Virus record (IMG/VR): IMGVR_UViG_3300035180_000678
DNA from: a virus
Taxonomy: Duplodnaviria; Heunggongvirae; Uroviricota; Caudoviricetes
Reading direction: 5' to 3' (one strand)
DNA length: 64,000 nt
Within the stretch, counting starts at the first letter, position 1. The number at the start of each line of letters is the position of its first letter. Made by a program: the position numbers and the translations under genes. This document shows, piece after piece, positions 1 through 64,000 of the stretch. The notes beneath the pieces are model-generated. The model was given only the letters and a program-made list of their open reading frames with translations. It made no database searches and was not told where the DNA came from.

Positions 1-13
1 TGGCGAGAAGGAA

Positions 14-733
14 GTGCCGCGTCACGACGCGCCGAAGCCCCCGAGCAACAGCATGTGGGTCCACGCGCTGCAAGACGCGGGCGGCTTCCACCGTGACGCG
101 CTGCAACTCGAACTCGCGGTCGGCCTCTCCCTGTTCGCCTCGAAGGCGGACGCGGCGAAGGCCACTCTCGAAGCGAAGAAGGCGCTGCGCGAGGTGTACG
201 CGGAAGCGGGCTACGCCTGTGCCACTCCGCAGGGTGCCGACTACAAGACGGTCATGCGCCGGATCAACGTGTCGGCCGACCTCTACCAGTACCTCGGTGG
301 TCGCGAGACGGTCACCGACTGGGTGGAGGACGCGCAACCCCGCGTGCAGATCGCCCGCATCGTGGAGAAGCTGAAGGAGTTCAACTTCGACGGCATCAAC
401 TCCGTGCTGGCGCACATGGGCAAGGCCGTGGCCGTCAAGCGTCCGCGTGAAGGCACCACGGAGCCCAGCGGCGTCGCGAGCGGCGGGACGGGCACCACGG
501 CCCAGCCGTCCGAGAAGGACAAGATGGTGATGGCCTACGTGCAGGAGCGTCTGAAGGAGGAAGCCAGCCTTCCTCCGGAGCGCGTCTTCAACCACGGCAA
601 GGTCCACTGCGCGATCCCCGTCGATGCCACCTACGACGACGTGATGGCGATGGTCGCGGACCTCACCATCTTCGCGGCAACGAAGCTGAAGGTGGCGACT
701 CCGGTTGCTGCCCCGGCAGCCGTCACGGCCTGA
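14..733 (+). CDS. hypothetical phage protein (GTG start)
   Basis: 239-aa ORF with a GAGAAGGAA SD upstream of a GTG start. Followed by a hairpin terminator at ~753-776. No recognizable motifs. Confidence 0.5.
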   Translation: MPRHDAPKPPSNSMWVHALQDAGGFHRDALQLELAVGLSLFASKADAAKATLEAKKALREVYAEAGYACATPQGADYKTVMRRINVSADLYQYLGGRETVTDWVEDAQPRVQIARIVEKLKEFNFDGINSVLAHMGKAVAVKRPREGTTEPSGVASGGTGTTAQPSEKDKMVMAYVQERLKEEASLPPERVFNHGKVHCAIPVDATYDDVMAMVADLTIFAATKLKVATPVAAPAAVTA

Positions 734-752
734 GCAATCATGCCAAGAGGAC

Positions 753-776
753 AAGGCCCCTTCGGGGGCCTGTCCC
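753..776 (+). terminator. rho-independent terminator
   Basis: GGCCCCTTCGGGGGCC perfect GC hairpin followed by a T-rich tract (ctatttctg). Confidence 0.6.
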
Positions 777-795
777 TATTTCTGAAAGCCAAAAT

Positions 796-1356
796 TTGAA
801 AAAAATTGTGAAGTCGATTTTGGTGTTTTGCGTTTTTGCCTTTTTCCTAGCCAAAATCGAAGACCCAGCACCACCCCCTCCACCTCCACCCGATCCCTGT
901 CTAGTCTCTGCTGTCTACCGAGAGGCCCGAGGGGAGAGCATCGAAGGCCAGAGAGCCGTGCTCGATGTCATCTACAACAGGGCAGATGCCACAGGTAAGA
1001 CAGCTTGTCAAGTGATCGCCGAGCCTCACCAGTTCCAGTGGGTGCATTGGAAGAAGAGCGGACTTGTGGAGCTTGACGAGGACAAGGTTGCGTTGTACAA
1101 TGCAGCCTCCCAACATCCCCGCGTTCTCAACAATGAGAAGTTCTTCTTCAGCATCAAGCTGAAGCCGACGTGGGCCAAACACATGCTCTGCCACAAGATA
1201 GGCGGGCACAGCTTCTGCAAGGAGAAACCATCATCCTCACCATCGAAGGCAAGCACGGCGTCAAGGCCACCATCCTCAAGGACAGCCTCGCACGCAACGG
1301 CTCCCGGTTCATCAGCTATGAACTGGAGTACCCCCGCATCATCCTCGCTGAACTGA
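796..1356 (+). CDS. secreted SleB-like cell-wall hydrolase (Hydrolase_2 family) with N-terminal signal/TM and a proline run
   Basis: N-terminal hydrophobic segment then PPPPPPPP linker. Motifs AVYREARGE...VIYNR...HQFQW...IGGHSFC match the SleB / cell wall hydrolase domain. The 3' ~40 codons overlap the next gene and may be spurious read-through. Confidence 0.55.
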   Translation: MKKIVKSILVFCVFAFFLAKIEDPAPPPPPPPDPCLVSAVYREARGESIEGQRAVLDVIYNRADATGKTACQVIAEPHQFQWVHWKKSGLVELDEDKVALYNAASQHPRVLNNEKFFFSIKLKPTWAKHMLCHKIGGHSFCKEKPSSSPSKASTASRPPSSRTASHATAPGSSAMNWSTPASSSLN

Positions 1357-2249
1357 ACACCCATCGGGCCGACTCCAAGAGCAGTGCATCGAGCCGGGCG
1401 ATTCCGTTCGCCAAGATGGTGCAGCAACTCACCGGCCGCCCGATCCGTTTCGGGGAAGCCAACAAGGGAATGCAGGACAAGGGCGAGGATTTCGATGGCC
1501 TCGTGGACATCGGTCCGGCTCTCGGCTTCGCTCATGCGTTCCCCGTGACCCCGGAACAAGCGTGGGAACTCGCCAAGAACAGCGCCATGCTCTACTCCAA
1601 GGGCTTCGCCGACGCGGGCTTCCACAAACAGGTGTACAACCGCCTGACGGAAGCCTTCCAGATGATGAAGACCATCTTCTCGGGCACCGAACTGGAGAAC
1701 TTCTTCTGGCTCCGCCACCACGAGGCAGCGGACCCGTCGCTGGCTGAACTGGCTCGCGTGATGTACGAGGCTCGCGAGCAATCAATGCCGCAGGTTCTCA
1801 ACCCGGGGGAGTGGCATCTGCCCTACGTGGAGAACGTCCGTGTCAATGGCGGGATGCGGTACTTCATCACCGAGGAAGCCGAAGACGGCACCTCCTACCC
1901 CGTCTGGCTCGACGTGGAGACTGCACGCAAGGTGAGCGCCGCTCGTTCTGCTGCCGTGTCCTTCCGCAACGTGGACTACGGTGTCGCGAAATGCGAGGAA
2001 GTGTTCCAACGTCTCGTCGGCGATGACCGCAAGCACGCTTCGGCGTTCGAGCACCAAGGGACTCCGATGCAAGCTCGACAGAGCGGCAATGAGGACGACA
2101 ACGAGCCCACCATCAACGAGCCGATGTTCCCCCGTTCGTGGGAGCCCGGCGTGTCGCACATGGATCGCGACGGCAACTTCTGGTCTGGCAACCTGAAAGG
2201 GTTTGTTCAATTCCGCAAGCTGATCCCCGGCGAAAACTACACTGGCTGA
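1170..2249 (+). CDS. ThyX-like flavin-dependent thymidylate synthase homolog (divergent motif)
   Basis: 359 aa. Contains THR-ADSKSSA-S-S-R, i.e. the ThyX signature RHR-x7-S-x-R with the first R replaced by T, preceded by an F..EL..P..hh.EL context as in ThyX. Longer than canonical ThyX. Confidence 0.5.
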   Translation: MGQTHALPQDRRAQLLQGETIILTIEGKHGVKATILKDSLARNGSRFISYELEYPRIILAELNTHRADSKSSASSRAIPFAKMVQQLTGRPIRFGEANKGMQDKGEDFDGLVDIGPALGFAHAFPVTPEQAWELAKNSAMLYSKGFADAGFHKQVYNRLTEAFQMMKTIFSGTELENFFWLRHHEAADPSLAELARVMYEAREQSMPQVLNPGEWHLPYVENVRVNGGMRYFITEEAEDGTSYPVWLDVETARKVSAARSAAVSFRNVDYGVAKCEEVFQRLVGDDRKHASAFEHQGTPMQARQSGNEDDNEPTINEPMFPRSWEPGVSHMDRDGNFWSGNLKGFVQFRKLIPGENYTG

Positions 2250-2266
2250 AAGGACTTGACACTCTC

Positions 2267-2440
2267 ATGAAGAACGCGCTAACATTCGTCATCGTTTGGT
2301 TGCTGGTGACCGCTGCCTACCAAGGCTACAAACACGCCACCCGCGCCGAACGCAAGTCGATCTGGAAAGCCATTGCAGTCGGGGCCTTGACGGCAACCGT
2401 CGCAACGATTACACTGGCAGTCATCGTCGCCCTGTTCTGA
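2267..2440 (+). CDS. small membrane protein (2 predicted TM helices)
   Basis: Internal ATG at 2267 with a GAAAGGA SD. The product MKNALTFVIVWLLVTAAY...ITLAVIVALF is strongly hydrophobic. Confidence 0.4.
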   Translation: MKNALTFVIVWLLVTAAYQGYKHATRAERKSIWKAIAVGALTATVATITLAVIVALF

Positions 2441-2463
2441 ACCAACACAAGGAGAACCACCAC

Positions 2464-2652
2464 ATGCAAGACATCCTGAACGCCTACGCCGACGCCTTCA
2501 CCCGCTGCTACCCCACCTACACCGTGGGCTTCCAGAAGGCGAAGAGCCGCGAGGGCAAGCCCGTGTTCAACGTGGTCCTGAACGGCGACAAGGGCAACCG
2601 TCCGATGACGCTGGACGAAATCCGCGAAGCCGCCGCCGCCCTGAGCCGCTGA
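2464..2652 (+). CDS. hypothetical protein
   Basis: AAGGAGAA SD 7 nt upstream of ATG. 62 aa. Confidence 0.45.
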   Translation: MQDILNAYADAFTRCYPTYTVGFQKAKSREGKPVFNVVLNGDKGNRPMTLDEIREAAAALSR

Positions 2653-2840
2653 TGGACAACTACGCGATCATCGAGTCACCCAACCTCGCGGGGTTACAGA
2701 AGCAAGTGGACTTGATGATTGACGAAGGCTTCCTGCCTCAAGGTGGTGTCGGCGTCAACAACTACTACGAAGGCACGGTGCGATTCGTTCAAGCCATGCT
2801 GCGTCACCCTCTCATCCCTAAGGAGAACCAACCCTCATGA
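2652..2840 (+). CDS. hypothetical protein
   Basis: ATGA start/stop overlap with the upstream gene. 62 aa. Confidence 0.45.
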   Translation: MDNYAIIESPNLAGLQKQVDLMIDEGFLPQGGVGVNNYYEGTVRFVQAMLRHPLIPKENQPS

Positions 2841-3673
2841 ATCCGATCCGATCTTTCGTCAACTCCCGCATCCTCAACATCCTGTGCATCGCCCTGATGG
2901 CGGGCGTGCTGGCCTGCGCCTCGGGCTGTGCCCGCATCGCCACGGGTGAAGTCGGCCTCCGCGTGGACGTGAACAACCAGACGCTGCCCGGCGAACTGAT
3001 GCCCGGCTCGTGGAACCAGACCCTCGTCGGTCACGTGCTCGAATTCCCGGTGCGTGACGTTCCCCTCGTCATCAACAACGCCCACCCGATCACCAAGGAC
3101 AACACCGCGCTCGACGAGTTCGACCTGACGGCTGCCTACTCGATCAACCAAGCGTGCGTCTTCGACCTCTGGACCAAAAAGTCCCGCACGTTCCACGGCT
3201 CTTCCGAGTCGGGTGAATGGCTCCTGATGCAGAGCTTCGTGCAGAACACGCTGAACTCCGCCGCCTACAAGGCCGTCCGCTCCTACGATGCCCTCGTGGT
3301 CAACGACAATCGTGACCAGATCGGCGCACAGGTCCACGAACTCGCCAAGGAAGTCTTCAAGGAGAACGGTTTGGAGACGTGCCTGAGCATCAACAGTGTG
3401 CAGGTCAAGACGGCCAAGCCTGCCGAGATGATCCTTCAGAGCGCCCGCCTCGTCGTCACCAAGGCCAACGAACTGAAGGCCAAGGAAGCTGAAGTCGCCA
3501 TCGCCGAAGCCGAAGCACATCGCCTGTCCGCCCTGTCGCAGAACACCGGCAACATGGCCCTGATGCAATTGGAGAACCAGAAGCTCATCGCCCAAGCCAT
3601 CCACGAGGGCAAGGTGCAGACCATCGTCCTGCCGATGGACTTCAAGGGCATGGTCAACTTGGGCGGCAAGTGA
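2837..3673 (+). CDS. SPFH/band-7 (stomatin/prohibitin-like) domain lipoprotein
   Basis: Signal peptide with lipobox LACASGC. The central region and Ala/Glu-rich coiled-coil tail (AKEAEVAIAEAEAHRL) are typical of SPFH/HflC-like proteins. Confidence 0.6.
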   Translation: MNPIRSFVNSRILNILCIALMAGVLACASGCARIATGEVGLRVDVNNQTLPGELMPGSWNQTLVGHVLEFPVRDVPLVINNAHPITKDNTALDEFDLTAAYSINQACVFDLWTKKSRTFHGSSESGEWLLMQSFVQNTLNSAAYKAVRSYDALVVNDNRDQIGAQVHELAKEVFKENGLETCLSINSVQVKTAKPAEMILQSARLVVTKANELKAKEAEVAIAEAEAHRLSALSQNTGNMALMQLENQKLIAQAIHEGKVQTIVLPMDFKGMVNLGGK

Positions 3674-3936
3674 GCTACAAGACGCACAGCACGGAAGCCG
3701 CCATCACGGCGGTTTTTCCCAAGCCGGTCATCCCGGAAGCCAAGGAGAGTCACTGGCTGACGCCCCGTAGTGGGCGCATCGTCGCCTTGTCTCCTGCCAC
3801 CCGGGCGGACTGCGGTTACACAAGGGCGAATGTCAACATCAGCGGTCCGGTGGACAAGTATGACGCGAGTCAGATCGCCGAATACTTCGCTGCCCTCAGC
3901 CTCGCCCTCCATGAACAAGACGGAACCACTCCCTGA
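3670..3936 (+). CDS. hypothetical protein (GTG start)
   Basis: GTGA overlap with the upstream SPFH gene. 88 aa. Confidence 0.35.
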   Translation: MSYKTHSTEAAITAVFPKPVIPEAKESHWLTPRSGRIVALSPATRADCGYTRANVNISGPVDKYDASQIAEYFAALSLALHEQDGTTP

Positions 3937-3945
3937 AAGGAATCC

Positions 3946-4248
3946 ATGAGCGCCCCGAAAAGCATCCGCCATCTCCAGAGCCGCATCGACCGTCGCGGCA
4001 ACTTCATCGCCGAACTGGAACTCCGTGCCAGCTACTTCTCCATCCGTGCCATGACCAGCAAGCACGCCAAGTACACGCTGTGGGCTTTGCGTGATGAAAT
4101 CAAGGAACTGGCGAAGGAGCAGCGCGAGGACCGGCAAGCCATGAAGGTGCTACACGCATCGGTCAACGTGACCCGTCAACACGCCAAGCTTCTCGGCAAG
4201 CTCATCCAAAGTATCGGCTGGGCTGCCACTGCTGAACTGCTGCGCTGA
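3946..4248 (+). CDS. hypothetical protein
   Basis: 100-aa ORF with a GAAAGGAA SD. Confidence 0.4.
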   Translation: MSAPKSIRHLQSRIDRRGNFIAELELRASYFSIRAMTSKHAKYTLWALRDEIKELAKEQREDRQAMKVLHASVNVTRQHAKLLGKLIQSIGWAATAELLR

Positions 4249-6044
4249 TGTCACCAGCCGAGAAATACGGCCTCGACCTCAGCTACGAACACAAGACCGC
4301 TTGCCCGCGTTGCCGTCGAAAAGGACGAGACAATGCGGGCAACAACCTCCACGTGTACGGCTCTGGACAAGGAGCCTATTGTTGGTCTTGCAACTTCACA
4401 ATCCCCTCTGACGAGCACATGGAGAAGATGGGATGGAACGAAGAAGAGGAAGACGAGGATGAAGAAGTGACTACCCGAGAACCCCTGACACAAGAACAAC
4501 ACGACGAAATCAAAAGCTACACGGGCCTGAAGGGTTACGGCTACCGTGGCATCCGGGATGAGACGAGCCGCTATTTCGGCGTTCGTTACCAGTACGACGA
4601 AGAGACTGGCAAGCCCATCAAGCAATTCGTCCCAACGACGGTAGACGGCAACATCGTCGGCTACCGTACTCGCGTTTTCCCCAAGGACTTTTCCAACCCC
4701 ATCGGTGTCGTGGGTAAGGAATGTGACATGATCGGCCAGTTCCGATTCAAGTCGGCCCGACGTGACTGCATCATCGTCGGCGGGGAGACGAAGCTTCTGA
4801 ACACGTACCAGATGCTCAAGGACTACAACGAGCAGCGAGGCAAGGACTACGATCCGCCTGCCGTGGTATGCTCCACTCTCGGGGAGTCCGGGGCGTGGAA
4901 GCAAGTCCAAGCGCAGTACGAGTTCTTCAACCAGTTCGAGCGTGTCATCGTCTGCATGGACCAAGACGAAGCCGGACACGAAGCCACTGAGAAAATCTGC
5001 AAGGTGTTGCCCAAGGGCAAGGCCCACGTCATGACCATGCGGTACAAGGACGCGGATGACTACGTGGTAGACAAGAGCGGTGCGCCTCTTGGCAGGGAGA
5101 AGGAGTTCATCAACGACTACTGGGGCTCGAAGCCCTATACGCCTGCGGGCATCGTTGGCTCCGGTGACCTGTCTGCACGGATGCGTTTGGAAGTGTCGGT
5201 CCCGAAGGTCACGTTCCCTGTGTTCATGCGTGAGGCGAACGAGATGACGGCCGGGGGCATGACCCTCAGCAGTATCGTCAACATCGGTGCAGCGTCGGGC
5301 CTCGGCAAGACGACGTGGGTGGATGAAATCGTCGAGCATCTGGCATTCAACAGCCCTCACCTCGTTGGTGTGGTGTCGATGGAAGCCACGGCTGGGCAGT
5401 ATGGCATCTCGATGTTGTCTCGGTACATCCGCTACAACATCAACAGCATCCAAGACCCTGCCGAGAAGCAGAAGTTTCTCGAACAGGACTGGGTGAAGGC
5501 GAAGGAAAAGGAACTGTTCTTCCGTGAGGATGGCAGTCACCGCTTCTACTTGGTGGACGACCGTGACGGAACGCTTGACGACCTCAAGGCTGTTGTGGAA
5601 CAATTGGTCGTTCAATGTAACGTCAAGGTGATCGTCCTCGACCCGCTGCAAGACATCCTCGATGGTTTGTCCATCGACGAGCAAGCGGTCTTCCTGAAGT
5701 GGCAGAAGAGTCTCAACAAGAGCCACGGGGTGTTGTTCATCAACATCAACCACGTCCGGAAGTCACAAGGTGGTGGACAGCAGAACAGCAGCGGTGCTAT
5801 GATTTCGGAAGAGGACTTTCAAGGTTCCTCCACGATCTTCAAGAGTGCTTCGCTGAACATCTTGCTGGTGCGTGACAAGATGGCAGAAGACCCCATCGAG
5901 CGCAACACCACCAAGGCTTACATCTCGAAGAATCGTATGAATGGTATCACCGGCCCGGCTGGGGAATACTACTACGAGAACAGCGAGAAGAAGATGTACC
6001 ACAAAGCCGACTGGATGGCCCAGCACGGTCCGAAAGACTTCTGA
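4248..6044 (+). CDS. T7 gp4-like bifunctional DNA primase/helicase
   Basis: N-terminal Zn ribbon CPRC...CWSC, TOPRIM acidic motif VIVCMDQDEAGHEA, DnaB/RecA-like Walker A GAASGLGKTT and Walker B VIVLDPLQ. 598 aa. Confidence 0.85.
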   Translation: MSPAEKYGLDLSYEHKTACPRCRRKGRDNAGNNLHVYGSGQGAYCWSCNFTIPSDEHMEKMGWNEEEEDEDEEVTTREPLTQEQHDEIKSYTGLKGYGYRGIRDETSRYFGVRYQYDEETGKPIKQFVPTTVDGNIVGYRTRVFPKDFSNPIGVVGKECDMIGQFRFKSARRDCIIVGGETKLLNTYQMLKDYNEQRGKDYDPPAVVCSTLGESGAWKQVQAQYEFFNQFERVIVCMDQDEAGHEATEKICKVLPKGKAHVMTMRYKDADDYVVDKSGAPLGREKEFINDYWGSKPYTPAGIVGSGDLSARMRLEVSVPKVTFPVFMREANEMTAGGMTLSSIVNIGAASGLGKTTWVDEIVEHLAFNSPHLVGVVSMEATAGQYGISMLSRYIRYNINSIQDPAEKQKFLEQDWVKAKEKELFFREDGSHRFYLVDDRDGTLDDLKAVVEQLVVQCNVKVIVLDPLQDILDGLSIDEQAVFLKWQKSLNKSHGVLFININHVRKSQGGGQQNSSGAMISEEDFQGSSTIFKSASLNILLVRDKMAEDPIERNTTKAYISKNRMNGITGPAGEYYYENSEKKMYHKADWMAQHGPKDF

Positions 6045-6053
6045 AAGGAGAAC

Positions 6054-6266
6054 ATGAGCACGCAACAAGAACTGAACCAGAAGATGTCCGCCCTCGTGGA
6101 TGCCATCAACACGGCTGTGGCGGAGGCGGAAGCCTTCGCTGACGAGCACGGTCTGGAATTCACCCTCGACATCGCCTACGGCATGGGCGGCACCTACGTC
6201 AGCGAGAAGGCTGCCGAAGGCTGGTCCTTTTCGGCTGGCTGGATGCCTTCGTCGCAGTCCTGCTAA
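6054..6266 (+). CDS. small hypothetical protein, C-terminal GWMPSSQSC
   Basis: 70-aa ORF with a GAAAGGAGAA SD. First of three tandem small genes sharing a W-x-SS-x-C C-terminus. Confidence 0.4.
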   Translation: MSTQQELNQKMSALVDAINTAVAEAEAFADEHGLEFTLDIAYGMGGTYVSEKAAEGWSFSAGWMPSSQSC

Positions 6267-6275
6267 GGGGCCAGC

Positions 6276-6455
6276 ATGGAAGACACCGAACACCAAACCC
6301 CGTGGCCCTTTCCTCCTGATGATATGGTTGTCGGGGCGAGGGTGAACGGTCAAATCCAACGCTTCAACATCGAAACACGAGACTGGACCGTAGCCTACCA
6401 TACGGTCAAGGACAACGTGGAGGGCGCGAAGCCCATCCTCGTTCGCGTCAAGTAG
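6276..6455 (+). CDS. small hypothetical protein (59 aa)
   Basis: Open frame MEDTEHQTPWPFPPDDMVVGARVNGQIQRFNIETRDWTVAYHTVKDNVEGAKPILVRVK with an AAGGGG SD. Below the ORF-track cutoff. Confidence 0.25.
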   Translation: MEDTEHQTPWPFPPDDMVVGARVNGQIQRFNIETRDWTVAYHTVKDNVEGAKPILVRVK

Positions 6456-6491
6456 GGCTACAGCCCACAACCTCAAGGAGAAAGAAACCAA

Positions 6492-6728
6492 ATGACCATC
6501 GTACTGAACGGTGTCCCGCTGTCGGACATCGCCGCCTCCACTGCCGTCACCACGCGTGCAGCCATCGAGGCCATCGCCGAACGTGTTCAACTCATCAAGA
6601 GCACGCTCGACGAAATCAACCAGATTTCCCGCGCCACGGGTGCCCCGGCTGACCTCGCCTCCCTCCGCTGGGACATCGAGAGCGCCGACACGGTGACGGA
6701 CTGGAACTCGTCTTCCGCCTACTGCTGA
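6492..6728 (+). CDS. small hypothetical protein, C-terminal TDWNSSSAYC
   Basis: 78 aa with an AAGGAGAAAGAAA SD. Paralogous C-terminus to the next gene. Confidence 0.4.
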   Translation: MTIVLNGVPLSDIAASTAVTTRAAIEAIAERVQLIKSTLDEINQISRATGAPADLASLRWDIESADTVTDWNSSSAYC

Positions 6729-6730
6729 AC

Positions 6731-7159
6731 ATGACCAACGACATCGTCATCGGCGGCATCTCGATTGCCACCCTCCGCGCCCAACAGGCAGCGATCCGCA
6801 AGGATGCCGTCACGTTCGTGGCCCAAGCCATCAGTTCCGGACGCGAAGCGTTCGACCGACTGAAGGAAGCCTCCAGCGTGAGCGAGGCGGAAGCCCTCGC
6901 CAACGAAGCGGCGGAGCATTTCGAGAACGCTCAACTCGTGGCGGGCGTGGCGAACATCACGTTCAGCCTCCCGTACTACGAGGAATACGGTCCCTACGAG
7001 TCGGAAGACATCATCTCCCACGCCCTCGACAACATCGAGAACGAGAATGTCACGGCCCTCGGTTCCTACTGGCGCAGCGAGAACGCTCTCGGTCGCCTGT
7101 ACAATGTCGTCAGCGACATGGAATCGTCCGCCCGCGACTGGAACTCATCGCGCTGCTAA
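6731..7159 (+). CDS. hypothetical protein, C-terminal RDWNSSRC
   Basis: 142 aa. The 3' end DNA gactggaactcatc is nearly identical to gactggaactcgtc at the 3' end of the preceding gene. Confidence 0.4.
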   Translation: MTNDIVIGGISIATLRAQQAAIRKDAVTFVAQAISSGREAFDRLKEASSVSEAEALANEAAEHFENAQLVAGVANITFSLPYYEEYGPYESEDIISHALDNIENENVTALGSYWRSENALGRLYNVVSDMESSARDWNSSRC

Positions 7160-7180
7160 ACCATTGAAGGAGAACACCGA

Positions 7181-8101
7181 ATGCTTATGATTGGCTCGAC
7201 TGCCATTGCTCACCATCTCGACCGAGAGCCTGCTGACCTTGACTTGGTCGGCACCTACGACGAGGCAGTTGCCTTTCGCAAAGTGTTCGGTGCCGTCTCC
7301 TTCTACCCCATCAACGACGGGAACAGCATCTTCATGCGCCGGGCATCGGGCCTCATCTGCGAAGTCGAAATCGCGTGGCCCGATTCCCGTGCCGAGCGTC
7401 TGCTGGCGTTCGTGAAGGAACACCCGGAGTCCGTCTACTCGTCAGGCTGGGCTGGAGTTCCGATGGACGCTGCCCGGAAGGATTTGGTGTACACCCTCAA
7501 GATGTCGCACCGCTTCCTGAAGAACAGCCCGCATTTCTGGAAGACGATGGCGGACATTCGTCTGCTGCGTGAGATGAACTGCACCATCCCGGAAGAGTGG
7601 ATGGAGTTCTATCGTCAGCGTGAGGTGGACACCTACACGTACAAGCACCCGAACCTCTCCGTGGGCAAGGGTGAGTTCTTCGACGCAACGATGACGGGCG
7701 TGATCCAGAAGTACGACCACGACACTGTGCATGAAGCCGTGGCGGTCTTCGACCGTCCCGCCTACACCTACTACCTTGACGGGCCGGTCAAGTGCAGCCG
7801 GGAACTGTTCGAGGCGCAGCCTGAAGCCATCCGCCTTGCTGGGGTGGTGGAAGAGGCAATGGTGCTGGCTCTCGAACGATCCCTCATCCCGTTTCCCGGT
7901 GGCAAGACGCCCGAAGAGGCGTTCCGTTTCGCTCTGATGAAGGTCTGCACCTCGATCACGAGCGGTTGGTTCCGGGACTACGCGTGGGAAAAGCACGACG
8001 CAGCCCTCAACTTTTTCCTTGAAAGTCAGCGTCTCCAGTGCTACACTGAACGCTTCAACGCCGCTCTGGAGGCTGGCGTGGTCAAGCTCAAGCAAGACTG
8101 A
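7181..8101 (+). CDS. nucleotidyltransferase-fold (Pol-beta superfamily) protein, function unknown
   Basis: N-terminal IGSTAIAHHLDREPADLDLVG matches the minimal NTase hG[GS]...D-h-D-h signature. 306 aa with a large C-terminal domain. Confidence 0.45.
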   Translation: MLMIGSTAIAHHLDREPADLDLVGTYDEAVAFRKVFGAVSFYPINDGNSIFMRRASGLICEVEIAWPDSRAERLLAFVKEHPESVYSSGWAGVPMDAARKDLVYTLKMSHRFLKNSPHFWKTMADIRLLREMNCTIPEEWMEFYRQREVDTYTYKHPNLSVGKGEFFDATMTGVIQKYDHDTVHEAVAVFDRPAYTYYLDGPVKCSRELFEAQPEAIRLAGVVEEAMVLALERSLIPFPGGKTPEEAFRFALMKVCTSITSGWFRDYAWEKHDAALNFFLESQRLQCYTERFNAALEAGVVKLKQD

Positions 8102-8117
8102 AAGACTCCCAACCTTA

Positions 8118-8564
8118 ATGAAAGGAACCCACCCCTTGCGCGATTTCTTCTTCGGCTCCCTGACGCGTGTCATCATCACCGTCCTGCTGTCCATCCTGCT
8201 GTTCGCTCTCGTCCTCAACGCGTGCTCGCCCGCCCCGCAATACGCCCCGCCCGTGGCGCAAGTGCAGCAAGGCCCGGTCGTCGCGGGTCAAGCCCCCGTG
8301 ATCGTCCAACAAGCCCCGCAACACGACGGCTTCATGTCGGGCTTCATGATGGGCCACCTCTTCAGCGGCGGCTATGGCTACCGTGCCCCGGTCGTCGTCC
8401 AACACACGATCATCGCTCCCACCGTGGTCCGTCCGACCTACGTGGCCCCGCGTGCCATCGTGCCGAGCTACACGCCCCGCCCCTCTGCGTGGACTAGCAC
8501 CAACAGCCGTGGCATCTCGACCACGACCAGCCGCTCGTCCATCTCGGTCGGTCGTCGCCGCTGA
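8118..8564 (+). CDS. Pro/Gly/Val-rich lipoprotein or membrane protein
   Basis: ATG at 8118. Hydrophobic N-terminus ending in lipobox-like LNAC, then a low-complexity Q/P/V-rich region. Confidence 0.45.
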   Translation: MKGTHPLRDFFFGSLTRVIITVLLSILLFALVLNACSPAPQYAPPVAQVQQGPVVAGQAPVIVQQAPQHDGFMSGFMMGHLFSGGYGYRAPVVVQHTIIAPTVVRPTYVAPRAIVPSYTPRPSAWTSTNSRGISTTTSRSSISVGRRR

Positions 8565-8566
8565 CG

Positions 8567-8737
8567 CATGAAGGCCCACCCTCACGCATTCACGGTGAAG
8601 CTGGGCCACCGTAAGGCTCCCTTGCCGTGGCTCTACTGCGCCAAGTGCGGGCTTCTCAGACTGAACAACGAAGCGTCCCGTAGGGCAGCCAATAGAGCTT
8701 GCCCCGGGACCGAAGAGGAAAGGAAACAAACCCCATG
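8567..8737 (+). CDS. small Cys-containing protein (56 aa, possible Zn ribbon)
   Basis: MKAHPHAFTVKLGHRKAPLPWLYCAKCGLLRLNN...ACPG. ATGA overlap with the next gene start. Below the ORF-track cutoff. Confidence 0.25.
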
Positions 8738-9160
8738 AGCAAAGCATACAACCCCCTGAGCCGCGACAACTTGCGTGTGCTGAACCCCAAGGTCTTCGAG
8801 CGGGCGGCGGAGATGATCCTGAAGGGCGAGGCCGAAATGTCGTGCTGCGCCCTCTCCTACGCCAGCGAAGAACTGAACGGCACCTACTGGTGTCCGGAGC
8901 GGGATGTCTACCGTGAAGTGATGGGTCCGAAGACCCTGAAGGAAGAGGTGGCCCACCCGTTTTGGGACAAGCTCGTCACGTCCAAGCGCAAGCCCTACCG
9001 TGCCAACGCCCTCCTGTTCGTGGCGGCGGCGATCCGTGATGCCAAGAGCCGTCGCGGCAAGAAGGCCAAGAAGTCCCTCGGGGCAACCCACGGCCCTGCG
9101 CGTGAGTTCCGCCACGTGCCGGACCCGTCGAGCCAATGGCCCTTCCCGTTGGAGTCGTGA
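8735..9160 (+). CDS. hypothetical protein
   Basis: Internal ATG with a GAAAGGAAA SD. 141 aa. Terminator immediately downstream. Confidence 0.45.
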   Translation: MSKAYNPLSRDNLRVLNPKVFERAAEMILKGEAEMSCCALSYASEELNGTYWCPERDVYREVMGPKTLKEEVAHPFWDKLVTSKRKPYRANALLFVAAAIRDAKSRRGKKAKKSLGATHGPAREFRHVPDPSSQWPFPLES

Positions 9161-9172
9161 TTCTCACGGATG

Positions 9173-9206
9173 AGAAGCCCCACCTAGCCGTGGGGCTTTT
9201 CTCTTG
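9173..9206 (+). terminator. rho-independent terminator
   Basis: AAGCCCCAC-ctagcc-GTGGGGCTT hairpin followed by TTTCTCTT. Confidence 0.65.
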
Positions 9207-9268
9207 TGTGGACCTGAAGTCCTAGGCATAATGAACACATCAACGAACGCACCCCACAGGAGAATCCA

Positions 9269-10906
9269 ATGAGCCGCACCCCCACCCCGCAACAACAAGC
9301 CGTCTGCGACTACGTTGCCAATCTCGTGAAGGCTGGTGCCAAGGGGATGCTGAAGGTGGAAGCCTGTGCGGGCTCTGGCAAGACCTCGACGCTGGTCGTC
9401 ACGGCAGAAGCCTCCCCCGTCCCTTCGATCTACCTTGCCTTCAACAAGGTGACTGCCACCGAGGCGGCGGAAAAGTTCCCGAAGCACGTGGAGTGCCGCA
9501 CGACGCACTCGCTGGCATACGCTGCCTACGGTGCGAAGCTCAATGACAAGCTCTCCCGTCCGCGTGGCAAGTACGTCAACGTGGCTGGCACGGGCTCGGA
9601 GATTGCCCGCTTCTACGGCATCCGCAATCTGGTGATCGATGAAGACCTCATCATCCCGGCGAACTTCCTCGGTCTGCTGGTCAAGGAAACCGTCGCGCTG
9701 TTCGAGCAGTCGGCTGACCTCGCCATCAAGATGAAGCACGTCCCCACGGCAGACCTCTTCGAGAAGTGCAAAGGCAACTCTTCGGCCGTCAACGTTGCCA
9801 AGAAGATCATCCTCGCCAACGCGGAGAGCCTGTGGGAAGACCGCATCAACCTGCGCTCGGAAGTGCTCGCCACGCACGACACCTACCTCAAGTTGTACCA
9901 GATGTCGAAGCCGAAGCTGGCGGGCAAGAGCATCGTCTACGTGGACGAGTTCCAAGACACGACCCCCTGCGTGCTGGACATCGTCATGCAACAGACCGAA
10001 CACGCCATCGTCGTCATGGTGGGCGATGCCCGTCAGGCCATTTATGGCTGGCGCGGTGCTGTCAACGCGATGCAGATGGTCAACGCTGACGCGCTGTACC
10101 TGACGAAGAGCTTCCGCTACGGTCAGTCCATCGCCGACCTCGCCACTGCGGTTCTGGAACGTGACATGGTGATCGATGGCAACGAGAAGATTCAATCGGT
10201 CGTGGCACCCTACAACCTCGTGGACCGCTCTGCCCCCTACACCCGCCTCTTCCGCACCAACACGGCCCTGCTGACGGCTGCTGTGGAGGAAATCCAGAAG
10301 GGCACGGAAGTGTCGCTGGAAATCGACGTGCGGGATTTCGTGAAGCTCCTGCAATCGGCTGTCGCTCTCAACCGAGGCGACATGAAGAACGTCAAGCACG
10401 ATTCCCTGCTGGCCTACTCCAACTGGGGTGAACTGGTGGAAGAGTCGAAGCACTCGGCGGAACTGGGCCGCATCGTCAAGGTGGTCAAGGAGGGCAAGGC
10501 CGACCAGTGGATTCAAGTGCTGGAGCGTCACCAGAACTCGAAGAACCCCCACATCACCTTCACCACGGCTCACAAGTCGAAGGGCCGGGAGTTCGAGCAA
10601 GTCATCGTGGAGAACGACTTCAAGAGCGGCTATGACGAGAACGGTGACTGGGTGGGCCTGCCCGTCGAAGAGCAGAACCTGCTGTACGTGGCCCTGACCC
10701 GAGCCATCCTGAAGCTGGAGTACAACGCCACCACGGAAGAGTACCTGTCACAGTCTTCTGCGCACGACCACATCGACCACGACTGCGCGGAAGCGGACCC
10801 GGAAAGCGACGGCTCGCTGCCGGACATCCAGAGCCGCATGGACACCTTTGTGAAGGGGCAACTGGCCCCGCTGATCCGCGACGTGCAAGACGCGCTCGCA
10901 GCGTAA
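9269..10906 (+). CDS. UvrD/Rep-family SF1 DNA helicase
   Basis: Walker A ACAGSGKTSTL, motif II VYVDEFQD, motif III YGWRGA, motifs V/VI TAHKSKGREF and LLYVALTRA. Confidence 0.8.
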   Translation: MSRTPTPQQQAVCDYVANLVKAGAKGMLKVEACAGSGKTSTLVVTAEASPVPSIYLAFNKVTATEAAEKFPKHVECRTTHSLAYAAYGAKLNDKLSRPRGKYVNVAGTGSEIARFYGIRNLVIDEDLIIPANFLGLLVKETVALFEQSADLAIKMKHVPTADLFEKCKGNSSAVNVAKKIILANAESLWEDRINLRSEVLATHDTYLKLYQMSKPKLAGKSIVYVDEFQDTTPCVLDIVMQQTEHAIVVMVGDARQAIYGWRGAVNAMQMVNADALYLTKSFRYGQSIADLATAVLERDMVIDGNEKIQSVVAPYNLVDRSAPYTRLFRTNTALLTAAVEEIQKGTEVSLEIDVRDFVKLLQSAVALNRGDMKNVKHDSLLAYSNWGELVEESKHSAELGRIVKVVKEGKADQWIQVLERHQNSKNPHITFTTAHKSKGREFEQVIVENDFKSGYDENGDWVGLPVEEQNLLYVALTRAILKLEYNATTEEYLSQSSAHDHIDHDCAEADPESDGSLPDIQSRMDTFVKGQLAPLIRDVQDALAA

Positions 10907-10928
10907 AGAACCACAGCCTTTGGCTCCC

Positions 10929-10966
10929 CGTCTTCGCGGGGGGCCTTTTCTTTTTGTGGGCTGCGT
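10929..10966 (+). terminator. rho-independent terminator
   Basis: CCCCGTCTTCGCGGGG hairpin followed by CCTTTTCTTTTTG. Confidence 0.6.
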
Positions 10967-11006
10967 GGTAGAATCCCTCGAACCCACCTCACACTGGAGA
11001 ACAATG

Positions 11007-11432
11007 GACATCAATCAAATTGAACTTGCCAAGCATATCGCTGCCAAGTTCCACGCGGGCCAAAAGTACGGGGACTACGCGTACACCGAACACGTCTCAC
11101 AAGTGGCTATCAAGGTCAAGCGAGCCTTCCCGGGTGACGAACGACTTGAAGTCATCGCATGGCTTCATGACATCCTCGAAGACACCGTTTGCACCTACGA
11201 GATGCTGCTGGCCCTGTTCGGGGATGAAGTCGCGGATGCTGTGAAGGCGATGACCAAGCGAGAGGACGAGAGCCGTGACGACTACATCTTCCTTCGCGTC
11301 AAGCCGCATCCGCTGGCCCGCAAGGTCAAGCTGTGCGATGCCTTCTGCAACCTGCATGAAAGCCTGATGCGAAACGATGAGAGGCGTATCAAGCGGTACG
11401 GTGAAACTCTCGGGAAGCTGGCAATCGCATGA
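11007..11432 (+). CDS. HD-domain phosphohydrolase, SpoT/MESH1-like ((p)ppGpp hydrolase-like)
   Basis: HxxxxxxY..HD pattern: AAKFHAGQKYGDYAYTEHVSQVA...IAWLHDILEDT is typical of the RelA/SpoT hydrolase HD domain. 141 aa with a GGAGAACA SD. Confidence 0.6.
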   Translation, partial: DINQIELAKHIAAKFHAGQKYGDYAYTEHVSQVAIKVKRAFPGDERLEVIAWLHDILEDTVCTYEMLLALFGDEVADAVKAMTKREDESRDDYIFLRVKPHPLARKVKLCDAFCNLHESLMRNDERRIKRYGETLGKLAIA

Positions 11433-11644
11433 CCACGTTCTTCGATCCTCTCTCCCAAGAGAAGCGAGAGTTCGTCTTCGGTCGCAGAGCCCCGCCCGAC
11501 AACACGAAGTACGAGCCTCTGTGGTGCGAACGCCACAACTACGGGCACAACTGGGCTGACTCGCTGGACGACTTCTGCAAGTGCAGCTATTGCGGCATCA
11601 GCGTGGTGGCCTCCCGAGCCAAGAGAAACCTCAACAAGAACTAG
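11429..11644 (+). CDS. hypothetical protein with a C-terminal Cys cluster
   Basis: 71 aa. ATGA overlap with the HD gene. Contains CERHNYGHNW...CKCSYCG. Confidence 0.4.
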   Translation: MTTFFDPLSQEKREFVFGRRAPPDNTKYEPLWCERHNYGHNWADSLDDFCKCSYCGISVVASRAKRNLNKN

Positions 11645-11653
11645 AAAGGACGC

Positions 11654-14086
11654 ATGAAGCGATTCGTAACCGACATCGAGTCGAACAACCTGCTGAACGA
11701 GCAGAGCATCGACTACCTGAGCGCACCGTTCAAGCTGAAGCCCACTTTCGTCATCCACTGTGCCGTCATCATCGACGTGGACACTGGCGCGACGTGGCGG
11801 TTCGTCGGCGAAGAAATTCGTGGCGCGTACATAGATAAGCTGAAGGAAGCAGATGTCATCATCGGCCACAACATCCTCGACTTCGATTTGCTGGCTATCA
11901 AGCTCTACTGTGACATCGAGTACACGGTGGGGGATCGTTCGTTCGGAGAACGCGACACCTTCTGTGGAAAACCTGTGGATATCTTTGACACCCTCGTGGC
12001 GTCGAAGTGTCTGAACCCGGACCGCTTCGGTGGACATTCGCTGGACGAATGGGGCATCCGCCTCGGCGAGCACAAGATCGACTGGCGGGCGAAGGCTCTT
12101 GAACTGGGCTTGATCCACTACTCCGATCCAAAGGGTGCCGAGTTCCGTGTCTACCATCCGGAGATGCTGGTCTACAACGAGCAGGACTGCAAGACGAACG
12201 TCAAGCTCTACCTGCATCTGCTGGACGAGATGGAGGGCTGGGACTGGGCTTCCGCGATGAACCTCGAACACCTCGTGCGAGACATCGTGACGCGGCAATC
12301 CCACCGTGGCTTCGCGTTCAACGAGACGCTGGCCCGGGAGAACATCAAGTTCCTCGACGAGAAGATGGAAGAAATCCGTCTCATCGTCGAGCCGCTGCTG
12401 CCTCCGAAGCCGATGGGCATTACGAAGGCGAAGGCATACTGTCCCCCGAAGATTCAGTTCAAGAAGAACGGGGAGATGTCTTCGCACATGCAGAAGTTCA
12501 TCGAGAAGCACAACGGGAAGTTCAACGAGGAAGAGCGTACCGCTGAGTTCTTCGGGACTGTCTGGAAGCTTCCGATGGACCCGGAGGTGCCCATCCTGAC
12601 CACGGAGCCTGCCACCGTGAAGGACACGACGCACATCAAGGGCTGGCTGGTGGAGCTTGGCTGGGTTCCCTCTCAGTACAAAGAACGTGACCTCACGTGC
12701 GACTCGAAGAAGAACAAGCTGTCTCCCGACAAGTTCGCGGATGCAGTGGAACGCTACGTCGAGCAAACGCTGGCGTCTCCCTTCTGCAAGGACCGTTGTG
12801 ACAACCTCGGTGTGAGGCCCGACAAGCTGCGCAACAAACTGATGCTGCACAAGCCCGGGCGTCCGTTGAAGGTCTACACCAACCCGACGTTCACCGTGGG
12901 GCAGGAAAAGGAAATGGACCCGGCTCTGCTGGAACTGTCTGACAAGTTCCCGCACGCCAAGCTCATCTCTGAGTACCTGACCTACTCCCACCGCCGCAAC
13001 TCGATCCTCGGGGGCATGGTGGACCCTGATGAGATGGATGAAGATGATGAATTTGCGGGCAAGGGCTATCTGGCATCGGATCGTATTGCTGTGGATGGAC
13101 GCATCCCGACTCCTGCTGACTCGTGCGGAGCGGGAACTTCTCGCTTCAAGCATCGGTTGGTTGCTAACATCCCTCGCATCACGTCTCTCTTCGGGGAGAA
13201 CATGCGGGGCATGTTTGGCTCGGACGTTAAGGGCGGCTTCTACCAAATGGGCTACGATTTCGCCTCGCTTGAGGCGATGATCGAGTCGCACTACTGCTGG
13301 CGGTATGACGACGAAGACCACAGCTATTGCCTGTCGCTGACGATGGAGAAGCCGAACGACGTTCACACGAAGACGGCGAAGCTCATCGAGACGTTGGTGT
13401 CTCAGGCGATTGGCAAGGCATTCCCGTTCGCTCGGCAGAGTGCGAAGCCTGTGAAGTACGCGTGCGCCTACGGTGCCATGCCGAAGCGAGTGGCGAAGAC
13501 TGTGGGCGTCTCCGAGGATATCGGTGCGCTGATCCACGGGGCCTACTGGCAAGCGGCGAAGCCTCTGGCTGCGTTGGGCGAGAAGCTGAAGGAATACTGG
13601 GAGACGACGGGCGGTAAGAAGTACATCCTCGGGCTGGACGGTCGCAAGATTCCCACCCGCAGTGCTTCGGCCCTCATCAACTCTCTGTTCCAATCGGCGG
13701 GCGTCATCTGCGCCAAGCGGGCGATGGTGCTGCACGAACGGAAGATGCGAGAGGCTGGGCTGACTGTTGACTTCTTCCGGGATGACTGGAAGAATGCTGC
13801 ATTCGTCCAACAGATGATCGCCTACCACGACGAAGCGCAGTTGGAAGTCCACAAGTCGCGCATCAAGTGGAAGACGTTCAAGGAAGAGGCTGATGCCAAG
13901 GCGTTCCGCAAGGAAAACCCTACGTGGTCTGAAGTCGGTCACTCCGATAAGGGCTACTACGTCGGCTACACTCTCGCGGGTGAACTGATTCAAGAGGCAG
14001 TCCGTGAGACGAGTGCTTTCTACAAACTCAACGTCACGTTGTCGGCCGACTACATTCTCGGGCGCAATTGGGCCGAATGCCATTAA
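11654..14086 (+). CDS. family A DNA polymerase (T7 gp5-like) with 3'-5' exonuclease domain
   Basis: Exo motif DIESNNL / GHNILDFD. Pol A motif A DFASLEAM, motif B RQSAKPVKYACAYGA, motif C HDE. 810 aa. Confidence 0.85.
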   Translation: MKRFVTDIESNNLLNEQSIDYLSAPFKLKPTFVIHCAVIIDVDTGATWRFVGEEIRGAYIDKLKEADVIIGHNILDFDLLAIKLYCDIEYTVGDRSFGERDTFCGKPVDIFDTLVASKCLNPDRFGGHSLDEWGIRLGEHKIDWRAKALELGLIHYSDPKGAEFRVYHPEMLVYNEQDCKTNVKLYLHLLDEMEGWDWASAMNLEHLVRDIVTRQSHRGFAFNETLARENIKFLDEKMEEIRLIVEPLLPPKPMGITKAKAYCPPKIQFKKNGEMSSHMQKFIEKHNGKFNEEERTAEFFGTVWKLPMDPEVPILTTEPATVKDTTHIKGWLVELGWVPSQYKERDLTCDSKKNKLSPDKFADAVERYVEQTLASPFCKDRCDNLGVRPDKLRNKLMLHKPGRPLKVYTNPTFTVGQEKEMDPALLELSDKFPHAKLISEYLTYSHRRNSILGGMVDPDEMDEDDEFAGKGYLASDRIAVDGRIPTPADSCGAGTSRFKHRLVANIPRITSLFGENMRGMFGSDVKGGFYQMGYDFASLEAMIESHYCWRYDDEDHSYCLSLTMEKPNDVHTKTAKLIETLVSQAIGKAFPFARQSAKPVKYACAYGAMPKRVAKTVGVSEDIGALIHGAYWQAAKPLAALGEKLKEYWETTGGKKYILGLDGRKIPTRSASALINSLFQSAGVICAKRAMVLHERKMREAGLTVDFFRDDWKNAAFVQQMIAYHDEAQLEVHKSRIKWKTFKEEADAKAFRKENPTWSEVGHSDKGYYVGYTLAGELIQEAVRETSAFYKLNVTLSADYILGRNWAECH

Positions 14087-14099
14087 CACGAAAGGAATT

Positions 14100-14312
14100 A
14101 TGACTTCTCAACCGCACACCATCGACTCCCTTATCACCGCATTGGAGGCCCTGAAGACCAAGGAAGCCGGTTCGACGCCTGTCATGACACGAGAAACCTA
14201 CCTCGCAGGGAGCCTTAGCACGGCTAACGATACGCTGGGCATCGAAACGATCTACATGGCAAACCCGGATGGCACGGACTCCAGTACCGTGCTTTGCATC
14301 GTCCTCTCGTAA
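14100..14312 (+). CDS. hypothetical protein
   Basis: Internal ATG with a GAAAGGAA SD. 70 aa. Confidence 0.4.
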   Translation: MTSQPHTIDSLITALEALKTKEAGSTPVMTRETYLAGSLSTANDTLGIETIYMANPDGTDSSTVLCIVLS

Positions 14313-14315
14313 GTC

Positions 14316-14477
14316 ATGAACTTCTTCCAAGGACTCGGGCTCGTTGCCCTGCTGGTGTGGAACAACTCCCTCGTGTCGAAGGGCAGCCTGTGGTGCCTTC
14401 TGGTCATGCTGCTGATCGTCCTGTACGTAAGGTCGATGGTCAACGATGCTGCCAAGACCAAGTACAGCGACTGGTAA
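14316..14477 (+). CDS. small membrane protein (53 aa)
   Basis: MNFFQGLGLVALLVWNN...WCLLVMLLIVLY is hydrophobic. Below the ORF-track cutoff. Confidence 0.25.
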   Translation: MNFFQGLGLVALLVWNNSLVSKGSLWCLLVMLLIVLYVRSMVNDAAKTKYSDW

Positions 14478-14818
14478 TGGCAAAGAACCGCATGGGCCGT
14501 CCCACGTTGGAGCAACAACGTGTTGCCCAGTGGGCCAAAGACAAGGTGGTGAGGCTGTTGTACGCCACCGTGAAAGTCTTGATCGACGGAGGCAGCCATG
14601 TTACAGTGGCTGCTTCCTATGTGATGAAGTTCCCTGAAGACTTCCCCCGAGCGTGGAACGTCAAGAAGGAAGGCGACATCAACATCTACCGCTTCCGAGC
14701 AAACAAAGTTCTTGACTGGCTTCGAGCACATGGTTACACTGACCTCGACACGGAGATAATTCGTGCAGCCAAGATCAAATTCACAATGAAAGAAAAGGAG
14801 CTTGATGATTCTCTGTGA
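14477..14818 (+). CDS. hypothetical protein
   Basis: ATG at 14477 overlaps the upstream stop (TAATG). 113 aa. Confidence 0.4.
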   Translation: MAKNRMGRPTLEQQRVAQWAKDKVVRLLYATVKVLIDGGSHVTVAASYVMKFPEDFPRAWNVKKEGDINIYRFRANKVLDWLRAHGYTDLDTEIIRAAKIKFTMKEKELDDSL

Positions 14819-15107
14819 CCCCGAGGCGCTGCTGCGCCACACCATCATCGGCATCAACGTCGTGGGTGATGAACTCATCGAAATCTTCACCGAAGACGGC
14901 AACCCGGACGAACCCCGGTACATCGTCCAGCCCGTCGAAGGCATCATCGACAGCATCGAAGGCGACCTCGCCGACCTGTGCGAGTGCAAGCCGCTCCATT
15001 CCGAGGTGTTCTTCACCGAAGGGCTGCCGGTCTTCCGGATGTACTCCTTCTACGGGGAAGTGGACATCATCTTCTCCGCCCTCGACGTGGCGATCTTCCA
15101 ATGCTGA
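14802..15107 (+). CDS. hypothetical acidic protein
   Basis: 101-aa ORF with a AAGGAG SD. Confidence 0.4.
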   Translation: MMILCDPEALLRHTIIGINVVGDELIEIFTEDGNPDEPRYIVQPVEGIIDSIEGDLADLCECKPLHSEVFFTEGLPVFRMYSFYGEVDIIFSALDVAIFQC

Positions 15108-15895
15108 AGGTTCAATCTGGTGGCCTCGACCTGACCGTCAAGCAATGGCGCTTTCCTTGCGGTGAAGCTGGCTTCAAGATCGAATCCGCTCCCAGCCTCA
15201 TCGAGTTCCAAGACGTGTGGATTCATCTGCACTGGGAGGGCAACGATGACCTGATGGCGCTGGCGCAAGCTGTCGATGCCGTGCGTCATGCGGGTGCCAA
15301 GCGCATCTTCCTCCGGATGCCGTACTTCCCGTACAGTCGTCAGGATCGCCGATGCAACCCGGGCGAAGGCCATGCGTTGAAGATGGTGGCTCAGTTCATC
15401 AACAGCCTTGACTTCGAGTTCGTGGAAACGTATGATGCCCACAGCACCGTGCTCGAAGCCGTGGTGGATCGACTGAACGTGATGCCGCAAGCTGAATGCG
15501 CCATCCGTCTTCCGATCCATGACATCCTGATCGCTCCGGATGCTGGCGCTGCGAAGAAGGTCTTCAAGCACGGCCAAGTCGTGAATGGCATGGCTGAAGC
15601 TCTGGTGGCGGACAAGGTTCGAGGCGAGCGCGGCGTCATCCTCTCCACGCGCATCTACGATGCCTCGAAGGTCAAGGGCAAGCGGGTCTGCGTGGTGGAC
15701 GACCTCTGTGACGGAGGTGCTACGTTCATCGAACTGGCGAAGGTGCTGTGGGCAAACGACCCGGCCGAACTGAACCTGTACGTCACACACGGGTTCTTCA
15801 CGAAGGGTGCTGATGTTCTGCTGCCCTACTACGACAACATCTACGTGGCAAATCTCATGAATGAGAACGCCCGAAACCAAGTCAAGGAGATTTGA
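15101..15895 (+). CDS. ribose-phosphate pyrophosphokinase (Prs)-like enzyme; candidate ADPR-pyrophosphate synthetase (Adps) of a NARP1-type module
   Basis: PYFPYSRQDR matches the Prs catalytic loop PYFGYARQDR. VVDDLCDGGATF matches the PRPP/ribose-phosphate binding loop. Start taken at the internal ATG (15101) after the upstream stop. Confidence 0.75.
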   Translation: MLKVQSGGLDLTVKQWRFPCGEAGFKIESAPSLIEFQDVWIHLHWEGNDDLMALAQAVDAVRHAGAKRIFLRMPYFPYSRQDRRCNPGEGHALKMVAQFINSLDFEFVETYDAHSTVLEAVVDRLNVMPQAECAIRLPIHDILIAPDAGAAKKVFKHGQVVNGMAEALVADKVRGERGVILSTRIYDASKVKGKRVCVVDDLCDGGATFIELAKVLWANDPAELNLYVTHGFFTKGADVLLPYYDNIYVANLMNENARNQVKEI

Positions 15896-15899
15896 CCAC

Positions 15900-17468
15900 A
15901 TGAAGAGCTTCCCCCTCCACGCCGCCGACTTCTACAAACTGTCCCACCGCAAGTTCATGCGCGAGGGCACGACGTTCCTCTACGCCAACCTGACCCCGCG
16001 TGCGGGCAAGTACATGGCGTGGGCGGATGACAACCAGCAAGTCGTCGTCCTCGGCCTCCAGCACTTCCTGAAGGACTTCCTGATCGGCGAGTTCAACGAA
16101 GCGTTCTTCAACCGCCCCAAGGCGGAAGTCATCGCCAAGTTCAAACGCCGCTGTGACACGTCCCTCGGGCCGGACTCCATCCCGACCGATCACATCGAGG
16201 CCCTGCACGACCTCGGCTACCTGCCGCTGTGCATCAAGGCCCTGCCCGAAGGCTCACTGGTGAACTTCAAGGTGCCGGTCCTGACGGTGTTCAACACGCA
16301 CCCGGACTTCGCGTGGCTGGTGACATACATCGAGAGCGTCCTGTCCGATGAACTGTGGCCCGTGATGACCAGCGCCACTACGGCTTTCCAGTTCCTCAAG
16401 GTGTGCAACGAGTATGCCGACAAGACCGTGGGCCATCGTCTGCACGTGCCGTTCCAGTGCCACGACTTCTCCATGCGTGGCATGATGGGTCGTCAAGCTG
16501 CTGCCCTGTCGGGCATCGGCCACCTTGCCTCGTTCACAGGCACGGACACCATCCAAGCCATCGATCTGATCGAGGACTACTACAACGTGGACGCGGAGAC
16601 GTTCTTCATCGCGGGCTCCGTCCCGGCTTCGGAGCACAGCGTGACCTCGCTGGGCATCGCAGTGGATGGCGAGATGGAGACGCTGCGCCGCTGGATTTCG
16701 GTGGACTACCCGGAAGGCATCGTGTCCATCGTGTCGGACACCATCGACTACTGGAAGGTGCTGACCGAGTACCTGCCCGCGCTGGAGCCGGAAATCCGTG
16801 CTCGCAAGAAGAACGCTCTCGGCTTCGCCAAGGTGGTCGTCCGTCCGGACTCGGGTGACCCCGTGCGGATCATCTGTGGCTACGACGAGTCGGAACTGAA
16901 CCGTCGCCCGGGCCTGATCGCGCAAGGTCTGGTCATGGTGCGGGAAGACAACAGCCTCATCACGCTCGAAGAGGCGGACGGTTCCATCGTGACGCTCTAC
17001 CGCAAGTTCGGTGGCACGGTGAACGCCAAGGGCTACAAGGAACTCGACCCCTGCATCGGCCTGATCTATGGTGACTCGATCACCCTCGACCGTGCCAAGG
17101 AAATCTTCGCCCGCCTCGAACGCAAGGGCTTCGCGTCCTCGAACGTCGTGTTCGGCGTCGGCTCCTACACCTACCAGCACGTCACCCGTGACACGCTGGG
17201 CATCGCTGTGAAGGCCACCTACGCTGTGGTGGATGGCGAAGGCAAGGAACTGTTCAAAGACCCGAAGACGGACTCCGGTGTCAAGAAGAGTGCCCGTGGC
17301 CTGTTGGTCGTCGGCAAGAAGGGCGACACGGACGAGTACGTGCTGGTCGATCAAGTCGGTGTCGAAACCGAGAAGTCGGGCTTCCTCCGTGAAGTCTTCC
17401 GCGACAGCACGATCCTCGTGGAAGAGGACTGGGGCACGATCCGCAACCGCTTGCAATCGCAGGCGTAA
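15900..17468 (+). CDS. nicotinamide phosphoribosyltransferase (NAMPT/NadV)-like enzyme; candidate Namat
   Basis: Full-length match of the characteristic NAMPT segments (HDFSMRGM, GTDT, SVPASEHS, RPDSGDP, GLIYGDS, FGVGS). Lies immediately downstream of the Prs-like gene. Confidence 0.85.
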   Translation: MKSFPLHAADFYKLSHRKFMREGTTFLYANLTPRAGKYMAWADDNQQVVVLGLQHFLKDFLIGEFNEAFFNRPKAEVIAKFKRRCDTSLGPDSIPTDHIEALHDLGYLPLCIKALPEGSLVNFKVPVLTVFNTHPDFAWLVTYIESVLSDELWPVMTSATTAFQFLKVCNEYADKTVGHRLHVPFQCHDFSMRGMMGRQAAALSGIGHLASFTGTDTIQAIDLIEDYYNVDAETFFIAGSVPASEHSVTSLGIAVDGEMETLRRWISVDYPEGIVSIVSDTIDYWKVLTEYLPALEPEIRARKKNALGFAKVVVRPDSGDPVRIICGYDESELNRRPGLIAQGLVMVREDNSLITLEEADGSIVTLYRKFGGTVNAKGYKELDPCIGLIYGDSITLDRAKEIFARLERKGFASSNVVFGVGSYTYQHVTRDTLGIAVKATYAVVDGEGKELFKDPKTDSGVKKSARGLLVVGKKGDTDEYVLVDQVGVETEKSGFLREVFRDSTILVEEDWGTIRNRLQSQA

Positions 17469-17477
17469 GGAGGTAGA

Positions 17478-18212
17478 ATGAGCAACGTCATCATGACCAG
17501 CACGGGAAGCTACTTCCCGTTCGAGAATCCGGAGTCGCACAACTTCGACATCAAGGAGATTGCTTGGGCACTCTCCAACCTCTGCCGATACACGGGGCAC
17601 GTGAGCAAGTTCTACAGCGTGGCCCAGCACTCGGTGTGGGTGAGCCGCATGGTGCCTCCGGAACTGGCTCTGGCTGCCCTGATGCACGATGCTTCGGAAG
17701 CCTACCTCGGGGACGTGGCGAGCCCGCTCAAGCGTCTCCTGCCCGACTACAAGCTCATCGAAGAGCGTGTCGAGCGTGCCATCTGCGCCCACTTCGGTCT
17801 GCCGTTCCCGCTGGACGCCCGGATCAAGGAAGCGGACCTCCGGATGCTGATGACCGAACGTCGCAGCCTGCTGCCCGCTGACGAGTTGAACGTGGGCCAC
17901 TGGCCCCTGTACAAGCCCTACGACTTCAACGTGGAGCCCCTTCAACCCGTGGACGCCCACGCCCTGTTCCTCGAACGCTATGAGGAACTGAAGAACGTGG
18001 CACCTCCGCCCGAAGTGGAAGTTCCGACCGGCCGCGTGCTTCGAGACAGGTTTGAAGATGCGGAGCCGGGAGACATCTTCTTCCTCAATGGCAGCCGGTA
18101 CGTTGCTGAAGACTACAAAGAGGGCGGATGCTCGAACTGTGCTGGTTACGGAAAGGGTCCGTGTAACTTCTTGCCCGGTTGCTCGGGCATCATCTGGCTC
18201 AAAAAGAATTGA
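17478..18212 (+). CDS. HD-domain 5'-deoxynucleotidase (YfbR-like)
   Basis: LCRYTGH...SVAQHS...AALMHDASEAYLGD HD-domain metal ligands, as in YfbR-type nucleotidases. 244 aa. Confidence 0.65.
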   Translation: MSNVIMTSTGSYFPFENPESHNFDIKEIAWALSNLCRYTGHVSKFYSVAQHSVWVSRMVPPELALAALMHDASEAYLGDVASPLKRLLPDYKLIEERVERAICAHFGLPFPLDARIKEADLRMLMTERRSLLPADELNVGHWPLYKPYDFNVEPLQPVDAHALFLERYEELKNVAPPPEVEVPTGRVLRDRFEDAEPGDIFFLNGSRYVAEDYKEGGCSNCAGYGKGPCNFLPGCSGIIWLKKN

Positions 18213-18239
18213 CAAGAAAGGACACATCATCGACAATCA

Positions 18240-18849
18240 AGTGCTGGAGGGTCCGCAAGTCGCGGCTCTCCCGGGTGGCTGTAGCCTGCCTCCCAACGTC
18301 TTCCCTCCCATCGCCTACCGTGGCCCCCAATTGATCGGGCTGACGGGTAAGGCACGCAGCGGCAAGGACACCGTTGCAGGGATGTTGAAGGACGCCTTCC
18401 AAGTGGAAACTCTCGCCTTCGCCCGGCCTCTCAAGGAAGGGCTCAAGACGATGCTGAACCTCACGGACGAACACGTCCACGGCAGTCTCAAGGAGACGGT
18501 CATCGAGGACTTCGGCAAGAGCCCTCGCCAGATGCTCCAAACCCTCGGCACCGATTGGGGGCGGGAACTGGTGACCAACGACATCTGGCTCATCGTGGCC
18601 CAACGGCAGATCGCCGCGTGGCTGGACGAAGACAAGAGCGTCGTCATCACGGACGTTCGTTTCGACAACGAAGCGGACCTGATCCGGAAACTGGGCGGCT
18701 CCGTCTGGCACGTGCGTCGAAATGACGCCCAAGCCGTCAACGCTCATGCAAGCGAAGCTGGTGTCCTGTTCCACAGCGATACCGACAAGATCATTGACAA
18801 CAATGGAACTCTGGCCGAACTGTTCGATACGGTTTGCGATGAGTTCTGA
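18240..18849 (+). CDS. deoxynucleoside monophosphate kinase (phage dNMP kinase-like)
   Basis: P-loop GLTGKARSGKDT, typical of T4 gp1-like dNMP kinases, in the 18052 ORF frame. The true start is uncertain; GTG at ~18240 is the first candidate after the upstream stop. Confidence 0.55.
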
Positions 18850-18868
18850 ACCAAGGAGAAGAGAACAC

Positions 18869-19087
18869 ATGAGCAAGAAAGTCGTCCAATACAGCGCGAT
18901 TCATTCGCCGATCCATGTCGGCCTCAGCGTCACGCTGACGCCCGTCGATCACCCGGACACCTACAACGTGACGAACGGGATGCCCGCTTACACATCGGAT
19001 GTCGTCTCCTATGACGAAACCACCGGGTTCATCGAGACGAAGTACACACTGTACGTCCCGGAAGGTGCAGTGGGGGTTGACGCCTGA
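18869..19087 (+). CDS. hypothetical protein
   Basis: AAGGAGAAGAGAA SD before ATG at 18869. 72 aa. Confidence 0.4.
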   Translation: MSKKVVQYSAIHSPIHVGLSVTLTPVDHPDTYNVTNGMPAYTSDVVSYDETTGFIETKYTLYVPEGAVGVDA

Positions 19088-19104
19088 TGGCGTCTGTGGT
19101 ATAA
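19076..19104 (+). promoter_or_regulatory. sigma70-like promoter (TTGACG-17-TATAAT)
   Basis: ttgacg cctgatggcgtctgtgg tataat read directly from the sequence, upstream of the 19121 gene. Confidence 0.5.
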
Positions 19105-19120
19105 TTCCAATCCCGCCGCA

Positions 19121-19471
19121 ATGACACAACAAGAAAAGCCCGCGACTCGCATCGCGGAACTCGCTGGCAAGCTGAACGAAGTCCTGATGGACAGCGAAGC
19201 GAACTACTCCTTCACGGAAGTGTTCAACGCGCTGGGTCAGATTGTGACCCTCGTCACGCTCGACTACCTGAGCTTCACCGAACGCCTGTCCACGGAGGAA
19301 AACTTCGCGGAGCAGTTCAACAAGTTCATCCGTCTCGTGGGCTCGCAAGCCAAGTACGCCATCGAGCAGGAACGCATCGCAGCGTCCATCGCCGAGTTCG
19401 CGAAGAGCGGACTCATTCTCCCGGAGCAGGGTGTGGTTGCCCCGCCTCAAGGGATCATTCTCACCCCCTAA
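19121..19471 (+). CDS. hypothetical protein
   Basis: 116-aa ORF. Confidence 0.45.
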   Translation: MTQQEKPATRIAELAGKLNEVLMDSEANYSFTEVFNALGQIVTLVTLDYLSFTERLSTEENFAEQFNKFIRLVGSQAKYAIEQERIAASIAEFAKSGLILPEQGVVAPPQGIILTP

Positions 19472-19487
19472 CCACAAGGAGAATCAC

Positions 19488-19757
19488 ATGAGCATCAAGC
19501 AAGTCGTCACCGACCTCATCAACAAGGTCAAGTCCGCTGTCGGCATCGCCGTCGCTGCCCCTTCCGTCCAGACCGCTGTCGCGGCTCTGCACAAGGCCGT
19601 CGCCGACCTCGAAGTCGTGGCCTCGCATCACACGGGCCTGTCGGCTGCTGCGGACAAGCTGATCGCCGAAGCCGCTGCTGCCAAACTGGCTGCCGAACAG
19701 GAAATCGCCTCCGCACAACGCGTCGCGACGAACCTGAAGAACCTGCTGGGCCTGTAA
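19488..19757 (+). CDS. hypothetical Ala-rich coiled-coil protein
   Basis: AAGGAGAA SD before the internal ATG. 89 aa. Confidence 0.45.
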   Translation: MSIKQVVTDLINKVKSAVGIAVAAPSVQTAVAALHKAVADLEVVASHHTGLSAAADKLIAEAAAAKLAAEQEIASAQRVATNLKNLLGL

Positions 19758-19824
19758 GCCCTGCACCCATCGTGCCCTGCGTAGGCACCAATCAACTTTC
19801 CTCTGAGTAAAGGAACCATACCAA

Positions 19825-20766
19825 ATGGCATTCAAGCCCAAGTCCGAAACCGACCGTCCGCAACGCGAATACGAGCCCCGCAACATCCCCGTCCCCCGTG
19901 GCGGTCTGCGCAAGGGTCGCATCTCGCTCATCGTGGACCTCGGTGTCCAAGAGAACGAAGAGTACGTGGACCCCAAGACGCAAGAGACGCGCCAGCCGAA
20001 GCCCTGTCAACAAGTCGCGGTCTTCATCGACCTGACACATGACGTGGTGGACTACGGTGGTCAGATCGGCACCGCTCCGTACCGCATCTCTGTGAACCAC
20101 AACTTCGCGGGTGAGTGGACCGGCATCAACTTCAAGCCGGGTCCGCAGCGTGATCCTCAGGGCAACATCCTGAAGGACGCCAACGGCAAGTGGCTGCCGA
20201 AGGTGATCCCCCCGACGAACATGATTGCCAAGCTCTGCAAGGCTGTCGGTCGTTCGGACATCGCCGTCGAAGGCAACAAGCACTCGTTCGACCTCGAACA
20301 GCTTCTCAACCAGCCCCTCACGGTGACGGTGGAAGTCAAGGAGACGCCGGACAAGAACGGGAAGAAGGACAAGGAAGGCAACACCATCGTCTACAAGAAC
20401 GTCAACTTCAAGTCGGTCACCCCGGTCCCTGAAGACGACGATGGCAACCCGCAGAACGTGAACCCGCTCGCGATGCCTGCCCGAGTCATCAGCTTCGATT
20501 CCGCCACGAAGGAAGACATCAAGTTCATCCGTTCGGGCCTCATCAAGAAGATCAAGCTGGCGCAAGACTACGCGGGTTCCGCGATGCAACGCGCCATCGA
20601 AGCCTTCGAGAGCGAGCAGAACCAAGACGAAGGTGACGAGGACGAAGCTCCGGCTCCGACCCCGGCTCCCGCGCCGAAGCCTGCTGCCAAGGCCCCGAAG
20701 AAGAACGCTCCTGCGCCGAAGTCCGACACCGGCTTCGACGACATGGACGACGATGTGCCCTTCTAA
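19825..20766 (+). CDS. single-stranded DNA-binding protein (gp2.5/SSB-like) with acidic C-terminal tail
   Basis: Ends in ...DTGFDDMDDDVPF, the SSB-Ct partner-binding motif (compare DDDIPF). Sits in the T7-like replication gene set. The central region is basic/aromatic. Confidence 0.55.
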   Translation: MAFKPKSETDRPQREYEPRNIPVPRGGLRKGRISLIVDLGVQENEEYVDPKTQETRQPKPCQQVAVFIDLTHDVVDYGGQIGTAPYRISVNHNFAGEWTGINFKPGPQRDPQGNILKDANGKWLPKVIPPTNMIAKLCKAVGRSDIAVEGNKHSFDLEQLLNQPLTVTVEVKETPDKNGKKDKEGNTIVYKNVNFKSVTPVPEDDDGNPQNVNPLAMPARVISFDSATKEDIKFIRSGLIKKIKLAQDYAGSAMQRAIEAFESEQNQDEGDEDEAPAPTPAPAPKPAAKAPKKNAPAPKSDTGFDDMDDDVPF

Positions 20767-20789
20767 CCAGTTCCGGCTGGACTAAGGAC

Positions 20790-20822
20790 GCCCGCTCCCT
20801 TGATCGGGGAGTGGGCTTTTCC
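20790..20822 (+). terminator. rho-independent terminator
   Basis: CCCGCTCCC-ttgatc-GGGGAGTGGG hairpin followed by CTTTTCC. Confidence 0.55.
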
Positions 20823-20836
20823 GTTGAAAGGAGTCA

Positions 20837-21889
20837 ATGACACGAGTCTGTTTTGACTTTGATCCTATCCTGTACACCGCTGGCTTTGTTGGCGAGAAGC
20901 GGACGATCAAGGTTGTTCACCGTGAGAGCGGTGACGAGTATGAGTTCGGCAATCGAACTCAGTTTTGGGGACACCACAAGAAGAAGGCTGGCGGGTATCT
21001 AGCAGAATGGAACTCCGCCAAGAGTGAAGAGAAGAAGCGCAAGCCGGAAGAGTTCGACATCACAGATGTCCAAACCCCGGAGCCCTTCGAGAACTGCGTG
21101 CGAACGATGGACTCTCTCATCAAGGGGTACGTCGAAGCGATTGGTGCGGACGGTGGCTACTACGGCTACTCGGGTAGGGGCACGACATTCCGGGAGGATG
21201 TGTCCACGCTCATCAAGTACAAAGGCAATCGCGATGGTGCGTTGCGTCCGGTGCATCTGGACCAGATGAAGGAATACCTCATCAACAACCACGACTGTCG
21301 CATCGTGACGGGTATCGAAGCGGATGACGCGTGCAGCATCGACAGCTACAGTGCATACAAGCTCTGGAAGCGCACGGGGCTCGACAAGGACAAGCTGGTG
21401 CTGGCCTACGTGGACAAGGACTACCTGCAATGTGCGGGGCACCTCTACAACACGATGACTGGCAACGGCATCGACACGTATGGCGAAGGCTTCGGCAGTC
21501 TGTTCATCGACACGAGCGGCAAGGAGGCCAAGGTGCGTGGACGTGGTCGGATGTGGCTGTACTACCAGACCATGAACGGCGACGACGCGGACAACTACTT
21601 CGCGAATGTGGCATCCCCGGTGAAGTGGGCGGACATGAGCGCCTACAACGTGCTGAAGGATGCGAAGAACGACAAGGAAGCTCTCGAAGCAATGGTGCGT
21701 GGCTACAAGACGCTCTACCCTGCGCCGAAGACGGTGAAGGGCTGGCGTGGCGAGGACATCGACATCGATTGGCTCTACGTGATGCGGGAGAACTTTACGC
21801 TGGCTCGGATGCTCCGTTGGGAGGACGACAAGGTGGACGTTCTTGATGTGATGGACAAACTGGGAGTGAAGTTCGATGGAACTGCCTAA
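20837..21889 (+). CDS. 5'-3' exonuclease, T7 gp6 / FEN-like
   Basis: TGIEADDACS and AYVDKDYLQ align with the T7 gene 6 motifs EGDDVMG and ISCDKDF. The C-terminal RMLRWEDDKV resembles gp6 ARILRFNEYN. Confidence 0.65.
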   Translation: MTRVCFDFDPILYTAGFVGEKRTIKVVHRESGDEYEFGNRTQFWGHHKKKAGGYLAEWNSAKSEEKKRKPEEFDITDVQTPEPFENCVRTMDSLIKGYVEAIGADGGYYGYSGRGTTFREDVSTLIKYKGNRDGALRPVHLDQMKEYLINNHDCRIVTGIEADDACSIDSYSAYKLWKRTGLDKDKLVLAYVDKDYLQCAGHLYNTMTGNGIDTYGEGFGSLFIDTSGKEAKVRGRGRMWLYYQTMNGDDADNYFANVASPVKWADMSAYNVLKDAKNDKEALEAMVRGYKTLYPAPKTVKGWRGEDIDIDWLYVMRENFTLARMLRWEDDKVDVLDVMDKLGVKFDGTA

Positions 21890-22073
21890 CAACTTCCGAT
21901 TCGTCCATCGTCGGGACGGCCCAACCTACACGGCAGAGTTTGTGGATGATTGGGTGAGGAAGCACGGCTTCTTGTATAAGGTGAAGCGTGATGACAAACC
22001 TGATGCTCCAGTCTACTTCCGTGAAGACGCCATCATGAACTTCATTGAAAGCGAAGCATGGGAGATGGTTTAG
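21876..22073 (+). CDS. hypothetical protein
   Basis: 65-aa ORF overlapping its neighbours by a few codons. Confidence 0.35.
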   Translation: MELPNNFRFVHRRDGPTYTAEFVDDWVRKHGFLYKVKRDDKPDAPVYFREDAIMNFIESEAWEMV

Positions 22074-22615
22074 TGGAGCCTTGGGAAGCCTACCCGAGCA
22101 TCTGGAAAACGAAGGCTGCGTTCTTTGCGTACCTGCGGGGCGGACTCCGGTCAGTCTGGAGCCGCTACCCCGCGAAGTTGAAGTGGAAGGATTCTCAAAC
22201 CACTACGGAGAAGCCTGAGGGCTACACCGGGCGAGGTAAGAGTTTCGGCAAATGCCATTACTGCGGAGAGATGTTCACGAAGAGTTCTCTCGAAGTTGAC
22301 CACGTTCAGCAAGCGGGCACCTGCAACTCGTGGGAGACAGCCAACGAATTCCTGCACAACCTTCTCGACGTGAACAACAATTGGGTGCTGGCATGTCGCC
22401 CGTGCCACAAGATCAAGAGCTATGCCGAACGCAGCGGCACAGACTTTGCGGAAGCCATGTTGCAGAAGCAAGTGATCGCGTTCATGAAGAGGGGTAAAGA
22501 TGAAATTCTCAACTTCTGTCACGCCAACGGATACCCTCGGGCATCGCTCAAGACGGTGGCCCAGCGAAAGCAAGCTGTGACCGAAATTCTCCGACAACAG
22601 AAGGAGTCTGGATGA
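22058..22615 (+). CDS. HNH endonuclease
   Basis: CHYCG...LEVDHV...N....ACRPCH is an HNH motif with flanking Cys pairs. Confidence 0.65.
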   Translation: MGDGLVEPWEAYPSIWKTKAAFFAYLRGGLRSVWSRYPAKLKWKDSQTTTEKPEGYTGRGKSFGKCHYCGEMFTKSSLEVDHVQQAGTCNSWETANEFLHNLLDVNNNWVLACRPCHKIKSYAERSGTDFAEAMLQKQVIAFMKRGKDEILNFCHANGYPRASLKTVAQRKQAVTEILRQQKESG

Positions 22616-23499
22616 CTGAAAACTGGCGGCAACAAGCCGCGACGATGGCAGACGCGGGCACATCGTGGCGAGGGATCGCTGCGGCTCTCAACCTGCCGAA
22701 GAGCACGGTGAGCGATTACCTGCGGAAGCTTGCGGAGGCTGGTCCCGCTCAGGAGCCCGCCTTGGATAGCCGGTGGTACACCGTCCCTGTCAAGGCTCCA
22801 CTGATCGTTCCACAAGCCAACAGCGTGCATGACAACAGCCGAGTGCTTCTCATCTCGGACATGCACATTCCCTACCACCACAAGAGGCTCATCCCCTTCC
22901 TGAAGGGATTGAAGGACAAGTACCAACCGACGCGGGTGATCTGCCTCGGTGACGAACTGGACAAGCACGCTCTGTCGTTCCACGACTCTGACCCTGACCT
23001 CGACTCGGCAGGACAAGAACTGGAGAAGTCGCTACCCGTCATCGCCGAACTGAAGCATCTCTTCCCGACGATGGACCTCGTGGACTCGAACCACGGCTCC
23101 ATGATCTACCGGAAGGCGAAGCATCACGGTCTGCCTCGTCGGTACATCCGAAGCTACAACGAGGTGCTGGATGTGGACGACGGTTGGCAATGGCATGAAG
23201 ACCTGACCATCGAACTTCCGAACGGCCAGTTCGTGTACATCTGCCACGGCAAGACGGTGGAAGCGATTCGCACCAGCCAGATGTACGGCATGAACCACAT
23301 CTGCGGTCACTACCACGAGAGTTTCGCTCTGAAGTATTGGAGCACTCCCCGTGATCTGCTGTGGGGCATGAATGGTGGTTGCCTCATCGACAACAAATCT
23401 CTGGCGTTCGCATACAACCGTGTGAACCCCAAGCGCCCGGTCATCGGCACGGGCCTCATCATCAACGGCGTCCCTCTGCTGGAAGCCATGTCTCTCTGA
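22612..23499 (+). CDS. calcineurin-like metallophosphoesterase with N-terminal HTH
   Basis: N-terminal HTH (GIAAALNLPKSTVSDYLRK). Metallophosphatase motifs SDMHIPYHH (DxH), CLGDELD (GDxxD), SNHG (GNH[ED]) and CGHYH. Confidence 0.65.
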   Translation: MTENWRQQAATMADAGTSWRGIAAALNLPKSTVSDYLRKLAEAGPAQEPALDSRWYTVPVKAPLIVPQANSVHDNSRVLLISDMHIPYHHKRLIPFLKGLKDKYQPTRVICLGDELDKHALSFHDSDPDLDSAGQELEKSLPVIAELKHLFPTMDLVDSNHGSMIYRKAKHHGLPRRYIRSYNEVLDVDDGWQWHEDLTIELPNGQFVYICHGKTVEAIRTSQMYGMNHICGHYHESFALKYWSTPRDLLWGMNGGCLIDNKSLAFAYNRVNPKRPVIGTGLIINGVPLLEAMSL

Positions 23500-23510
23500 A
23501 AGGAATCTCA

Positions 23511-24125
23511 ATGTTCCATCAAGTTCAAGTTCCGCTGGGCATGTTGCCCTTCGTCCTCATCCTCCGCGCTGTGTCCCCGACCGATGGTCAAGTGGCTGTG
23601 CTGAAGACCCCGTTCTTCACCTCGGACATCATCGACAACGATGAAGGTCAAGACGTTCGTGGCGAGTTCTACGCGGACTACTTCCGCCTCATCAGCGCCG
23701 ACAGCACGGACGACTTCGCCTACGGCCAACTGTACTCGTACAAGTACATCCCGAACCTGCTGGCCTACCTGCAAGCGCAGAACGTCCAGAACCCGTTCCC
23801 CACTCCGGAGCCTGACCCGGAACCGGAGCCCGGCTGGCAGCCTGCTGAACCGGAAGTCGGTGAGCAACCTGCCCCGGTCGATCCCGTGGTGTTCGTGAAC
23901 GTCCCGGCTGAAGATGGCCTGACGGAGCACGTGCAGATGACGGCCTCTGAAGCAGCGGCTCAGGGCCACGTGGATGCCTCTCTGGCTACCACCCCCGCCC
24001 CCATCGTCGAAGAAGCGCCTGTGGAGGCTCCTGCCCCGGTTGCTGAGGCTCCTGTGGTCGAAGCTGCCCCTGCCGAACCCGCTGCTGCGGAAGAAGCCCC
24101 GGCTGAAGAACACGAGGACGCGTAA
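23511..24125 (+). CDS. hypothetical protein with acidic Pro/Ala/Glu-rich C-terminal tail
   Basis: AAAGGAAT SD before ATG. The C-terminal 90 aa are low-complexity PEPDPEPEP / APVEAPAPVAEAPVVEAAPAE. Confidence 0.4.
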   Translation: MFHQVQVPLGMLPFVLILRAVSPTDGQVAVLKTPFFTSDIIDNDEGQDVRGEFYADYFRLISADSTDDFAYGQLYSYKYIPNLLAYLQAQNVQNPFPTPEPDPEPEPGWQPAEPEVGEQPAPVDPVVFVNVPAEDGLTEHVQMTASEAAAQGHVDASLATTPAPIVEEAPVEAPAPVAEAPVVEAAPAEPAAAEEAPAEEHEDA

Positions 24126-24319
24126 TGAGTGAGCCCTGCACCATCTGCGGGGCGGAGGCCACCCGGCTTTTCGGGGCCTCCACGCTCCTGTGCGACAACC
24201 CGGCCTGTGAGCAAGCTGTCCTGAACGAAGCGAACTTCGCTCTCGACGAAGCTGCCCGGACGGCATGGGAAGCTCAAATGGCCCGGGAATATCCGGTCGC
24301 CAATCCGCTTCTCGATTGA
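24125..24319 (+). CDS. small Zn-ribbon-like protein
   Basis: CTICG...C..PAC Cys pairs in a 64-aa protein. ATGA overlap with the upstream gene. Confidence 0.4.
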   Translation: MSEPCTICGAEATRLFGASTLLCDNPACEQAVLNEANFALDEAARTAWEAQMAREYPVANPLLD

Positions 24320-24341
24320 CAACTAGAGACAAGGAGAAAGA

Positions 24342-24860
24342 ATGTCCCGAGTGTTTTCCTTCCGTGATCTGCAACTGATCCCGGAACTTTCCGAATACAA
24401 CGAAATCGAACTGCTGCACCCGTCGATGGACGATCTGGTGAACAGCTTCCTGAGCCAGCTTGGCTTCAACATCCATCAGTCGGTGCTCTACGTTCCGGCT
24501 CTGCATCGGGACATGCAGGGGAACGTCGGCGTGGGCTTCCGTGCAGTCGGCTCCATCACCACATCGCGTGAATTCCTGAACAGCAAGCTGTGCTCGCCCA
24601 TCGAGCGCCTGATCGCTGCCTCGACGTATGACATGAGCCTGACGAAAGAACTGTCGAAGCTCATGGGCTCCAGCGTCTCGCTCTTCACCCGGGCGGATGG
24701 CGAAGACCCCGACTTCCCTGAGGAACTGGTCGAGCCGGACTGCGAAGACATCTCGAATCAGATCGCGATGCTTGAAGCTCTGCGAGATGACATCCGTGGC
24801 ACGCCCTATAACGAATGGGGTGCTCTGAAGACTCCTGAAGAGTATAAGGTGGCGGCATGA
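24342..24860 (+). CDS. hypothetical protein
   Basis: 172-aa ORF with a AAGGAGAAAGAATG SD. Confidence 0.4.
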   Translation: MSRVFSFRDLQLIPELSEYNEIELLHPSMDDLVNSFLSQLGFNIHQSVLYVPALHRDMQGNVGVGFRAVGSITTSREFLNSKLCSPIERLIAASTYDMSLTKELSKLMGSSVSLFTRADGEDPDFPEELVEPDCEDISNQIAMLEALRDDIRGTPYNEWGALKTPEEYKVAA

Positions 24861-25165
24861 GTGGCCCGAGCCCGTGGGTGCCTGAGAACGACGTGTGTCG
24901 TTTGAAGGTGCTGGGCAAAGCTCTGGAAGAAGGTGGGGAGTACGTCTCCGCTGTCGCCCGGTGTCTCATCCAAGGCATTGCCGAAAGCGAGCCAACAACG
25001 GGCAAACCGAACAGGCAATGGCTGGAGGAAGAGATGGCGGACGTGATGGCAACCATGCAGCATCTCGTGCGGGAGTTCGACTTGGACATCCACGCGATGT
25101 CTCAGCGGGTCGAGAAGAAGTACGCGTACCTGAGGAAGTGGTTCGACTTCGAGGTGGAAGCATGA
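24857..25165 (+). CDS. MazG-like nucleotide pyrophosphohydrolase
   Basis: All-alpha 102-aa protein with an EExxE/D pattern (LEEGGEYVSA...WLEEEMADVMATMQHLV...LDIHAMSQRVEKKYAYLRKW), typical of the small MazG/NTP-PPase fold. Confidence 0.5.
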   Translation: MSGPSPWVPENDVCRLKVLGKALEEGGEYVSAVARCLIQGIAESEPTTGKPNRQWLEEEMADVMATMQHLVREFDLDIHAMSQRVEKKYAYLRKWFDFEVEA

Positions 25166-25335
25166 AGCTCGAAGACGTGGTTCCGATTGATGACCTAACG
25201 GAACATCAATTCCAAATGTACATGGAGGCGCGTGGAGGCTGTACATGCTTCATCAGCCCTCCGTGCCACGCCTGCATCGAGCCGCCCACCCGGGAAGAAC
25301 TGGAAGACGTGGGATTTGAACTGGAGGACGAATGA
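25162..25335 (+). CDS. small Cys-rich protein
   Basis: Internal ATG overlapping the MazG stop. CTCFISPPCHAC motif. 57 aa. Confidence 0.35.
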   Translation: MKLEDVVPIDDLTEHQFQMYMEARGGCTCFISPPCHACIEPPTREELEDVGFELEDE

Positions 25336-25763
25336 AGCTTTTCGCCAAACGCAAAGATGGTGGACCTGATTCCAACGTCACGGGCTACTGGCTCATCGAG
25401 TGGAAGGGCCTCTTCTCCATCGCCCTGCTGCGATTCAGCGACGGAAGCCGCGAGGCTTACCACTCACACGCGTTCAACAGCGTGTCGTGGGTGCTCCGTG
25501 GGCACCTCGAAGAAGAACGGCTCATCGAGTTGAAGTTGCCGCTCATCGGATATTTCATCCCGGGCTTCAAGAATGTGGTGCGTCGCACTCACTTCAAGCC
25601 GAGCCTGAAACCCATCGTCACGACACGCGACAATCTGCACAAGGTCTACAGCCACGGCACTACATGGGCTCTGACCTTCCGGGGTCCGTGGAGCAAGACG
25701 TGGATGGAGCGTCGGCCTGACGGTGACGTGACCCTGACCAATGGTCGCAAGATCGTCGGATGA
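25332..25763 (+). CDS. hypothetical protein
   Basis: 143-aa ORF with ATGA overlap to the upstream gene. Confidence 0.4.
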   Translation: MKLFAKRKDGGPDSNVTGYWLIEWKGLFSIALLRFSDGSREAYHSHAFNSVSWVLRGHLEEERLIELKLPLIGYFIPGFKNVVRRTHFKPSLKPIVTTRDNLHKVYSHGTTWALTFRGPWSKTWMERRPDGDVTLTNGRKIVG

Positions 25764-25948
25764 ACAAGACCTACATCATTGCCTACCGCATCCCGATGCT
25801 TCGCTGGATGCGAGTAGACACCGTTCGCATTGATGCCGCATCGCCTGAAGAAGCGGTGCGGCTCTTTTGCCTTTCCTTTCCAACGTACCGCATCGAGCAC
25901 GTTGCCACGTTGGATGAACTACAAACCTTTCCTGAAGAGAGTGAATGA
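25760..25948 (+). CDS. hypothetical protein
   Basis: 62-aa ORF translationally coupled to both neighbours. Confidence 0.35.
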   Translation: MNKTYIIAYRIPMLRWMRVDTVRIDAASPEEAVRLFCLSFPTYRIEHVATLDELQTFPEESE

Positions 25949-27858
25949 CAACTGAAATTCAAACCCCGTGGTCGTCTGTCGGCTACCTCACCTTCAAGCG
26001 CACCTACGCCCGCCGTCTGTTCGAGAACGACCCTGAGTCCTCAACGGAAGAATTCACTGACACTGTTGACCGTGTGGTTCGTGCTGCCAACGATCAACTG
26101 AAGTGTGACTTCGGCGTCTCGGAATCCGAACGTCTCCGTCGCTACCTGCTGGAACTGAAGGGCACCGTTGCTGGCCGCTTCCTCTGGCAACTGGGTACGA
26201 AGACGGTGGACACGCTGGGTCTTTCGTCCCTCCAGAACTGTGCGTTCGTCGTGGTGGACACTCCGGTGCGTCCGTTCACGTGGGCGATGGACATGCTGAT
26301 GCTGGGCTCTGGCGTTGGCTACAACATCCAGCGCAAGAACGTGGACAAGCTCCCGGCTGTGAACGCAGAGTTCAAGGCTCCGAAGCGTCAGGACTCGGCG
26401 GATGCTGACTTTGTCGTACCTGATACACGCGAAGGTTGGGTTGCCCTGCTGGCGAAGACGCTGAAAGCTGCCTTCCTGTCGGACAAGGACAACCCTCACT
26501 TCACCTACTCGACGCAACTGATCCGCTCGAAGGGTGCTCCGATCAAGGGCTTCGGTGGGACGGCCTCCGGTCCTGAGGACTTGTGCAAAGGCATCGCACA
26601 GATTTCCGCTGTGCTGGAGAAGCGGGCTGGCAAGAAGATTCGCCCGATTGATGCTCTCGACATCATGAACATCATCGGTGCCATCGTGGTTGCTGGTAAT
26701 GTCCGTCGCTCTGCGCAGATCGCGATTGGTGATCCGGATGACGTGGAGTACCTGCTGGCGAAGCGTTGGGACATGGGCAACATTCCTTCGTGGCGTGCGA
26801 TGTCCAACAACTCGGTGGTCTGTGATCGCATCAGCGACCTCCACGAGTATTTTTGGGATGGCTACACCGGCAAGGGCGAGCCCTACGGCCTCATCAACCT
26901 GAAGCTCTCGCGTCAGATGGGCCGACTGGGTGAGACGCAGTATCCGGACCCCGAGGTTCAGGGCTACAACCCGTGTGCCGAACAGAGTCTGGCGTCTTAC
27001 GAGACGTGCTGCCTTGCGGAAGTCTACCTGCCGAACATCTCGTCGAAGGAAGAACTGCTGGATGTGGTGAAGCTCCTGTACCGAGTGAACAAGCATTCGC
27101 TGATGCTGCGCTCGCACCATAAGGAAACGGAAGCCATCGTCCACAAGAACCTGCGCATGGGTATCGGCATGACCGGCATCCTGCAAGCGACAGCGGAACA
27201 GCGTTCGTGGTTGGACGAGACGTACAAGGCTCTCCGGGAGTATGACAAGGAGTATTCGGCTGCACGTGGCTGGCCCATCTCCGTCAAGCTGACGACTGTG
27301 AAGCCTTCGGGCACACTGTCGCTGCTGCCGGGCGTGACTCCGGGCATCCACCCTGCCTACGCTCAGTACATGATCCGTCGCATTCGGATTGCTGCTGGTC
27401 ATCCGCTGATTCAGGTCTGCCGCGATCACGGCTACCCGGTGGAGTACCAACGCAACTTCGACGGCACGGAGGACTACGGCACTGTGGTGGTGAGCTTCCC
27501 GTTCGCCTACCCCGAGGGCACTGTGCTGGCGAAGGACATGAGTGCGGTTGACCAACTGAAGATGGTCAAAGAGATGCAATCGGTCTGGTCGGACAACAGC
27601 GTGTCGTGTACCGTATACTACCGGAAGGAAGAGCTTCCCGAGATTCAAACCTACCTCGCGAAGAACTACGCGAAGGGCCACAAGTCTCTGAGCTTCCTCC
27701 TGCACTCGGAACATGGCTTCGACCAAGCTCCGTATGAGGAAATCTCGAAGGAGCAGTACGATGCTCTCGTGGCTTCCACCCGTCTCATCTCGTCCATCGG
27801 CTCTGCTGAGTTTGACGGTGGGGATGAATGTGCAACGGGTGCTTGCCCCATCAAGTAA
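25945..27858 (+). CDS. ribonucleotide reductase, class II-like (NrdJ-like) catalytic subunit
   Basis: Active-site loop YNPCAEQ (NPC[AG]E thiyl-radical Cys), KPSGTLS loop and C-terminal Cys pair CATGAC. 637 aa. Confidence 0.7.
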   Translation: MTTEIQTPWSSVGYLTFKRTYARRLFENDPESSTEEFTDTVDRVVRAANDQLKCDFGVSESERLRRYLLELKGTVAGRFLWQLGTKTVDTLGLSSLQNCAFVVVDTPVRPFTWAMDMLMLGSGVGYNIQRKNVDKLPAVNAEFKAPKRQDSADADFVVPDTREGWVALLAKTLKAAFLSDKDNPHFTYSTQLIRSKGAPIKGFGGTASGPEDLCKGIAQISAVLEKRAGKKIRPIDALDIMNIIGAIVVAGNVRRSAQIAIGDPDDVEYLLAKRWDMGNIPSWRAMSNNSVVCDRISDLHEYFWDGYTGKGEPYGLINLKLSRQMGRLGETQYPDPEVQGYNPCAEQSLASYETCCLAEVYLPNISSKEELLDVVKLLYRVNKHSLMLRSHHKETEAIVHKNLRMGIGMTGILQATAEQRSWLDETYKALREYDKEYSAARGWPISVKLTTVKPSGTLSLLPGVTPGIHPAYAQYMIRRIRIAAGHPLIQVCRDHGYPVEYQRNFDGTEDYGTVVVSFPFAYPEGTVLAKDMSAVDQLKMVKEMQSVWSDNSVSCTVYYRKEELPEIQTYLAKNYAKGHKSLSFLLHSEHGFDQAPYEEISKEQYDALVASTRLISSIGSAEFDGGDECATGACPIK

Positions 27859-27872
27859 GCCTGTGCTACACT

Positions 27873-27908
27873 AGGGACTGGTCCTTCGGGGCTAGTCCCT
27901 TTTTCTTT
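27873..27908 (+). terminator. rho-independent terminator
   Basis: AGGGACTGGTCC-ttcg-GGGCTAGTCCCT followed by TTTTCTTTT. Confidence 0.65.
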
Positions 27909-28279
27909 TGGAGGAAGCCATGTACAAGAAGTTCACCATTGCCATTGATCCACTGGGAGAGCGGTGCGTTCATGCCCTGACTGAGAAGGATGCCAAGGTC
28001 ATTCTGTGGCGAAGCCTGTCCGATGACGAGCAGAACCGGGTTTCCTCAATGGAAGTTGTGGAGGTGGAAGGTGGCCTCGCCAACGAAGAGTTCTTCGCGG
28101 AGCATTGCGAGCACATATCCATCAACAAGTGGCTCGTGCAACTCGTCTCGAAGGGCGTGTGGTACACTGCTTATTTCAAGGCACCCGACGCGATGAAGCC
28201 TCCGCCCGCCGTCCTTTACGCTTCAAAGACGGAAGCCCTCGCTGCTGTGTTCGCAGCGGCTCGAAAAGGGCTGTCGTGA
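27908..28279 (+). CDS. hypothetical protein
   Basis: 123-aa ORF with a GGAGGAAGCC SD. Confidence 0.4.
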   Translation: MEEAMYKKFTIAIDPLGERCVHALTEKDAKVILWRSLSDDEQNRVSSMEVVEVEGGLANEEFFAEHCEHISINKWLVQLVSKGVWYTAYFKAPDAMKPPPAVLYASKTEALAAVFAAARKGLS

Positions 28280-28438
28280 AGGCTGAAGACATCAAGCACA
28301 AGGACCGACTGACGCCCGAACAAATCGGGGCGATTCCGTTGGAACAGGTGTACGAGTGGGTCCGCACGGGTGCGTGGAAGCAGCGTGACTTCCTCCGCTG
28401 GTGCTGGGCTGTCCAACTGACCGATAAGGAGCACTGAC

Positions 28439-28810
28439 ATGGAGAAGATCGACATCGAAAAATTCAAGCGGAGGTTGGCTGCCATCGAACGCCTCGAACA
28501 GAAGGCAAGCGACATTCGCGACGAACTGGAAGAACCCATCCGCAAGCTCATCAAGGAGGCTGGTGTCGGCTCGTTGCTGTGCGAGAAGATCACCGACATC
28601 TACATCCGCTCGACGGAAATCGAGATTCGGACGGAGACGACCCGTGGTGACTTCGACACGAACTACTACAAGCTGCCGCTGTCAATCCTGAAGGCCGACG
28701 ATCCGATGATCGCCGCTGCTGAGTACAAGCGCCGCAAGGCCAGCGCGGCGGATGACGCCCGGCGTGCCCGGACGCTGGCCGAAATCGAACGACTGAAAAG
28801 GAGCCTGTGA
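28439..28810 (+). CDS. hypothetical coiled-coil protein
   Basis: 123-aa ORF with charged heptad-like repeats. Confidence 0.4.
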   Translation: MEKIDIEKFKRRLAAIERLEQKASDIRDELEEPIRKLIKEAGVGSLLCEKITDIYIRSTEIEIRTETTRGDFDTNYYKLPLSILKADDPMIAAAEYKRRKASAADDARRARTLAEIERLKRSL

Positions 28811-29199
28811 TGAAGCAACTCGAACTCGGAAAGACGTACACCACACAAGACAGTCGCCGTGTGACCATGATGGAGGTGAGCGCCAAGTACAAGGGCTACG
28901 AAACGATGGCGGACCAGTACGGTCATCATCGCTACAACCGTTCCACGCAGGACAGCGACAACGGTCGTTCCACGGGTACGGATCACAACTACTCCCATCC
29001 GGGCAACATCGACTGGAGCGTCCCGCCCTTCGAGCCCACGACGGAAGAGATGTATGAGGCAAAGTTCACCCACAGTGTCATCAAGCGCCTCAACGGGCGG
29101 CTGCACGACCTCGAAACTCTCACCCGGGAGTACGTGGAGCACATGAGCTACGCCAAGGGCTTGAGGGTAAAGCTCGACAACATCCTCTACAGCGAATAA
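28807..29199 (+). CDS. hypothetical protein
   Basis: 130-aa ORF with ATGA overlap to the upstream gene. Confidence 0.4.
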   Translation: MMKQLELGKTYTTQDSRRVTMMEVSAKYKGYETMADQYGHHRYNRSTQDSDNGRSTGTDHNYSHPGNIDWSVPPFEPTTEEMYEAKFTHSVIKRLNGRLHDLETLTREYVEHMSYAKGLRVKLDNILYSE

Positions 29200-29484
29200 G
29201 ATGGTGGTCGTCCCACACATCTTTGTGCAGCCTGCGCATCACTGCCACACTTGCGTGGCCTCCCACGCGCACATGAGCCTCACAACGGCCTTGGTGCTCG
29301 GCAGCATCTTCCTCGTCGTGATCGGCCTCTTCGTGTGGGTGCTCGACAAGGCGATGGAATGAGAAGGCGAAAGCCTACAGGGATGAGCGAATGCATCGCT
29401 CGTCTTCGCAAATGGGAGGGCTGGAACAGCAAGCGCCTCTTGAAAAGAAAGAAGAACGAACCTCTTGACATCACGGAAGGAACC

Positions 29485-29697
29485 ATGCAACAATCCCTCA
29501 TCGTTTACTCGAAAAACCGCTGCCAAGGCTGCGACACCCTCAAAGCCCGACTGAAGTCTGCGGGTATTGACTTCGAGGAACGAAACATCGACAATGACGA
29601 GGACGCCAAGAACTTCCTCCTGAGCCACGGCCACCGCAGCGTGCCCGTCGTCTACCGGAACGGCATCCACGTCCCCGCCAGCGAAGTGCTGGCCTAA
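29485..29697 (+). CDS. glutaredoxin/NrdH-like redoxin
   Basis: VYSKNRCQGCDTLK (CxxC after a beta strand), GIDFEERNID and SVPVVY are the glutaredoxin fold signatures. GGAAGGAACC SD. An upstream in-frame ATG at 29359 is also possible. Confidence 0.6.
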   Translation: MQQSLIVYSKNRCQGCDTLKARLKSAGIDFEERNIDNDEDAKNFLLSHGHRSVPVVYRNGIHVPASEVLA

Positions 29698-29716
29698 CAC
29701 AAGGAGAACGACACTC

Positions 29717-30271
29717 ATGCATTTCGACGGTTCCACGTACACGCACGACCGTGACGGCAAGCGCCTCGGCCAACAGTACCTCCGCGTCTTCGGCGTCATG
29801 AAGGACGGCCAGTGGCGATCCCTCAGCGACATCCGTCGCGTGACGAAAGACCCCGAGAGCAGCGTGAGTGCGCGTCTCCGCGACATGCGCAAGGAACGCT
29901 TCGGTAGCCTGCAAGTCGAACGCCGCTACGTCGCGGACGGTCTGTACGAGTACAAGCTGAACCTCGGCGACACGGCTCCCGTTCTCAAGGATGAGAAGCC
30001 CGCCTACGAGCCCGGCAAGGTCACGATGACCGTGGATGGCTGGACGCTTCACGACGGCAAGAGTGTCCCGGTGATCCCGAAAAATGCAGTCGTCCATGTC
30101 AAGTTCCGTGATGGCTACATCGACGACAGCGGCTCCCCGAACACGGTGCAATATTGGACCACGGTTTGTGGTCACAACAACTGGCTCACGGCGGGTACGC
30201 CCGGATCGGGCCGTGGCGGCAAAGGTGCCGAAGACTTCGACATCGTGGCCTACAAGATCGTCAAGCCCTGA
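29717..30271 (+). CDS. hypothetical protein
   Basis: 184-aa ORF with a AAGGAGAACGACACTC SD. Confidence 0.45.
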   Translation: MHFDGSTYTHDRDGKRLGQQYLRVFGVMKDGQWRSLSDIRRVTKDPESSVSARLRDMRKERFGSLQVERRYVADGLYEYKLNLGDTAPVLKDEKPAYEPGKVTMTVDGWTLHDGKSVPVIPKNAVVHVKFRDGYIDDSGSPNTVQYWTTVCGHNNWLTAGTPGSGRGGKGAEDFDIVAYKIVKP

Positions 30272-30279
30272 TTTCTTCC

Positions 30280-30356
30280 GGGCGTGGTGATATGTTAGGT
30301 CATCGCTGCTGGCTACAGGCAGGTTATCGCGGGTTCAAGTCCCGCCACGTCCACCA
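30280..30356 (+). tRNA. tRNA-like element with CUA in the anticodon position (candidate amber-reading tRNA); non-canonical loop
   Basis: Hand-folded 77-nt cloverleaf. Acceptor gggcgtg/cacgtcc (6 WC + 1 GU), discriminator A, encoded CCA. D arm gata-tgttaggt-catc. Anticodon stem ctgct/ggcag, loop g-g-CTA-c-a. T arm gcggg-TTCAAGT-cccgc. G33 and C37 are atypical. Confidence 0.35.
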
Positions 30357-30382
30357 CTCACAATACAAGGAGAACCAACACA

Positions 30383-30514
30383 ATGTACTTCCGCCACGAA
30401 TGGGACCGCAAGGCCCTCGCCACCCACACGAAGAACCAGATCGAGAACGCCCGGGATCGCCTCAAGGCCGTCGCTGCGAAGAAGAAGCTGAAGAAGATGG
30501 GGCGTCTCTCGTGA
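30383..30514 (+). CDS. small basic protein (43 aa)
   Basis: Strong SD CAAGGAGAACC then ATG. MYFRHEWDRKALATHTKNQIENARDRLKAVAAKKKLKKMGRLS. Below the ORF-track cutoff. Confidence 0.35.
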   Translation: MYFRHEWDRKALATHTKNQIENARDRLKAVAAKKKLKKMGRLS

Positions 30515-30873
30515 TCGACACCTCCAAGACCTACACCGTGGGCGGGCGTCCGGCCGTGTTCGTGCGCCGCCTGTCGGGCGACACCGAATACCCGCTGGTC
30601 TTCATCTGCCAGCACACGAGCGGTGATGAGTACGTCGAGACGTTCGCTGAGAACGGCCGCGTGTACCGACATGAAGTCAACCCGGACTGCGACCTGATCG
30701 AAGTCATCCCGCCGAAGTACAAGCTCGTCTGGAACGACGGCACGACGATCCCGAATGGCATGGCTGCGTGGGCCGACCGCGACGAACTGGACGCTGGCTA
30801 CCAAGGCTACGACCGAGCGGGCTGGCTCGTCCTTCAGGGCGACAAGGTGACGTGGGAGCCCATCAAGCAATGA
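30511..30873 (+). CDS. hypothetical protein (GTG start overlapping upstream stop)
   Basis: GTGA overlap. The frame continues 120 aa to the stop at 30873. Confidence 0.4.
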   Translation: MIDTSKTYTVGGRPAVFVRRLSGDTEYPLVFICQHTSGDEYVETFAENGRVYRHEVNPDCDLIEVIPPKYKLVWNDGTTIPNGMAAWADRDELDAGYQGYDRAGWLVLQGDKVTWEPIKQ

Positions 30874-31253
30874 ACCTCCAAGACATTGCGTCGGACTGGC
30901 GCATCAACCTCGACGTGCTTGACGGGGTTACCCCGCTGGTGTACGATTACACCTACGCCGACTACTCGGGCAGCGCCTACGGCCTGTTCCAACGCATCGA
31001 CGGCTCGCTCTTCGAGGTGCATGGCAGCCACTGTTCCTGCTACGGCCTCGAAGACCAGTGGTGCGAAGAAGACGTGACCATCGAGTTCGTGCGGGATCGT
31101 CTCGCCAACGGCACCTATGTGTCGCGTTCCTACAGCGCGGTGGAAGCCGAACTGCAAGCGGTGGTCAATTTTCTGGCACCTTCCGAAGAGGAAGCAGCGG
31201 GCACGGCTTTCGGTGAGGCCGTGTTCAACAACATCGTCAACCAACTCACCTGA
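30870..31253 (+). CDS. hypothetical protein
   Basis: ATGA overlap. 127 aa. Confidence 0.45.
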   Translation: MNLQDIASDWRINLDVLDGVTPLVYDYTYADYSGSAYGLFQRIDGSLFEVHGSHCSCYGLEDQWCEEDVTIEFVRDRLANGTYVSRSYSAVEAELQAVVNFLAPSEEEAAGTAFGEAVFNNIVNQLT

Positions 31254-31270
31254 CCACAAGGAGAACTACC

Positions 31271-31542
31271 ATCAGCAAGACCACCATCACGCTCGGCGAC
31301 GGGCAAGACTACGAAGTCGATGTCGAAGCGTTCAGCAACGGCAAGGGCGAGGCCAACGACGCGCTCGACGCGCTGGAGGAAGCCAAGTCCGCCTTCAAGA
31401 CGGCTGTCGAAGAACTGGCTGAAGCCACGGGCATCAAGAAGGCCGTCCTGTCGAAGTACCTGAAGGCGAAGCACGCCGCGAAGCTCAAGGAAGCCCGCGC
31501 CACGGCCGACACCTTCGACGCGCTGGACTCGGTGCGGTAAGG
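31271..31542 (+). CDS. hypothetical coiled-coil protein with apparent non-AUG (ATC) start
   Basis: Near-perfect SD AAGGAGAA 5 nt upstream of ATC at 31271. A 90-codon frame (SKTTITLGDGQDYEV...ALDSVR) with no in-frame ATG/GTG/TTG upstream. Confidence 0.3.
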
Positions 31543-31618
31543 AACTACGGGTTTTCCCTAGCTTTACACGTGTCTCAAAACGTGGCAGAATCAAAGAGCA
31601 ACAACCGTAGGAGGTGCC

Positions 31619-31741
31619 ATGTTGCCGAGACACACCCGTGAAGAAGAGAAGCCCGTCATCCCGTTCGTTGTCATCGTTGCCCTGTGCATGATGGTTGTGG
31701 GCGTGATGGCAGCCGTCGCAGTGTTCTGGCCTGACAAATGA
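31619..31741 (+). CDS. small membrane protein (40 aa)
   Basis: GTAGGAGGTGCC SD then ATG. MLPRHTREEEKPVIPFVVIVALCMMVVGVMAAVAVFWPDK. Confidence 0.35.
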   Translation: MLPRHTREEEKPVIPFVVIVALCMMVVGVMAAVAVFWPDK

Positions 31742-31744
31742 AAA

Positions 31745-31776
31745 AAGGGACACACCCCGAAAGGTGTGTCCCTGAA
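31745..31776. terminator. bidirectional rho-independent terminator at the strand switch
   Basis: AAAAAGGGACACACC-ccgaaa-GGTGTGTCCCTGAAAA: perfect 10-bp GC-rich inverted repeat flanked by A-run and T-run. Confidence 0.7.
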
Positions 31777-31837
31777 AATGCTTACCACAGCATAAAACTG
31801 GATTGCCCCTCTGTCCTCACGGATGGAGGGGCTTTGT

Positions 31838-32305
31838 TCATTTCCGCTGGAGGTATTCCAGCGCGCGATTCAATCCTGTCACGTTGTCTCCCAACAGGCC
31901 CAAGCCTGTGTTACAGCCCGTACAAAGCAAACCACGTACTCTCCCGGTTTGGTGGCAGTGATCTATACAGTAGCCAACCCTCTCAGGCGTGTCTTCAAAA
32001 GGTTGCTCACACAACGCACAGCTTCGGTTTTGGCTCTCCAATCGTGCTTCGACCTGAGCTTTGCTCAGGCCATACTTAGCCTCAATCGAGTTCCACCTTT
32101 TGCACTCCAAGTCCCTTGCCCTCTTTTCCGGGTTGGAAGCTCTCGCCTCAGCATACCCGTCAAACTTATCAGCATGGGTTTCTCGGTATTGCGTGAAGTA
32201 GTCTGCACGCTTGGGCCTCTTTCGATTGTGCTCTCGGTTGTAGCACGTTCGACAAAGACCTTTACCGTAATACTTCTGGTCCGGATGACAGTCAGCTACT
32301 CGCAT
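31838..32305 (-). CDS. endonuclease VII-like Holliday-junction resolvase
   Basis: GYCIDHCHQTGRVRGLLCTGCNTGLG matches the T4 endo VII family signature (HxDHCH...RGLLC..CN). Confidence 0.75.
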   Translation of the reverse strand: MRVADCHPDQKYYGKGLCRTCYNREHNRKRPKRADYFTQYRETHADKFDGYAEARASNPEKRARDLECKRWNSIEAKYGLSKAQVEARLESQNRSCALCEQPFEDTPERVGYCIDHCHQTGRVRGLLCTGCNTGLGLLGDNVTGLNRALEYLQRK

Positions 32306-32831
32306 TTATTTGGACTGGAGGGGAGCGGGCGATGATGTCGGTCTTTGCTTGACTCGAAGCGGTGGTGCCGAACCAGTAAGCCACGACGCCTGTGAAGGCT
32401 GTCGCAAACGAGCCGAGCATCAGCATGAGAGCTTGGTTGTCCTTGTATTGGAGGACACCTGTCATCATGCCAGTGAGCAGGCCGAAGAATCCGATTGTGA
32501 TGAAGGAGGACAACAGGGCAGGCATGATGCTCTTCGTGTTGACTTCCAGAGCCCGGGCGTCCTTGCGGTCGCTCGCGGCAATCGTTTCCAGATCGGTGAC
32601 TTGCTTGAACCCGAGGGTCTGCATAGTCTCTTGGAAGTTCTGATCCGCCTGCTTCAGCTTGAGGATGTCTTCCTGAGTCACCCCAGCAAGGGCGTTTTTA
32701 AGCCCGTCAGCGGACTTATCCGACAGTCCCAAGGCAGAGGTAGCGGCATCAACCGCCAAGCCTCCCAACGGGCCTCCTAGGGCCGTTCCGATCCACGGGG
32801 CGACTGTCTTGAGCAAAGAACCGAGGTCCAT
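32292..32831 (-). CDS. lysis-cassette membrane protein (coiled-coil N-domain, two C-terminal TM helices)
   Basis: Start taken at the internal ATG (MDLGSLL) just after the endolysin stop. TM segments IMPALLSSFITIGFFGLLTGMMTG and LMLMLGSFATAFTGVVAYWFG. Confidence 0.4.
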   Translation of the reverse strand: MDLGSLLKTVAPWIGTALGGPLGGLAVDAATSALGLSDKSADGLKNALAGVTQEDILKLKQADQNFQETMQTLGFKQVTDLETIAASDRKDARALEVNTKSIMPALLSSFITIGFFGLLTGMMTGVLQYKDNQALMLMLGSFATAFTGVVAYWFGTTASSQAKTDIIARSPPVQINASS

Positions 32832-32844
32832 GTTGTCCTTTCGT

Positions 32845-33378
32845 TTAGGCGGCGAGCGCCTTCTTGGCAGCTTCCCACAGGGCTTGGCGTGAAGCCAGTC
32901 CGTTCGTGCCACCGTTGACGCGCTTTGTCAGGGTGATGAAGTCACCCGAGTCTGCGTACTGGTTGAGGTTGTGCTTCTTCCAGAACCAGCCTGCACTCCG
33001 GGCCGCATTGTACGGTTGCTCCATGAGTTCAGGATGCTCCACACAATCGAGCTTCAGGTCCGCCGCGAGGGCGATGTAGTTCGCCTTACCCGTGATCTGA
33101 AGGAGGCCCCGGCCCTTGTACTTCACGCCATCGCCCGGAGAGGTGTTGCCAAGGTCATGACGACCTTCGTAGGCTTCACCCGAGGCGAGTTCCTTGACGT
33201 ACACCAGTTCGCCGCTTTCGTGCCCGACTTGAGCAAGGAAGGCAGCCGCACGGGCCGGGGTGTCGATGCCGAATTCGTACATCGCAGCGTTCAGCGGTGC
33301 GAGGAACATCGACGCACGCATGTGGTTCTTCGCGTTCGGCATAATCGCGAGAAGCTGGTCGATTGTGAGTTGGATCAT
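32845..33378 (-). CDS. endolysin, glycoside hydrolase family 19 (chitinase-like) fold
   Basis: AAFLAQVGHESG...KYKGRGLLQITGKANY matches the GH19 catalytic region. Adjacent to the holin. Confidence 0.7.
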   Translation of the reverse strand: MIQLTIDQLLAIMPNAKNHMRASMFLAPLNAAMYEFGIDTPARAAAFLAQVGHESGELVYVKELASGEAYEGRHDLGNTSPGDGVKYKGRGLLQITGKANYIALAADLKLDCVEHPELMEQPYNAARSAGWFWKKHNLNQYADSGDFITLTKRVNGGTNGLASRQALWEAAKKALAA

Positions 33379-33737
33379 TGCTTCTTGTCTCCGTTTTCAT
33401 CCAGCCCTTCAGCCTTCAACACTTCGCGAACGATCTTGAACTTCGACGCGAGCTTCAGGAGAGCAGGAGTGCCCATGTGCGCTGCGACACCGCAGAAGAT
33501 ACCGACGAGCGGACCGCTGATGTGAGCGTACTGGCAACCGAGGAATGTCATCCAACCTGCGAAGGACGACGACGAAAGGTGAGCAAACAAACTCACCCAT
33601 GAGAACTTTTCTTTCTTCTCGAAGAACGACACGAGGCCACCCCAAATCGAAATCACAAGGACACCGGCATAGGTGAGCCAGTCGGCAGAGATGAAGTTAG
33701 AGTTCTTTGCTGGCTCAAGGTTTTCAAACATGGTCAA
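33375..33737 (-). CDS. holin (three predicted TM helices)
   Basis: 120 aa. TM helices AGVLVISIWGGLVSFF, VSLFAHLSSSSFAGWMTFLG and LVGIFCGVAAHMG. Charged C-terminus. Overlaps the endolysin start. Confidence 0.6.
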   Translation of the reverse strand: MTMFENLEPAKNSNFISADWLTYAGVLVISIWGGLVSFFEKKEKFSWVSLFAHLSSSSFAGWMTFLGCQYAHISGPLVGIFCGVAAHMGTPALLKLASKFKIVREVLKAEGLDENGDKKQ

Positions 33738-34606
33738 AGGAGATAGGTTCCAGAAATCCAGAAGTTGCAGGAGGTGTCCATTGCCAGCGCAGCAACACCC
33801 GCACCTGTCGAGAACGTTTCAAGGTTGATCTGAGTTGTGTTCTTCGGGACCACTGCACTCAGTTGGTTGGAGAACGTCAGGTTGGTTGCCCGGATGTCCA
33901 CAGGGCAATCAATTGTGGATTGGCTCGTGAAGGGAAGACCTGTCACGATCATGTTGCCAGTGCCCGTGTGCGCAGTCTGGTTGATTTCAAGCACGAACGT
34001 CACCACGTTGCCGACACGTGTGTACTTGCCGTTCTGCGTGGTGTATGTACCCGCACCGGCTGTTGTTGTCCCAGCCACCACAGGGGTGAACGTACCCTCT
34101 TGGTAGTAGTCCAGCGTGTTCACGTCGGACGAAAGAGTCGTGCCGATCTTGTAGCCGGTTGCACTGACAGGCGCAGCATTGAACGTGATCGTCACCGTGC
34201 CCGAGGAAGGGCCGATGTTGATGTTCGTCGTCGCGGTGCCAACCACGCCAGTACCAATGTTGACAGTCTTGGTGTTGCCGTTGGCTGTAGCACCCGTGCC
34301 AAGGTTGATTGTGCCGTTGGCAGTGCCGCCCCCGAACGTGCTGTTGGCCGCGTTGAAGATGTTGTTGCCTGTCCACGTCTGGCCTTGGTTCAGTAGTCCG
34401 AGGGTGCCAGAGGCGTTGGGCAACGTATACGTGTTCGTAGTTGCTGTCGTGAAGCCAGAGCAATCGAACTTGGCAATCTTGGTGGTGTCAGTCGTGTCGT
34501 AAATCGCGAAGGCTGTCGTTGTGTATGTCGTCGTAGACGCCAGAGCCACAAGGGCATTCAACTGCGTGATGTAGTCAAGCTGACCAATCGAGAAGGCAAT
34601 GGTCAT
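33734..34606 (-). CDS. tail fiber protein (Thr/Gly/Asn-rich)
   Basis: 290-aa low-complexity T/G/N/A-rich beta-type sequence, typical of fiber shafts. Lies in the tail gene block. Confidence 0.55.
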   Translation of the reverse strand: MTIAFSIGQLDYITQLNALVALASTTTYTTTAFAIYDTTDTTKIAKFDCSGFTTATTNTYTLPNASGTLGLLNQGQTWTGNNIFNAANSTFGGGTANGTINLGTGATANGNTKTVNIGTGVVGTATTNINIGPSSGTVTITFNAAPVSATGYKIGTTLSSDVNTLDYYQEGTFTPVVAGTTTAGAGTYTTQNGKYTRVGNVVTFVLEINQTAHTGTGNMIVTGLPFTSQSTIDCPVDIRATNLTFSNQLSAVVPKNTTQINLETFSTGAGVAALAMDTSCNFWISGTYLL

Positions 34607-35454
34607 CAGATTTCCTCAAGGTCAAGGGATGTGGCGAACTGATTCATGTAGGTGTAGTTGATGATCGCACCCTTCGTCAGCTTGCCGTAGATCGAGAAGA
34701 TTTGCTCTTCCATCGTGTCCGTGTTTTCAGGGGCAAGACTCACCCACATTGGCTTGTACATCCCATTGCCGCGAGCAATCCGCCAGATGTAGTCACGGTC
34801 TTGAGAAGGCATCAGCGAAAGGTCAAGACTGAGAGTCTTGAACATCGAGCCCCGATCTGTGCGAAGATCACCAGCATCCGAGCGTTCGTTCTTCGATGTC
34901 TCCCCAACACCAACCTTCACAGAGCCGTGAGCAGGGTTGTAAGTGGGAGAGAAGTACGGACCCAAGACAATCTTGCCCGCTTCGATATAGCTCGCACCGG
35001 AGGCGGAGTCATCGAAGAGGATGATGACCTTCTGTCCCGAGACGGCCGGGAAATACATCACCGCAGCCGAAGAGCCGCCGTAGGAGTAGGCGTTGACGCC
35101 GAACGGGATCACACCCCAGTCGGCAGAGTAGCCTTGCAGTGAAGAAGGCGAGCACAGCTTCCAACCCGAGTCGTAAACCGGAGAGGCGTCCCCAGCAAGC
35201 GTGAATACCTTGACGCGCATCGCGCATGTCGAAGTGAAAGAGCCGAATGGAAAGGCCACGCAAGAGAACGTCTCAGTCGTGGGCCACGTGAGCGTGAGGT
35301 AGGGAGTGTTTGTTGTGGACCGCCACACTTCCGACTTGATGTCTGTGAGAAGGTTGGTGACGGCGAGGCTACCTGCCGTGTTGCTGGCAGTGAAGAGGTT
35401 ATTGCGATCCGCTGCATTGTTGTAGCAGATGCGGAGATTGTAGGCTGTGGTCAT
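34606..35454 (-). CDS. tail fiber / distal tail protein
   Basis: 282-aa ORF translationally coupled between the tail fiber genes. Confidence 0.5.
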   Translation of the reverse strand: MTTAYNLRICYNNAADRNNLFTASNTAGSLAVTNLLTDIKSEVWRSTTNTPYLTLTWPTTETFSCVAFPFGSFTSTCAMRVKVFTLAGDASPVYDSGWKLCSPSSLQGYSADWGVIPFGVNAYSYGGSSAAVMYFPAVSGQKVIILFDDSASGASYIEAGKIVLGPYFSPTYNPAHGSVKVGVGETSKNERSDAGDLRTDRGSMFKTLSLDLSLMPSQDRDYIWRIARGNGMYKPMWVSLAPENTDTMEEQIFSIYGKLTKGAIINYTYMNQFATSLDLEEI

Positions 35455-35511
35455 GCTTTCTCAGAAATGGGAACGGGAGGCCGAAGCCTCCCGATTCGAT
35501 TGACGTTAGCG

Positions 35512-38505
35512 TCACACCTTGTTTTGAAGAACCGTCAACTTGGAGTCGTAGACCCCGAAGGCATTGCTGCCGCTGCCGAGACAAGCCGCACCTGAGTTGG
35601 TAAACGCTCGGATGCCTGTTATTGTCACACGAACCCGGTAGTTATGCCCGGCGACAAGGTCCGATGCCGCTGTCGAAAGCGTTGTAGTCACATTAGCCAC
35701 GGCTTCCGATGTATTGGAACTTGTCTGACCACCTGCACAACGAATGATGCGATCAGAGGAGGCGATCATCGTGCTTGTCGTCGTATCATCCAATTGGATT
35801 CGCACAGAGCAGTTGTACAAAGACGGCCAACCTGTAGTGGAGCCGAGATAAAAGTCCAAGTCAACTTGATGAAGGAAGGTCACGAAACCGTTTGTCGCGG
35901 CAGTGAACGACACATCATGCACTGGAGAACTGAGCGGGTATGCATCCCAAGCTGTAGTGACAGCGGGCCAAACCGAATTGGTGGTTGAGAAGGAGTTGAT
36001 GACAACCGCCGTCACCGCACCAATCGCAATTTGGCTAGTCGTCAGCGTGCCACGAATGTTCGCTGCACCAACTTCCATTGCTCCAGAGCCACCAACACCC
36101 TTCGCCAGAACCCAACCTTGCGTACCGGGCGTGGTGATGATGCCGCTGCTGTTCACAACGCCATCCCAATCACTCGACGCGATGTAGTTGCCGATCTGAG
36201 CGTTCTGGATGGCTGCGGTGCCGATCATCACAGCCACATTGGACGCAGTGATCGGTTGATTGATCGCGAACGACATCGGGCCGAACTGAATCACGTTACC
36301 CGAGGCTGCATAGCTGCCCGGCATACCGGACCACGAGGCCATTTGGTAAATGTGAATCCGGTAGATCGCCGCACCACCAGCACCCGCAATCCAAGGGAAC
36401 TTCTGCCAGCCCGAAGTCGTCTGACTTGGAATGGTGATGATGTTGTCCACGTAGGTCGTGTGCGCCGAATTGGTGTACAGACGAACGAGATAGCCCGAGG
36501 GACCTCCGCCGTTGTTCGTCACCATGTTCATCATGAACGTGCCCGACAGGAACGAGCCTGCGGGGACCGGCACAGCGAAATCGTAGAAGTTCTGGATGCC
36601 TTGGTTGGCAGAGGCCGATGTCGTGTACTGGGCCACGTAAGGCGCATTCGACAGCGTGCTTGCTGTGCGGGCAGGCGCAGTGCCGTTCCAGTTTGCCCAA
36701 CCGTTCGGATAGGTGGATGTCCAGTCCGAGAAGTAAGGGTTGAAGCCGAGAGGGGCACTATCGTCGCCGCCCGGAATCTGAGCCGCAGACAGGATCGTAT
36801 TGCCCAGCGAGTCCTTGATGTCAAGGCCCGTCGAGTTGATCTTCGATGCACCAACCGTACCAGTGACCAGCAGGTTACCGTCAACCACTGCGCTGATGGT
36901 GACCCACGCAGAACCACTCCAGAACTTCGAGAGGCTGAAGTTGGCAGAGTTGTTGTACTCGCAAACGATGTCGTTGACGATGGGGCCACCAGAAGCTGAA
37001 GCAGCGGATGTAGCCGTCGAATCACTCCACGTCGAGCCAGCAATCGAGACGTAGAACGTCATCGAGCCACGTTGACCCGGAGAGCCGGTGGAACCTGTCG
37101 CTCCACCCTTCGACTTAGCGAAGGTGTAGACGAGGTCGATGTTCTTGCCAGCGTAGGTGCCACGGAGCGTTGCGCTCGATGTGTCCGATGTACAGCCCGT
37201 GACCGTGTAGATGCCGGTTGCAGCACCAATCGAAATGGTCAGGTTGCCCGAGGACTGCACAGAGAAGGCAGAGGACGTGGTGACATCCGTTGTGCCGCTG
37301 AAGACCTTGAAGACACCACCGGCCCCGCCGAACGTGCCACCATTACCTGCGCTGTCGGTTGCGACAGTGACCGCAGGGTTCGTCAGGTAGCCGACGATGT
37401 TGCCGGAACCTGCCACGAGCTTGACGACAGTGGTCTGGTCAGTGAAGCCAGAGAGTGATGCGCTCACCACTGCGTAGGCCACAGTCGAGCCCACAGCGAG
37501 GAACTGCGCATTCGTCATCGTGCGCTGGTTGCCAGTGCCCGAGAGCGAGATGGAGCCGAGAGACGTACCAGACGAGTCATAGCCCGTAGCCGTCCACGTC
37601 ACGGTGCCAGAGAGATTCTGAAGCTGTGCCGTGAAGGTGATCGTCTGCGAGGACGGGTTCGCCACAGGGGCGTTCGTGCCAACAGGACCGTCATACGTGA
37701 AGGTCTGAGCCGTGTAGGTCAGGGCTAGGTTTTGAGCCGTCGCACCGTTCGTGCCAGCCTTGGCACGGGACAAGGTGAAAATCTTGTCGAGGTTGATCGA
37801 GCCGAAGGTTGCCCGCAGCGTGATCGTTGTTTGGTCCTTCGCGCTGGGCCAGTTGCCAGTGAAGGAGTAGGAGCCGGTGGTGCCGTTGATCGAGCCCGTG
37901 ATGCTGTCGGGGTTGCCGCCAGAAGGGATCGAGAAGGTACAGGCACTGGTGACATCGTTGATGCCCTGATAGACCTTGAAGTTGCCAGAGGCACCCGTCC
38001 AAGTCAGGATGTTGCCGAGATAGTCGGCAGGCATCGTCAGGTTTTCGTTCGTCAGGAAGCCGTTCAGGGAGTCGATACCCTCCCGGCACTTGACGAACGT
38101 CATCGTGTCAGTATACGTGTGTCCACCTTCAGTAGCCGAGATTTGCAGAGTCACCGTGTCGGTGGTCATCTGCGTGTCGGTAAAGGTGAATTGCAGCGAG
38201 CCGTTCAGGCTCGGTGTAACTGACATTGTACCACCACCCGAGGCAATTGTCAACGTCGGTGTTGCGGTGATGTTACGAACCACCGCTGTCAGGGTAATCG
38301 AGGATGGACTTGTAGAGCCCGTCTTCGGAATCTGGAAGATTTGGGACGAGGCTTGAATGAAGATTTGCTTCGTCCCCTCCACCACCAGCCCAAGGCCAGT
38401 GACGTTCGATTGGGGAATGCTGACGTTTCCGCCAATCGTCACGCCGAGAAGCCGAGGGCTAGTAGCCTGAAGCTGAACGTCCCGAGCATTGACAATTGTT
38501 GCCAT
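35512..38505 (-). CDS. large tail fiber / host-specificity protein
   Basis: 997 aa. Repetitive T/S/G-rich beta-rich composition. Directly downstream of the tail tip protein. Confidence 0.6.
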   Translation of the reverse strand: MATIVNARDVQLQATSPRLLGVTIGGNVSIPQSNVTGLGLVVEGTKQIFIQASSQIFQIPKTGSTSPSSITLTAVVRNITATPTLTIASGGGTMSVTPSLNGSLQFTFTDTQMTTDTVTLQISATEGGHTYTDTMTFVKCREGIDSLNGFLTNENLTMPADYLGNILTWTGASGNFKVYQGINDVTSACTFSIPSGGNPDSITGSINGTTGSYSFTGNWPSAKDQTTITLRATFGSINLDKIFTLSRAKAGTNGATAQNLALTYTAQTFTYDGPVGTNAPVANPSSQTITFTAQLQNLSGTVTWTATGYDSSGTSLGSISLSGTGNQRTMTNAQFLAVGSTVAYAVVSASLSGFTDQTTVVKLVAGSGNIVGYLTNPAVTVATDSAGNGGTFGGAGGVFKVFSGTTDVTTSSAFSVQSSGNLTISIGAATGIYTVTGCTSDTSSATLRGTYAGKNIDLVYTFAKSKGGATGSTGSPGQRGSMTFYVSIAGSTWSDSTATSAASASGGPIVNDIVCEYNNSANFSLSKFWSGSAWVTISAVVDGNLLVTGTVGASKINSTGLDIKDSLGNTILSAAQIPGGDDSAPLGFNPYFSDWTSTYPNGWANWNGTAPARTASTLSNAPYVAQYTTSASANQGIQNFYDFAVPVPAGSFLSGTFMMNMVTNNGGGPSGYLVRLYTNSAHTTYVDNIITIPSQTTSGWQKFPWIAGAGGAAIYRIHIYQMASWSGMPGSYAASGNVIQFGPMSFAINQPITASNVAVMIGTAAIQNAQIGNYIASSDWDGVVNSSGIITTPGTQGWVLAKGVGGSGAMEVGAANIRGTLTTSQIAIGAVTAVVINSFSTTNSVWPAVTTAWDAYPLSSPVHDVSFTAATNGFVTFLHQVDLDFYLGSTTGWPSLYNCSVRIQLDDTTTSTMIASSDRIIRCAGGQTSSNTSEAVANVTTTLSTAASDLVAGHNYRVRVTITGIRAFTNSGAACLGSGSNAFGVYDSKLTVLQNKV

Positions 38506-40578
38506 TTAGATAAGCACCTCAAAGTCTACGTGAGGGTTGAGCAAGTCAACCGAAATGGATGTGATTTGCCCCGTCTTACCGGACACCAAACCAAACCGAG
38601 GATGTGTGAGGGTCTGCGCACCCCCCAGCGTCTCATTGATGAGATGGTAGAAGCCGGTGTACTTCAGAACCATGCGCTGATGGTTGAACATATTGAGCCG
38701 ACGAACAGCCTCTGTAGCCGCATCAGAAGCCGTCTGGAGCAACGTTTCCGTCATCACAGGGGTCTGGTACAGGTTGTAGTTCGCAGCCGCCGCAGAGTCC
38801 GTTTGCGTGCTCGTCAGCCACTCTTCTTGGAAGAGAGCAGCGGAGGACGTATCCAGCCCAGCAGCAAGGTCCGACTGCACTGTCCAGTTCTTGCAGTAGC
38901 CGAGAGAGATGCCCGCACTCACGGGAGGGAGGGATGCAATCTCAAGCGTGTGCTCAAGAATGTCCGTCGTCGTGATCTGCGTGCCTGTCCCTGCCGTCTG
39001 GTCAGCGAACTGAACCACCTGAACAAGACCAGTACCGTCGATAACCAAACGAGCACCTACGCTTGCAGCAAGCTGGTTGCACACGTCGATCATGTTGGCG
39101 CGATCCTTCAGGAAGATGCCAACGGGCTGCCGGAAAGTTGCTTCCGACTTGATCCAAGCCAGAGAGTTGTAGTCCGCGTCCGTGAACAGGTTCGCGGCGA
39201 CAGAACTCCACACCTTCGTGATGTACTTGATGATTTCGCAAGGCGAGTTGCGGAAGACCGCACCAGCACTCACCACAGCACCATTCCAGAAGCTAGAGGG
39301 GTACGTGGTGTATTCCAACTGAGCGCCGCCCACATACGCGTAAGTGGTGGAGCCATCTCCTGCGAAGGTGAAAGAGTTGGATGCATCCCGGAGGCGAATT
39401 CGGCAAGAGCGGCCTGTCGTGGAGCTATTGGGCTTGCCCGCGAGCCACACACGCCACCAACCGTTCGCCAGAGCGACAGCCCCGTAGCCGTCAATGCTGA
39501 AGCCTGTGCCAGCGTTGTTCGCCACAGTCACAACACCAGTGGTTGTGTTGACGTTGCTAGTGATGTAGTCCGCGCCCCCACCGTCGTACATGATGAGGTC
39601 AACCTGCGTACCAACCGCGAGCTTCACAAACACCGAGAAACAAGTTGTGGTGTTTGCCGTGATGCCGCTCGATGTGATTCGGTAAAGCTGATGAGCCGAG
39701 TTGGTTACGGTTGGAACCATCCCGTAAGACGAGCAACCTCCCACCGCGCCGTAAGGCCCCGTCACCGGGTTTGTGGAGAGGCTGTTAATGTTCAACCGGG
39801 TCCAACTACCAGAGGTCAGAACGTCATCCGTCCAGAGGATGTTGGTGGGGATAACCGCACCTTGCACGCTGCACGTGATTTGACCGATTGGGGCTTGGTT
39901 CAAAGTGAACTTGCCCGTCGCTGGCGTCGAAGAGAAAGAAACAGGAACCCCGTTGTCCCGAACCTCGATGATGCTCTCGATAGGGCCTTGATGGACCTGA
40001 TACTCAAGGAGCGAGGGATTCGTAAGGAGCGGAGACACATTGTGACATTCGCCAAAGCAAAGAGGGAGCAGGCTATCGTAAAGCTGCGTTGTGCCTCCCA
40101 GCTTAGTCTCAGTCAACGTCGTGTTGAGACGTTGGAGTTTGTCACTGATGTGAATGTTGAGCACGGTGCGGCTCTTGGCGTCAATGCCAAGCGTCGTCCC
40201 GCTGAATACGGAGCGGAAGTCACTGCGAGCCCAAGTCACGTCTCCGAGGTACACACGAAATGTGCGATTCGCCCAGTAGTCGTAGACCCAAGAGTCCAGT
40301 GCTCCGTCGTTGTTTGCCAGTTCGATGTCACCGAAACTGAGCGACACGTCGCCCCCGTCCAACGAGAAGCTGCGTGTGAACTTAATGCCGTCGTTGATTC
40401 GAGGGAGGTAGTAGACATTCGCGGGCGTGTCCGTGGGGAACGTGTTGTACCCCTTATTGGACAAATAGCGGGTGGTTGTCCCACCCGCTGCCAGTCCGAT
40501 ATCTACTTCAACCAGAATGCAACGCACAGCCAGCGGGCTGCGAAGCCACGCTGTGTACTGTGTGTCACTGATCGTCAT
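38506..40578 (-). CDS. tail tip / host specificity (gpJ-like) protein
   Basis: 690-aa ORF immediately downstream of the tape measure gene, which is the canonical siphovirus position. Confidence 0.55.
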   Translation of the reverse strand: MTISDTQYTAWLRSPLAVRCILVEVDIGLAAGGTTTRYLSNKGYNTFPTDTPANVYYLPRINDGIKFTRSFSLDGGDVSLSFGDIELANNDGALDSWVYDYWANRTFRVYLGDVTWARSDFRSVFSGTTLGIDAKSRTVLNIHISDKLQRLNTTLTETKLGGTTQLYDSLLPLCFGECHNVSPLLTNPSLLEYQVHQGPIESIIEVRDNGVPVSFSSTPATGKFTLNQAPIGQITCSVQGAVIPTNILWTDDVLTSGSWTRLNINSLSTNPVTGPYGAVGGCSSYGMVPTVTNSAHQLYRITSSGITANTTTCFSVFVKLAVGTQVDLIMYDGGGADYITSNVNTTTGVVTVANNAGTGFSIDGYGAVALANGWWRVWLAGKPNSSTTGRSCRIRLRDASNSFTFAGDGSTTYAYVGGAQLEYTTYPSSFWNGAVVSAGAVFRNSPCEIIKYITKVWSSVAANLFTDADYNSLAWIKSEATFRQPVGIFLKDRANMIDVCNQLAASVGARLVIDGTGLVQVVQFADQTAGTGTQITTTDILEHTLEIASLPPVSAGISLGYCKNWTVQSDLAAGLDTSSAALFQEEWLTSTQTDSAAAANYNLYQTPVMTETLLQTASDAATEAVRRLNMFNHQRMVLKYTGFYHLINETLGGAQTLTHPRFGLVSGKTGQITSISVDLLNPHVDFEVLI

Positions 40579-43500
40579 GCGAGAGTAGCCTTAGCCTTTC
40601 CTGCGTAGTTGGTTGTCTTCGCCGCTTCCTTCTGACCGTTCACAATCGTGCGAGCCGATTGATCGTGGGCAGCCATGTTCGACGTGATGAGAGCCGATGT
40701 TTGCTTCGCAGCATCTTCTCGGAGAGCCGTCACTTCCATCCGCAGGTTGCGAATTTCTTGAGCCATGTCGCCAGTGTCCGAACCTTGTTGGTTGTAGGCA
40801 CGGGCTTCAGAGGCCGTCAGGACTCGTTCGCCTTGGTGGAGTTCAGCACGGTAGCCGTCGAACGGCACGCTTGCCAGACCCATTGCGTGAGAACCATCAA
40901 GCTGACCGCTGCCATCCGTGAGGGTGACAGTGCCCGCCACAATGGTGTTCGCTTCGATCACCGCTTGGAGAGCGGCAATCGCGTCCGTCACCGACATCAC
41001 GCTCGTGTTGATCGTGATGAGGGAACCGACTTGCGTGTTCAGCGCATCGAGTTGCTGTTGGGCCACCGAGACTTGATCTGCCGTGTACGAGGCCATCGCA
41101 GCGGTGTCGCTGGCAACCTTGCTGTAGTCAGACGAGTATTGGTCACCCGAAGCGTACATGCCCCGCGAGGCATTCAGGAAGTCCGTCGCGGCTTGTTGGT
41201 ATTCACCAATCGCTGTCTGGTCACCCGCCATCGCGCGCTGTTGCACGTCTTGGTAGTGAGCCAGTTCGTCCTGATACTTCTGCATCGGCGTCTCTGTAGA
41301 GAGGTCGCCAACCTTCAGTGTCAGTTGGAAGTCCGACAGGGTCTTCGCAAAGCCTTGGAACGTGCTGATCGTGTTGTCCAGCGCGTCCTTCTGAGCGTTG
41401 TAGGCATCGGTCAGCTTGCCTTGAGCATCGCTGATTGCCGACGACATGCCGTCCATCAGATCACTGAACGAACCCGACAGTCCGATCACCTTCACTGCGA
41501 GTGCTTGACTTGCAGCGTCACCCGACATGAGCGAGTTGACGAGGTCACGGAAAGCTTGCTTCGATGCGGGCATTTGGAGTCCGAGGGCAGCGAACTGACC
41601 GCTCATATCCGCAAGACCCATCTGAACGCGTTCGGCGTCCGAGAAGAAGTTCTTGTTGTAGTCCGACAGCGATTGCGTCAGCACGTCCATACCACCAGCC
41701 GCACGAATGAGGTCGGAGGTGACGTTCACAGCACCGAGGCCAACGTCCTTGAAGCCCTTGCGGATGTCAAGAAGCGCAGCATACGTCTTCGCGATTTCAG
41801 CCGCCGTGCCTTGCATGGTCTGGATGATGTCACCGATGCCGGTGCCAGCTTCCTTCACTTCAATGCTTTGACGGACGATTTCCGCGCCGATGTCACCTTG
41901 CTTGTTGATTATATCCGTGAAGGACACGGCTGTCAAGCCAAGCTTGCCGAGTTCGTAGTTCGCTTGATCGACGCCAGTCGCAACACGCACGGCAGTGTCG
42001 AGCAGACCTTCACCCGCATGTTGGAACGACGAGATGGTAGGACCGAGAGCCGCAGTAGCGAGTTGGTCACCGAACGCAGAGAACACAGCTTCAAGTTGCT
42101 TTTGAATCTCGTCCGAGCTAAGACCCTTGAGCGAGAGGTTGCCGAGATTCAGTTGAACCTTGGCGAGTTCCGCACTCACAGTCGTCGCGTCCATGCCGAG
42201 AGCCGTAGCAGCCTGAGTCACCGTGGACACCATTTGAGCAATCACGTCAGTGAACTGCGCAGATGTCGTCGGGTCGAGAGATTGCGTATTGCGTTGCGTC
42301 GAATCGCTGTACGTCATCCACAGCGCCTTCTTCTTCGTCTCGATGTCTTGGTACGTAGAGCCTTGGAAGCCGCCAGAGAGGATGTCACCAACCGATTGAG
42401 AACCGGCAGTGATGCCCGAGTCAACCAGCGATGTCGAAGTGCCGAAGCCGGAAATCTTCTGCATGAACGAGCCCAGCGGACCGAGCAGATTCATGAGGAA
42501 GTCAGGGTGCAGACTGAGCGCACCAACGAGGCCGTTACCAGCACCGTAGGTCTTGCTGTTCTGATACCCAGCACCAGTCAGGAGCGAAGAGTTACCACGA
42601 AGCAGGTAGCTCGTGACGCCCGCGAGAGAGTCTTGAATGCTTTGCAGCGAGTAGAGCATCCCTTGCGAGTAGGACAGCGAGATGTCGCTGTTGTCCTTGA
42701 GCGCCTTGATGCCGTCAGCAATCGATGTGGATTGCTTGGAAGCGTCACCGAGGACGGTGCCAGTGCCTTGCACAGCCTGACGATCCGCAGCGAGGTGAGC
42801 GCCACCAGAGCCACCAGCAGTAACCGCGAAGCCCAACGCAGCCATGATCGCAGCCATAGCTGCCATCCGGAAGAACGCCGAGTACGGATCACCGTTAGCT
42901 TGGTTGGCAACACCAGCCACAGCAGCCGATGTACCCATAGCCATGTTCGCACCGATGACCGCAGGAGCCGCTGCAACAGCCGAGGCCGCGACAATTTCGT
43001 GCCCAGCCACTTGCGCTGTAGTAGCCGCCGTGGTTTGCGTCATCTGCATCGTGAACTGTTCAAGCTGCATAGCCATCTGGTAGAGCCGGAAGCCCTTCTC
43101 GATGTCGGCCATGATCTTGTAGCCACGCGAGTTCTCCTTGAAGAACCCCTTCGCAGATTCAGCCATGTCCGCGTATGCGCCAGCTTGAGCTTCAGATTGA
43201 GCAACCGCAAGTTCCTTGAAAGCTTCTTCTTGCTTCTTCGGGTCTTGAATCTTGCTGGCATCTTCTGCCGCAGCCTTGAACTGGCCTTGCTTGTCCATCC
43301 ACTTCTGAGCAGCGAGGACCATGCCGCCGAAAGCCTGCCCGATCTTCCCGAACGACTTTTGAGCCGCTGTGGAGAAGTCTTCAAGCTTCTTGGCGTCCAT
43401 CGCCTTAGCGAAAGCAGACTCAGCGTCCTTGCCGCCGATGATGCCCTTCCAGTGGGCGATCTGTTGGAGAGCGTCACGTTGACGGATGAGAGCCGCGAGG

Positions 43501-45740
43501 TACTTTTCGTCCCGCGAATCGTCGCTCATGCCTTCAAGCTCCGCGATCTTCGCGTTGAGTTGAGCAGCCGTGTACTCTTCCACTGCGCCCTTCAGCAGAC
43601 CATACGTGACGGCCTTAGCTTGGAGTTGTGCAGCTTCTTGTTCCAGCGTTGTCGCACGCGATTCAGCGTTCTTGTCGAGCTTCGCTTCCGCGTCAATCGC
43701 ACCTTGAAGACTGTTGACGTACTGTTCGAGGCCCGCGTTGATCTTTGCTTGCCCGATCTGTGCGTCGAGGTCTGCCTTCTTTTGAGCCGCGAGGCGGGCG
43801 TCCAGACCCTTCGAGGCGTCACCGTCGAGGGCGATGCGTTCGGCGAGAAGCTTGTTCAGTTCTCGTTGTGCCGGACCCAGCTTGTCAGCTTCAGAGCCCA
43901 TCGAGAGAAGACGGGTCTTCTTCTCAATCAGGTCTGCATACTGAGCATTGAGTTGGGCCATCGCATTCGCAGCATGACGAGCATCCGCGTCGAGAGCCTT
44001 TTCAATCTTGTCGTCAGTGTGAGGGGGTTCAGGCGGACCCTTCTTGTCACTCACCTTGTCGATGTGCTTCTGCATCTTGTCAAAAGCTGCACCAACATCC
44101 TCTGCACCACTGAGCAGAGTTTCGAGCGCGCCATGACCTTCCGCAATAGGCTTCTCAAGAGAGTTGGCCCATGCGTGGCCCTTCGCGAAGAAGGACTCGA
44201 TCTTGGCATCTGCACCCGCGAACTCATCCGTCAGGTTGGAGGCACGTTGGCTGGCTTCTTGGAGGGACTTCGACAGGCCATCCATGTGCAGCTTCGATGC
44301 CACTTCTGCCATGTACTTGAACATGCCCGTGAGCAGTTCTTCAAGCGTACCAAGCAGTTCGATAACGATTTGCAGAGGCGAGACGAGCACTGCACCAATG
44401 GTGAGGCCAACATCCGCAAACGAGGCAACAACGACCTTCAGGATGTCTTCGATACCCGCCAGCATGACGCGAGCGGTGAACAGCCCAAGACCGATGACGT
44501 TGACTTCGCCACCCGCCGTGGAGATAGAACCGAGCAGACCACCGAAGGCTGTTGCGATGCCCCAAGCGTCCTTAGCAATGCCCTTCACTTGAAGCCAAAT
44601 CTGGCCCAGCGAATCGCGGTTCTCATTCACCCACTTCAGGATTTCCGTGAAGGCTTGACCCAGCGAGTTAGCAACCTCCGGGATGATGCTGCGCAGAAGG
44701 TCGAGAACGCCAACGACGCCGCTGGAGAACTGCGTCTCCTGACCCATCTGGCCGATGGAGCGTTCCCATTCGTTCTTGACTTGAACCCACGCTTGAGCAA
44801 CGGTGCGAGGCATCTCGTTGAACTCAGCGTCGAGCTTGTCCTTGTTTGCCTTCAGGGCTTCAACGATCTTGTCGCCCGTGATTTCACGGTTGGTCACAGC
44901 CTTACGGAATTCCGAGGCAGTCATGCCAAGTTGATCGCGAAGAATCTGGAGGAACTTCGGAGCTTCCTGAGCCATCGAGTTGTACGCCCGGCCCGTCATC
45001 CAACCTTCCGTCATGGAGTGGTTGAACGCCAGCATCGCGGATTGCGTTTCACGTGTGCTCAGACCCGAGACTCGGATGACCTTCGAGAACGTATCGACGG
45101 TGTCAACCACGTCCTTTGTGGAGTAGCCCATCTTCTGCATCACAGGCTGCAAACGGGTGAGCATGTTCACCTGTTCTTCGAGCGGGATGCGGACGGACTG
45201 CGAGGACTTGAAGAGCGCGTCCTGCACGGCGGCAGCTTGGCTCGCCGAGCCCGTGACGATCTTCAAACGGGCAGCTTGGTTTTGCCACGCATCGTTCACT
45301 TCGACGATGCTGTGAGCAAGCTCGATGCCCTTGTAAATGACGAATGCCGAAGTCATCGCACGGAAGGTCGTGCTGAAGATGCTCATGCGTTCGTGAGATT
45401 CGCGAGTGGCGGCAGACAAGTCCTTCGTCTTCTTCGTCACATCTTCCATCGTGGCAGCCATCTGAGAGATGGCCTTCGATGCAGTGGCAGCCTGCGCATT
45501 GATCTGCGCGAGGACAGTGCCGAGATTACCGAGGCTTGCTGCCCACGCGGAGGCTGTACCCGACGTGTTCAGAGCCATCATCTTGCCAAGCGAGTCCGTC
45601 AGCTTGGTGACATTGCGTTCAGCGGTCGCAGCAGCGCCAGCAAGACCCCCACGGCCATTACCACCGTTGAGGGCCTTCGTTGCTGTCTCGATACCATTCG
45701 AGGTGACTTCAATGGCAAGACGAGAAACGTCCATCGTCAT
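40575..45740 (-). CDS. tail tape measure protein
   Basis: 1721 aa, largely alpha-helical A/Q/L/E-rich. Sits downstream of the G/GT chaperone pair. Confidence 0.8.
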   Translation of the reverse strand: MTMDVSRLAIEVTSNGIETATKALNGGNGRGGLAGAAATAERNVTKLTDSLGKMMALNTSGTASAWAASLGNLGTVLAQINAQAATASKAISQMAATMEDVTKKTKDLSAATRESHERMSIFSTTFRAMTSAFVIYKGIELAHSIVEVNDAWQNQAARLKIVTGSASQAAAVQDALFKSSQSVRIPLEEQVNMLTRLQPVMQKMGYSTKDVVDTVDTFSKVIRVSGLSTRETQSAMLAFNHSMTEGWMTGRAYNSMAQEAPKFLQILRDQLGMTASEFRKAVTNREITGDKIVEALKANKDKLDAEFNEMPRTVAQAWVQVKNEWERSIGQMGQETQFSSGVVGVLDLLRSIIPEVANSLGQAFTEILKWVNENRDSLGQIWLQVKGIAKDAWGIATAFGGLLGSISTAGGEVNVIGLGLFTARVMLAGIEDILKVVVASFADVGLTIGAVLVSPLQIVIELLGTLEELLTGMFKYMAEVASKLHMDGLSKSLQEASQRASNLTDEFAGADAKIESFFAKGHAWANSLEKPIAEGHGALETLLSGAEDVGAAFDKMQKHIDKVSDKKGPPEPPHTDDKIEKALDADARHAANAMAQLNAQYADLIEKKTRLLSMGSEADKLGPAQRELNKLLAERIALDGDASKGLDARLAAQKKADLDAQIGQAKINAGLEQYVNSLQGAIDAEAKLDKNAESRATTLEQEAAQLQAKAVTYGLLKGAVEEYTAAQLNAKIAELEGMSDDSRDEKYLAALIRQRDALQQIAHWKGIIGGKDAESAFAKAMDAKKLEDFSTAAQKSFGKIGQAFGGMVLAAQKWMDKQGQFKAAAEDASKIQDPKKQEEAFKELAVAQSEAQAGAYADMAESAKGFFKENSRGYKIMADIEKGFRLYQMAMQLEQFTMQMTQTTAATTAQVAGHEIVAASAVAAAPAVIGANMAMGTSAAVAGVANQANGDPYSAFFRMAAMAAIMAALGFAVTAGGSGGAHLAADRQAVQGTGTVLGDASKQSTSIADGIKALKDNSDISLSYSQGMLYSLQSIQDSLAGVTSYLLRGNSSLLTGAGYQNSKTYGAGNGLVGALSLHPDFLMNLLGPLGSFMQKISGFGTSTSLVDSGITAGSQSVGDILSGGFQGSTYQDIETKKKALWMTYSDSTQRNTQSLDPTTSAQFTDVIAQMVSTVTQAATALGMDATTVSAELAKVQLNLGNLSLKGLSSDEIQKQLEAVFSAFGDQLATAALGPTISSFQHAGEGLLDTAVRVATGVDQANYELGKLGLTAVSFTDIINKQGDIGAEIVRQSIEVKEAGTGIGDIIQTMQGTAAEIAKTYAALLDIRKGFKDVGLGAVNVTSDLIRAAGGMDVLTQSLSDYNKNFFSDAERVQMGLADMSGQFAALGLQMPASKQAFRDLVNSLMSGDAASQALAVKVIGLSGSFSDLMDGMSSAISDAQGKLTDAYNAQKDALDNTISTFQGFAKTLSDFQLTLKVGDLSTETPMQKYQDELAHYQDVQQRAMAGDQTAIGEYQQAATDFLNASRGMYASGDQYSSDYSKVASDTAAMASYTADQVSVAQQQLDALNTQVGSLITINTSVMSVTDAIAALQAVIEANTIVAGTVTLTDGSGQLDGSHAMGLASVPFDGYRAELHQGERVLTASEARAYNQQGSDTGDMAQEIRNLRMEVTALREDAAKQTSALITSNMAAHDQSARTIVNGQKEAAKTTNYAGKAKATLA

Positions 45741-46213
45741 TGGTCTGTGTCCTTTTCTACAAGTGCCTCTTCGGCGGGTTCTGTCGGAGTCTTTCGGATG
45801 AACTTCGAGAGCACAGACAGAATCTTCGTCTGAACACGCTCACGGTCGATGTTGTCCAGGTCTTCTTCGTGAATGTACGGAGCCGGTCGGTCAGCCTTTG
45901 TGGCCTGCACCAACTCAGAAACGTATTCCTCGCTGAGTCGCTTGATGGTGGTCCGCTCCCACATGGAGAGTTCACGTTCGGTGACCCGAAGCCATGCATC
46001 AATTTCGACCCATGAAATAGGAACTGGCCCCATGCCACCAGAGGACATGAGGCCAGCTTCTTGCAGCAGACCTAGGAGGTAACCAGCCGCGTGTTCAGTT
46101 TCGATGTCGGGCATACGCAGCAACGGATGTTCGGGGTCCGAGGCTGTGTATTTCGCGAATCGTGATTTCTTGTCCCCTTCTGGTATCGCGTGCAGCCACC
46201 CGAGGTGGCGCAC
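45737..46213 (-). CDS. tail assembly chaperone, T portion (expressed by -1 frameshift as G-T fusion)
   Basis: The frame is continuous with the -1 frame of the upstream G gene from the slippery site. The ORF begins VRHLGWLHAIPEG. Confidence 0.5.
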   Translation of the reverse strand: MRHLGWLHAIPEGDKKSRFAKYTASDPEHPLLRMPDIETEHAAGYLLGLLQEAGLMSSGGMGPVPISWVEIDAWLRVTERELSMWERTTIKRLSEEYVSELVQATKADRPAPYIHEEDLDNIDRERVQTKILSVLSKFIRKTPTEPAEEALVEKDTDQ

Positions 46214-46233
46214 GTACAGACTAAGCGACTCGC

Positions 46234-46641
46234 TTACTGGGCCAAAAAATTCGACGTGTCAGCGAGAGCTTCGTCAACCTGATCCTTCACCCACGAGTAG
46301 GCGGGATTGGAGTACAGGTTCCGGAAGTCGTCCTCGGTGATGACCGGGTTGCCATCGAGCACGAGGTTCTTGGAGCCAGCCGAGACAGCGAGCAGGAGGC
46401 GAATGCCTTCTTCACGCATCACTTCGGCAGTGGGCTTTTCCTTCTTCGCTTGGCGCTTCAGGGCGCGGTTCTGCATCTCAGCAACAGCGTTGCGGTACTG
46501 CTTGGAAGCGGAGCCCCACAGGCTGACCGTCACAGGCTCCGTCTTGTCTTCGTCAGCGAAGAGCAGTTCACCCGAAACAGGGTGACGGAGTTGGATTTCG
46601 GTGTCCGCCTTGAGAGCGAGGGAAGCGAGGTCGAGCGTCAT
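46234..46641 (-). CDS. tail assembly chaperone G
   Basis: 135 aa immediately upstream of the TMP. The 3' end carries the TTTTTTG heptamer. Confidence 0.55.
   Translation of the reverse strand: MTLDLASLALKADTEIQLRHPVSGELLFADEDKTEPVTVSLWGSASKQYRNAVAEMQNRALKRQAKKEKPTAEVMREEGIRLLLAVSAGSKNLVLDGNPVITEDDFRNLYSNPAYSWVKDQVDEALADTSNFLAQ
46240..46252 (-). other. programmed -1 ribosomal frameshift slippery site (A-AAT-TTT-TTG-G) for G/GT
   Basis: The minus-strand sequence aattttttgg sits 3 codons before the G stop. The -1 frame reads FFGPVSESLSLYVRHLGW into the downstream ORF without a stop. Confidence 0.5.
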
Positions 46642-46726
46642 TTGATGTATGCCTTTCGTGGTAAGTAATGGAGTAGACCGTAGGGTCTTTCTTGACGTAG
46701 CTGATCTTTGCAGCTATCGTGTAGAG

Positions 46727-46748
46727 GCTGGGGGATTTCTCCCCCAGC
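46727..46748 (-). promoter_or_regulatory. intergenic stem-loop between major tail and chaperone genes
   Basis: gctggggga-tttc-tcccccagc, a 9-bp GC hairpin in the 125-nt gap after the major tail protein stop. Confidence 0.35.
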
Positions 46749-46766
46749 TTTCAACCGAAGTCAGGA

Positions 46767-47204
46767 TTAGACTTCGACGATGTCGGAAACGAGTTCCACC
46801 GTGCTCGAAGCAGCGGTCACTTGGTCAACAGAGCCGACCTTGTACTTGAAGTCCATCACGAGGCCCGTGAAGTAGAGCTTCTTGCCGTTCTGGAGCACCA
46901 TACGGAACGAGTAGGCCGTGTCCACACCGAGAGCGGTGAGGAACGCAGTCTGGCCCGCGTCCGAGAAGTCCCGGCCGAACTGGAACTGGAGGGAGCCGTT
47001 GTTGAACGAGCCCTTCAGCTTGATGATCCGGCGCGAACCAACCGGCGAGTGGTTGACAGTGTTGAAAGCCTTGCCCGCTTCGCCGAGGTCGGTCACTTCG
47101 CCGACGACAGTCCACGAGAGGGCGTTGTAACCCGTGGCGTCATACGTCGCGGGCAGAGTAGCGGACAGCGCAAGCGTCGAGCCCGCTGTGGTCATGACAG
47201 TCAT
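46767..47204 (-). CDS. major tail (tube) protein
   Basis: 145 aa. Position immediately upstream of the chaperone/TMP genes. Confidence 0.6.
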   Translation of the reverse strand: MTVMTTAGSTLALSATLPATYDATGYNALSWTVVGEVTDLGEAGKAFNTVNHSPVGSRRIIKLKGSFNNGSLQFQFGRDFSDAGQTAFLTALGVDTAYSFRMVLQNGKKLYFTGLVMDFKYKVGSVDQVTAASSTVELVSDIVEV

Positions 47205-47233
47205 GAGATTTCCTTTTGAGGGTTAAGCGTCGA

Positions 47234-47599
47234 TTACGCTTGGAACAGGAAGACGAACAGGCCAGCGAGCGAGGAAGTCGCAGTCACAGTGCCGTTGCCA
47301 GTGAGATACGCAGAGATGTCGTCAAGGTCAACAAACGTAGCACCGTTGTTGAGGACAGTGACGGCCTTGCCGCCAGCGGTGGAGAAAGTGCCGCCGCCGC
47401 CCGGAAGGTTGATCGGTGTGGGAGACGTGCCAACGAAGGTCACGGTCACAGTCGAACCAAGGTTCGGGTTGTATAGCATGGCGACCATACCTTGACCTTG
47501 CGCATAGGTGAAGGTATCGGAAGTCGTCATGGTTTGCTTGGTCACAGCAACAGGACCGTTCGTGCTGGTGACGCCAGTCGTGAAGGTAAGTGCAGCCAT
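47234..47599 (-). CDS. hypothetical structural protein (Thr/Gly-rich)
   Basis: 121-aa ORF within the tail/neck gene block. Confidence 0.4.
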   Translation of the reverse strand: MAALTFTTGVTSTNGPVAVTKQTMTTSDTFTYAQGQGMVAMLYNPNLGSTVTVTFVGTSPTPINLPGGGGTFSTAGGKAVTVLNNGATFVDLDDISAYLTGNGTVTATSSLAGLFVFLFQA

Positions 47600-47617
47600 T
47601 GGATTTTCCTTTCAGCG

Positions 47618-48028
47618 TTACGATTCGTAACGATACTTGACAAGAACTGGAACGATGACCCAACTTGCATCGTCGAGGATGGCCGGATCAATCGTAGGAG
47701 GTTGTTCAATGAAGACAGGCCCGTTCTTAGGGAGCGGACCGAAGAGAGATGCAATACTTTCCGCCAGAGCTTCCGCGATGCCCATGCCAGCACCCTGAGG
47801 ACACCACACATTGATCTGGAAGAGGCCGTAGCGACGTTGCTTGGTTTGGGCAACGTCCCGGCTCATGACCGTGTTGGGAATCAGGAAGCATTCAAGGAAC
47901 GGCGTCTCATCGTCAGCGGGCTTGTTGAAAGCCACGTTCTGATAAGAGACGATGATCGGAGGGGATTGGATTGCAGCCCAAGTAGCGAGCCGCGATTCAA
48001 GAGCGGCCCGGATGATTGGATTGCTCAT
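47618..48028 (-). CDS. tail terminator / tail completion-like protein
   Basis: 136 aa. Position and size are consistent with gpU-like terminators. Confidence 0.4.
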   Translation of the reverse strand: MSNPIIRAALESRLATWAAIQSPPIIVSYQNVAFNKPADDETPFLECFLIPNTVMSRDVAQTKQRRYGLFQINVWCPQGAGMGIAEALAESIASLFGPLPKNGPVFIEQPPTIDPAILDDASWVIVPVLVKYRYES

Positions 48029-48453
48029 TGGTACTTAGCGGCGACCGCTTGAATAGCACGCGCCACCATACGATAAGGCCCTTGGCGACCCGACCAGCCA
48101 TCTTCGATGGGCCAGCCGACTGCTTCGGCGCGATAGGCGTAGGGGACGTTGTTGGTGAAGGTGAGCTTCCCGTCCTTCCCGAAGAACGTACTACCGATGA
48201 CGGCAGCAATTCGAGACTTGCTTCCCGCTCCATCGGAGCTAGTGGAAGGGCTCAGTTCGTCGGAAAAGTCCCCAACCTCGGGATACCATTGATCGGCGAG
48301 ATGGCCGGTGGCATAGGGGCCGGGATTTGACGGAGAGGGCGTAAGATCGACGGTGAGGGTAAACAACTCCCGGGCGATCTTGTGAACGTCTGCATTGACT
48401 TTGGTCAGCACTGCATAGACGTTGTTGCTGACGGACGCAGCAAAACTAGCCAT
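48025..48453 (-). CDS. head-tail joining protein (HK97 gp10-like)
   Basis: 142 aa, overlapping start/stop with neighbours. In the neck gene block. Confidence 0.4.
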   Translation of the reverse strand: MASFAASVSNNVYAVLTKVNADVHKIARELFTLTVDLTPSPSNPGPYATGHLADQWYPEVGDFSDELSPSTSSDGAGSKSRIAAVIGSTFFGKDGKLTFTNNVPYAYRAEAVGWPIEDGWSGRQGPYRMVARAIQAVAAKYQ

Positions 48454-48506
48454 TTTTCTCCCAAGTGAATGAGATTATAGCACGGCCAGCACTGTTTGTC
48501 AATGCC

Positions 48507-48902
48507 TTACCGGCGCAAGTACAGGGAATACAGAATCGGCGTGGTGCCGTCCGGATTGGTTTCCTTGTACGAGACGATTGTGTAGGTGTAGGGGCCGACA
48601 GTCAGCGTGTCATTCACCACGTCGATAGGAGCGATGGACGTGCCACCAGTCTTCTCGGGAGGGATGAGATACGCTTCCTTGTCACCCGCAACCACTTCCG
48701 TGCCGTACTTCAGCGACGTACCGTTGCTCCGAAGCTGGAGGTCGGTAATCGCTACCTTGACCGTCTGCGATGTAGTGGTACGCGTAGCCTTGCCAGTGGC
48801 AGGGTTGTACGCGCCCACTGTGTACCGTGTGTATGTCCCAGTCCCGCCGAACTCCTGCACGATGGCAAGAGCCGCCGTGTCAAAGTCGTTAGATTGGTTC
48901 AT
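48507..48902 (-). CDS. head closure / head-tail adaptor-like protein
   Basis: 131-aa ORF in the neck gene block. Confidence 0.4.
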   Translation of the reverse strand: MNQSNDFDTAALAIVQEFGGTGTYTRYTVGAYNPATGKATRTTTSQTVKVAITDLQLRSNGTSLKYGTEVVAGDKEAYLIPPEKTGGTSIAPIDVVNDTLTVGPYTYTIVSYKETNPDGTTPILYSLYLRR

Positions 48903-49329
48903 TCACGATCACCGGAGAAGGAGCAGGGGTGTACGGATCAAACGGCACAACCACAGCACCACGTTCGTAGCCAGCCTTCCAGTTCTCGATGAACTGTTCG
49001 ATGGGATTCTCGACGCCCGAATCGACCACGTAAGGCACCGGAGCGATGCCAGAGAGGTGAGGGTTGAGAACCGTCATCTGAAGGAATTTGACGTAGTTGT
49101 CGAACTGTTCCGACGACCACGTTTCAAGTTGGGCCAGCTTGCGGTGTGTCTTTGCAGTCAGTGTCGCGAGGATGTACTGAGCACAAAGTTGACTCGCACG
49201 GATCACATTGTTGTTACAATCCGTGAGGGTCTGGTTGACTACCGTGTCAGGAAGGATCGGGATGTCGGACCAATCACCCACCCGAAGTCGGACCTTGCCG
49301 AGATTTGTGGACGGATCGATGGTCGTCAT
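48889..49329 (-). CDS. head-tail connector (gp6-like) protein
   Basis: 146-aa ORF in the neck gene block. Confidence 0.4.
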   Translation of the reverse strand: MTTIDPSTNLGKVRLRVGDWSDIPILPDTVVNQTLTDCNNNVIRASQLCAQYILATLTAKTHRKLAQLETWSSEQFDNYVKFLQMTVLNPHLSGIAPVPYVVDSGVENPIEQFIENWKAGYERGAVVVPFDPYTPAPSPVIVNEPI

Positions 49330-49338
49330 TGGAATCCT

Positions 49339-49773
49339 TTACGCGTAGCTGAGGTCGAGCAGGATGTCGCCAGCACCAATCGCGGTAGCGTCGTTGTCAG
49401 CGATACCCGCCACGACAGCGATGCCGATGCCGTTCGAGAAGCCGATGCCGTTCGGAATCGAAACACTGAGAGTGCCGGATGCCGGAATCTGGTATGTCTT
49501 CAGGGGCGTGTCAGACGCAGGAGCGGGAGCCGTCGCCTTGTTGTAGAGCTTCAGATACCGGATCGAAGCCACCGTGTTGATCGCGTTGATGACGAACACA
49601 CGCCCGGCTTGTGCCTTGACGTTTGCAGCGTTCGTATTCGCAGCAGAGAGGGCGTGAAGGTTGTTCGTGGCAAACAGCGGGACACCGTTCAGGTCAGCGG
49701 GAATGCTGCCCTCAGCGAATGTCGCAGGCGTCGTGCCAAGGTCGAACATCTTCAGCGTGGGAGATTGAGACAT
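49339..49773 (-). CDS. hypothetical structural protein
   Basis: Internal ATG (MSQSPTLK) with an AGGGGAAAACC SD just downstream of the capsid gene. Confidence 0.4.
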   Translation of the reverse strand: MSQSPTLKMFDLGTTPATFAEGSIPADLNGVPLFATNNLHALSAANTNAANVKAQAGRVFVINAINTVASIRYLKLYNKATAPAPASDTPLKTYQIPASGTLSVSIPNGIGFSNGIGIAVVAGIADNDATAIGAGDILLDLSYA

Positions 49774-49852
49774 TGGTTTTCCCCTAAACGAGAAAAGCCC
49801 CTCCCCGTCAGGAGGGAGGGGCTTCGCCAATCAAAAGCCCGAAGGCTCTAGA

Positions 49853-50866
49853 TTAGTTGGACGAGAAGAACTTGACCACGAGGTTCGGACGCAGGAGAGC
49901 GTTCACGAAGTTCGACTCGGATTCGAGGTCGATGCGCGTGCCGCTGAGGTTCTGAGTCTCGAACAGGTACACTTGTTCGCCGAGCGTGTTCACCAGACCG
50001 AAACGGTTGGCAGGCGAGAAGTACGTCTTGAACGTCGTGCTCGTGCCCAGCGGAACCATGTACGCTTCACCCGTGGGGATGAGACGCTGACCCGCGTAGG
50101 TGTCGCGCATTTCGATGAACTTCGTGCCGCCGAACTCGAAAGTGCGGTGCATCGAGAAGCCACCGAGGCGATCACGCAGCGGTTGCTGGTTGCCAGCCAT
50201 GTAATACTGGTAGGCAGTCTTCACAGCGGCGTGCGAGATGAGCTTCGCGAAGAATTCCGGCGAAGTCAGCACGACGGTGCCAGTCACGGTTTCACCAAAC
50301 GCGTAGTCTTGGATGCGGGCCGTGCCCTGTTCGATTGCGCCGATCACGTCGGTCGTCGAGGTGCCGAGCGTGAAGTCCACGGTCAGGCGGGTCACGCCGA
50401 ATTCAGCATTCCAGTCTTGCGACACGGTGCCGTTCGGAGCGTACACAGTACCTGCGACGATGGCCTTGGCGCGGGCGTATTCCAGCGTCCAAGCGTGGTT
50501 CTGGCGAATGCGCTCCATCTTGCGAGTGCGGACCAGTTCCAGCGTTTCCACGTTCATCGAGCCATAAGCACGCTTGCCTTGGAGGTCTTGCGGGCTGATG
50601 TAGTCGTCATACGGGAAGTGAGGCACAGCGAAGGTGTGCAGCTTGCGGCTGTAGTCCTTGCCCACGTTGCCACGGTCACCGCGCACACGGTCGAGCAGAA
50701 GCGCGCCGTCCTTGTCGATTTCCTCGAACACGACCACGTGTTCAGCAACAGGTTCTTCAGCGAAGAGGCCCAGTTGACCGATCGTGCCCCATTGGTTCGG
50801 GATGAACGAAACTTCCTGAGTCCAGTCTTGGACTTCAAAGCCGTTCGAGAAACTACGGATAATCAT
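49853..50866 (-). CDS. major capsid protein (lambda gpE-like family)
   Basis: 337 aa immediately downstream of the decoration and scaffold genes. Confidence 0.7.
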   Translation of the reverse strand: MIIRSFSNGFEVQDWTQEVSFIPNQWGTIGQLGLFAEEPVAEHVVVFEEIDKDGALLLDRVRGDRGNVGKDYSRKLHTFAVPHFPYDDYISPQDLQGKRAYGSMNVETLELVRTRKMERIRQNHAWTLEYARAKAIVAGTVYAPNGTVSQDWNAEFGVTRLTVDFTLGTSTTDVIGAIEQGTARIQDYAFGETVTGTVVLTSPEFFAKLISHAAVKTAYQYYMAGNQQPLRDRLGGFSMHRTFEFGGTKFIEMRDTYAGQRLIPTGEAYMVPLGTSTTFKTYFSPANRFGLVNTLGEQVYLFETQNLSGTRIDLESESNFVNALLRPNLVVKFFSSN

Positions 50867-50906
50867 TGTGATTGTTCCTTGTGGATGTTTAGATCGGGGT
50901 CAGGGC

Positions 50907-51323
50907 TTACAGGCCCGTTTCCACGAGGACCGGAGGCACGAGAGCAGCGAAAGCTGTCTTGCACGCAGAGACGGTCGGTTGGTTGGCAGCGCCGAAAGCG
51001 AGGCCAATGTCAGCGACGATGGCAGGACCGCGAGCGAGCACGATTGCCTTGGTGTCAGTCGCAGCAGCCAGCGTCAGCGGACCCGACAGGCCAAGACCGT
51101 CAGCGATGTAGATGGCAGCAGGGGTCTGCGAACCGTCAACAGCGTTGGTCTGGCAGACCTTGTACTTGCCAGTGCCCGTAACCTTGCCGAGCACGGTGCC
51201 CACAGCAAGAGTCGCAGCGATGTCGTTGATGATGATGGATTCGCGGCAGTATTGGCTCTGCGGCTCGAATTCCATCTTGACAACGCCACTCAGGCGTGTC
51301 GTGTCGGTGGAGAGAACAGTCAT
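50907..51323 (-). CDS. head decoration protein (gpD-like)
   Basis: 138-aa Gly/Ala-rich protein between scaffold and major capsid, as in lambda. Confidence 0.55.
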   Translation of the reverse strand: MTVLSTDTTRLSGVVKMEFEPQSQYCRESIIINDIAATLAVGTVLGKVTGTGKYKVCQTNAVDGSQTPAAIYIADGLGLSGPLTLAAATDTKAIVLARGPAIVADIGLAFGAANQPTVSACKTAFAALVPPVLVETGL

Positions 51324-51356
51324 TGTGTTTCCTTTTTCCTAGCTAGGGAGATGGGC

Positions 51357-51902
51357 TCAAGCGCCCTGAGATTGGTTTGCGCTGGCTGCGTACTTCTCGC
51401 GAAGAATCTTCATTTCCGCAGATTCGACAGCAGGAGCAGCGGCTTGGGCGGGAGAGGGTTCACCCGTCACACCGACTTCGGTGAAAAGCTTCGAGGAAGC
51501 TTCAGCCGACGCGCTGGTGACAAGAGCACCAATCACGCTGTCGAAAGCAGCATCTTCGAGATTGCTTGTCGCAGCGAACAGGGCGTCAGCCCGGGCCGTG
51601 CCGACAGCAGCAACGATCTTTTCCTTGCGTGCATTCGCCTTGGCTTCAGCAGCCTTGGCAACCATCGCAGCCTTCTCGGCAACAGCGGCTTCCACAGCAG
51701 CAGAAAGTTCAGCGACGCGAGCGTCAGCTTCCTTGACCGCAGTCAGCGCAGTTTCCAGCGCGGCGGACAGTTCAGCGGTTTGTGCCGAAGCTTCGAGCTT
51801 GAACGCGTCGAATTCGGCTTGGAGGGATGTGAGAGCTTCGGGCGCAGCGACTTCTTCGCCGCCAAACTTGCCGAGAAGCGTCTTCAGCATGGATTGCTTC
51901 AT
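51357..51902 (-). CDS. capsid scaffolding protein
   Basis: 181 aa, Ala/Glu-rich predicted coiled coil between the protease and decoration/capsid genes. Confidence 0.6.
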   Translation of the reverse strand: MKQSMLKTLLGKFGGEEVAAPEALTSLQAEFDAFKLEASAQTAELSAALETALTAVKEADARVAELSAAVEAAVAEKAAMVAKAAEAKANARKEKIVAAVGTARADALFAATSNLEDAAFDSVIGALVTSASAEASSKLFTEVGVTGEPSPAQAAAPAVESAEMKILREKYAASANQSQGA

Positions 51903-52777
51903 TGGTTTCCTTGGAGTGACGCGACGTAGGCCGCGAATTGCTTGTTGGTCATCACGGCGTTGGCGAGGCCCTTTTGCACAGCGGTTTCAGCGTCAAAGAC
52001 ACCAGCTTCAAACGAGCGAATGATCTTCGCGTCAATGCCGGTATTGGCTGCCACGTGTGCGGTGAACTCATCGTTCAGCCGGTCAACGTCAGCTTGAATT
52101 TCCTCAAGGAACGATTCCTTGAAAGAGCCGTCTGCATCGAAGGGCACCTTGTTCTCACCGGAAGTGATGAAGATGCGCTTCAGGCCCGCTTGCTCCATTG
52201 CCTTCGAGGTGTCGAGCAGAGAGACGACACAGCCGATGGAACCGAGCGAGGCAGAGGGATTGGCAATCACTACATCGCACACGCAGATCAACGCGTAGGC
52301 GGCGGAGCACGCCATCGTGTCGGCGTAGCCGATGAGTTGGATGTTGTTGTCGTCGCAGATGGCACGAATGTCATTTGCAGCTTGGAAACAGTGAGAGGCT
52401 TCGCCGCCACCCGAACTGACTTCCATAACGATGAGCTTGTGACCGGCTTCAGCCAGTTCCTCGAAGGTTTCAACGAGGGCTTGGTAGCTGGTTCCAACTT
52501 CACCGCACATCGACATGACCGGCTTGTACGTCAGGGTGCCATCAACGGAAACGACAGGAATCTGGTTCGTGTCGTCGTCAAGGGGAGACGGGCCGGGATC
52601 AACGTCGTCGTCCATCGACTCCTGATTGTCGTCGTCCAGAGGGACAGACGTAGGAGCGAAGAGCGGAGAGTTCCGTGCATCCAGATAATTGAGGATGAAG
52701 TGGAACTCGTCCGGGACGATCAAGTGAGGTGTGTTGTGAACCCGCGAAGCCAGCCGATAAAGGCTGTGAGGATGCAT
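51899..52777 (-). CDS. prohead maturation protease (S49/ClpP-fold)
   Basis: MEVSSGGGEA Ser-Gly-Gly nucleophile elbow. Acidic N-terminal extension. Immediately downstream of the portal gene. Confidence 0.7.
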   Translation of the reverse strand: MHPHSLYRLASRVHNTPHLIVPDEFHFILNYLDARNSPLFAPTSVPLDDDNQESMDDDVDPGPSPLDDDTNQIPVVSVDGTLTYKPVMSMCGEVGTSYQALVETFEELAEAGHKLIVMEVSSGGGEASHCFQAANDIRAICDDNNIQLIGYADTMACSAAYALICVCDVVIANPSASLGSIGCVVSLLDTSKAMEQAGLKRIFITSGENKVPFDADGSFKESFLEEIQADVDRLNDEFTAHVAANTGIDAKIIRSFEAGVFDAETAVQKGLANAVMTNKQFAAYVASLQGNQ

Positions 52778-52788
52778 TCGGGTTCCTG

Positions 52789-54309
52789 TTACGCAGAGTT
52801 GTTGGCGTTGTTGTCCGACTTGTTCTGCTTGCTGTTCTTGGCGGGGTTCTTTGCGGTGCCCTCGCCAGTCGTGCCTACCTCCATTCCGGCCCCTGCACCA
52901 CTGGATTGCCCAGTGAGAGTGGCGGGGAGGTTGTCCTTGTCCACAGGTTCGTCATCCGGCTTGAGCGGGATACCCATGATCTGACGCACACGGTTCAGAA
53001 CGTCTCGGTCAACTTCAATGGCGCTTGTCGAGAAGATGCGTTGAATGGCCTTCGAGAACTCTTCGAGGCTCACGTCTTCGATGTCCGCGTACACAAACTT
53101 TGCTGTGTTGCTTGCATCCCAGCCGTTAAGCTCGTACAATTGCCGCATCAGGTCGTTGTTCAGAACCTCAGCAATTTCACGAAGACGGTAGTCGATGGCG
53201 AGCGCGAGCACCGACGACTTCTGTTCCGCGAGGGAGAACGAGCCGGAACCGTCTGAGCCAAGCTTCAGAACGTCCACCGACAGGGCAGAGAGGATGTCAC
53301 CTTGAAGGCGACGGATCACGCTCTCCGTGTCGTACTTCGCCAGACCCTTCGACTCCATGAGGTCGTAGGTGAACAGCGGTTGCTTCGTCTCCGGGTCAAT
53401 CATGTTCGGGACCAGAAGACCCCGTTGAGTGCCCGCGTTGTAGTTGTCGATGATCTGCTGGAACGCTGCGACGACCGCTTGATCTTCCGGGGAAGCATTC
53501 GGGTCGAGGTAGCGAGGCGGAATCGCGATCTTCAGGATACCTTGCACGTCCTTGGTGATGCCAAGGAGTTCTTGATTCTGGAGCAACGCGAGTTGCTTGA
53601 ACGCAAGGTAGATGTTCTTGTAGATCGAATTGCCTTCCGGGTTACCCTTGGTAGGGCTCGCCGTGAACAGGAGAATCTTTTCCCGGTCAATCTTCAGCAT
53701 ACCCCGCTCGTCAAAGCGGTCTGCGAAGAGATAGGCATGTTCGACATATCGGAGGTTCTGTTCAACCGCGAGCAGTTCTTGACCGTCCGGGCTAAAGCAC
53801 CAACCACCAATGGTTTCTTGGCTTCGAGGGGCGAGCTTCTTGAGGCCAATCAAGCCGTCATCGAACTTAGAACCGTTTCGCTTGAGGCGACGACGGTAGA
53901 CCTTTTCGTTGATGGCAAACCCATATTCGAGATACGGGATGACGCTTTCAATGAACGTAGACCACGAGTGGTCCATATCGTCCATCATCGTCTTGATAAT
54001 GGCGGCTCGCGCCTTGTCTGTTTCTGTTGCGTTCGCGGGGGGTTCGATATCCCACTTCACGCGGGAAATCATCATCCGGTAGACGTTCATTGCAGCACCA
54101 ACCGTGGGGTTGTTGCGCATCTCGTTAACAGTCTGGATGAAGGCCGGGAACCGGAAGGCGGCTTGCGCCTCTTCTAGAATTCGTCGGTTGCTCGTCTTCA
54201 GGCCGAGGACACCTTGCTCACCAAGCTTCATGCGTGGGATAATGGCGTCCTGATCGGGCTGGAGAGCCGCCGTGGAGTCTACGCCCTGTGGCGTGCTCGC
54301 TTCAGGCAT
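52789..54309 (-). CDS. portal protein (lambda gpB-like)
   Basis: 506 aa with an acidic/basic C-terminal tail, between TerL and the protease. Confidence 0.75.
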   Translation of the reverse strand: MPEASTPQGVDSTAALQPDQDAIIPRMKLGEQGVLGLKTSNRRILEEAQAAFRFPAFIQTVNEMRNNPTVGAAMNVYRMMISRVKWDIEPPANATETDKARAAIIKTMMDDMDHSWSTFIESVIPYLEYGFAINEKVYRRRLKRNGSKFDDGLIGLKKLAPRSQETIGGWCFSPDGQELLAVEQNLRYVEHAYLFADRFDERGMLKIDREKILLFTASPTKGNPEGNSIYKNIYLAFKQLALLQNQELLGITKDVQGILKIAIPPRYLDPNASPEDQAVVAAFQQIIDNYNAGTQRGLLVPNMIDPETKQPLFTYDLMESKGLAKYDTESVIRRLQGDILSALSVDVLKLGSDGSGSFSLAEQKSSVLALAIDYRLREIAEVLNNDLMRQLYELNGWDASNTAKFVYADIEDVSLEEFSKAIQRIFSTSAIEVDRDVLNRVRQIMGIPLKPDDEPVDKDNLPATLTGQSSGAGAGMEVGTTGEGTAKNPAKNSKQNKSDNNANNSA

Positions 54310-54354
54310 ATATGGCTGCTCCTATCAGTTGAAAGCAATTATAGCATACAACCC

Positions 54355-55833
54355 TTAACTTGTCAAGGGCAGTTGGCCGGGATGGTAAGGAATTTGACTA
54401 GGTTGTGTCAAATTCGGGACCGCGAAGTTGGGAAGGTTCAGTTGACGGGAGAGGGTGTTGAAGGCGTCGGACGTGGCGTCCACTTGGTCGTCCTTCTGTC
54501 CACGGATACCCTCGAACAGTTCAAGCTCCGTCAGCCAAGCCTCATTCCAATCCCCTCGGACGATCCGTACAAACCCCGATTCGGCAAGCGTACAAAAAGG
54601 GGAGAATCGTGCAAGCTTGCCAGAGTGCCCGGAGACGACAACCGAGGTTGCGTTCACACCGTTCTCAGCAAGGTGTCGAAGCTGAAAGGCGTTGGCAGTC
54701 TTGCCGCCAGCGCCGGGATCGCGAGGGATCGTCACCTTGCAATCCTCCAGTCCATCCGAGTAGGCAGTGGCTGCGAGTTCCTTGATGACCCCGTCCGCGA
54801 GCTTACGGAAGCGGTTCACGTCCTCTACGTAGTAGAATCCGTCCTTGGCACGGCTCATCTTGACACCCGCCGTCCAGTCAGGATCGCGGTTCGTCTCAGA
54901 TGGAACGGAAGCTGCCAAGTCCCACGAACGAACCCGGGAGATGGGGTTGTTGGGAGGGTAATCCACAATCTCCACCCATTCACGCCGGAAACGGCCAGAG
55001 CCTTCAGCACGTGCCGTCCACGAGCCGTGGAGGTAACGAAGCTGGTTGACGCGAGGCTGCGACAGCAGGTTGGCGAGATAGCCGGGATTGTTCTTCAGTA
55101 GGATGGGGTTGTCATACACCGTGAGCGGAATGAACCGGAAACTCTTGGGCATGAAGTTGATAGGGCCGTTCGCGGGATCGCGATTCATGCCGAACTTCGT
55201 GCCGTACTCTTGCCACAGTTCTTCTACGCTCTCACCCCAGTAAACCTTACCACTGACGTTGATGAACCAACGAACACGATCTTCGGTGCCGCCGATTGGG
55301 ATACCCGTAGCTTCGTCCAGTGAGAACTTGACCCACTCGTACAGGAAGGACTCCCGGGAGGGGTTGCACGTCAGGATGATGCTCAGGTGGCCCTTGTAAC
55401 GCACCGCACGAAGCCGGGAGATGAGGAAGAGGATTTCATCCTCAGTGAACTCAGCCGCTTCGTCAACGAGGATGTGACTGGCCTGAAGGCCCTGCCACTC
55501 ACTCACAGGTTCAGGGATCGGGGCGAACTGGATGCTCGCGCCGTTCGGGAAGACCCACGTCGATGTCTGAACGAGGAACTTACCCTTGAAGTGCTTGTAG
55601 ATGCCCTTCGATTCGTCAATCAGACCCCCCGGAAGCTTCAGCATAGGATAGGAACGACGGACGATGATGACCCGGGCTGCCGGGTCGTTGATGAACTTGA
55701 GCGCCTTTGTAAGACAGGTGTGCGACTTACCGCCGCCAGCCCCGCCGCCGCAAAGAAGCACGTCCGTGGTGTCGTCGGTTAGAATGAGTCGCTGCTTTTC
55801 GCTGCATGGCCCGAAGACGGGACGTTCACTCAT
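54355..55833 (-). CDS. terminase large subunit
   Basis: Walker A LCGGGAGGGKSH and Walker B-like ILVDEAAEF, with a C-terminal nuclease region. Start taken at MSERPVF with a GGAGG SD. Confidence 0.85.
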   Translation of the reverse strand: MSERPVFGPCSEKQRLILTDDTTDVLLCGGGAGGGKSHTCLTKALKFINDPAARVIIVRRSYPMLKLPGGLIDESKGIYKHFKGKFLVQTSTWVFPNGASIQFAPIPEPVSEWQGLQASHILVDEAAEFTEDEILFLISRLRAVRYKGHLSIILTCNPSRESFLYEWVKFSLDEATGIPIGGTEDRVRWFINVSGKVYWGESVEELWQEYGTKFGMNRDPANGPINFMPKSFRFIPLTVYDNPILLKNNPGYLANLLSQPRVNQLRYLHGSWTARAEGSGRFRREWVEIVDYPPNNPISRVRSWDLAASVPSETNRDPDWTAGVKMSRAKDGFYYVEDVNRFRKLADGVIKELAATAYSDGLEDCKVTIPRDPGAGGKTANAFQLRHLAENGVNATSVVVSGHSGKLARFSPFCTLAESGFVRIVRGDWNEAWLTELELFEGIRGQKDDQVDATSDAFNTLSRQLNLPNFAVPNLTQPSQIPYHPGQLPLTS

Positions 55834-55953
55834 GAAACCTCCAAAAGAAACACCCCGCGACGGCGAACCGGGCGGGGCGGAATACACTCACCACTGCACT
55901 CCAGACAAGGAGAAAGAAGAAACCGAAGTGCAGAGGAAAGGATACGTGAATGG

Positions 55954-56026
55954 TGGGGTGACCGTGGGAATCGAACCCGTCTGCCGAGGTCACAACTCGG
56001 AGTGCTCGCCATTACACTAGGGCCAC
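55954..56026 (-). tRNA. tRNA-His(GUG)-like (weak T stem)
   Basis: Anticodon arm ccgag-TTGTGAC-ctcgg (GUG). Discriminator C with encoded CCA. 6-bp acceptor. T loop TTCGATT but only 3 GC pairs plus two A.C mismatches in the T stem. Confidence 0.35.
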
Positions 56027-56036
56027 GACAGAAATC

Positions 56037-56113
56037 TGGTCAGGGTGGGTGGGCTCGAACCACCGGCCTCAAGCTTCCAAAGCTCGCCGTCTACCAACTG
56101 ACATTACACCCTG
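56037..56113 (-). tRNA. tRNA-Pro(UGG)
   Basis: Perfect 7-bp acceptor cagggtg/caccctg with encoded CCA. T arm ggtgg-TTCGAGC-ccacc. Anticodon loop tttggaa. Confidence 0.55.
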
Positions 56114-56118
56114 AAATC

Positions 56119-56206
56119 TGGCGGAAGAAGTAGGAGTCGAACCTACGGGGCGTTGCCGCCCGGGACGTTAGCACCGTCCTGCAATAGACCACTCTGCCAT
56201 TCTTCC
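56119..56206 (-). tRNA. tRNA-Ser(GCU), long variable arm
   Basis: 88 nt. Acceptor ggaagaa/ttcttcc with encoded CCA. T arm gtagg-TTCGACT-cctac. Anticodon arm ggacg-GTGCTAA-cgtcc. 17-nt variable hairpin. Confidence 0.6.
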
Positions 56207-56207
56207 T

Positions 56208-56283
56208 TGGCAAGCACCCACGGAATCGAACCGCGCCAGCAAGGTTTGGAGCCTCGCTCGCCAGCCTTGGAACATTGGCACCC
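56208..56283 (-). tRNA. tRNA-Trp(CCA) (acceptor with several GU pairs)
   Basis: Encoded CCA. T arm cgcgg-TTCGATT-ccgtg. Anticodon arm cgagg-CTCCAAA-ccttg. The acceptor pairing needs 4 wobble pairs, so the 5' boundary is uncertain. Confidence 0.4.
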
Positions 56284-56290
56284 GCTGAAT

Positions 56291-56367
56291 TGGTGGAGCC
56301 GGTGAGAATCGAACTCACCACAGGAAAGGTGCAAACCTTCCTCGCCGCCCTTGGCACATGCGACCCC
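56291..56367 (-). tRNA. tRNA-Ala(UGC)
   Basis: Encoded CCA. T arm gtgag-TTCGATT-ctcac. Anticodon arm ggaag-TTTGCAC-ctttc (one GU). Acceptor ggggtcg/cggctcc with 2 wobble pairs. Confidence 0.5.
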
Positions 56368-56375
56368 ATGAATTT

Positions 56376-56451
56376 TGGTGGACGGGGCTGGCTCTGCCCC
56401 AGCGACACCCGGATTTTCAATCCGGTGCTCTACTATCTGAGCTACCCGTCC
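56376..56451 (-). tRNA. tRNA-Phe(GAA) with non-canonical D and T loops
   Basis: All four stems are perfect WC: acceptor ggacggg/cccgtcc, D gctc/gagc, anticodon ccgga-TTGAAAA-tccgg, T gctgg/ccagc. Encoded CCA. The D loop AGATAGTA lacks GG and the T loop GGCAGAG lacks TTC. Confidence 0.55.
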
Positions 56452-56453
56452 GA

Positions 56454-56520
56454 GAGGTGGTGGCACAGTGTCTTTCGACCGAGGCCGGACTTACTAGCCT
56501 CTAACGTCCCCACCTTGAAA
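56454..56520 (-). ncRNA. unresolved tRNA-like segment
   Basis: Complementary ends aggtggt/cccacct and internal hairpins (gaggc-11 nt-gcctc), but no canonical T loop. Packed between two tRNAs. Confidence 0.2.
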
Positions 56521-56523
56521 ACT

Positions 56524-56610
56524 TGGTGCGTGCCCTAGGGATCGAACCTAGCATGGCCTAGAGGCCGGGAGGGTTACAGCCTCCTGTCCCACCTTTGGAA
56601 CATGACACGC
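56524..56610 (-). tRNA. tRNA-Tyr(GUA), long variable arm
   Basis: 87 nt. Encoded CCA. Acceptor gcgtgtc/ggcacgc (one GU). T arm ctagg-TTCGATC-cctag. Anticodon arm ggagg-CTGTAAC-cctcc. Variable hairpin ggcc-taga-ggcc. Confidence 0.6.
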
Positions 56611-56616
56611 GTATTT

Positions 56617-56695
56617 TGGCTCCGGAGGTTGGAATCGAACCAACCTAACCTCTGATTAACAGTCAGGCCCATGCACCTTGCTCGGGTTCACCGGA
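56617..56695 (-). tRNA. tRNA-Asn(GUU)
   Basis: Encoded CCA. T arm ggttgg-TTCGATT-ccaacc. 4-bp anticodon stem with loop CTGTTAA. Acceptor has one U.U mismatch. 11-nt D loop. Confidence 0.4.
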
Positions 56696-56704
56696 ATTGA
56701 TCTT

Positions 56705-56778
56705 TGGTCGGCCTCCACGGTATTGAACCGCATTCTACTGGGTAAGAGCCAGTTGCATCACCTTAATGCTTGAAACCG
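56705..56778 (-). tRNA. tRNA-Lys(CUU)
   Basis: Encoded CCA. T loop TTCAATA. Anticodon arm actgg-CTCTTAC-ccagt. D arm atgc-7 nt-gcat. Acceptor with 2 GU pairs. Confidence 0.5.
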
Positions 56779-56779
56779 A

Positions 56780-56855
56780 TGGCGCCCCGTGCCAGAATCG
56801 AACTGGCGGCTTCTCCCTAGACAGGGGAGCACTCTGACCGCTGAGTTAACGAGGC
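56780..56855 (-). tRNA. tRNA-Asp(GUC)
   Basis: Encoded CCA. T arm gccag-TTCGATT-ctggc. Anticodon arm ctccc-CTGTCTA-gggag (U at position 37). D arm actc/gagt. Acceptor gcctcgt/acggggc. Confidence 0.5.
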
Positions 56856-56862
56856 AAATGTT

Positions 56863-57105
56863 TGGACAGGGCTTTGCACCCCGATGGAGGTCACTTCGTA
56901 GGCCCGGTTGCCCGAACCCACGTCCTCTAAGATTGTCACCCGAGAAAGCCCTTTGCCTTGTACCCTCGCCGACCGAATCAGGCTCGGATGCGGGGAGAGC
57001 GTGCTACGCCTTTCCTCTGCGTACACTTCAATTCCGACTTTTCACTGCCGTGGTCCGTATGCATCGGTTTCCACAGCCACGTGTTTCTCGTTTCGGGCGA
57101 GTGAC
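56863..57105 (-). ncRNA. unresolved tRNA-like region (room for ~3 tRNAs)
   Basis: No ORF. CCA-complement tgg at 56863 and complementary 7-mers agggctt/aagccct 80 nt apart. Contains variable-arm-like hairpin ggtt-gcccg-aacc and several 5-bp hairpins. T loops are not canonical. Confidence 0.25.
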
Positions 57106-57110
57106 AAATT

Positions 57111-57187
57111 TGGCACCCTCAGCGAGAATCGAACTCGCATCCCCGGATTGAAAGTCCGGCGTCCTGAACCAGTTAGACGATGAGGGC
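57111..57187 (-). tRNA. tRNA-Glu(UUC)
   Basis: Encoded CCA. Perfect T arm gcgag-TTCGATT-ctcgc. Perfect anticodon arm ccgga-CTTTCAA-tccgg. Acceptor gccctca/tgagggt. Confidence 0.65.
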
Positions 57188-57193
57188 AAATCT

Positions 57194-57269
57194 TGGCAAG
57201 GGGTGTAGGACTCGAACCTACGACCAACGGGATCAAAACCCGTTGCTCTACCAACTGAGCTAACCCCCA
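57194..57269 (-). tRNA. tRNA-Gln(UUG)
   Basis: Encoded CCA. T arm gtagg-TTCGAGT-cctac. Anticodon arm acggg-TTTTGAT-cccgt. D arm gctc-AGTTGGTA-gagc. U1.U72 terminal mismatch. Confidence 0.6.
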
Positions 57270-57272
57270 ACT

Positions 57273-57363
57273 GAATTCGTGCCAGCAGTTAAGGTCCGCT
57301 GGTCAGGACCGACACAAGATTTTAACGTCGCTTGTTGAGACGCTTCCCACCCCATGAGAATTT
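57273..57363 (-). ncRNA. unresolved tRNA-like segment (91 nt)
   Basis: Exactly fills the gap between two tRNAs. Contains the ends gaattcg/agaattt and stable hairpins (ggtcc-8 nt-ggacc). No canonical T loop. Confidence 0.2.
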
Positions 57364-57439
57364 TGGTTGCCAGAACTGGACTCGAACCAGTGACCTAACG
57401 GTTATCGGCCGTTTGCTCTACCAACTGAGCTACCCGGCA
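57364..57439 (-). tRNA. tRNA-Ile(GAU) (C33 in anticodon loop)
   Basis: Encoded CCA. Perfect T arm actgg-TTCGAGT-ccagt. Anticodon arm aacgg-CCGATAA-ccgtt. D arm gctc-AGTTGGTA-gagc. Acceptor with 2 GU pairs. Confidence 0.55.
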
Positions 57440-57586
57440 AGGGTAAGTGGCATACCTGCCTATTCGCTGTGCTCCGCATCTCGTTTGAGCGAGGTCTACT
57501 CCACCGTCGCAGAGTTCTTCTCACACTGCTGTTTGGAGCCGCCGACGAACGAAGGGCACGAGATTGCACCACCCTTCAGTATGTCT
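57440..57586 (-). ncRNA. unresolved structured non-coding segment (possible degenerate tRNAs)
   Basis: 147 nt with no ORF, bounded by tRNAs. Contains hairpins ctcg-tttgag-cgag and aaggg-15 nt-ccctt. Confidence 0.15.
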
Positions 57587-57663
57587 TGGTTGCGGGAGCG
57601 GGATTTGAACCCACGACCTTCGGCTTATGAGGCCGACGCTCTACCAGACTGAGCTATCCCGCA
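57587..57663 (-). tRNA. tRNA-Met(CAU), elongator type (or Ile-lysidine)
   Basis: Encoded CCA. Perfect acceptor tgcggga/tcccgca. T loop TTCAAAT. Anticodon arm tcggc-CTCATAA-gccga. D arm gctc/gagc. Confidence 0.65.
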
Positions 57664-57671
57664 TTTGTTCT

Positions 57672-57758
57672 TGGTGCCCACCGCAGGACTCGAACCTGCA
57701 CGACCTTTCGGTCCCCGGCCTCTCAAGCCGGTCCGTCTACCAGTTTCGGCAGGCGGGC
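57672..57758 (-). tRNA. tRNA-Leu(GAG), long variable arm
   Basis: 87 nt. Encoded CCA. T arm gcagg-TTCGAGT-cctgc. Anticodon arm ccggc-TTGAGAG-gccgg. Variable hairpin gacc-tttc-ggtc. Acceptor with one GU. Confidence 0.6.
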
Positions 57759-57764
57759 GTAATA

Positions 57765-57840
57765 TGGTGCCCTAGGTCCAGAATCGAACTGACGACCTAC
57801 CGCTTACAAGGCGGTTGCTCTACCACTGAGCTACAAGGGC
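57765..57840 (-). tRNA. tRNA-Thr(UGU)
   Basis: Encoded CCA. T loop TTCGATT. Perfect anticodon arm accgc-CTTGTAA-gcggt. D arm gctc/gagc. Acceptor has one U.U mismatch and an extra nucleotide before the T stem. Confidence 0.5.
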
Positions 57841-58040
57841 AAGTGTTCGGTACGGCTGACCAGACGTTCCACGTTTCTCGGCTCATGACTTCCGTTCCAC
57901 GCGGCTGGCGACCTACGGATTATGAGTCCGTTGCTCTACTCGTACTAATCCCCTTCCGCTCAATCGAGGGAGGGTCTAGAATTCCCTCTCTTGCTTGAGA
58001 GGGATTTTCTGAGCCACTGAGCTACAACCGTGAAGCTATT
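57841..58040 (-). ncRNA. unresolved tRNA-like region, including a second CAU anticodon arm and a GTAGCTCAGTGG D-arm-like motif
   Basis: No ORF. CCA-complement at 57904-57906. Perfect hairpin acgga-CTCATAA-tccgt (57915-57931). A 6-7 bp hairpin with 7-nt loop at 57984-58004. Minus-strand sequence gtagctcagtgg near 58020. Confidence 0.2.
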
Positions 58041-58069
58041 GTAGCACGGAACGCTTGTTTGTCAAGCGT

Positions 58070-58915
58070 TTAGCCAATCAAAGTTGTTCGCCAGAAATGC
58101 ATACCGAGATTGTCGGTGTTGGCGGAGCCCGTGTTGTTGAACTTCACGCACTTCAGTTGAAGGCCGGTTGTCCGAACGTTCGGGCTCATGGAAGTCACAT
58201 CTGTGTAGCTGCCGACGTTCTGCACGCCGAACAACTGATAGGCGCGACCTGTGAACGTGGTGTCACCTGTGATGATCGTCTGACCGTCCGCAGGAGCTTC
58301 CGCAGCAGCACCAGCAGCTGAGAACGAAGCACCGAACATGAATTGACTGTTCGCCATGACGCCAGCCAAAAGGCCCGCGCTGCTGGTCGTGCCAGCAATC
58401 CGCTTGCTCAGAAGCTCATGTCGAAGAATCGAACCGCTCTGAATGATGTTCGGACCAATGGTCGGAACAGCACCGGCAGCGTGCGTGATGTCCGTAGAGC
58501 CAAGGTTGGCGACAGAACCGGCACCAGACGAGCCCCAAGGGGTTGCAGCAGTGGCGTAAATCTCAACGAGGACGACCGACATGCCCGGAGCGGGAACCCA
58601 TCGCGTGCCGTTGGAACGGAGACGCCCACCGACGTTAGTGTAGCTGGTATCTCCCGGCATCGCACGGACGCCAAGGTCAGTCAGGAACACCGTCGCGCCT
58701 GTTCGGACATCTGTTGCCGCAGGACAGTTCGCCATGACACCTGTGAAGCTGTCACCGAGCGGAACCCACACCGCACCTGTTTCACCGTAGGTGGCCCGCC
58801 ATGCACAGATTTGAGGCTGTGGGCCTCGTTCCGCACAGAGCAGGATTTCCCCGATCATATCACTTGCAGGAGGCAGCGCAAGGCTGCTTTCATAAATTTC
58901 TTGTGAAGGCTTCAT
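58070..58915 (-). CDS. hypothetical structural (fiber-like) protein
   Basis: Internal ATG (MKPSQEIYESS) overlaps the upstream stop (TAATGA). Ala/Gly/Thr/Ser-rich 281 aa. Confidence 0.4.
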   Translation of the reverse strand: MKPSQEIYESSLALPPASDMIGEILLCAERGPQPQICAWRATYGETGAVWVPLGDSFTGVMANCPAATDVRTGATVFLTDLGVRAMPGDTSYTNVGGRLRSNGTRWVPAPGMSVVLVEIYATAATPWGSSGAGSVANLGSTDITHAAGAVPTIGPNIIQSGSILRHELLSKRIAGTTSSAGLLAGVMANSQFMFGASFSAAGAAAEAPADGQTIITGDTTFTGRAYQLFGVQNVGSYTDVTSMSPNVRTTGLQLKCVKFNNTGSANTDNLGMHFWRTTLIG

Positions 58916-60738
58916 TATGCCACCTGACGGAGAGTAGGACGACCAAAGCGGATGTAGAACGTGCCCGCAGAGTTCGCTTGGAGGAAGAGGGTGAACCCCA
59001 TGTTGGTGCAGTTGGTCCAACCAGTAGGGATGGTGATGCCGGGAAGGGCTTGGCCCATCTTCACAGGTTGCGAGAACGCGCCTTCGTTGTTGGTGCCGTC
59101 GAGGATACGGTCCGTGCTGAGGTAGCCAGTGCGGCCCGTGTCAGCGCCGAAGTCTGCCGTCATGCCGAAGTAGCACGAGGCTTCCGCGAGGGTGCCAGTT
59201 CGGGTAACAACCGTGGCGTCGATGTACGGAACGTACTTCGCGCCTTGAACCACCGTGGCAGAAAACTGCCGTGGAGACGGGTTGCCAATCTGGATCGAAA
59301 ATGTGTCGGAAGCCGCCGCTGCGACGATTTCGCACACGAGGTCATAACCAACACCGTCCGCCCGGGGCCAGTAGCTCCACGTCATGCTTCGCGAGGCGTT
59401 GCCCGTTGTGGAGATAGCAGTGACGATGGGATGCACGTTCCCGGAGTTCTTCACGGACAGGCCGGACGCGGCAATCGTATTTTCGCCCGCCCACATGCCG
59501 TCGCAGAGTTGCGTCGAGCCAGAGTCGGACTTGAGGTTGTCGTAAATCGAGGTGATCGCGACTTCCGCGCCCACGGTGTAGAATGGAGCTTCCTGTTGCG
59601 CAATCGCGTAGGAGAGCGCCACGACGCCTTGGTTGCTCGGGTGGGTCTGATCGCCGACACGGTAGAATCGGCTCTTGCCAATGCCACTGTTCGGGTCAAC
59701 GATGATGCTGAAGTCTTCAGTGATCCGGCACTTGTTCGCAGGAACGTTCGCAACAGCACGGACACCTTCGTACAGGGCACGAAGACCCGTGGTGTCAGCA
59801 CCTGTGGTATTCGTCTGCGGAGCAGGCATCTCGATGGTAGACGAGCCGCCAGCAGCGGCAATCTGTTGCACCATCGCAGTCACGTCGAACACTGCCTGAG
59901 CCACCGCTTGCGCCACCGTCCAACCGTGGTTGGAAGCGTAGATCAACGTGTTGCCCAAACCGAACGAGCCACGGATTTCATGCACCGTGCCGAGCAGGAT
60001 GTGCTTGATGACCAGCGGGAGACGTTCCCGGAGGTTCATCGTGTTGTTGGAGCCCGTCGCGAAATTCGCACCGAGACGAAGGTGACGGCCAAGACGGCGG
60101 GTCACTTCGGTCAGGATGCCGTTCGGGGTCATGTGCTCTTGGAAGCTCACGGTCCACGACTGCGTCGAAGTACCGGAGTAGCCACCAGTGGCAGGAAGCG
60201 TTTCACCGGGGAAAGACATCGTGAACGTCTTGTTGCCGGTGACGGTGATCGTGCCGTAGAAGTAGTTGTTGTCGAACGTCGCAATGCCGCCAGTGGCGAC
60301 GAGCGAACCGATGGTGCCGCCCGAAGAGAGGGCGATGGCATCGGCGTTTTCACAACTCATCAGAACCTTGTTGCCCGTGAGAGCATTATGGTTGTTGGAA
60401 GTTGTGACGGTGACGGTGTATCCTGTCGCATTGCCGGAAGCGTCGAGGATGGGAGTAGCGACCACGCCATTCGCTGATGTGGAGCGTTGGCGGCTTGTGC
60501 GGGCTGTGACAGAGCCCCCGAAAAGGCCGACGAGGCGTCCACGGGAGAAGGCTGGCGTGCCAGCTTGCAACTGCGTGAAGACCTTGTTGACGGGATCAAT
60601 TTCGTAGTAGACTGGAGGCGAAGCACCAATGACGTAGTACGAAACTCGGGGAGCCGCTGCAAGTTGCTTGGTTGTGGGACCGGCAGCGAGTTGGGCAAGG
60701 GTAATGCCCTCGATTGCGAGATTGTCGGTGTAGACCAT
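58915..60738 (-). CDS. tail fiber/spike-like protein with possible SGNH-hydrolase-like segment
   Basis: 607 aa, T/G/S/A-rich. The central segment GNTLIYASNHGWT...FSIIVDPNSGIGKS...VGDQTHPSNQG is loosely reminiscent of SGNH esterase blocks. Confidence 0.35.
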   Translation of the reverse strand: MVYTDNLAIEGITLAQLAAGPTTKQLAAAPRVSYYVIGASPPVYYEIDPVNKVFTQLQAGTPAFSRGRLVGLFGGSVTARTSRQRSTSANGVVATPILDASGNATGYTVTVTTSNNHNALTGNKVLMSCENADAIALSSGGTIGSLVATGGIATFDNNYFYGTITVTGNKTFTMSFPGETLPATGGYSGTSTQSWTVSFQEHMTPNGILTEVTRRLGRHLRLGANFATGSNNTMNLRERLPLVIKHILLGTVHEIRGSFGLGNTLIYASNHGWTVAQAVAQAVFDVTAMVQQIAAAGGSSTIEMPAPQTNTTGADTTGLRALYEGVRAVANVPANKCRITEDFSIIVDPNSGIGKSRFYRVGDQTHPSNQGVVALSYAIAQQEAPFYTVGAEVAITSIYDNLKSDSGSTQLCDGMWAGENTIAASGLSVKNSGNVHPIVTAISTTGNASRSMTWSYWPRADGVGYDLVCEIVAAAASDTFSIQIGNPSPRQFSATVVQGAKYVPYIDATVVTRTGTLAEASCYFGMTADFGADTGRTGYLSTDRILDGTNNEGAFSQPVKMGQALPGITIPTGWTNCTNMGFTLFLQANSAGTFYIRFGRPTLRQVA

Positions 60739-60786
60739 TTTGACCTGAGCAGGGTTGGGCGTGGCCTAAAACGGACACGCGGATTG

Positions 60787-61122
60787 TCACTCCGTCCGGC
60801 GAATCGTTGTGAAATCGACCAGAGGTGTGTTGTCGTCTTCTCCGGGGTAGAGAGACTTCTTGCCGCCTGCCAGAGTCAGCTTGACTTGGGCAATGAGGCG
60901 TTGGAGTTGTTCGCCGTTGATTTCCTTGGCGATGGCGACCTGAAACTCAAGAAGACGCGTAGCTGCCGTCAGGCGAGTCTTTTCGTCCTTGCTGTCGAGC
61001 AGACTGACGAGGGCGTCGATGGCTGGCTTACCGTGCTTGGCGATGTCTCGTTGGAGCTTCTTCAGGTCTACAGGCGTTTCAGTGAAGCTCGGAACATCGG
61101 TCAGCACCAATGAATTGCTCAC
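60787..61122 (-). CDS. hypothetical protein, first gene of the late operon (possible terminase small subunit)
   Basis: GTG start with a AAGGAG SD, directly downstream of a TTGACA-17-TACAAT promoter. 111-aa helical protein. Confidence 0.3.
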   Translation of the reverse strand: MSNSLVLTDVPSFTETPVDLKKLQRDIAKHGKPAIDALVSLLDSKDEKTRLTAATRLLEFQVAIAKEINGEQLQRLIAQVKLTLAGGKKSLYPGEDDNTPLVDFTTIRRTE

Positions 61123-61150
61123 TGGAACTCCTTATACGATTGAATGTTGC

Positions 61151-61180
61151 ATTGTATCATAGACACTCTCAATTGTCAAG
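61151..61180 (-). promoter_or_regulatory. sigma70-like promoter for the minus-strand late/structural operon
   Basis: Minus strand reads TTGACA-attgagagtgtctatga-TACAAT (17-nt spacer) ~25 nt upstream of the SD of the 60787..61122 gene. Confidence 0.5.
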
Positions 61181-61284
61181 ATCGTGTCCGTAGGACACAG
61201 GCATTTGCACAACAAGCCTCGGGCTGACGCCCGGCCACCGGACGAGGATGGGCGTTCTCAATGATGAGAAGTTGTCCTTCGGAC

Positions 61285-61313
61285 TTGACAAACAGCCATT
61301 GTCGTGCTACACT
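61285..61313 (+). promoter_or_regulatory. sigma70-like promoter for the rightward plus-strand genes
   Basis: TTGACA-aacagccattgtcgtgc-TACACT (17-nt spacer), divergent from the minus-strand promoter. Confidence 0.5.
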
Positions 61314-61314
61314 A

Positions 61315-61440
61315 TCTATTAATAGTACCTACAGAGTATTACTGTATATTATATTCAATATAGTATACAATAATAATTTAGTAGGTATTCAGTAATAGGC
61401 ATCCGGACGAAGGACGGACGTTTCTATAAGAATAACCTAT
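61315..61440 (+). promoter_or_regulatory. AT-rich island with inverted/direct repeats in the leader between divergent promoters
   Basis: ~125 nt at roughly 25-30 percent GC in a ~60 percent GC genome (ctatctattaatagtacctacagagtattactgtatattatattcaatatagtatacaataataatttagtaggtattcagtaatagg). Includes the inverted repeat tattactg / cagtaata. Confidence 0.4.
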
Positions 61441-61453
61441 TGAAAGGAGCCTT

Positions 61454-61587
61454 GTGCCCCGAAACCTCTCTGATGAGGCCCCCGAGTGGCCTGACGACGA
61501 CGCGTATCCCGACCTGACCGAAGTCCTCGAACGACTCGAACTCGCTGAAGACCTTGACCAACCTATCTTTCCGGAAGAAGACGAATG
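61454..61587 (+). CDS. small acidic protein (GTG start)
   Basis: GAAAGGAGCC SD then GTG. VPRNLSDEAPEWPDDDAYPDLTEVLERLELAEDLDQPIFPEEDE. Confidence 0.35.
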
Positions 61588-61941
61588 AATCAAAAGACCC
61601 TGATGGACCCGAACCTCATCGTGTTCGTGCAACTGATCCTCGACGCTGTGGCCGATGGCTGGACGCTCGATCCGCAGAACCCTCCGACGATGATCGGCTA
61701 CTGGTACGAGTGCATCGTCCAGCGTGAGGATGAACCTGTCCTGAAGCCCGGTCGTGCCGAGATTCTGGCGAAGGCACGCGCTGCCAAGGCTGCCAAGGCC
61801 GCTGCGGAAGCCGCTGGTAGCCTTGCTGCCCCTCTGACGGCTGACTCCGATGTCGTGGATGCCGTGCTCGCGGCTGGCGGCGAAGAAGCTGCGGAAGAAG
61901 CGCCCGCTGAAGACGCTCCTGCTGAACCCGCTGCGCAGTGA
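61585..61941 (+). CDS. hypothetical protein with Ala/Glu-rich C-terminal tail
   Basis: 118-aa ORF with ATGA overlap to the upstream gene. Confidence 0.45.
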   Translation: MNQKTLMDPNLIVFVQLILDAVADGWTLDPQNPPTMIGYWYECIVQREDEPVLKPGRAEILAKARAAKAAKAAAEAAGSLAAPLTADSDVVDAVLAAGGEEAAEEAPAEDAPAEPAAQ

Positions 61942-62141
61942 GTAACACCGCTGCCCTGAAGAGCCGTGCTCTGCGTGCCGAAGCCGAGCGCGACTTCTTG
62001 CAAAGCCTCATCGACTCCTTCTTCACTGGCGACGTGCCCGAGAGTGCATCTCTGGAGCACCTGATCCTTGCCAAGTGGGGCCGGAAGCGCATCGAAGAAC
62101 AGCGGTCGCAGCCTGCATTGCTCCGCAGTGGCAGCGATTGA
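61938..62141 (+). CDS. hypothetical protein
   Basis: 67-aa ORF. Confidence 0.4.
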   Translation: MSNTAALKSRALRAEAERDFLQSLIDSFFTGDVPESASLEHLILAKWGRKRIEEQRSQPALLRSGSD

Positions 62142-62168
62142 CGAATAACCAAAGGATCGGAGGTTTCC

Positions 62169-62960
62169 TTGGGACGAAAGAAGATTGCTCGGCCTACGCG
62201 TCGGGAAAAGATGATGATGGACTGCCATGCCGCTCGGGTGGCAGCTTACATCCCGCCTGAATCTCCTGCCGCTACGCCAGCGGTCACAATCACGGCGAAG
62301 ACGAACAACCAACGGGTCGCACTCGGCTACCTCAACGAAGGCCGACGTGTCGTATTCCTGACGGGCTCTGCGGGCACGGGCAAGTCCATGCTGGCGTGCT
62401 ACCGGGCCGCATCCCTCCTGCGGTCCAAAAAGGTCGAGAAGGTCTACCTCGCTCGCCCTGCTGTTGCAGTGGGCAAGTCCATCGGCCTCCTGCCGGGTGA
62501 AATCGAAGAGAAGATGGCACCCTACTTCAAGCAAACCATCGCTCACCTTGAGCGGTTCCTTGGCAAAGGCTTCACCCGCTACTGCCTTGAGAAGAAGGTC
62601 ATCGAGATGATCCCTGCGGAGTACCTGCGAGGGATGAGCTTCGAGGACTGCTTCGTACTGGTCGAAGAGGCGCAGAACTTCACTCATGACGAGATGGAGA
62701 TGGTGCTGACGCGACTTGGGGAGAACTGCCAGTTGGTGTTCACGGGTGACGAGAAGCAAAACGACCTCAAGGTGTCGAGTGGCCTGAAGACCACAATCGA
62801 CCTCATCAACCGAACGCTCCAGACCCATCCGGAATACATGGACCACGAGGACTTGGACGCGTTGGATGACGAGATTGGCGTCGTGCAGTTCAAGCCCGAA
62901 GACGTGGTGCGATCTGGTCTGACCCGTGCGTTCGTGAAGCTCTACTATCACACGTCATGA
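62169..62960 (+). CDS. phoH: PhoH-like ATPase
   Basis: Walker A VFLTGSAGTGKSMLA. YLARPAVAVGKSIGLLPGEIEEKMAPY, VLVEEAQNFT and LTRLGENCQLVFTGDEKQNDL match the PhoH family blocks. Confidence 0.8.
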   Translation: MGRKKIARPTRREKMMMDCHAARVAAYIPPESPAATPAVTITAKTNNQRVALGYLNEGRRVVFLTGSAGTGKSMLACYRAASLLRSKKVEKVYLARPAVAVGKSIGLLPGEIEEKMAPYFKQTIAHLERFLGKGFTRYCLEKKVIEMIPAEYLRGMSFEDCFVLVEEAQNFTHDEMEMVLTRLGENCQLVFTGDEKQNDLKVSSGLKTTIDLINRTLQTHPEYMDHEDLDALDDEIGVVQFKPEDVVRSGLTRAFVKLYYHTS

Positions 62961-63628
62961 AAGGCGACATCATGCAAACCAAGAATCCGAAGGCCCTGTC
63001 GCCTACGAAGGAAGCCACCAAGCGGCGCGGCATGTGGGAAGACAGCGGCATGTTCCGCGTGACCTACACACCTTCCCAAGCGGGGCGGTTCGCCATCTAC
63101 CTGTTCGGTGCCATCGAGTCCCCGGAGCAGTTCACAGAGGCCGTTGAAGCCTTCAGGGCTGCATCCGAGGGCGACATCGTGGAAGTGTTCCTCCAGAGCC
63201 CGGGAGGTGACGTGGACGCCACGGACCTGTTCCTGCAAGCCATGCACGAGTGCGAAGGGCGAGTCATCGTTCGGGCCACTGGCGGGTGCCACAGCGCGGC
63301 GAGCGTCATCCTCATGCACGCTCCCGAGTTTACCCTGAGCCCGGGCTTCAACTGCCTGATCCACAATGGCTCCATCGGGCACGGCGGCAAATATTCCGAC
63401 TGGAAGTCTGCTGGGAAGTTCTACACCGACTTCCTCGAAGACGACATGCGGCGCACCTACCGTGGCTTCCTGACCGAAGATGAAATCGAAGAGATGATCG
63501 ACGGGAAGGACTTCTGGCTCGACGCTCCTGCGTTCATCGAACGTTGGAAGGCTCGTGCTGCGTACTTCGGCATCGAAATCCCTGAAAATTTCGAGGGAGT
63601 GCTTGACACTGAAGAAGACGAGGCGTAA
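62957..63628 (+). CDS. ClpP/SDH-like serine protease (second ClpP-fold protease, outside the morphogenesis operon)
   Basis: VFLQSPGGDV Ser nucleophile elbow (ClpP INSPGG). Downstream His/Asp candidates (IHNGSIGHGG). Acidic C-terminus. Confidence 0.55.
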   Translation: MKGDIMQTKNPKALSPTKEATKRRGMWEDSGMFRVTYTPSQAGRFAIYLFGAIESPEQFTEAVEAFRAASEGDIVEVFLQSPGGDVDATDLFLQAMHECEGRVIVRATGGCHSAASVILMHAPEFTLSPGFNCLIHNGSIGHGGKYSDWKSAGKFYTDFLEDDMRRTYRGFLTEDEIEEMIDGKDFWLDAPAFIERWKARAAYFGIEIPENFEGVLDTEEDEA

Positions 63629-63699
63629 AGTACGCTTCGTGCTGGCCCCTGTGCTTCGGCGCAGGGGCTTTTTCTTTGCCTGTATGAAGGGAGCGAGTC

Positions 63700-64000
63700 A
63701 TGTCGAAGACGAACGAAAGAACGAACGCGGGCGCGATTTGGGTCGTGATCCTGATGATGCTGGTGCTGCTGCCCGCCTCGTGCAAGGCGGCGGACCTGTG
63801 GCTGGACACGATGGTCACGTCCTACCACAGCAACCACAACGCCAACTACAACCAGCAGAACCCGGGCATCGGCGTCGAGTACGCCCCGGCTGCCTCGGAT
63901 GTCGCCTACGGGGCGATGGTGTACGAGAACAGCTACAAGCGCACGGCTGTGCTGGCTGCTGCCACCTACACCCCGATCCACGTGTTCGGCCTGAAGGCGG
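63700..64000 (+). CDS. lipoprotein, 3'-truncated at window end
   Basis: ATG at 63700. Signal peptide with lipobox LLPASC. The frame is open to the end of the window. Confidence 0.4.
   Translation, partial: MSKTNERTNAGAIWVVILMMLVLLPASCKAADLWLDTMVTSYHSNHNANYNQQNPGIGVEYAPAASDVAYGAMVYENSYKRTAVLAAATYTPIHVFGLKA

Follow-up and report, generated by a model that had tools for sequence, protein, structure and literature searches.

The tRNA region of this genome probably forms a single transcription unit of a lytic phage, with a strong sigma-70-type promoter at one end and an intrinsic terminator at the other. It contains 16 tRNA genes, at least two structured non-tRNA RNAs and a gene derived from a tRNA(CAU). 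At least two of the gaps between the tRNAs hold small structured RNAs, which belong to two conserved families, A and B, absent from Rfam and found at tRNA slots in many phage tRNA clusters. Our analyses directly support the tRNA and protein gene calls, the motifs of promoter and terminator, the structures of both families and their positions in the arrays. The window, i.e., the whole stretch of 64,000 nucleotides of the Caudoviricetes record IMGVR_UViG_3300035180_000678 analysed here, contains the following elements at the borders of the island:

58038 to 58065, minus strand: sigma-70-type promoter, TTGACA-16 nt-TACAAT with an extended -10 TG
55843 to 55877, minus strand: intrinsic terminator between the island and TerL, CCCCGC..GCGGGG followed by UGUUUCUUUU
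54355 to 55833, minus strand: TerL, large terminase subunit (PHROG 979, E 4e-151), first gene downstream of the island

The near-consensus promoter matched 11 of 12 consensus positions, and the scan detected 3 promoter-like sites against 0.8 expected from shuffled sequences. The transcription start was predicted at about position 58031, which is base 1 of the acceptor stem of the first RNA gene, G0. The terminator, just upstream of TerL, was a partial match in the terminator scan. The island had been described as lying between TerL and upstream structural genes: the TerL assignment holds (about 42% identity to a Pseudomonas phage TerL), and portal and protease genes were also confirmed downstream; the ORFs upstream of the island, which had no match in the PHROG comparison, are only putative structural genes. 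L002, a relative whose TerL is 74% identical to that of the window, has the same layout: a promoter, then a tRNA array containing both RNA families, then an analogous terminator, followed by TerL.

ARAGORN with default settings called 14 minus-strand tRNAs between 55955 and 57840 (His, Pro, Ser, Trp, Tyr, Asn, Lys, Asp, Glu, Gln, Ile, Met, Leu, and Thr). A fifteenth, Ala(TGC), was obtained with the relaxed threshold, and a sixteenth, Phe(GAA), by Infernal with the Rfam model RF00005 (54.9 bits; the threshold of the Rfam tRNA model is 29 bits). The dense minus-strand island and the 16 identities assigned by hand folding in the preliminary description were thus recovered as an identical set, and CCA, described there for most of the genes, is encoded in all 16:

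57765 to 57840, minus strand: tRNA-Thr(TGT), ARAGORN; Rfam 63.4 bits
57672 to 57758, minus strand: tRNA-Leu(GAG), ARAGORN; Rfam 46.5 bits
57587 to 57663, minus strand: tRNA-Met(CAT), ARAGORN; Rfam 74.7 bits
57364 to 57439, minus strand: tRNA-Ile(GAT), ARAGORN; Rfam 63.9 bits; C33, anticodon loop CCGAUAA
57194 to 57269, minus strand: tRNA-Gln(TTG), ARAGORN; Rfam 65.4 bits
57111 to 57187, minus strand: tRNA-Glu(TTC), ARAGORN; Rfam 63.5 bits
56780 to 56855, minus strand: tRNA-Asp(GTC), ARAGORN; Rfam 59.5 bits; U37, anticodon loop CUGUCUA
56705 to 56778, minus strand: tRNA-Lys(CTT), ARAGORN; Rfam 39.7 bits; A8, weak T stem
56617 to 56695, minus strand: tRNA-Asn(GTT), ARAGORN; Rfam 32.4 bits; A8, long variable region
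56524 to 56610, minus strand: tRNA-Tyr(GTA), class II, ARAGORN; no Rfam match; 3 nt between acceptor and D stems
56376 to 56451, minus strand: tRNA-Phe(GAA), Rfam match at 56379-56451; missed by ARAGORN, relaxed threshold included
56291 to 56367, minus strand: tRNA-Ala(TGC), ARAGORN relaxed only; CAUG spacer, 3-bp D stem, 4-bp T stem
56208 to 56283, minus strand: tRNA-Trp(CCA), ARAGORN; below Rfam threshold; AAUG spacer, weak D stem
56119 to 56206, minus strand: tRNA-Ser(GCT), ARAGORN; Rfam 47 bits
56037 to 56113, minus strand: tRNA-Pro(TGG), ARAGORN; Rfam 53.2 bits
55955 to 56027, minus strand: tRNA-His(GTG)-like, ARAGORN; Rfam 33.5 bits; 3-bp T stem, 3' end CCCACCA, no encoded G-1

The odd positions reported earlier were all present in these cloverleaves: acceptor-to-D-stem spacers of 3 or 4 nt (Trp, Ala, Tyr, and His), A8 (Lys and Asn), U37 (Asp), and C33 (Ile). 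tRNA-Ala fell below the threshold of the Rfam tRNA model and scored 21.6 bits with the tRNA-Sec model. The form of tRNA-Trp is kept in distant relatives, with 79-82% identity to the copies in loci L001, L004, and L009. Several island tRNAs have compensated non-standard cores.

The stems of tRNA-Phe are perfect (fold z-score -4.65), and its loops are as described earlier. Its D loop is AGATAGTA / AGAUAGUA, with A18 and G19, and its T loop is GGCAGAG, with G54, G55, C56, and G58; its closest relatives have canonical loops. A coupled loss of the D-loop GG and the T-loop TTC had been proposed, and we compared 401 distinct phage tRNAs from the collected phage loci in this respect. The D-loop GG was absent from all nine tRNAs with G55 (T loop NGC), most of which carry AG instead, and from only 8 of the 371 with U55 and C56 (Fisher p 6e-14 between the two classes). 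The coupled loss is upheld by this comparison: the tRNA-Phe loops represent a compensated change of the elbow (A18 with G55) that recurs in phage tRNAs, and not a product of decay.

Five gaps are left between the 16 tRNAs (58031-57841, 57586-57440, 57363-57270, 57110-56856, and 56523-56452). They had been described as five tRNA-length segments; five gaps do exist, but their sizes range from 72 to 255 nt, and therefore only two are really tRNA-sized. None of the five folded as a tRNA with ARAGORN (default or relaxed) or Rfam, even with shifted boundaries, and the canonical refolding by software envisaged in the preliminary description was not obtained. The implied total of about 20 tRNA genes, with stranger tRNAs in the gaps, is not supported: two gaps contain the conserved non-tRNA families, one contains a disrupted tRNA-derived gene, and three segments carry no tRNA signal. 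It is possible, if somewhat doubtful, that the gaps consist only of functionless spacers and decayed tRNA pseudogenes, the island being an ordinary tRNA cluster of a phage in which some genes have eroded. The weakness of several called tRNAs (His, Ala, and Trp) is consistent with such erosion.

The family A RNA lies 4 nt after tRNA-Glu:

56933 to 57106, minus strand: family A structured RNA, 174 nt, three-way junction (covariance model R1)

In the window copy, P1 pairs 57106-57098 with 56942-56934 and P2 is CCC/GGG. The joiner J2/3 (..GAGAAA) ends at 57084 and is followed by the P3 hairpin (57083-57043), J3/5 (AAAAGUCGGAA, 57042-57032), an expanded P5 domain (57031-56958), and J5/2 (GGCAAA, 56957-56952). 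The joiners conserved in the family are GAGAAA, AAAAGUCGGAA, and GGYAAA. Model R1, built from 6 IMG/VR sequences excluding the window, matched the window copy over its full length (38.7 bits, E 4e-6); R2, a rebuild of the model with the window sequence in its seed alignment, gave 53.6 bits. The search returned 31 matches, 19 of them distinct. Among these copies, 24 of 31 are on the tRNA strand, 1-2 nt past one tRNA and 3-4 nt ahead of the next. An unannotated copy of roughly 135 nt is present in the cultured cyanophage S-CBWM1, at NC_048106 19702-19837. The copies of the window and L002 each have large P5-domain insertions, and that of L002, which scored only 11.8-19.8 bits, was assigned by eye. 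At least seven unrelated P1 sequences occur and every one pairs. Over the 19 distinct sequences, 95.1% of cells were paired and 27 of 33 pairs showed changes on both sides, compared with 39-51% and 7-11 pairs in slid controls, and none of 500 shuffles reached the observed value.

We also considered whether family A might be a minimal relative of the RNase P RNA catalytic core or a homologue of T4 species 2 RNA (rnaD), which appears highly improbable. In bacterial RNase P RNA, GAGGAAAGUCCGG comes after P3, and the family A block GUGAAAAGUCGGAA, which also follows a hairpin, can be likened to it; the order P1-P2-P3-joiner is alike as well. The start of T4 rnaD, AAUGAGAAACCGG-loop-CCGGUAAGUCGUCGGA, resembles GAUAUGAGAAA-CAC..GUG-AAAAGUCGGAA of family A. 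However, the Rfam RNase P families did not match family A at E up to 10. We found no conserved sequence that could pair to form a P4 pseudoknot (the candidate CCGAU is missing in L040, L042, and L038), and the G of AAAGUC varies among G, C, and A. Likewise, neither R1 nor R2 gave a significant match on T4 rnaD or rnaC (3.4 bits for R1 with filters off, nothing for R2), and the closing P1 and P2 strands are absent from T4 rnaD. Family A was thus not assigned to either of these families.

The second conserved RNA has a different architecture:

57465 to 57580, minus strand: family B structured RNA, about 115 nt, hairpin and long-range helix (covariance model R3)

The 15-nt loop UGGUGCAAUCUCGUG of its hairpin (57577-57551) pairs with ACGAGAUGCG (57484-57475); the RNA also has a single-stranded stretch that is conserved, YAACAGC (57534-57528), and a middle hairpin that varies. 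Model R3, from which the window was excluded, matched the window copy over its full length (36.2 bits, E 2e-7), and the conserved blocks are common to the window and L002. A pattern scan detected family B in the tRNA arrays of phage contigs of 61-314 kb (L079-L082), and all true members lie within tRNA arrays. Family B is rarer than family A, with four distinct sequences. Its enclosing hairpin differs in sequence but keeps its pairing in four lineages; the 10-bp long-range helix predicted by RNAalifold is invariant and therefore has no covariation support.

Both families are conserved across phages whose TerL proteins share at most about 40% identity, or none detectable, and both contain invariant single-stranded blocks. 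Neither resembles a cloverleaf, and no Rfam 15 model, RF00005 included, matched either of them at E up to 10. Because of this conservation, together with the compensatory changes in family A, decay cannot account for families A and B.

Another reading, which we regard as rather unlikely, is that one or both of these families are new self-cleaving ribozymes that would cut the precursor beside tRNA ends. The hairpin-loop pseudoknot topology of family B occurs in pistol ribozymes, and in family A the strongest conservation falls on purine-rich joiners that are unpaired at the three-way junction, as in the cores of small ribozymes. Such elements would play the part of the HDV-like theta ribozymes that lie next to gut-phage tRNAs, whose cleavage site lies within 5 nt of the tRNA 3' end (PMC10879173); family A takes their position, beginning 1-2 nt past the upstream tRNA in most arrays. 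On the other hand, none of the ribozyme families of Rfam 15, among them HDV-like, hammerhead, twister, twister-sister, pistol, hatchet, and hairpin, gave a match at E up to 10. The pairing of the termini by P1 is more in keeping with a stable RNA that is released than with a 5'-cleaving HDV-type fold, and, with CCA encoded by every tRNA of the window, host enzymes are enough for processing.

The first gap contains G0, the first gene after the promoter:

57851 to 58031, minus strand: G0, tRNA(CAU)-derived gene, intact cloverleaf helices with inserts in the D and T loops

G0 keeps an intact acceptor stem (ACGGUUG/CAGCCGU), D stem, anticodon arm (loop CUCAUAA), variable loop, and T stem; its 3' end is ACCGA instead of ACCA. 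Inserts of 74 nt (58013-57940, with two hairpins) and 41 nt (57904-57864) interrupt the D and T loops, respectively. G0 clearly derives from a tRNA and is disrupted by these large insertions, in line with erosion of the cluster; yet its acceptor stem closes in the predicted fold (z = -2.09) and retains perfect pairing across 180 nt, which would not be expected of a gene decaying freely. No tRNA was called by ARAGORN, intron and pseudogene options included, or by Rfam, and no further copies of the inserts were found in the window.

A functional tRNA(CAU) gene with two intervening sequences, either removed or tolerated, would be a bacterial-virus counterpart of the archaeal tRNA introns at non-canonical positions. 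All cloverleaf helices are indeed kept, with the acceptor stem pairing across the whole 181 nt, the inserts fall exactly within two loops, each with hairpins of its own, and the predicted transcript begins at acceptor position 1. Such a gene is nevertheless very unlikely. No bulge-helix-bulge motif was evident by eye at the junctions, group I and II introns are much larger than these inserts of 74 and 41 nt, which had no Rfam intron match, and simple excision would leave no canonical T-loop sequence. Moreover, the island already has an intact tRNA-Met(CAT), and G0 is the sole case of an interrupted D arm among the collected phage loci, with no second example in 860 kb of phage tRNA arrays.

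Three other segments remain between the tRNAs:

57270 to 57363, minus strand: G2, 94 nt, two-hairpin fold (z = -0.67), 3' end CACGA
56856 to 56932, minus strand: G3b, 77 nt, long hairpin and 3' hairpin GGGG-UGCAAAG-CCCU, then GUCCA
56452 to 56523, minus strand: G4, 72 nt, complementary ends GGUGG../..CCACC (fold z = -1.14)

Their features are in line with decay. The three segments had no match with the tRNA tools or Rfam, no homologue of them was found in 860 kb of related loci or in the rest of the window, and their folding energies are unremarkable (z between -0.7 and -1.1). G3b ends in a hairpin resembling a G55-class T arm, and the complementary ends of G4 are acceptor-like; G4 further contains two hairpins, one with a loop of 9-11 nt and the other a GAAA hairpin, without D arm or T arm. 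If the island is a single operon, as we propose, this accounts for G0, G2, G3b, and G4 only as transcribed spacers or decayed genes.

In such an operon, the non-tRNA RNAs would fill tRNA slots, be co-transcribed with the tRNAs, and be released from the precursor when host enzymes trim the tRNA ends: on one side through RNase P cleavage at the 5' end of the following tRNA, on the other through 3' maturation of the preceding tRNA. Alternatively, family A could work in cis, for instance by cleaving itself or as a processing element, without being released as a stable RNA. If released, it may be protected by P1, which joins both of its ends, and would therefore accumulate as a stable small RNA. 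The closest precedent is the T4 tRNA operon, where the annotation places species 1 and 2 RNAs (rnaC and rnaD) immediately after tRNA-Arg; both are expressed RNAs of unknown function (PMC9697503). The arrangement proposed here would mirror that of these T4 RNAs.

At least two of the intervals left uncalled between the tRNA genes of the island hold, on comparison with related phage arrays, members of conserved structured RNA families that are absent from Rfam, and this is what is new here. The island itself is ordinary, and its tRNA genes had been accurately described.

A promoter, TTGACA-16-TACAAT with an extended −10 TG, was found at 58065-58038 and matched 11 of 12 consensus positions; transcription is predicted to start from it at about 58031, where the first RNA gene begins. 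At the other end, a CCCCGC/GCGGGG hairpin followed by a U-run (55877-55843) precedes the TerL start codon at 55833. TerL, portal, and head protease genes lie downstream of the island, and the ORFs upstream of it had no PHROG match. The rest of the window encodes a primase/helicase, a helicase, a ribonucleotide reductase, a thymidylate synthase, an exonuclease, and tail proteins; by this content the phage is lytic and tailed. TerL and the terminases of Pseudomonas phages shared about 42% identity. No close cultured relative was found when the island was compared by megablast with 50,697 phage records, which returned matches to single tRNAs only, and a scan of metagenomes with TerL revealed no close relatives. 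Only two IMG/VR contigs, L001 and L002, reached 74% TerL identity. In both, a tRNA array immediately precedes TerL, and L002 shares with the window the order promoter, array, terminator, TerL.

ARAGORN, with default settings, detected 14 minus-strand tRNA genes (55955-57840), in runs whose members are 1-9 nt apart. The tRNA-Ala(TGC) gene (56291-56367) was recovered by ARAGORN at a relaxed threshold, and only with the -ps option, and tRNA-Phe(GAA) (56379-56451), which ARAGORN missed, scored 54.9 bits with the Rfam tRNA model (RF00005). Membership was judged on the RF00005 gathering score of 29 bits and also on a cloverleaf with a 7-nt anticodon loop. Thirteen of the 16 genes passed the model (32.4-74.7 bits); Tyr, Trp, and Ala scored below 29 bits, yet were called by ARAGORN. 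The 16 identities that had been assigned by hand folding are exactly those recovered by the two programs. All 16 genes encode CCA, as the tRNAs of many enterobacterial and Pseudomonas phage clusters do, and tRNAs for Gly, Val, Arg, and Cys were absent from the 16 called genes.

The 16 genes resemble canonical RF00005 tRNAs in their cloverleaf and 7-nt anticodon loops and depart from them in A18/G55 and G54/G58 of tRNA-Phe, C33 of tRNA-Ile, and U37 of tRNA-Asp. These last two substitutions had been reported in the preliminary description, together with A8, here located in Lys and Asn, and an unusual distance between the acceptor and D stems, which was 3-4 nt in Trp, Ala, Tyr, and His. In addition, tRNA-His lacks G-1 and has a T stem of 3 bp. 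Tyr, Trp, and Ala have 1-2 extra nt ahead of a short D stem and have in common an unusual D region, (A)AUG-UKCCAAGG. The Trp form of this region was kept in three related loci (L001, L004, and L009), and its conservation speaks for a function rather than decay.

Other features were noted in the fetched arrays. A non-canonical tRNA-Gly(UCC)-like gene (GCGGG...GCCUUCCAAGC...CCCGCUCCA) is conserved in L002 (8457-8530), L001 (about 6180-6262), and a third phage locus, L038 (4849-4917); it was missed by ARAGORN in L001 and L002, scored 32.6 bits in L038, and has no copy in the window. A large gap in the L001 array (about 5190-5580) encodes a putative small HNH-type endonuclease, recognized by eye from the motifs CGSRDRLELDH..CYTCH; homing endonucleases are also found inside the tRNA clusters of T4 and the Synechococcus phage S-CBWM1. 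Finally, a 182-nt multibranched RNA with a long 5'/3' closing stem was predicted in L002 (7941-8122; z = −3.1, a stability that none of 200 shuffles reached). It is placed close to the start of the array, with tRNA-Thr and tRNA-Leu on either side, and cannot be aligned to G0, the first uncalled segment of the island, which is similar in size and place.

The tRNA-Phe of the island has perfect stems (fold z = −4.65) and, as had been claimed, neither the D-loop GG nor the T-loop UUC at its elbow, the D loop being AGAUAGUA and the T loop GGCAGAG. G19 and C56 are kept, and A18/G55 stands in for G18-psi55. We parsed the tRNAs of the window and of every phage locus fetched, 401 distinct ones in all. 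A T loop of the form NGC (G55) was present in nine of them, all nine without the D-loop GG and seven with AG, whereas GG was missing from only 8 of 371 tRNAs with U55 and C56 (Fisher p 6e-14 between the two classes). Likewise, the D loop read GA in 5/5 tRNAs with the T loop UUU (U56) and GU in 5/5 with UUA (A56); when these classes were pooled, GG was absent from 10/10, against 8/357 with a UUC T loop (p 4e-15). One tRNA among the 401 had A54/U58 in place of U54/A58. The co-occurrence of T-loop and D-loop changes indicates that the elbow pairs G18-psi55 and G19-C56 are replaced recurrently and in a compensated manner, by A18/G55, A19/U56, and U19/A56. The tRNA-Phe of the window, whose closest relatives have canonical loops, is assigned from its loop sequences to the A18/G55 class. 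Such compensated exchanges matter for the way in which the ribosome, RNase P, anti-phage nucleases, and modification enzymes recognize these tRNAs.

Five intervals remained between the called tRNAs, and the following segments were distinguished within them.

Uncalled segments of the tRNA island
58031-57841, minus strand: first gap
58031-57851, minus strand: G0, with a 7-bp acceptor stem, D stem, anticodon arm (loop CUCAUAA), variable loop, and T stem intact
57586-57440, minus strand: gap between tRNA-Met and tRNA-Ile (147 nt)
57580-57465, minus strand: family B RNA
57363-57270, minus strand: gap, segment G2
57110-56856, minus strand: gap between tRNA-Glu and tRNA-Asp (255 nt)
57106-56933, minus strand: family A RNA
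56932-56856, minus strand: segment G3b
56523-56452, minus strand: gap, segment G4

These five intervals had been described as tRNA-length segments with complementary ends and hairpins and without a canonical T loop. They are indeed uncalled, but they measure 72-255 nt and only two of them fit the size of a tRNA. Software did not refold any of them as a canonical tRNA: no call was obtained under any setting, either with ARAGORN, including its intron and pseudogene modes, or with RF00005 at E values up to 10. A tmRNA was not found by ARAGORN in the window or, at a relaxed threshold, in the island, where the sole Rfam tmRNA match was a 14-bit chance match. Small ORFs were also considered; every minus-strand ORF in the gaps overlaps tRNAs, and the compensatory changes point to RNA. 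The thermodynamic z-scores of the gaps (−0.65 to −2.1) were uninformative for most of them; the evidence for structure is comparative.

The Glu-Asp gap and a gap of L002 have in common the block GAGAAACAC, a hairpin, and the block GUGAAAAGUCGGAAUU. A pattern based on these blocks matched 10 viral contigs, nearly all adjoining tRNAs, and a second pattern, for the 3' block, raised the number of viral contigs to about 30. R1, a covariance model built from six viral sequences without the window copy, matched the window at 57106-56933 with 38.7 bits (E 3.8e-6) over its full length (model positions 1-130). R1 also recovered, with 74 bits, an unannotated copy (74-97 bits) in the cultured phage S-CBWM1 (NC_048106 19702-19837, or L046 2451-2586), where a 323-nt gap separates tRNA-Gly from tRNA-Asn. 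The 5' domain of this copy is divergent (GAGUUCGGCGAAACACCGGAAUU). Six pattern matches from bacterial genome collections were set aside as chance, since none was recovered by the models, as were three matches added by the pattern AAAAGTCGGAAYT..AAGGYAAA (L047-L049), which lie in coding DNA.

The proposed structure of family A consists of a terminal helix, P1, and a 3-bp helix, P2, which meets the P3 hairpin and the 7-bp P5 at a three-way junction and closes it; the joiners GAGAAA, AAAAGUCGGAA, and GGYAAA are highly conserved. In an alignment of 19 distinct sequences, which was fitted to the model and so favoured the structure in these counts, 95.1% of cells were paired and 27 of 33 pairs had changed on both sides. 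When the partners were slid by 1-3 columns as a control, pairing fell to 39-51% with 7-11 two-sided pairs, and none of 500 shuffles reached the observed pairing values. P1 had entirely different sequences in at least seven lineages and was paired in all of them. The window copy has all three joiners and helices P1, P2, P3, and P5, with insertions in P5 that are also found in the L002 copy.

Family A occupies a tRNA slot, as judged from its spacing to the neighbouring tRNAs: 24 of 31 matches are on the same strand as the tRNAs, separated by 1-2 nt from the tRNA that precedes them and by 3-4 nt from the one that follows. In the window, the copy starts 4 nt after tRNA-Glu, with 14 same-strand tRNAs within 2.5 kb; its downstream side differs, tRNA-Asp being 77 nt away with G3b in between. 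With E values up to 10 allowed, no Rfam 15 family matched the window or the surroundings of the L037 and L038 copies. By BLAST against cultured phages, the window and L038 copies found nothing, and only a query of the L037 type found S-CBWM1. On this comparative evidence, we regard family A as a conserved RNA family of predicted structure that is absent from Rfam.

The nearest known parallel was sought among RNAs encoded close to phage tRNAs. In the annotation of the T4 tRNA operon, rnaC (species 1, 139 nt) and rnaD (species 2, 119 nt) follow tRNA-Arg; both are expressed RNAs of unknown function (PMC9697503) and are released together with the tRNAs (PMC9697503). The likeness lies in non-tRNA RNAs of 120-140 nt arranged head-to-tail with tRNAs in one phage operon. 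A short motif is also shared, as rnaD contains AUGAGAAAC-hairpin-AAGUCG and starts AAUGAGAAACCGG-GUCGCUA-CCGGUAAGUCGUCGGA (L086 2554-2672, T4 NC_000866 71053-71171), to be compared with the family A core GAUAUGAGAAA-hairpin-AAAAGUCGGAA. However, rnaD lacks the P1/P2 closing helices, and rnaC and rnaD have tRNA-like 3' parts that are absent from families A and B. R1 gave 3.4 bits on rnaD with filters off, and R2, a second family A model whose seed includes the window copy, had no match on rnaC or rnaD. Membership of rnaD in family A was thus rejected for lack of a significant score, and the short motif is a resemblance.

Theta ribozymes lie no more than a few nt from phage tRNA 3' ends and have been proposed to act in tRNA maturation (PMC10879173). 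They and family A are both small structured RNAs placed beside tRNA ends, but theta ribozymes have an HDV double-pseudoknot fold and proven self-cleavage, whereas a three-way junction with a terminal helix is predicted for family A. GOLLD and ROOL, structured RNAs of phages and prophages whose function is unknown, are often found near tRNA islands (PMC12286853). They measure 580-800 nt or more, against 115-175 nt for families A and B, with unrelated folds, and unlike them family A lies precisely inside the array at tRNA-like spacing. Searches at E values up to 10 of 55800-58200 and of the surroundings of the L037 and L038 copies found no GOLLD, ROOL, HDV-like/theta, hammerhead, twister, pistol, or hatchet RNA. 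An RNase P-like RNA was also considered, as AAAAGUCGG resembles the CR-I block, and was rejected: no RNase P match was obtained at E values up to 10, and GUCGG, the CR-I-like block, has no conserved P4 complementary partner in the family A alignment.

The Met-Ile gap shares with L002 two invariant blocks, GGUGSGCAAUCUCGUGCC and UCAAACGAGAUGCGG, and a scan for them as a pattern located both in tRNA arrays of four phage contigs of 61-314 kb (L079-L082). The 314-kb contig, L082, also carries a tmRNA inside its array (5061-5464). R3, the family B model, was built without the window and matched it at 57580-57465 with 36.2 bits (E 2.1e-7, model positions 1-113), and the blocks UGGYGCAAUCUCGUG, YAACAGC, and AAACGAGAUGCGG are all present in the window copy. 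The first block forms the loop of a hairpin whose stem differs and yet, as judged by eye, is paired in four lineages (GAAGGG/CCCUUC, AAGCGG/CCGCUU, GAGG/CCUC, and GUGUGG/CCACAC). RNAalifold predicted a long-range 10-bp helix between this loop and the second block; it is invariant except for one one-sided change and is thus without covariation support. A search with R3 through 490 kb of phage arrays added no members, and BLAST of the L080 copy against cultured phages found nothing. Matches in L077, L078, and L083-L085, where there are no tRNAs, were attributed to chance. Obligate co-occurrence of the two families was rejected, as they were found together only in the window and L002. Family B is, like family A, considered a conserved and putatively structured RNA family absent from Rfam.

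In G0, the tRNA framework is interrupted by 74 extra nt in the D loop, folding as two hairpins, and by 41 extra nt in the T loop. Mobile repeats were rejected as the source of these inserts, since no second copy was found in the window or in any fetched locus. Group I or group II introns were not matched in Rfam, and 74 and 41 nt are too short for them. No interrupted tRNA similar to G0 was found in any fetched locus. Archaeal tRNA introns occur at non-canonical positions, and YrlA is a tRNA-like scaffold with an arm replaced by another domain; both resemble G0 in having a tRNA framework with extra D/T-loop sequence or a swapped arm. However, no bulge-helix-bulge motif was seen by eye at the insert junctions of G0, bacterial splicing machinery for such tRNA introns is not known, and YrlA reached only 25 bits in Rfam, on ordinary tRNAs of the island away from G0. 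G0 may be a pseudogene, serve as a scaffold, or be a gene whose inserts can be removed.

The first hairpin of the D-loop insert (57983-58004, plus strand) reads in antisense as a terminator-like hairpin followed by TTTTCT, and could stop antisense transcription into the island. G2, G3b, and G4 had no homologues in the related loci or the window, and their folding energies were ordinary. G0 (57851-57847), G2 (57274-57270), and the L002 element (about 8118-8122) end in ACCGA/CACGA, and the neighbouring tRNAs in ACCA/CACCA.

We propose that the island would be transcribed as one precursor, from which host tRNA end-processing would free the tRNAs and, with them, families A and B, and that the terminal helix of family A may protect its released ends. 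By analogy, the T4 rnaC/rnaD operon offers a precedent for non-tRNA RNAs embedded in phage tRNA operons. A bolder reading, which we consider improbable, is that A and B are new functional classes of phage RNA placed in tRNA slots, either ribozymes or tRNA-shaped decoys or cofactors, and that G0 is a deliberately expanded scaffold; the targets of such decoys or cofactors might be host tRNA-processing enzymes or tRNA-targeting defence enzymes. If this were true, a phage tRNA array would serve in general as a cassette that delivers small structured RNAs, and their release would rely on tRNA punctuation.

Annotation of phage tRNA clusters usually moves from one tRNA to the next and passes over the gaps. 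Two gaps here hold RNAs that are strongly supported by comparison and have no match in Rfam. Family A offers a concrete case in which the long-standing T4 question, what non-tRNA RNAs do in phage tRNA operons, can be tested, and suggests that the enzymes of tRNA processing are used generally to release other small RNAs.
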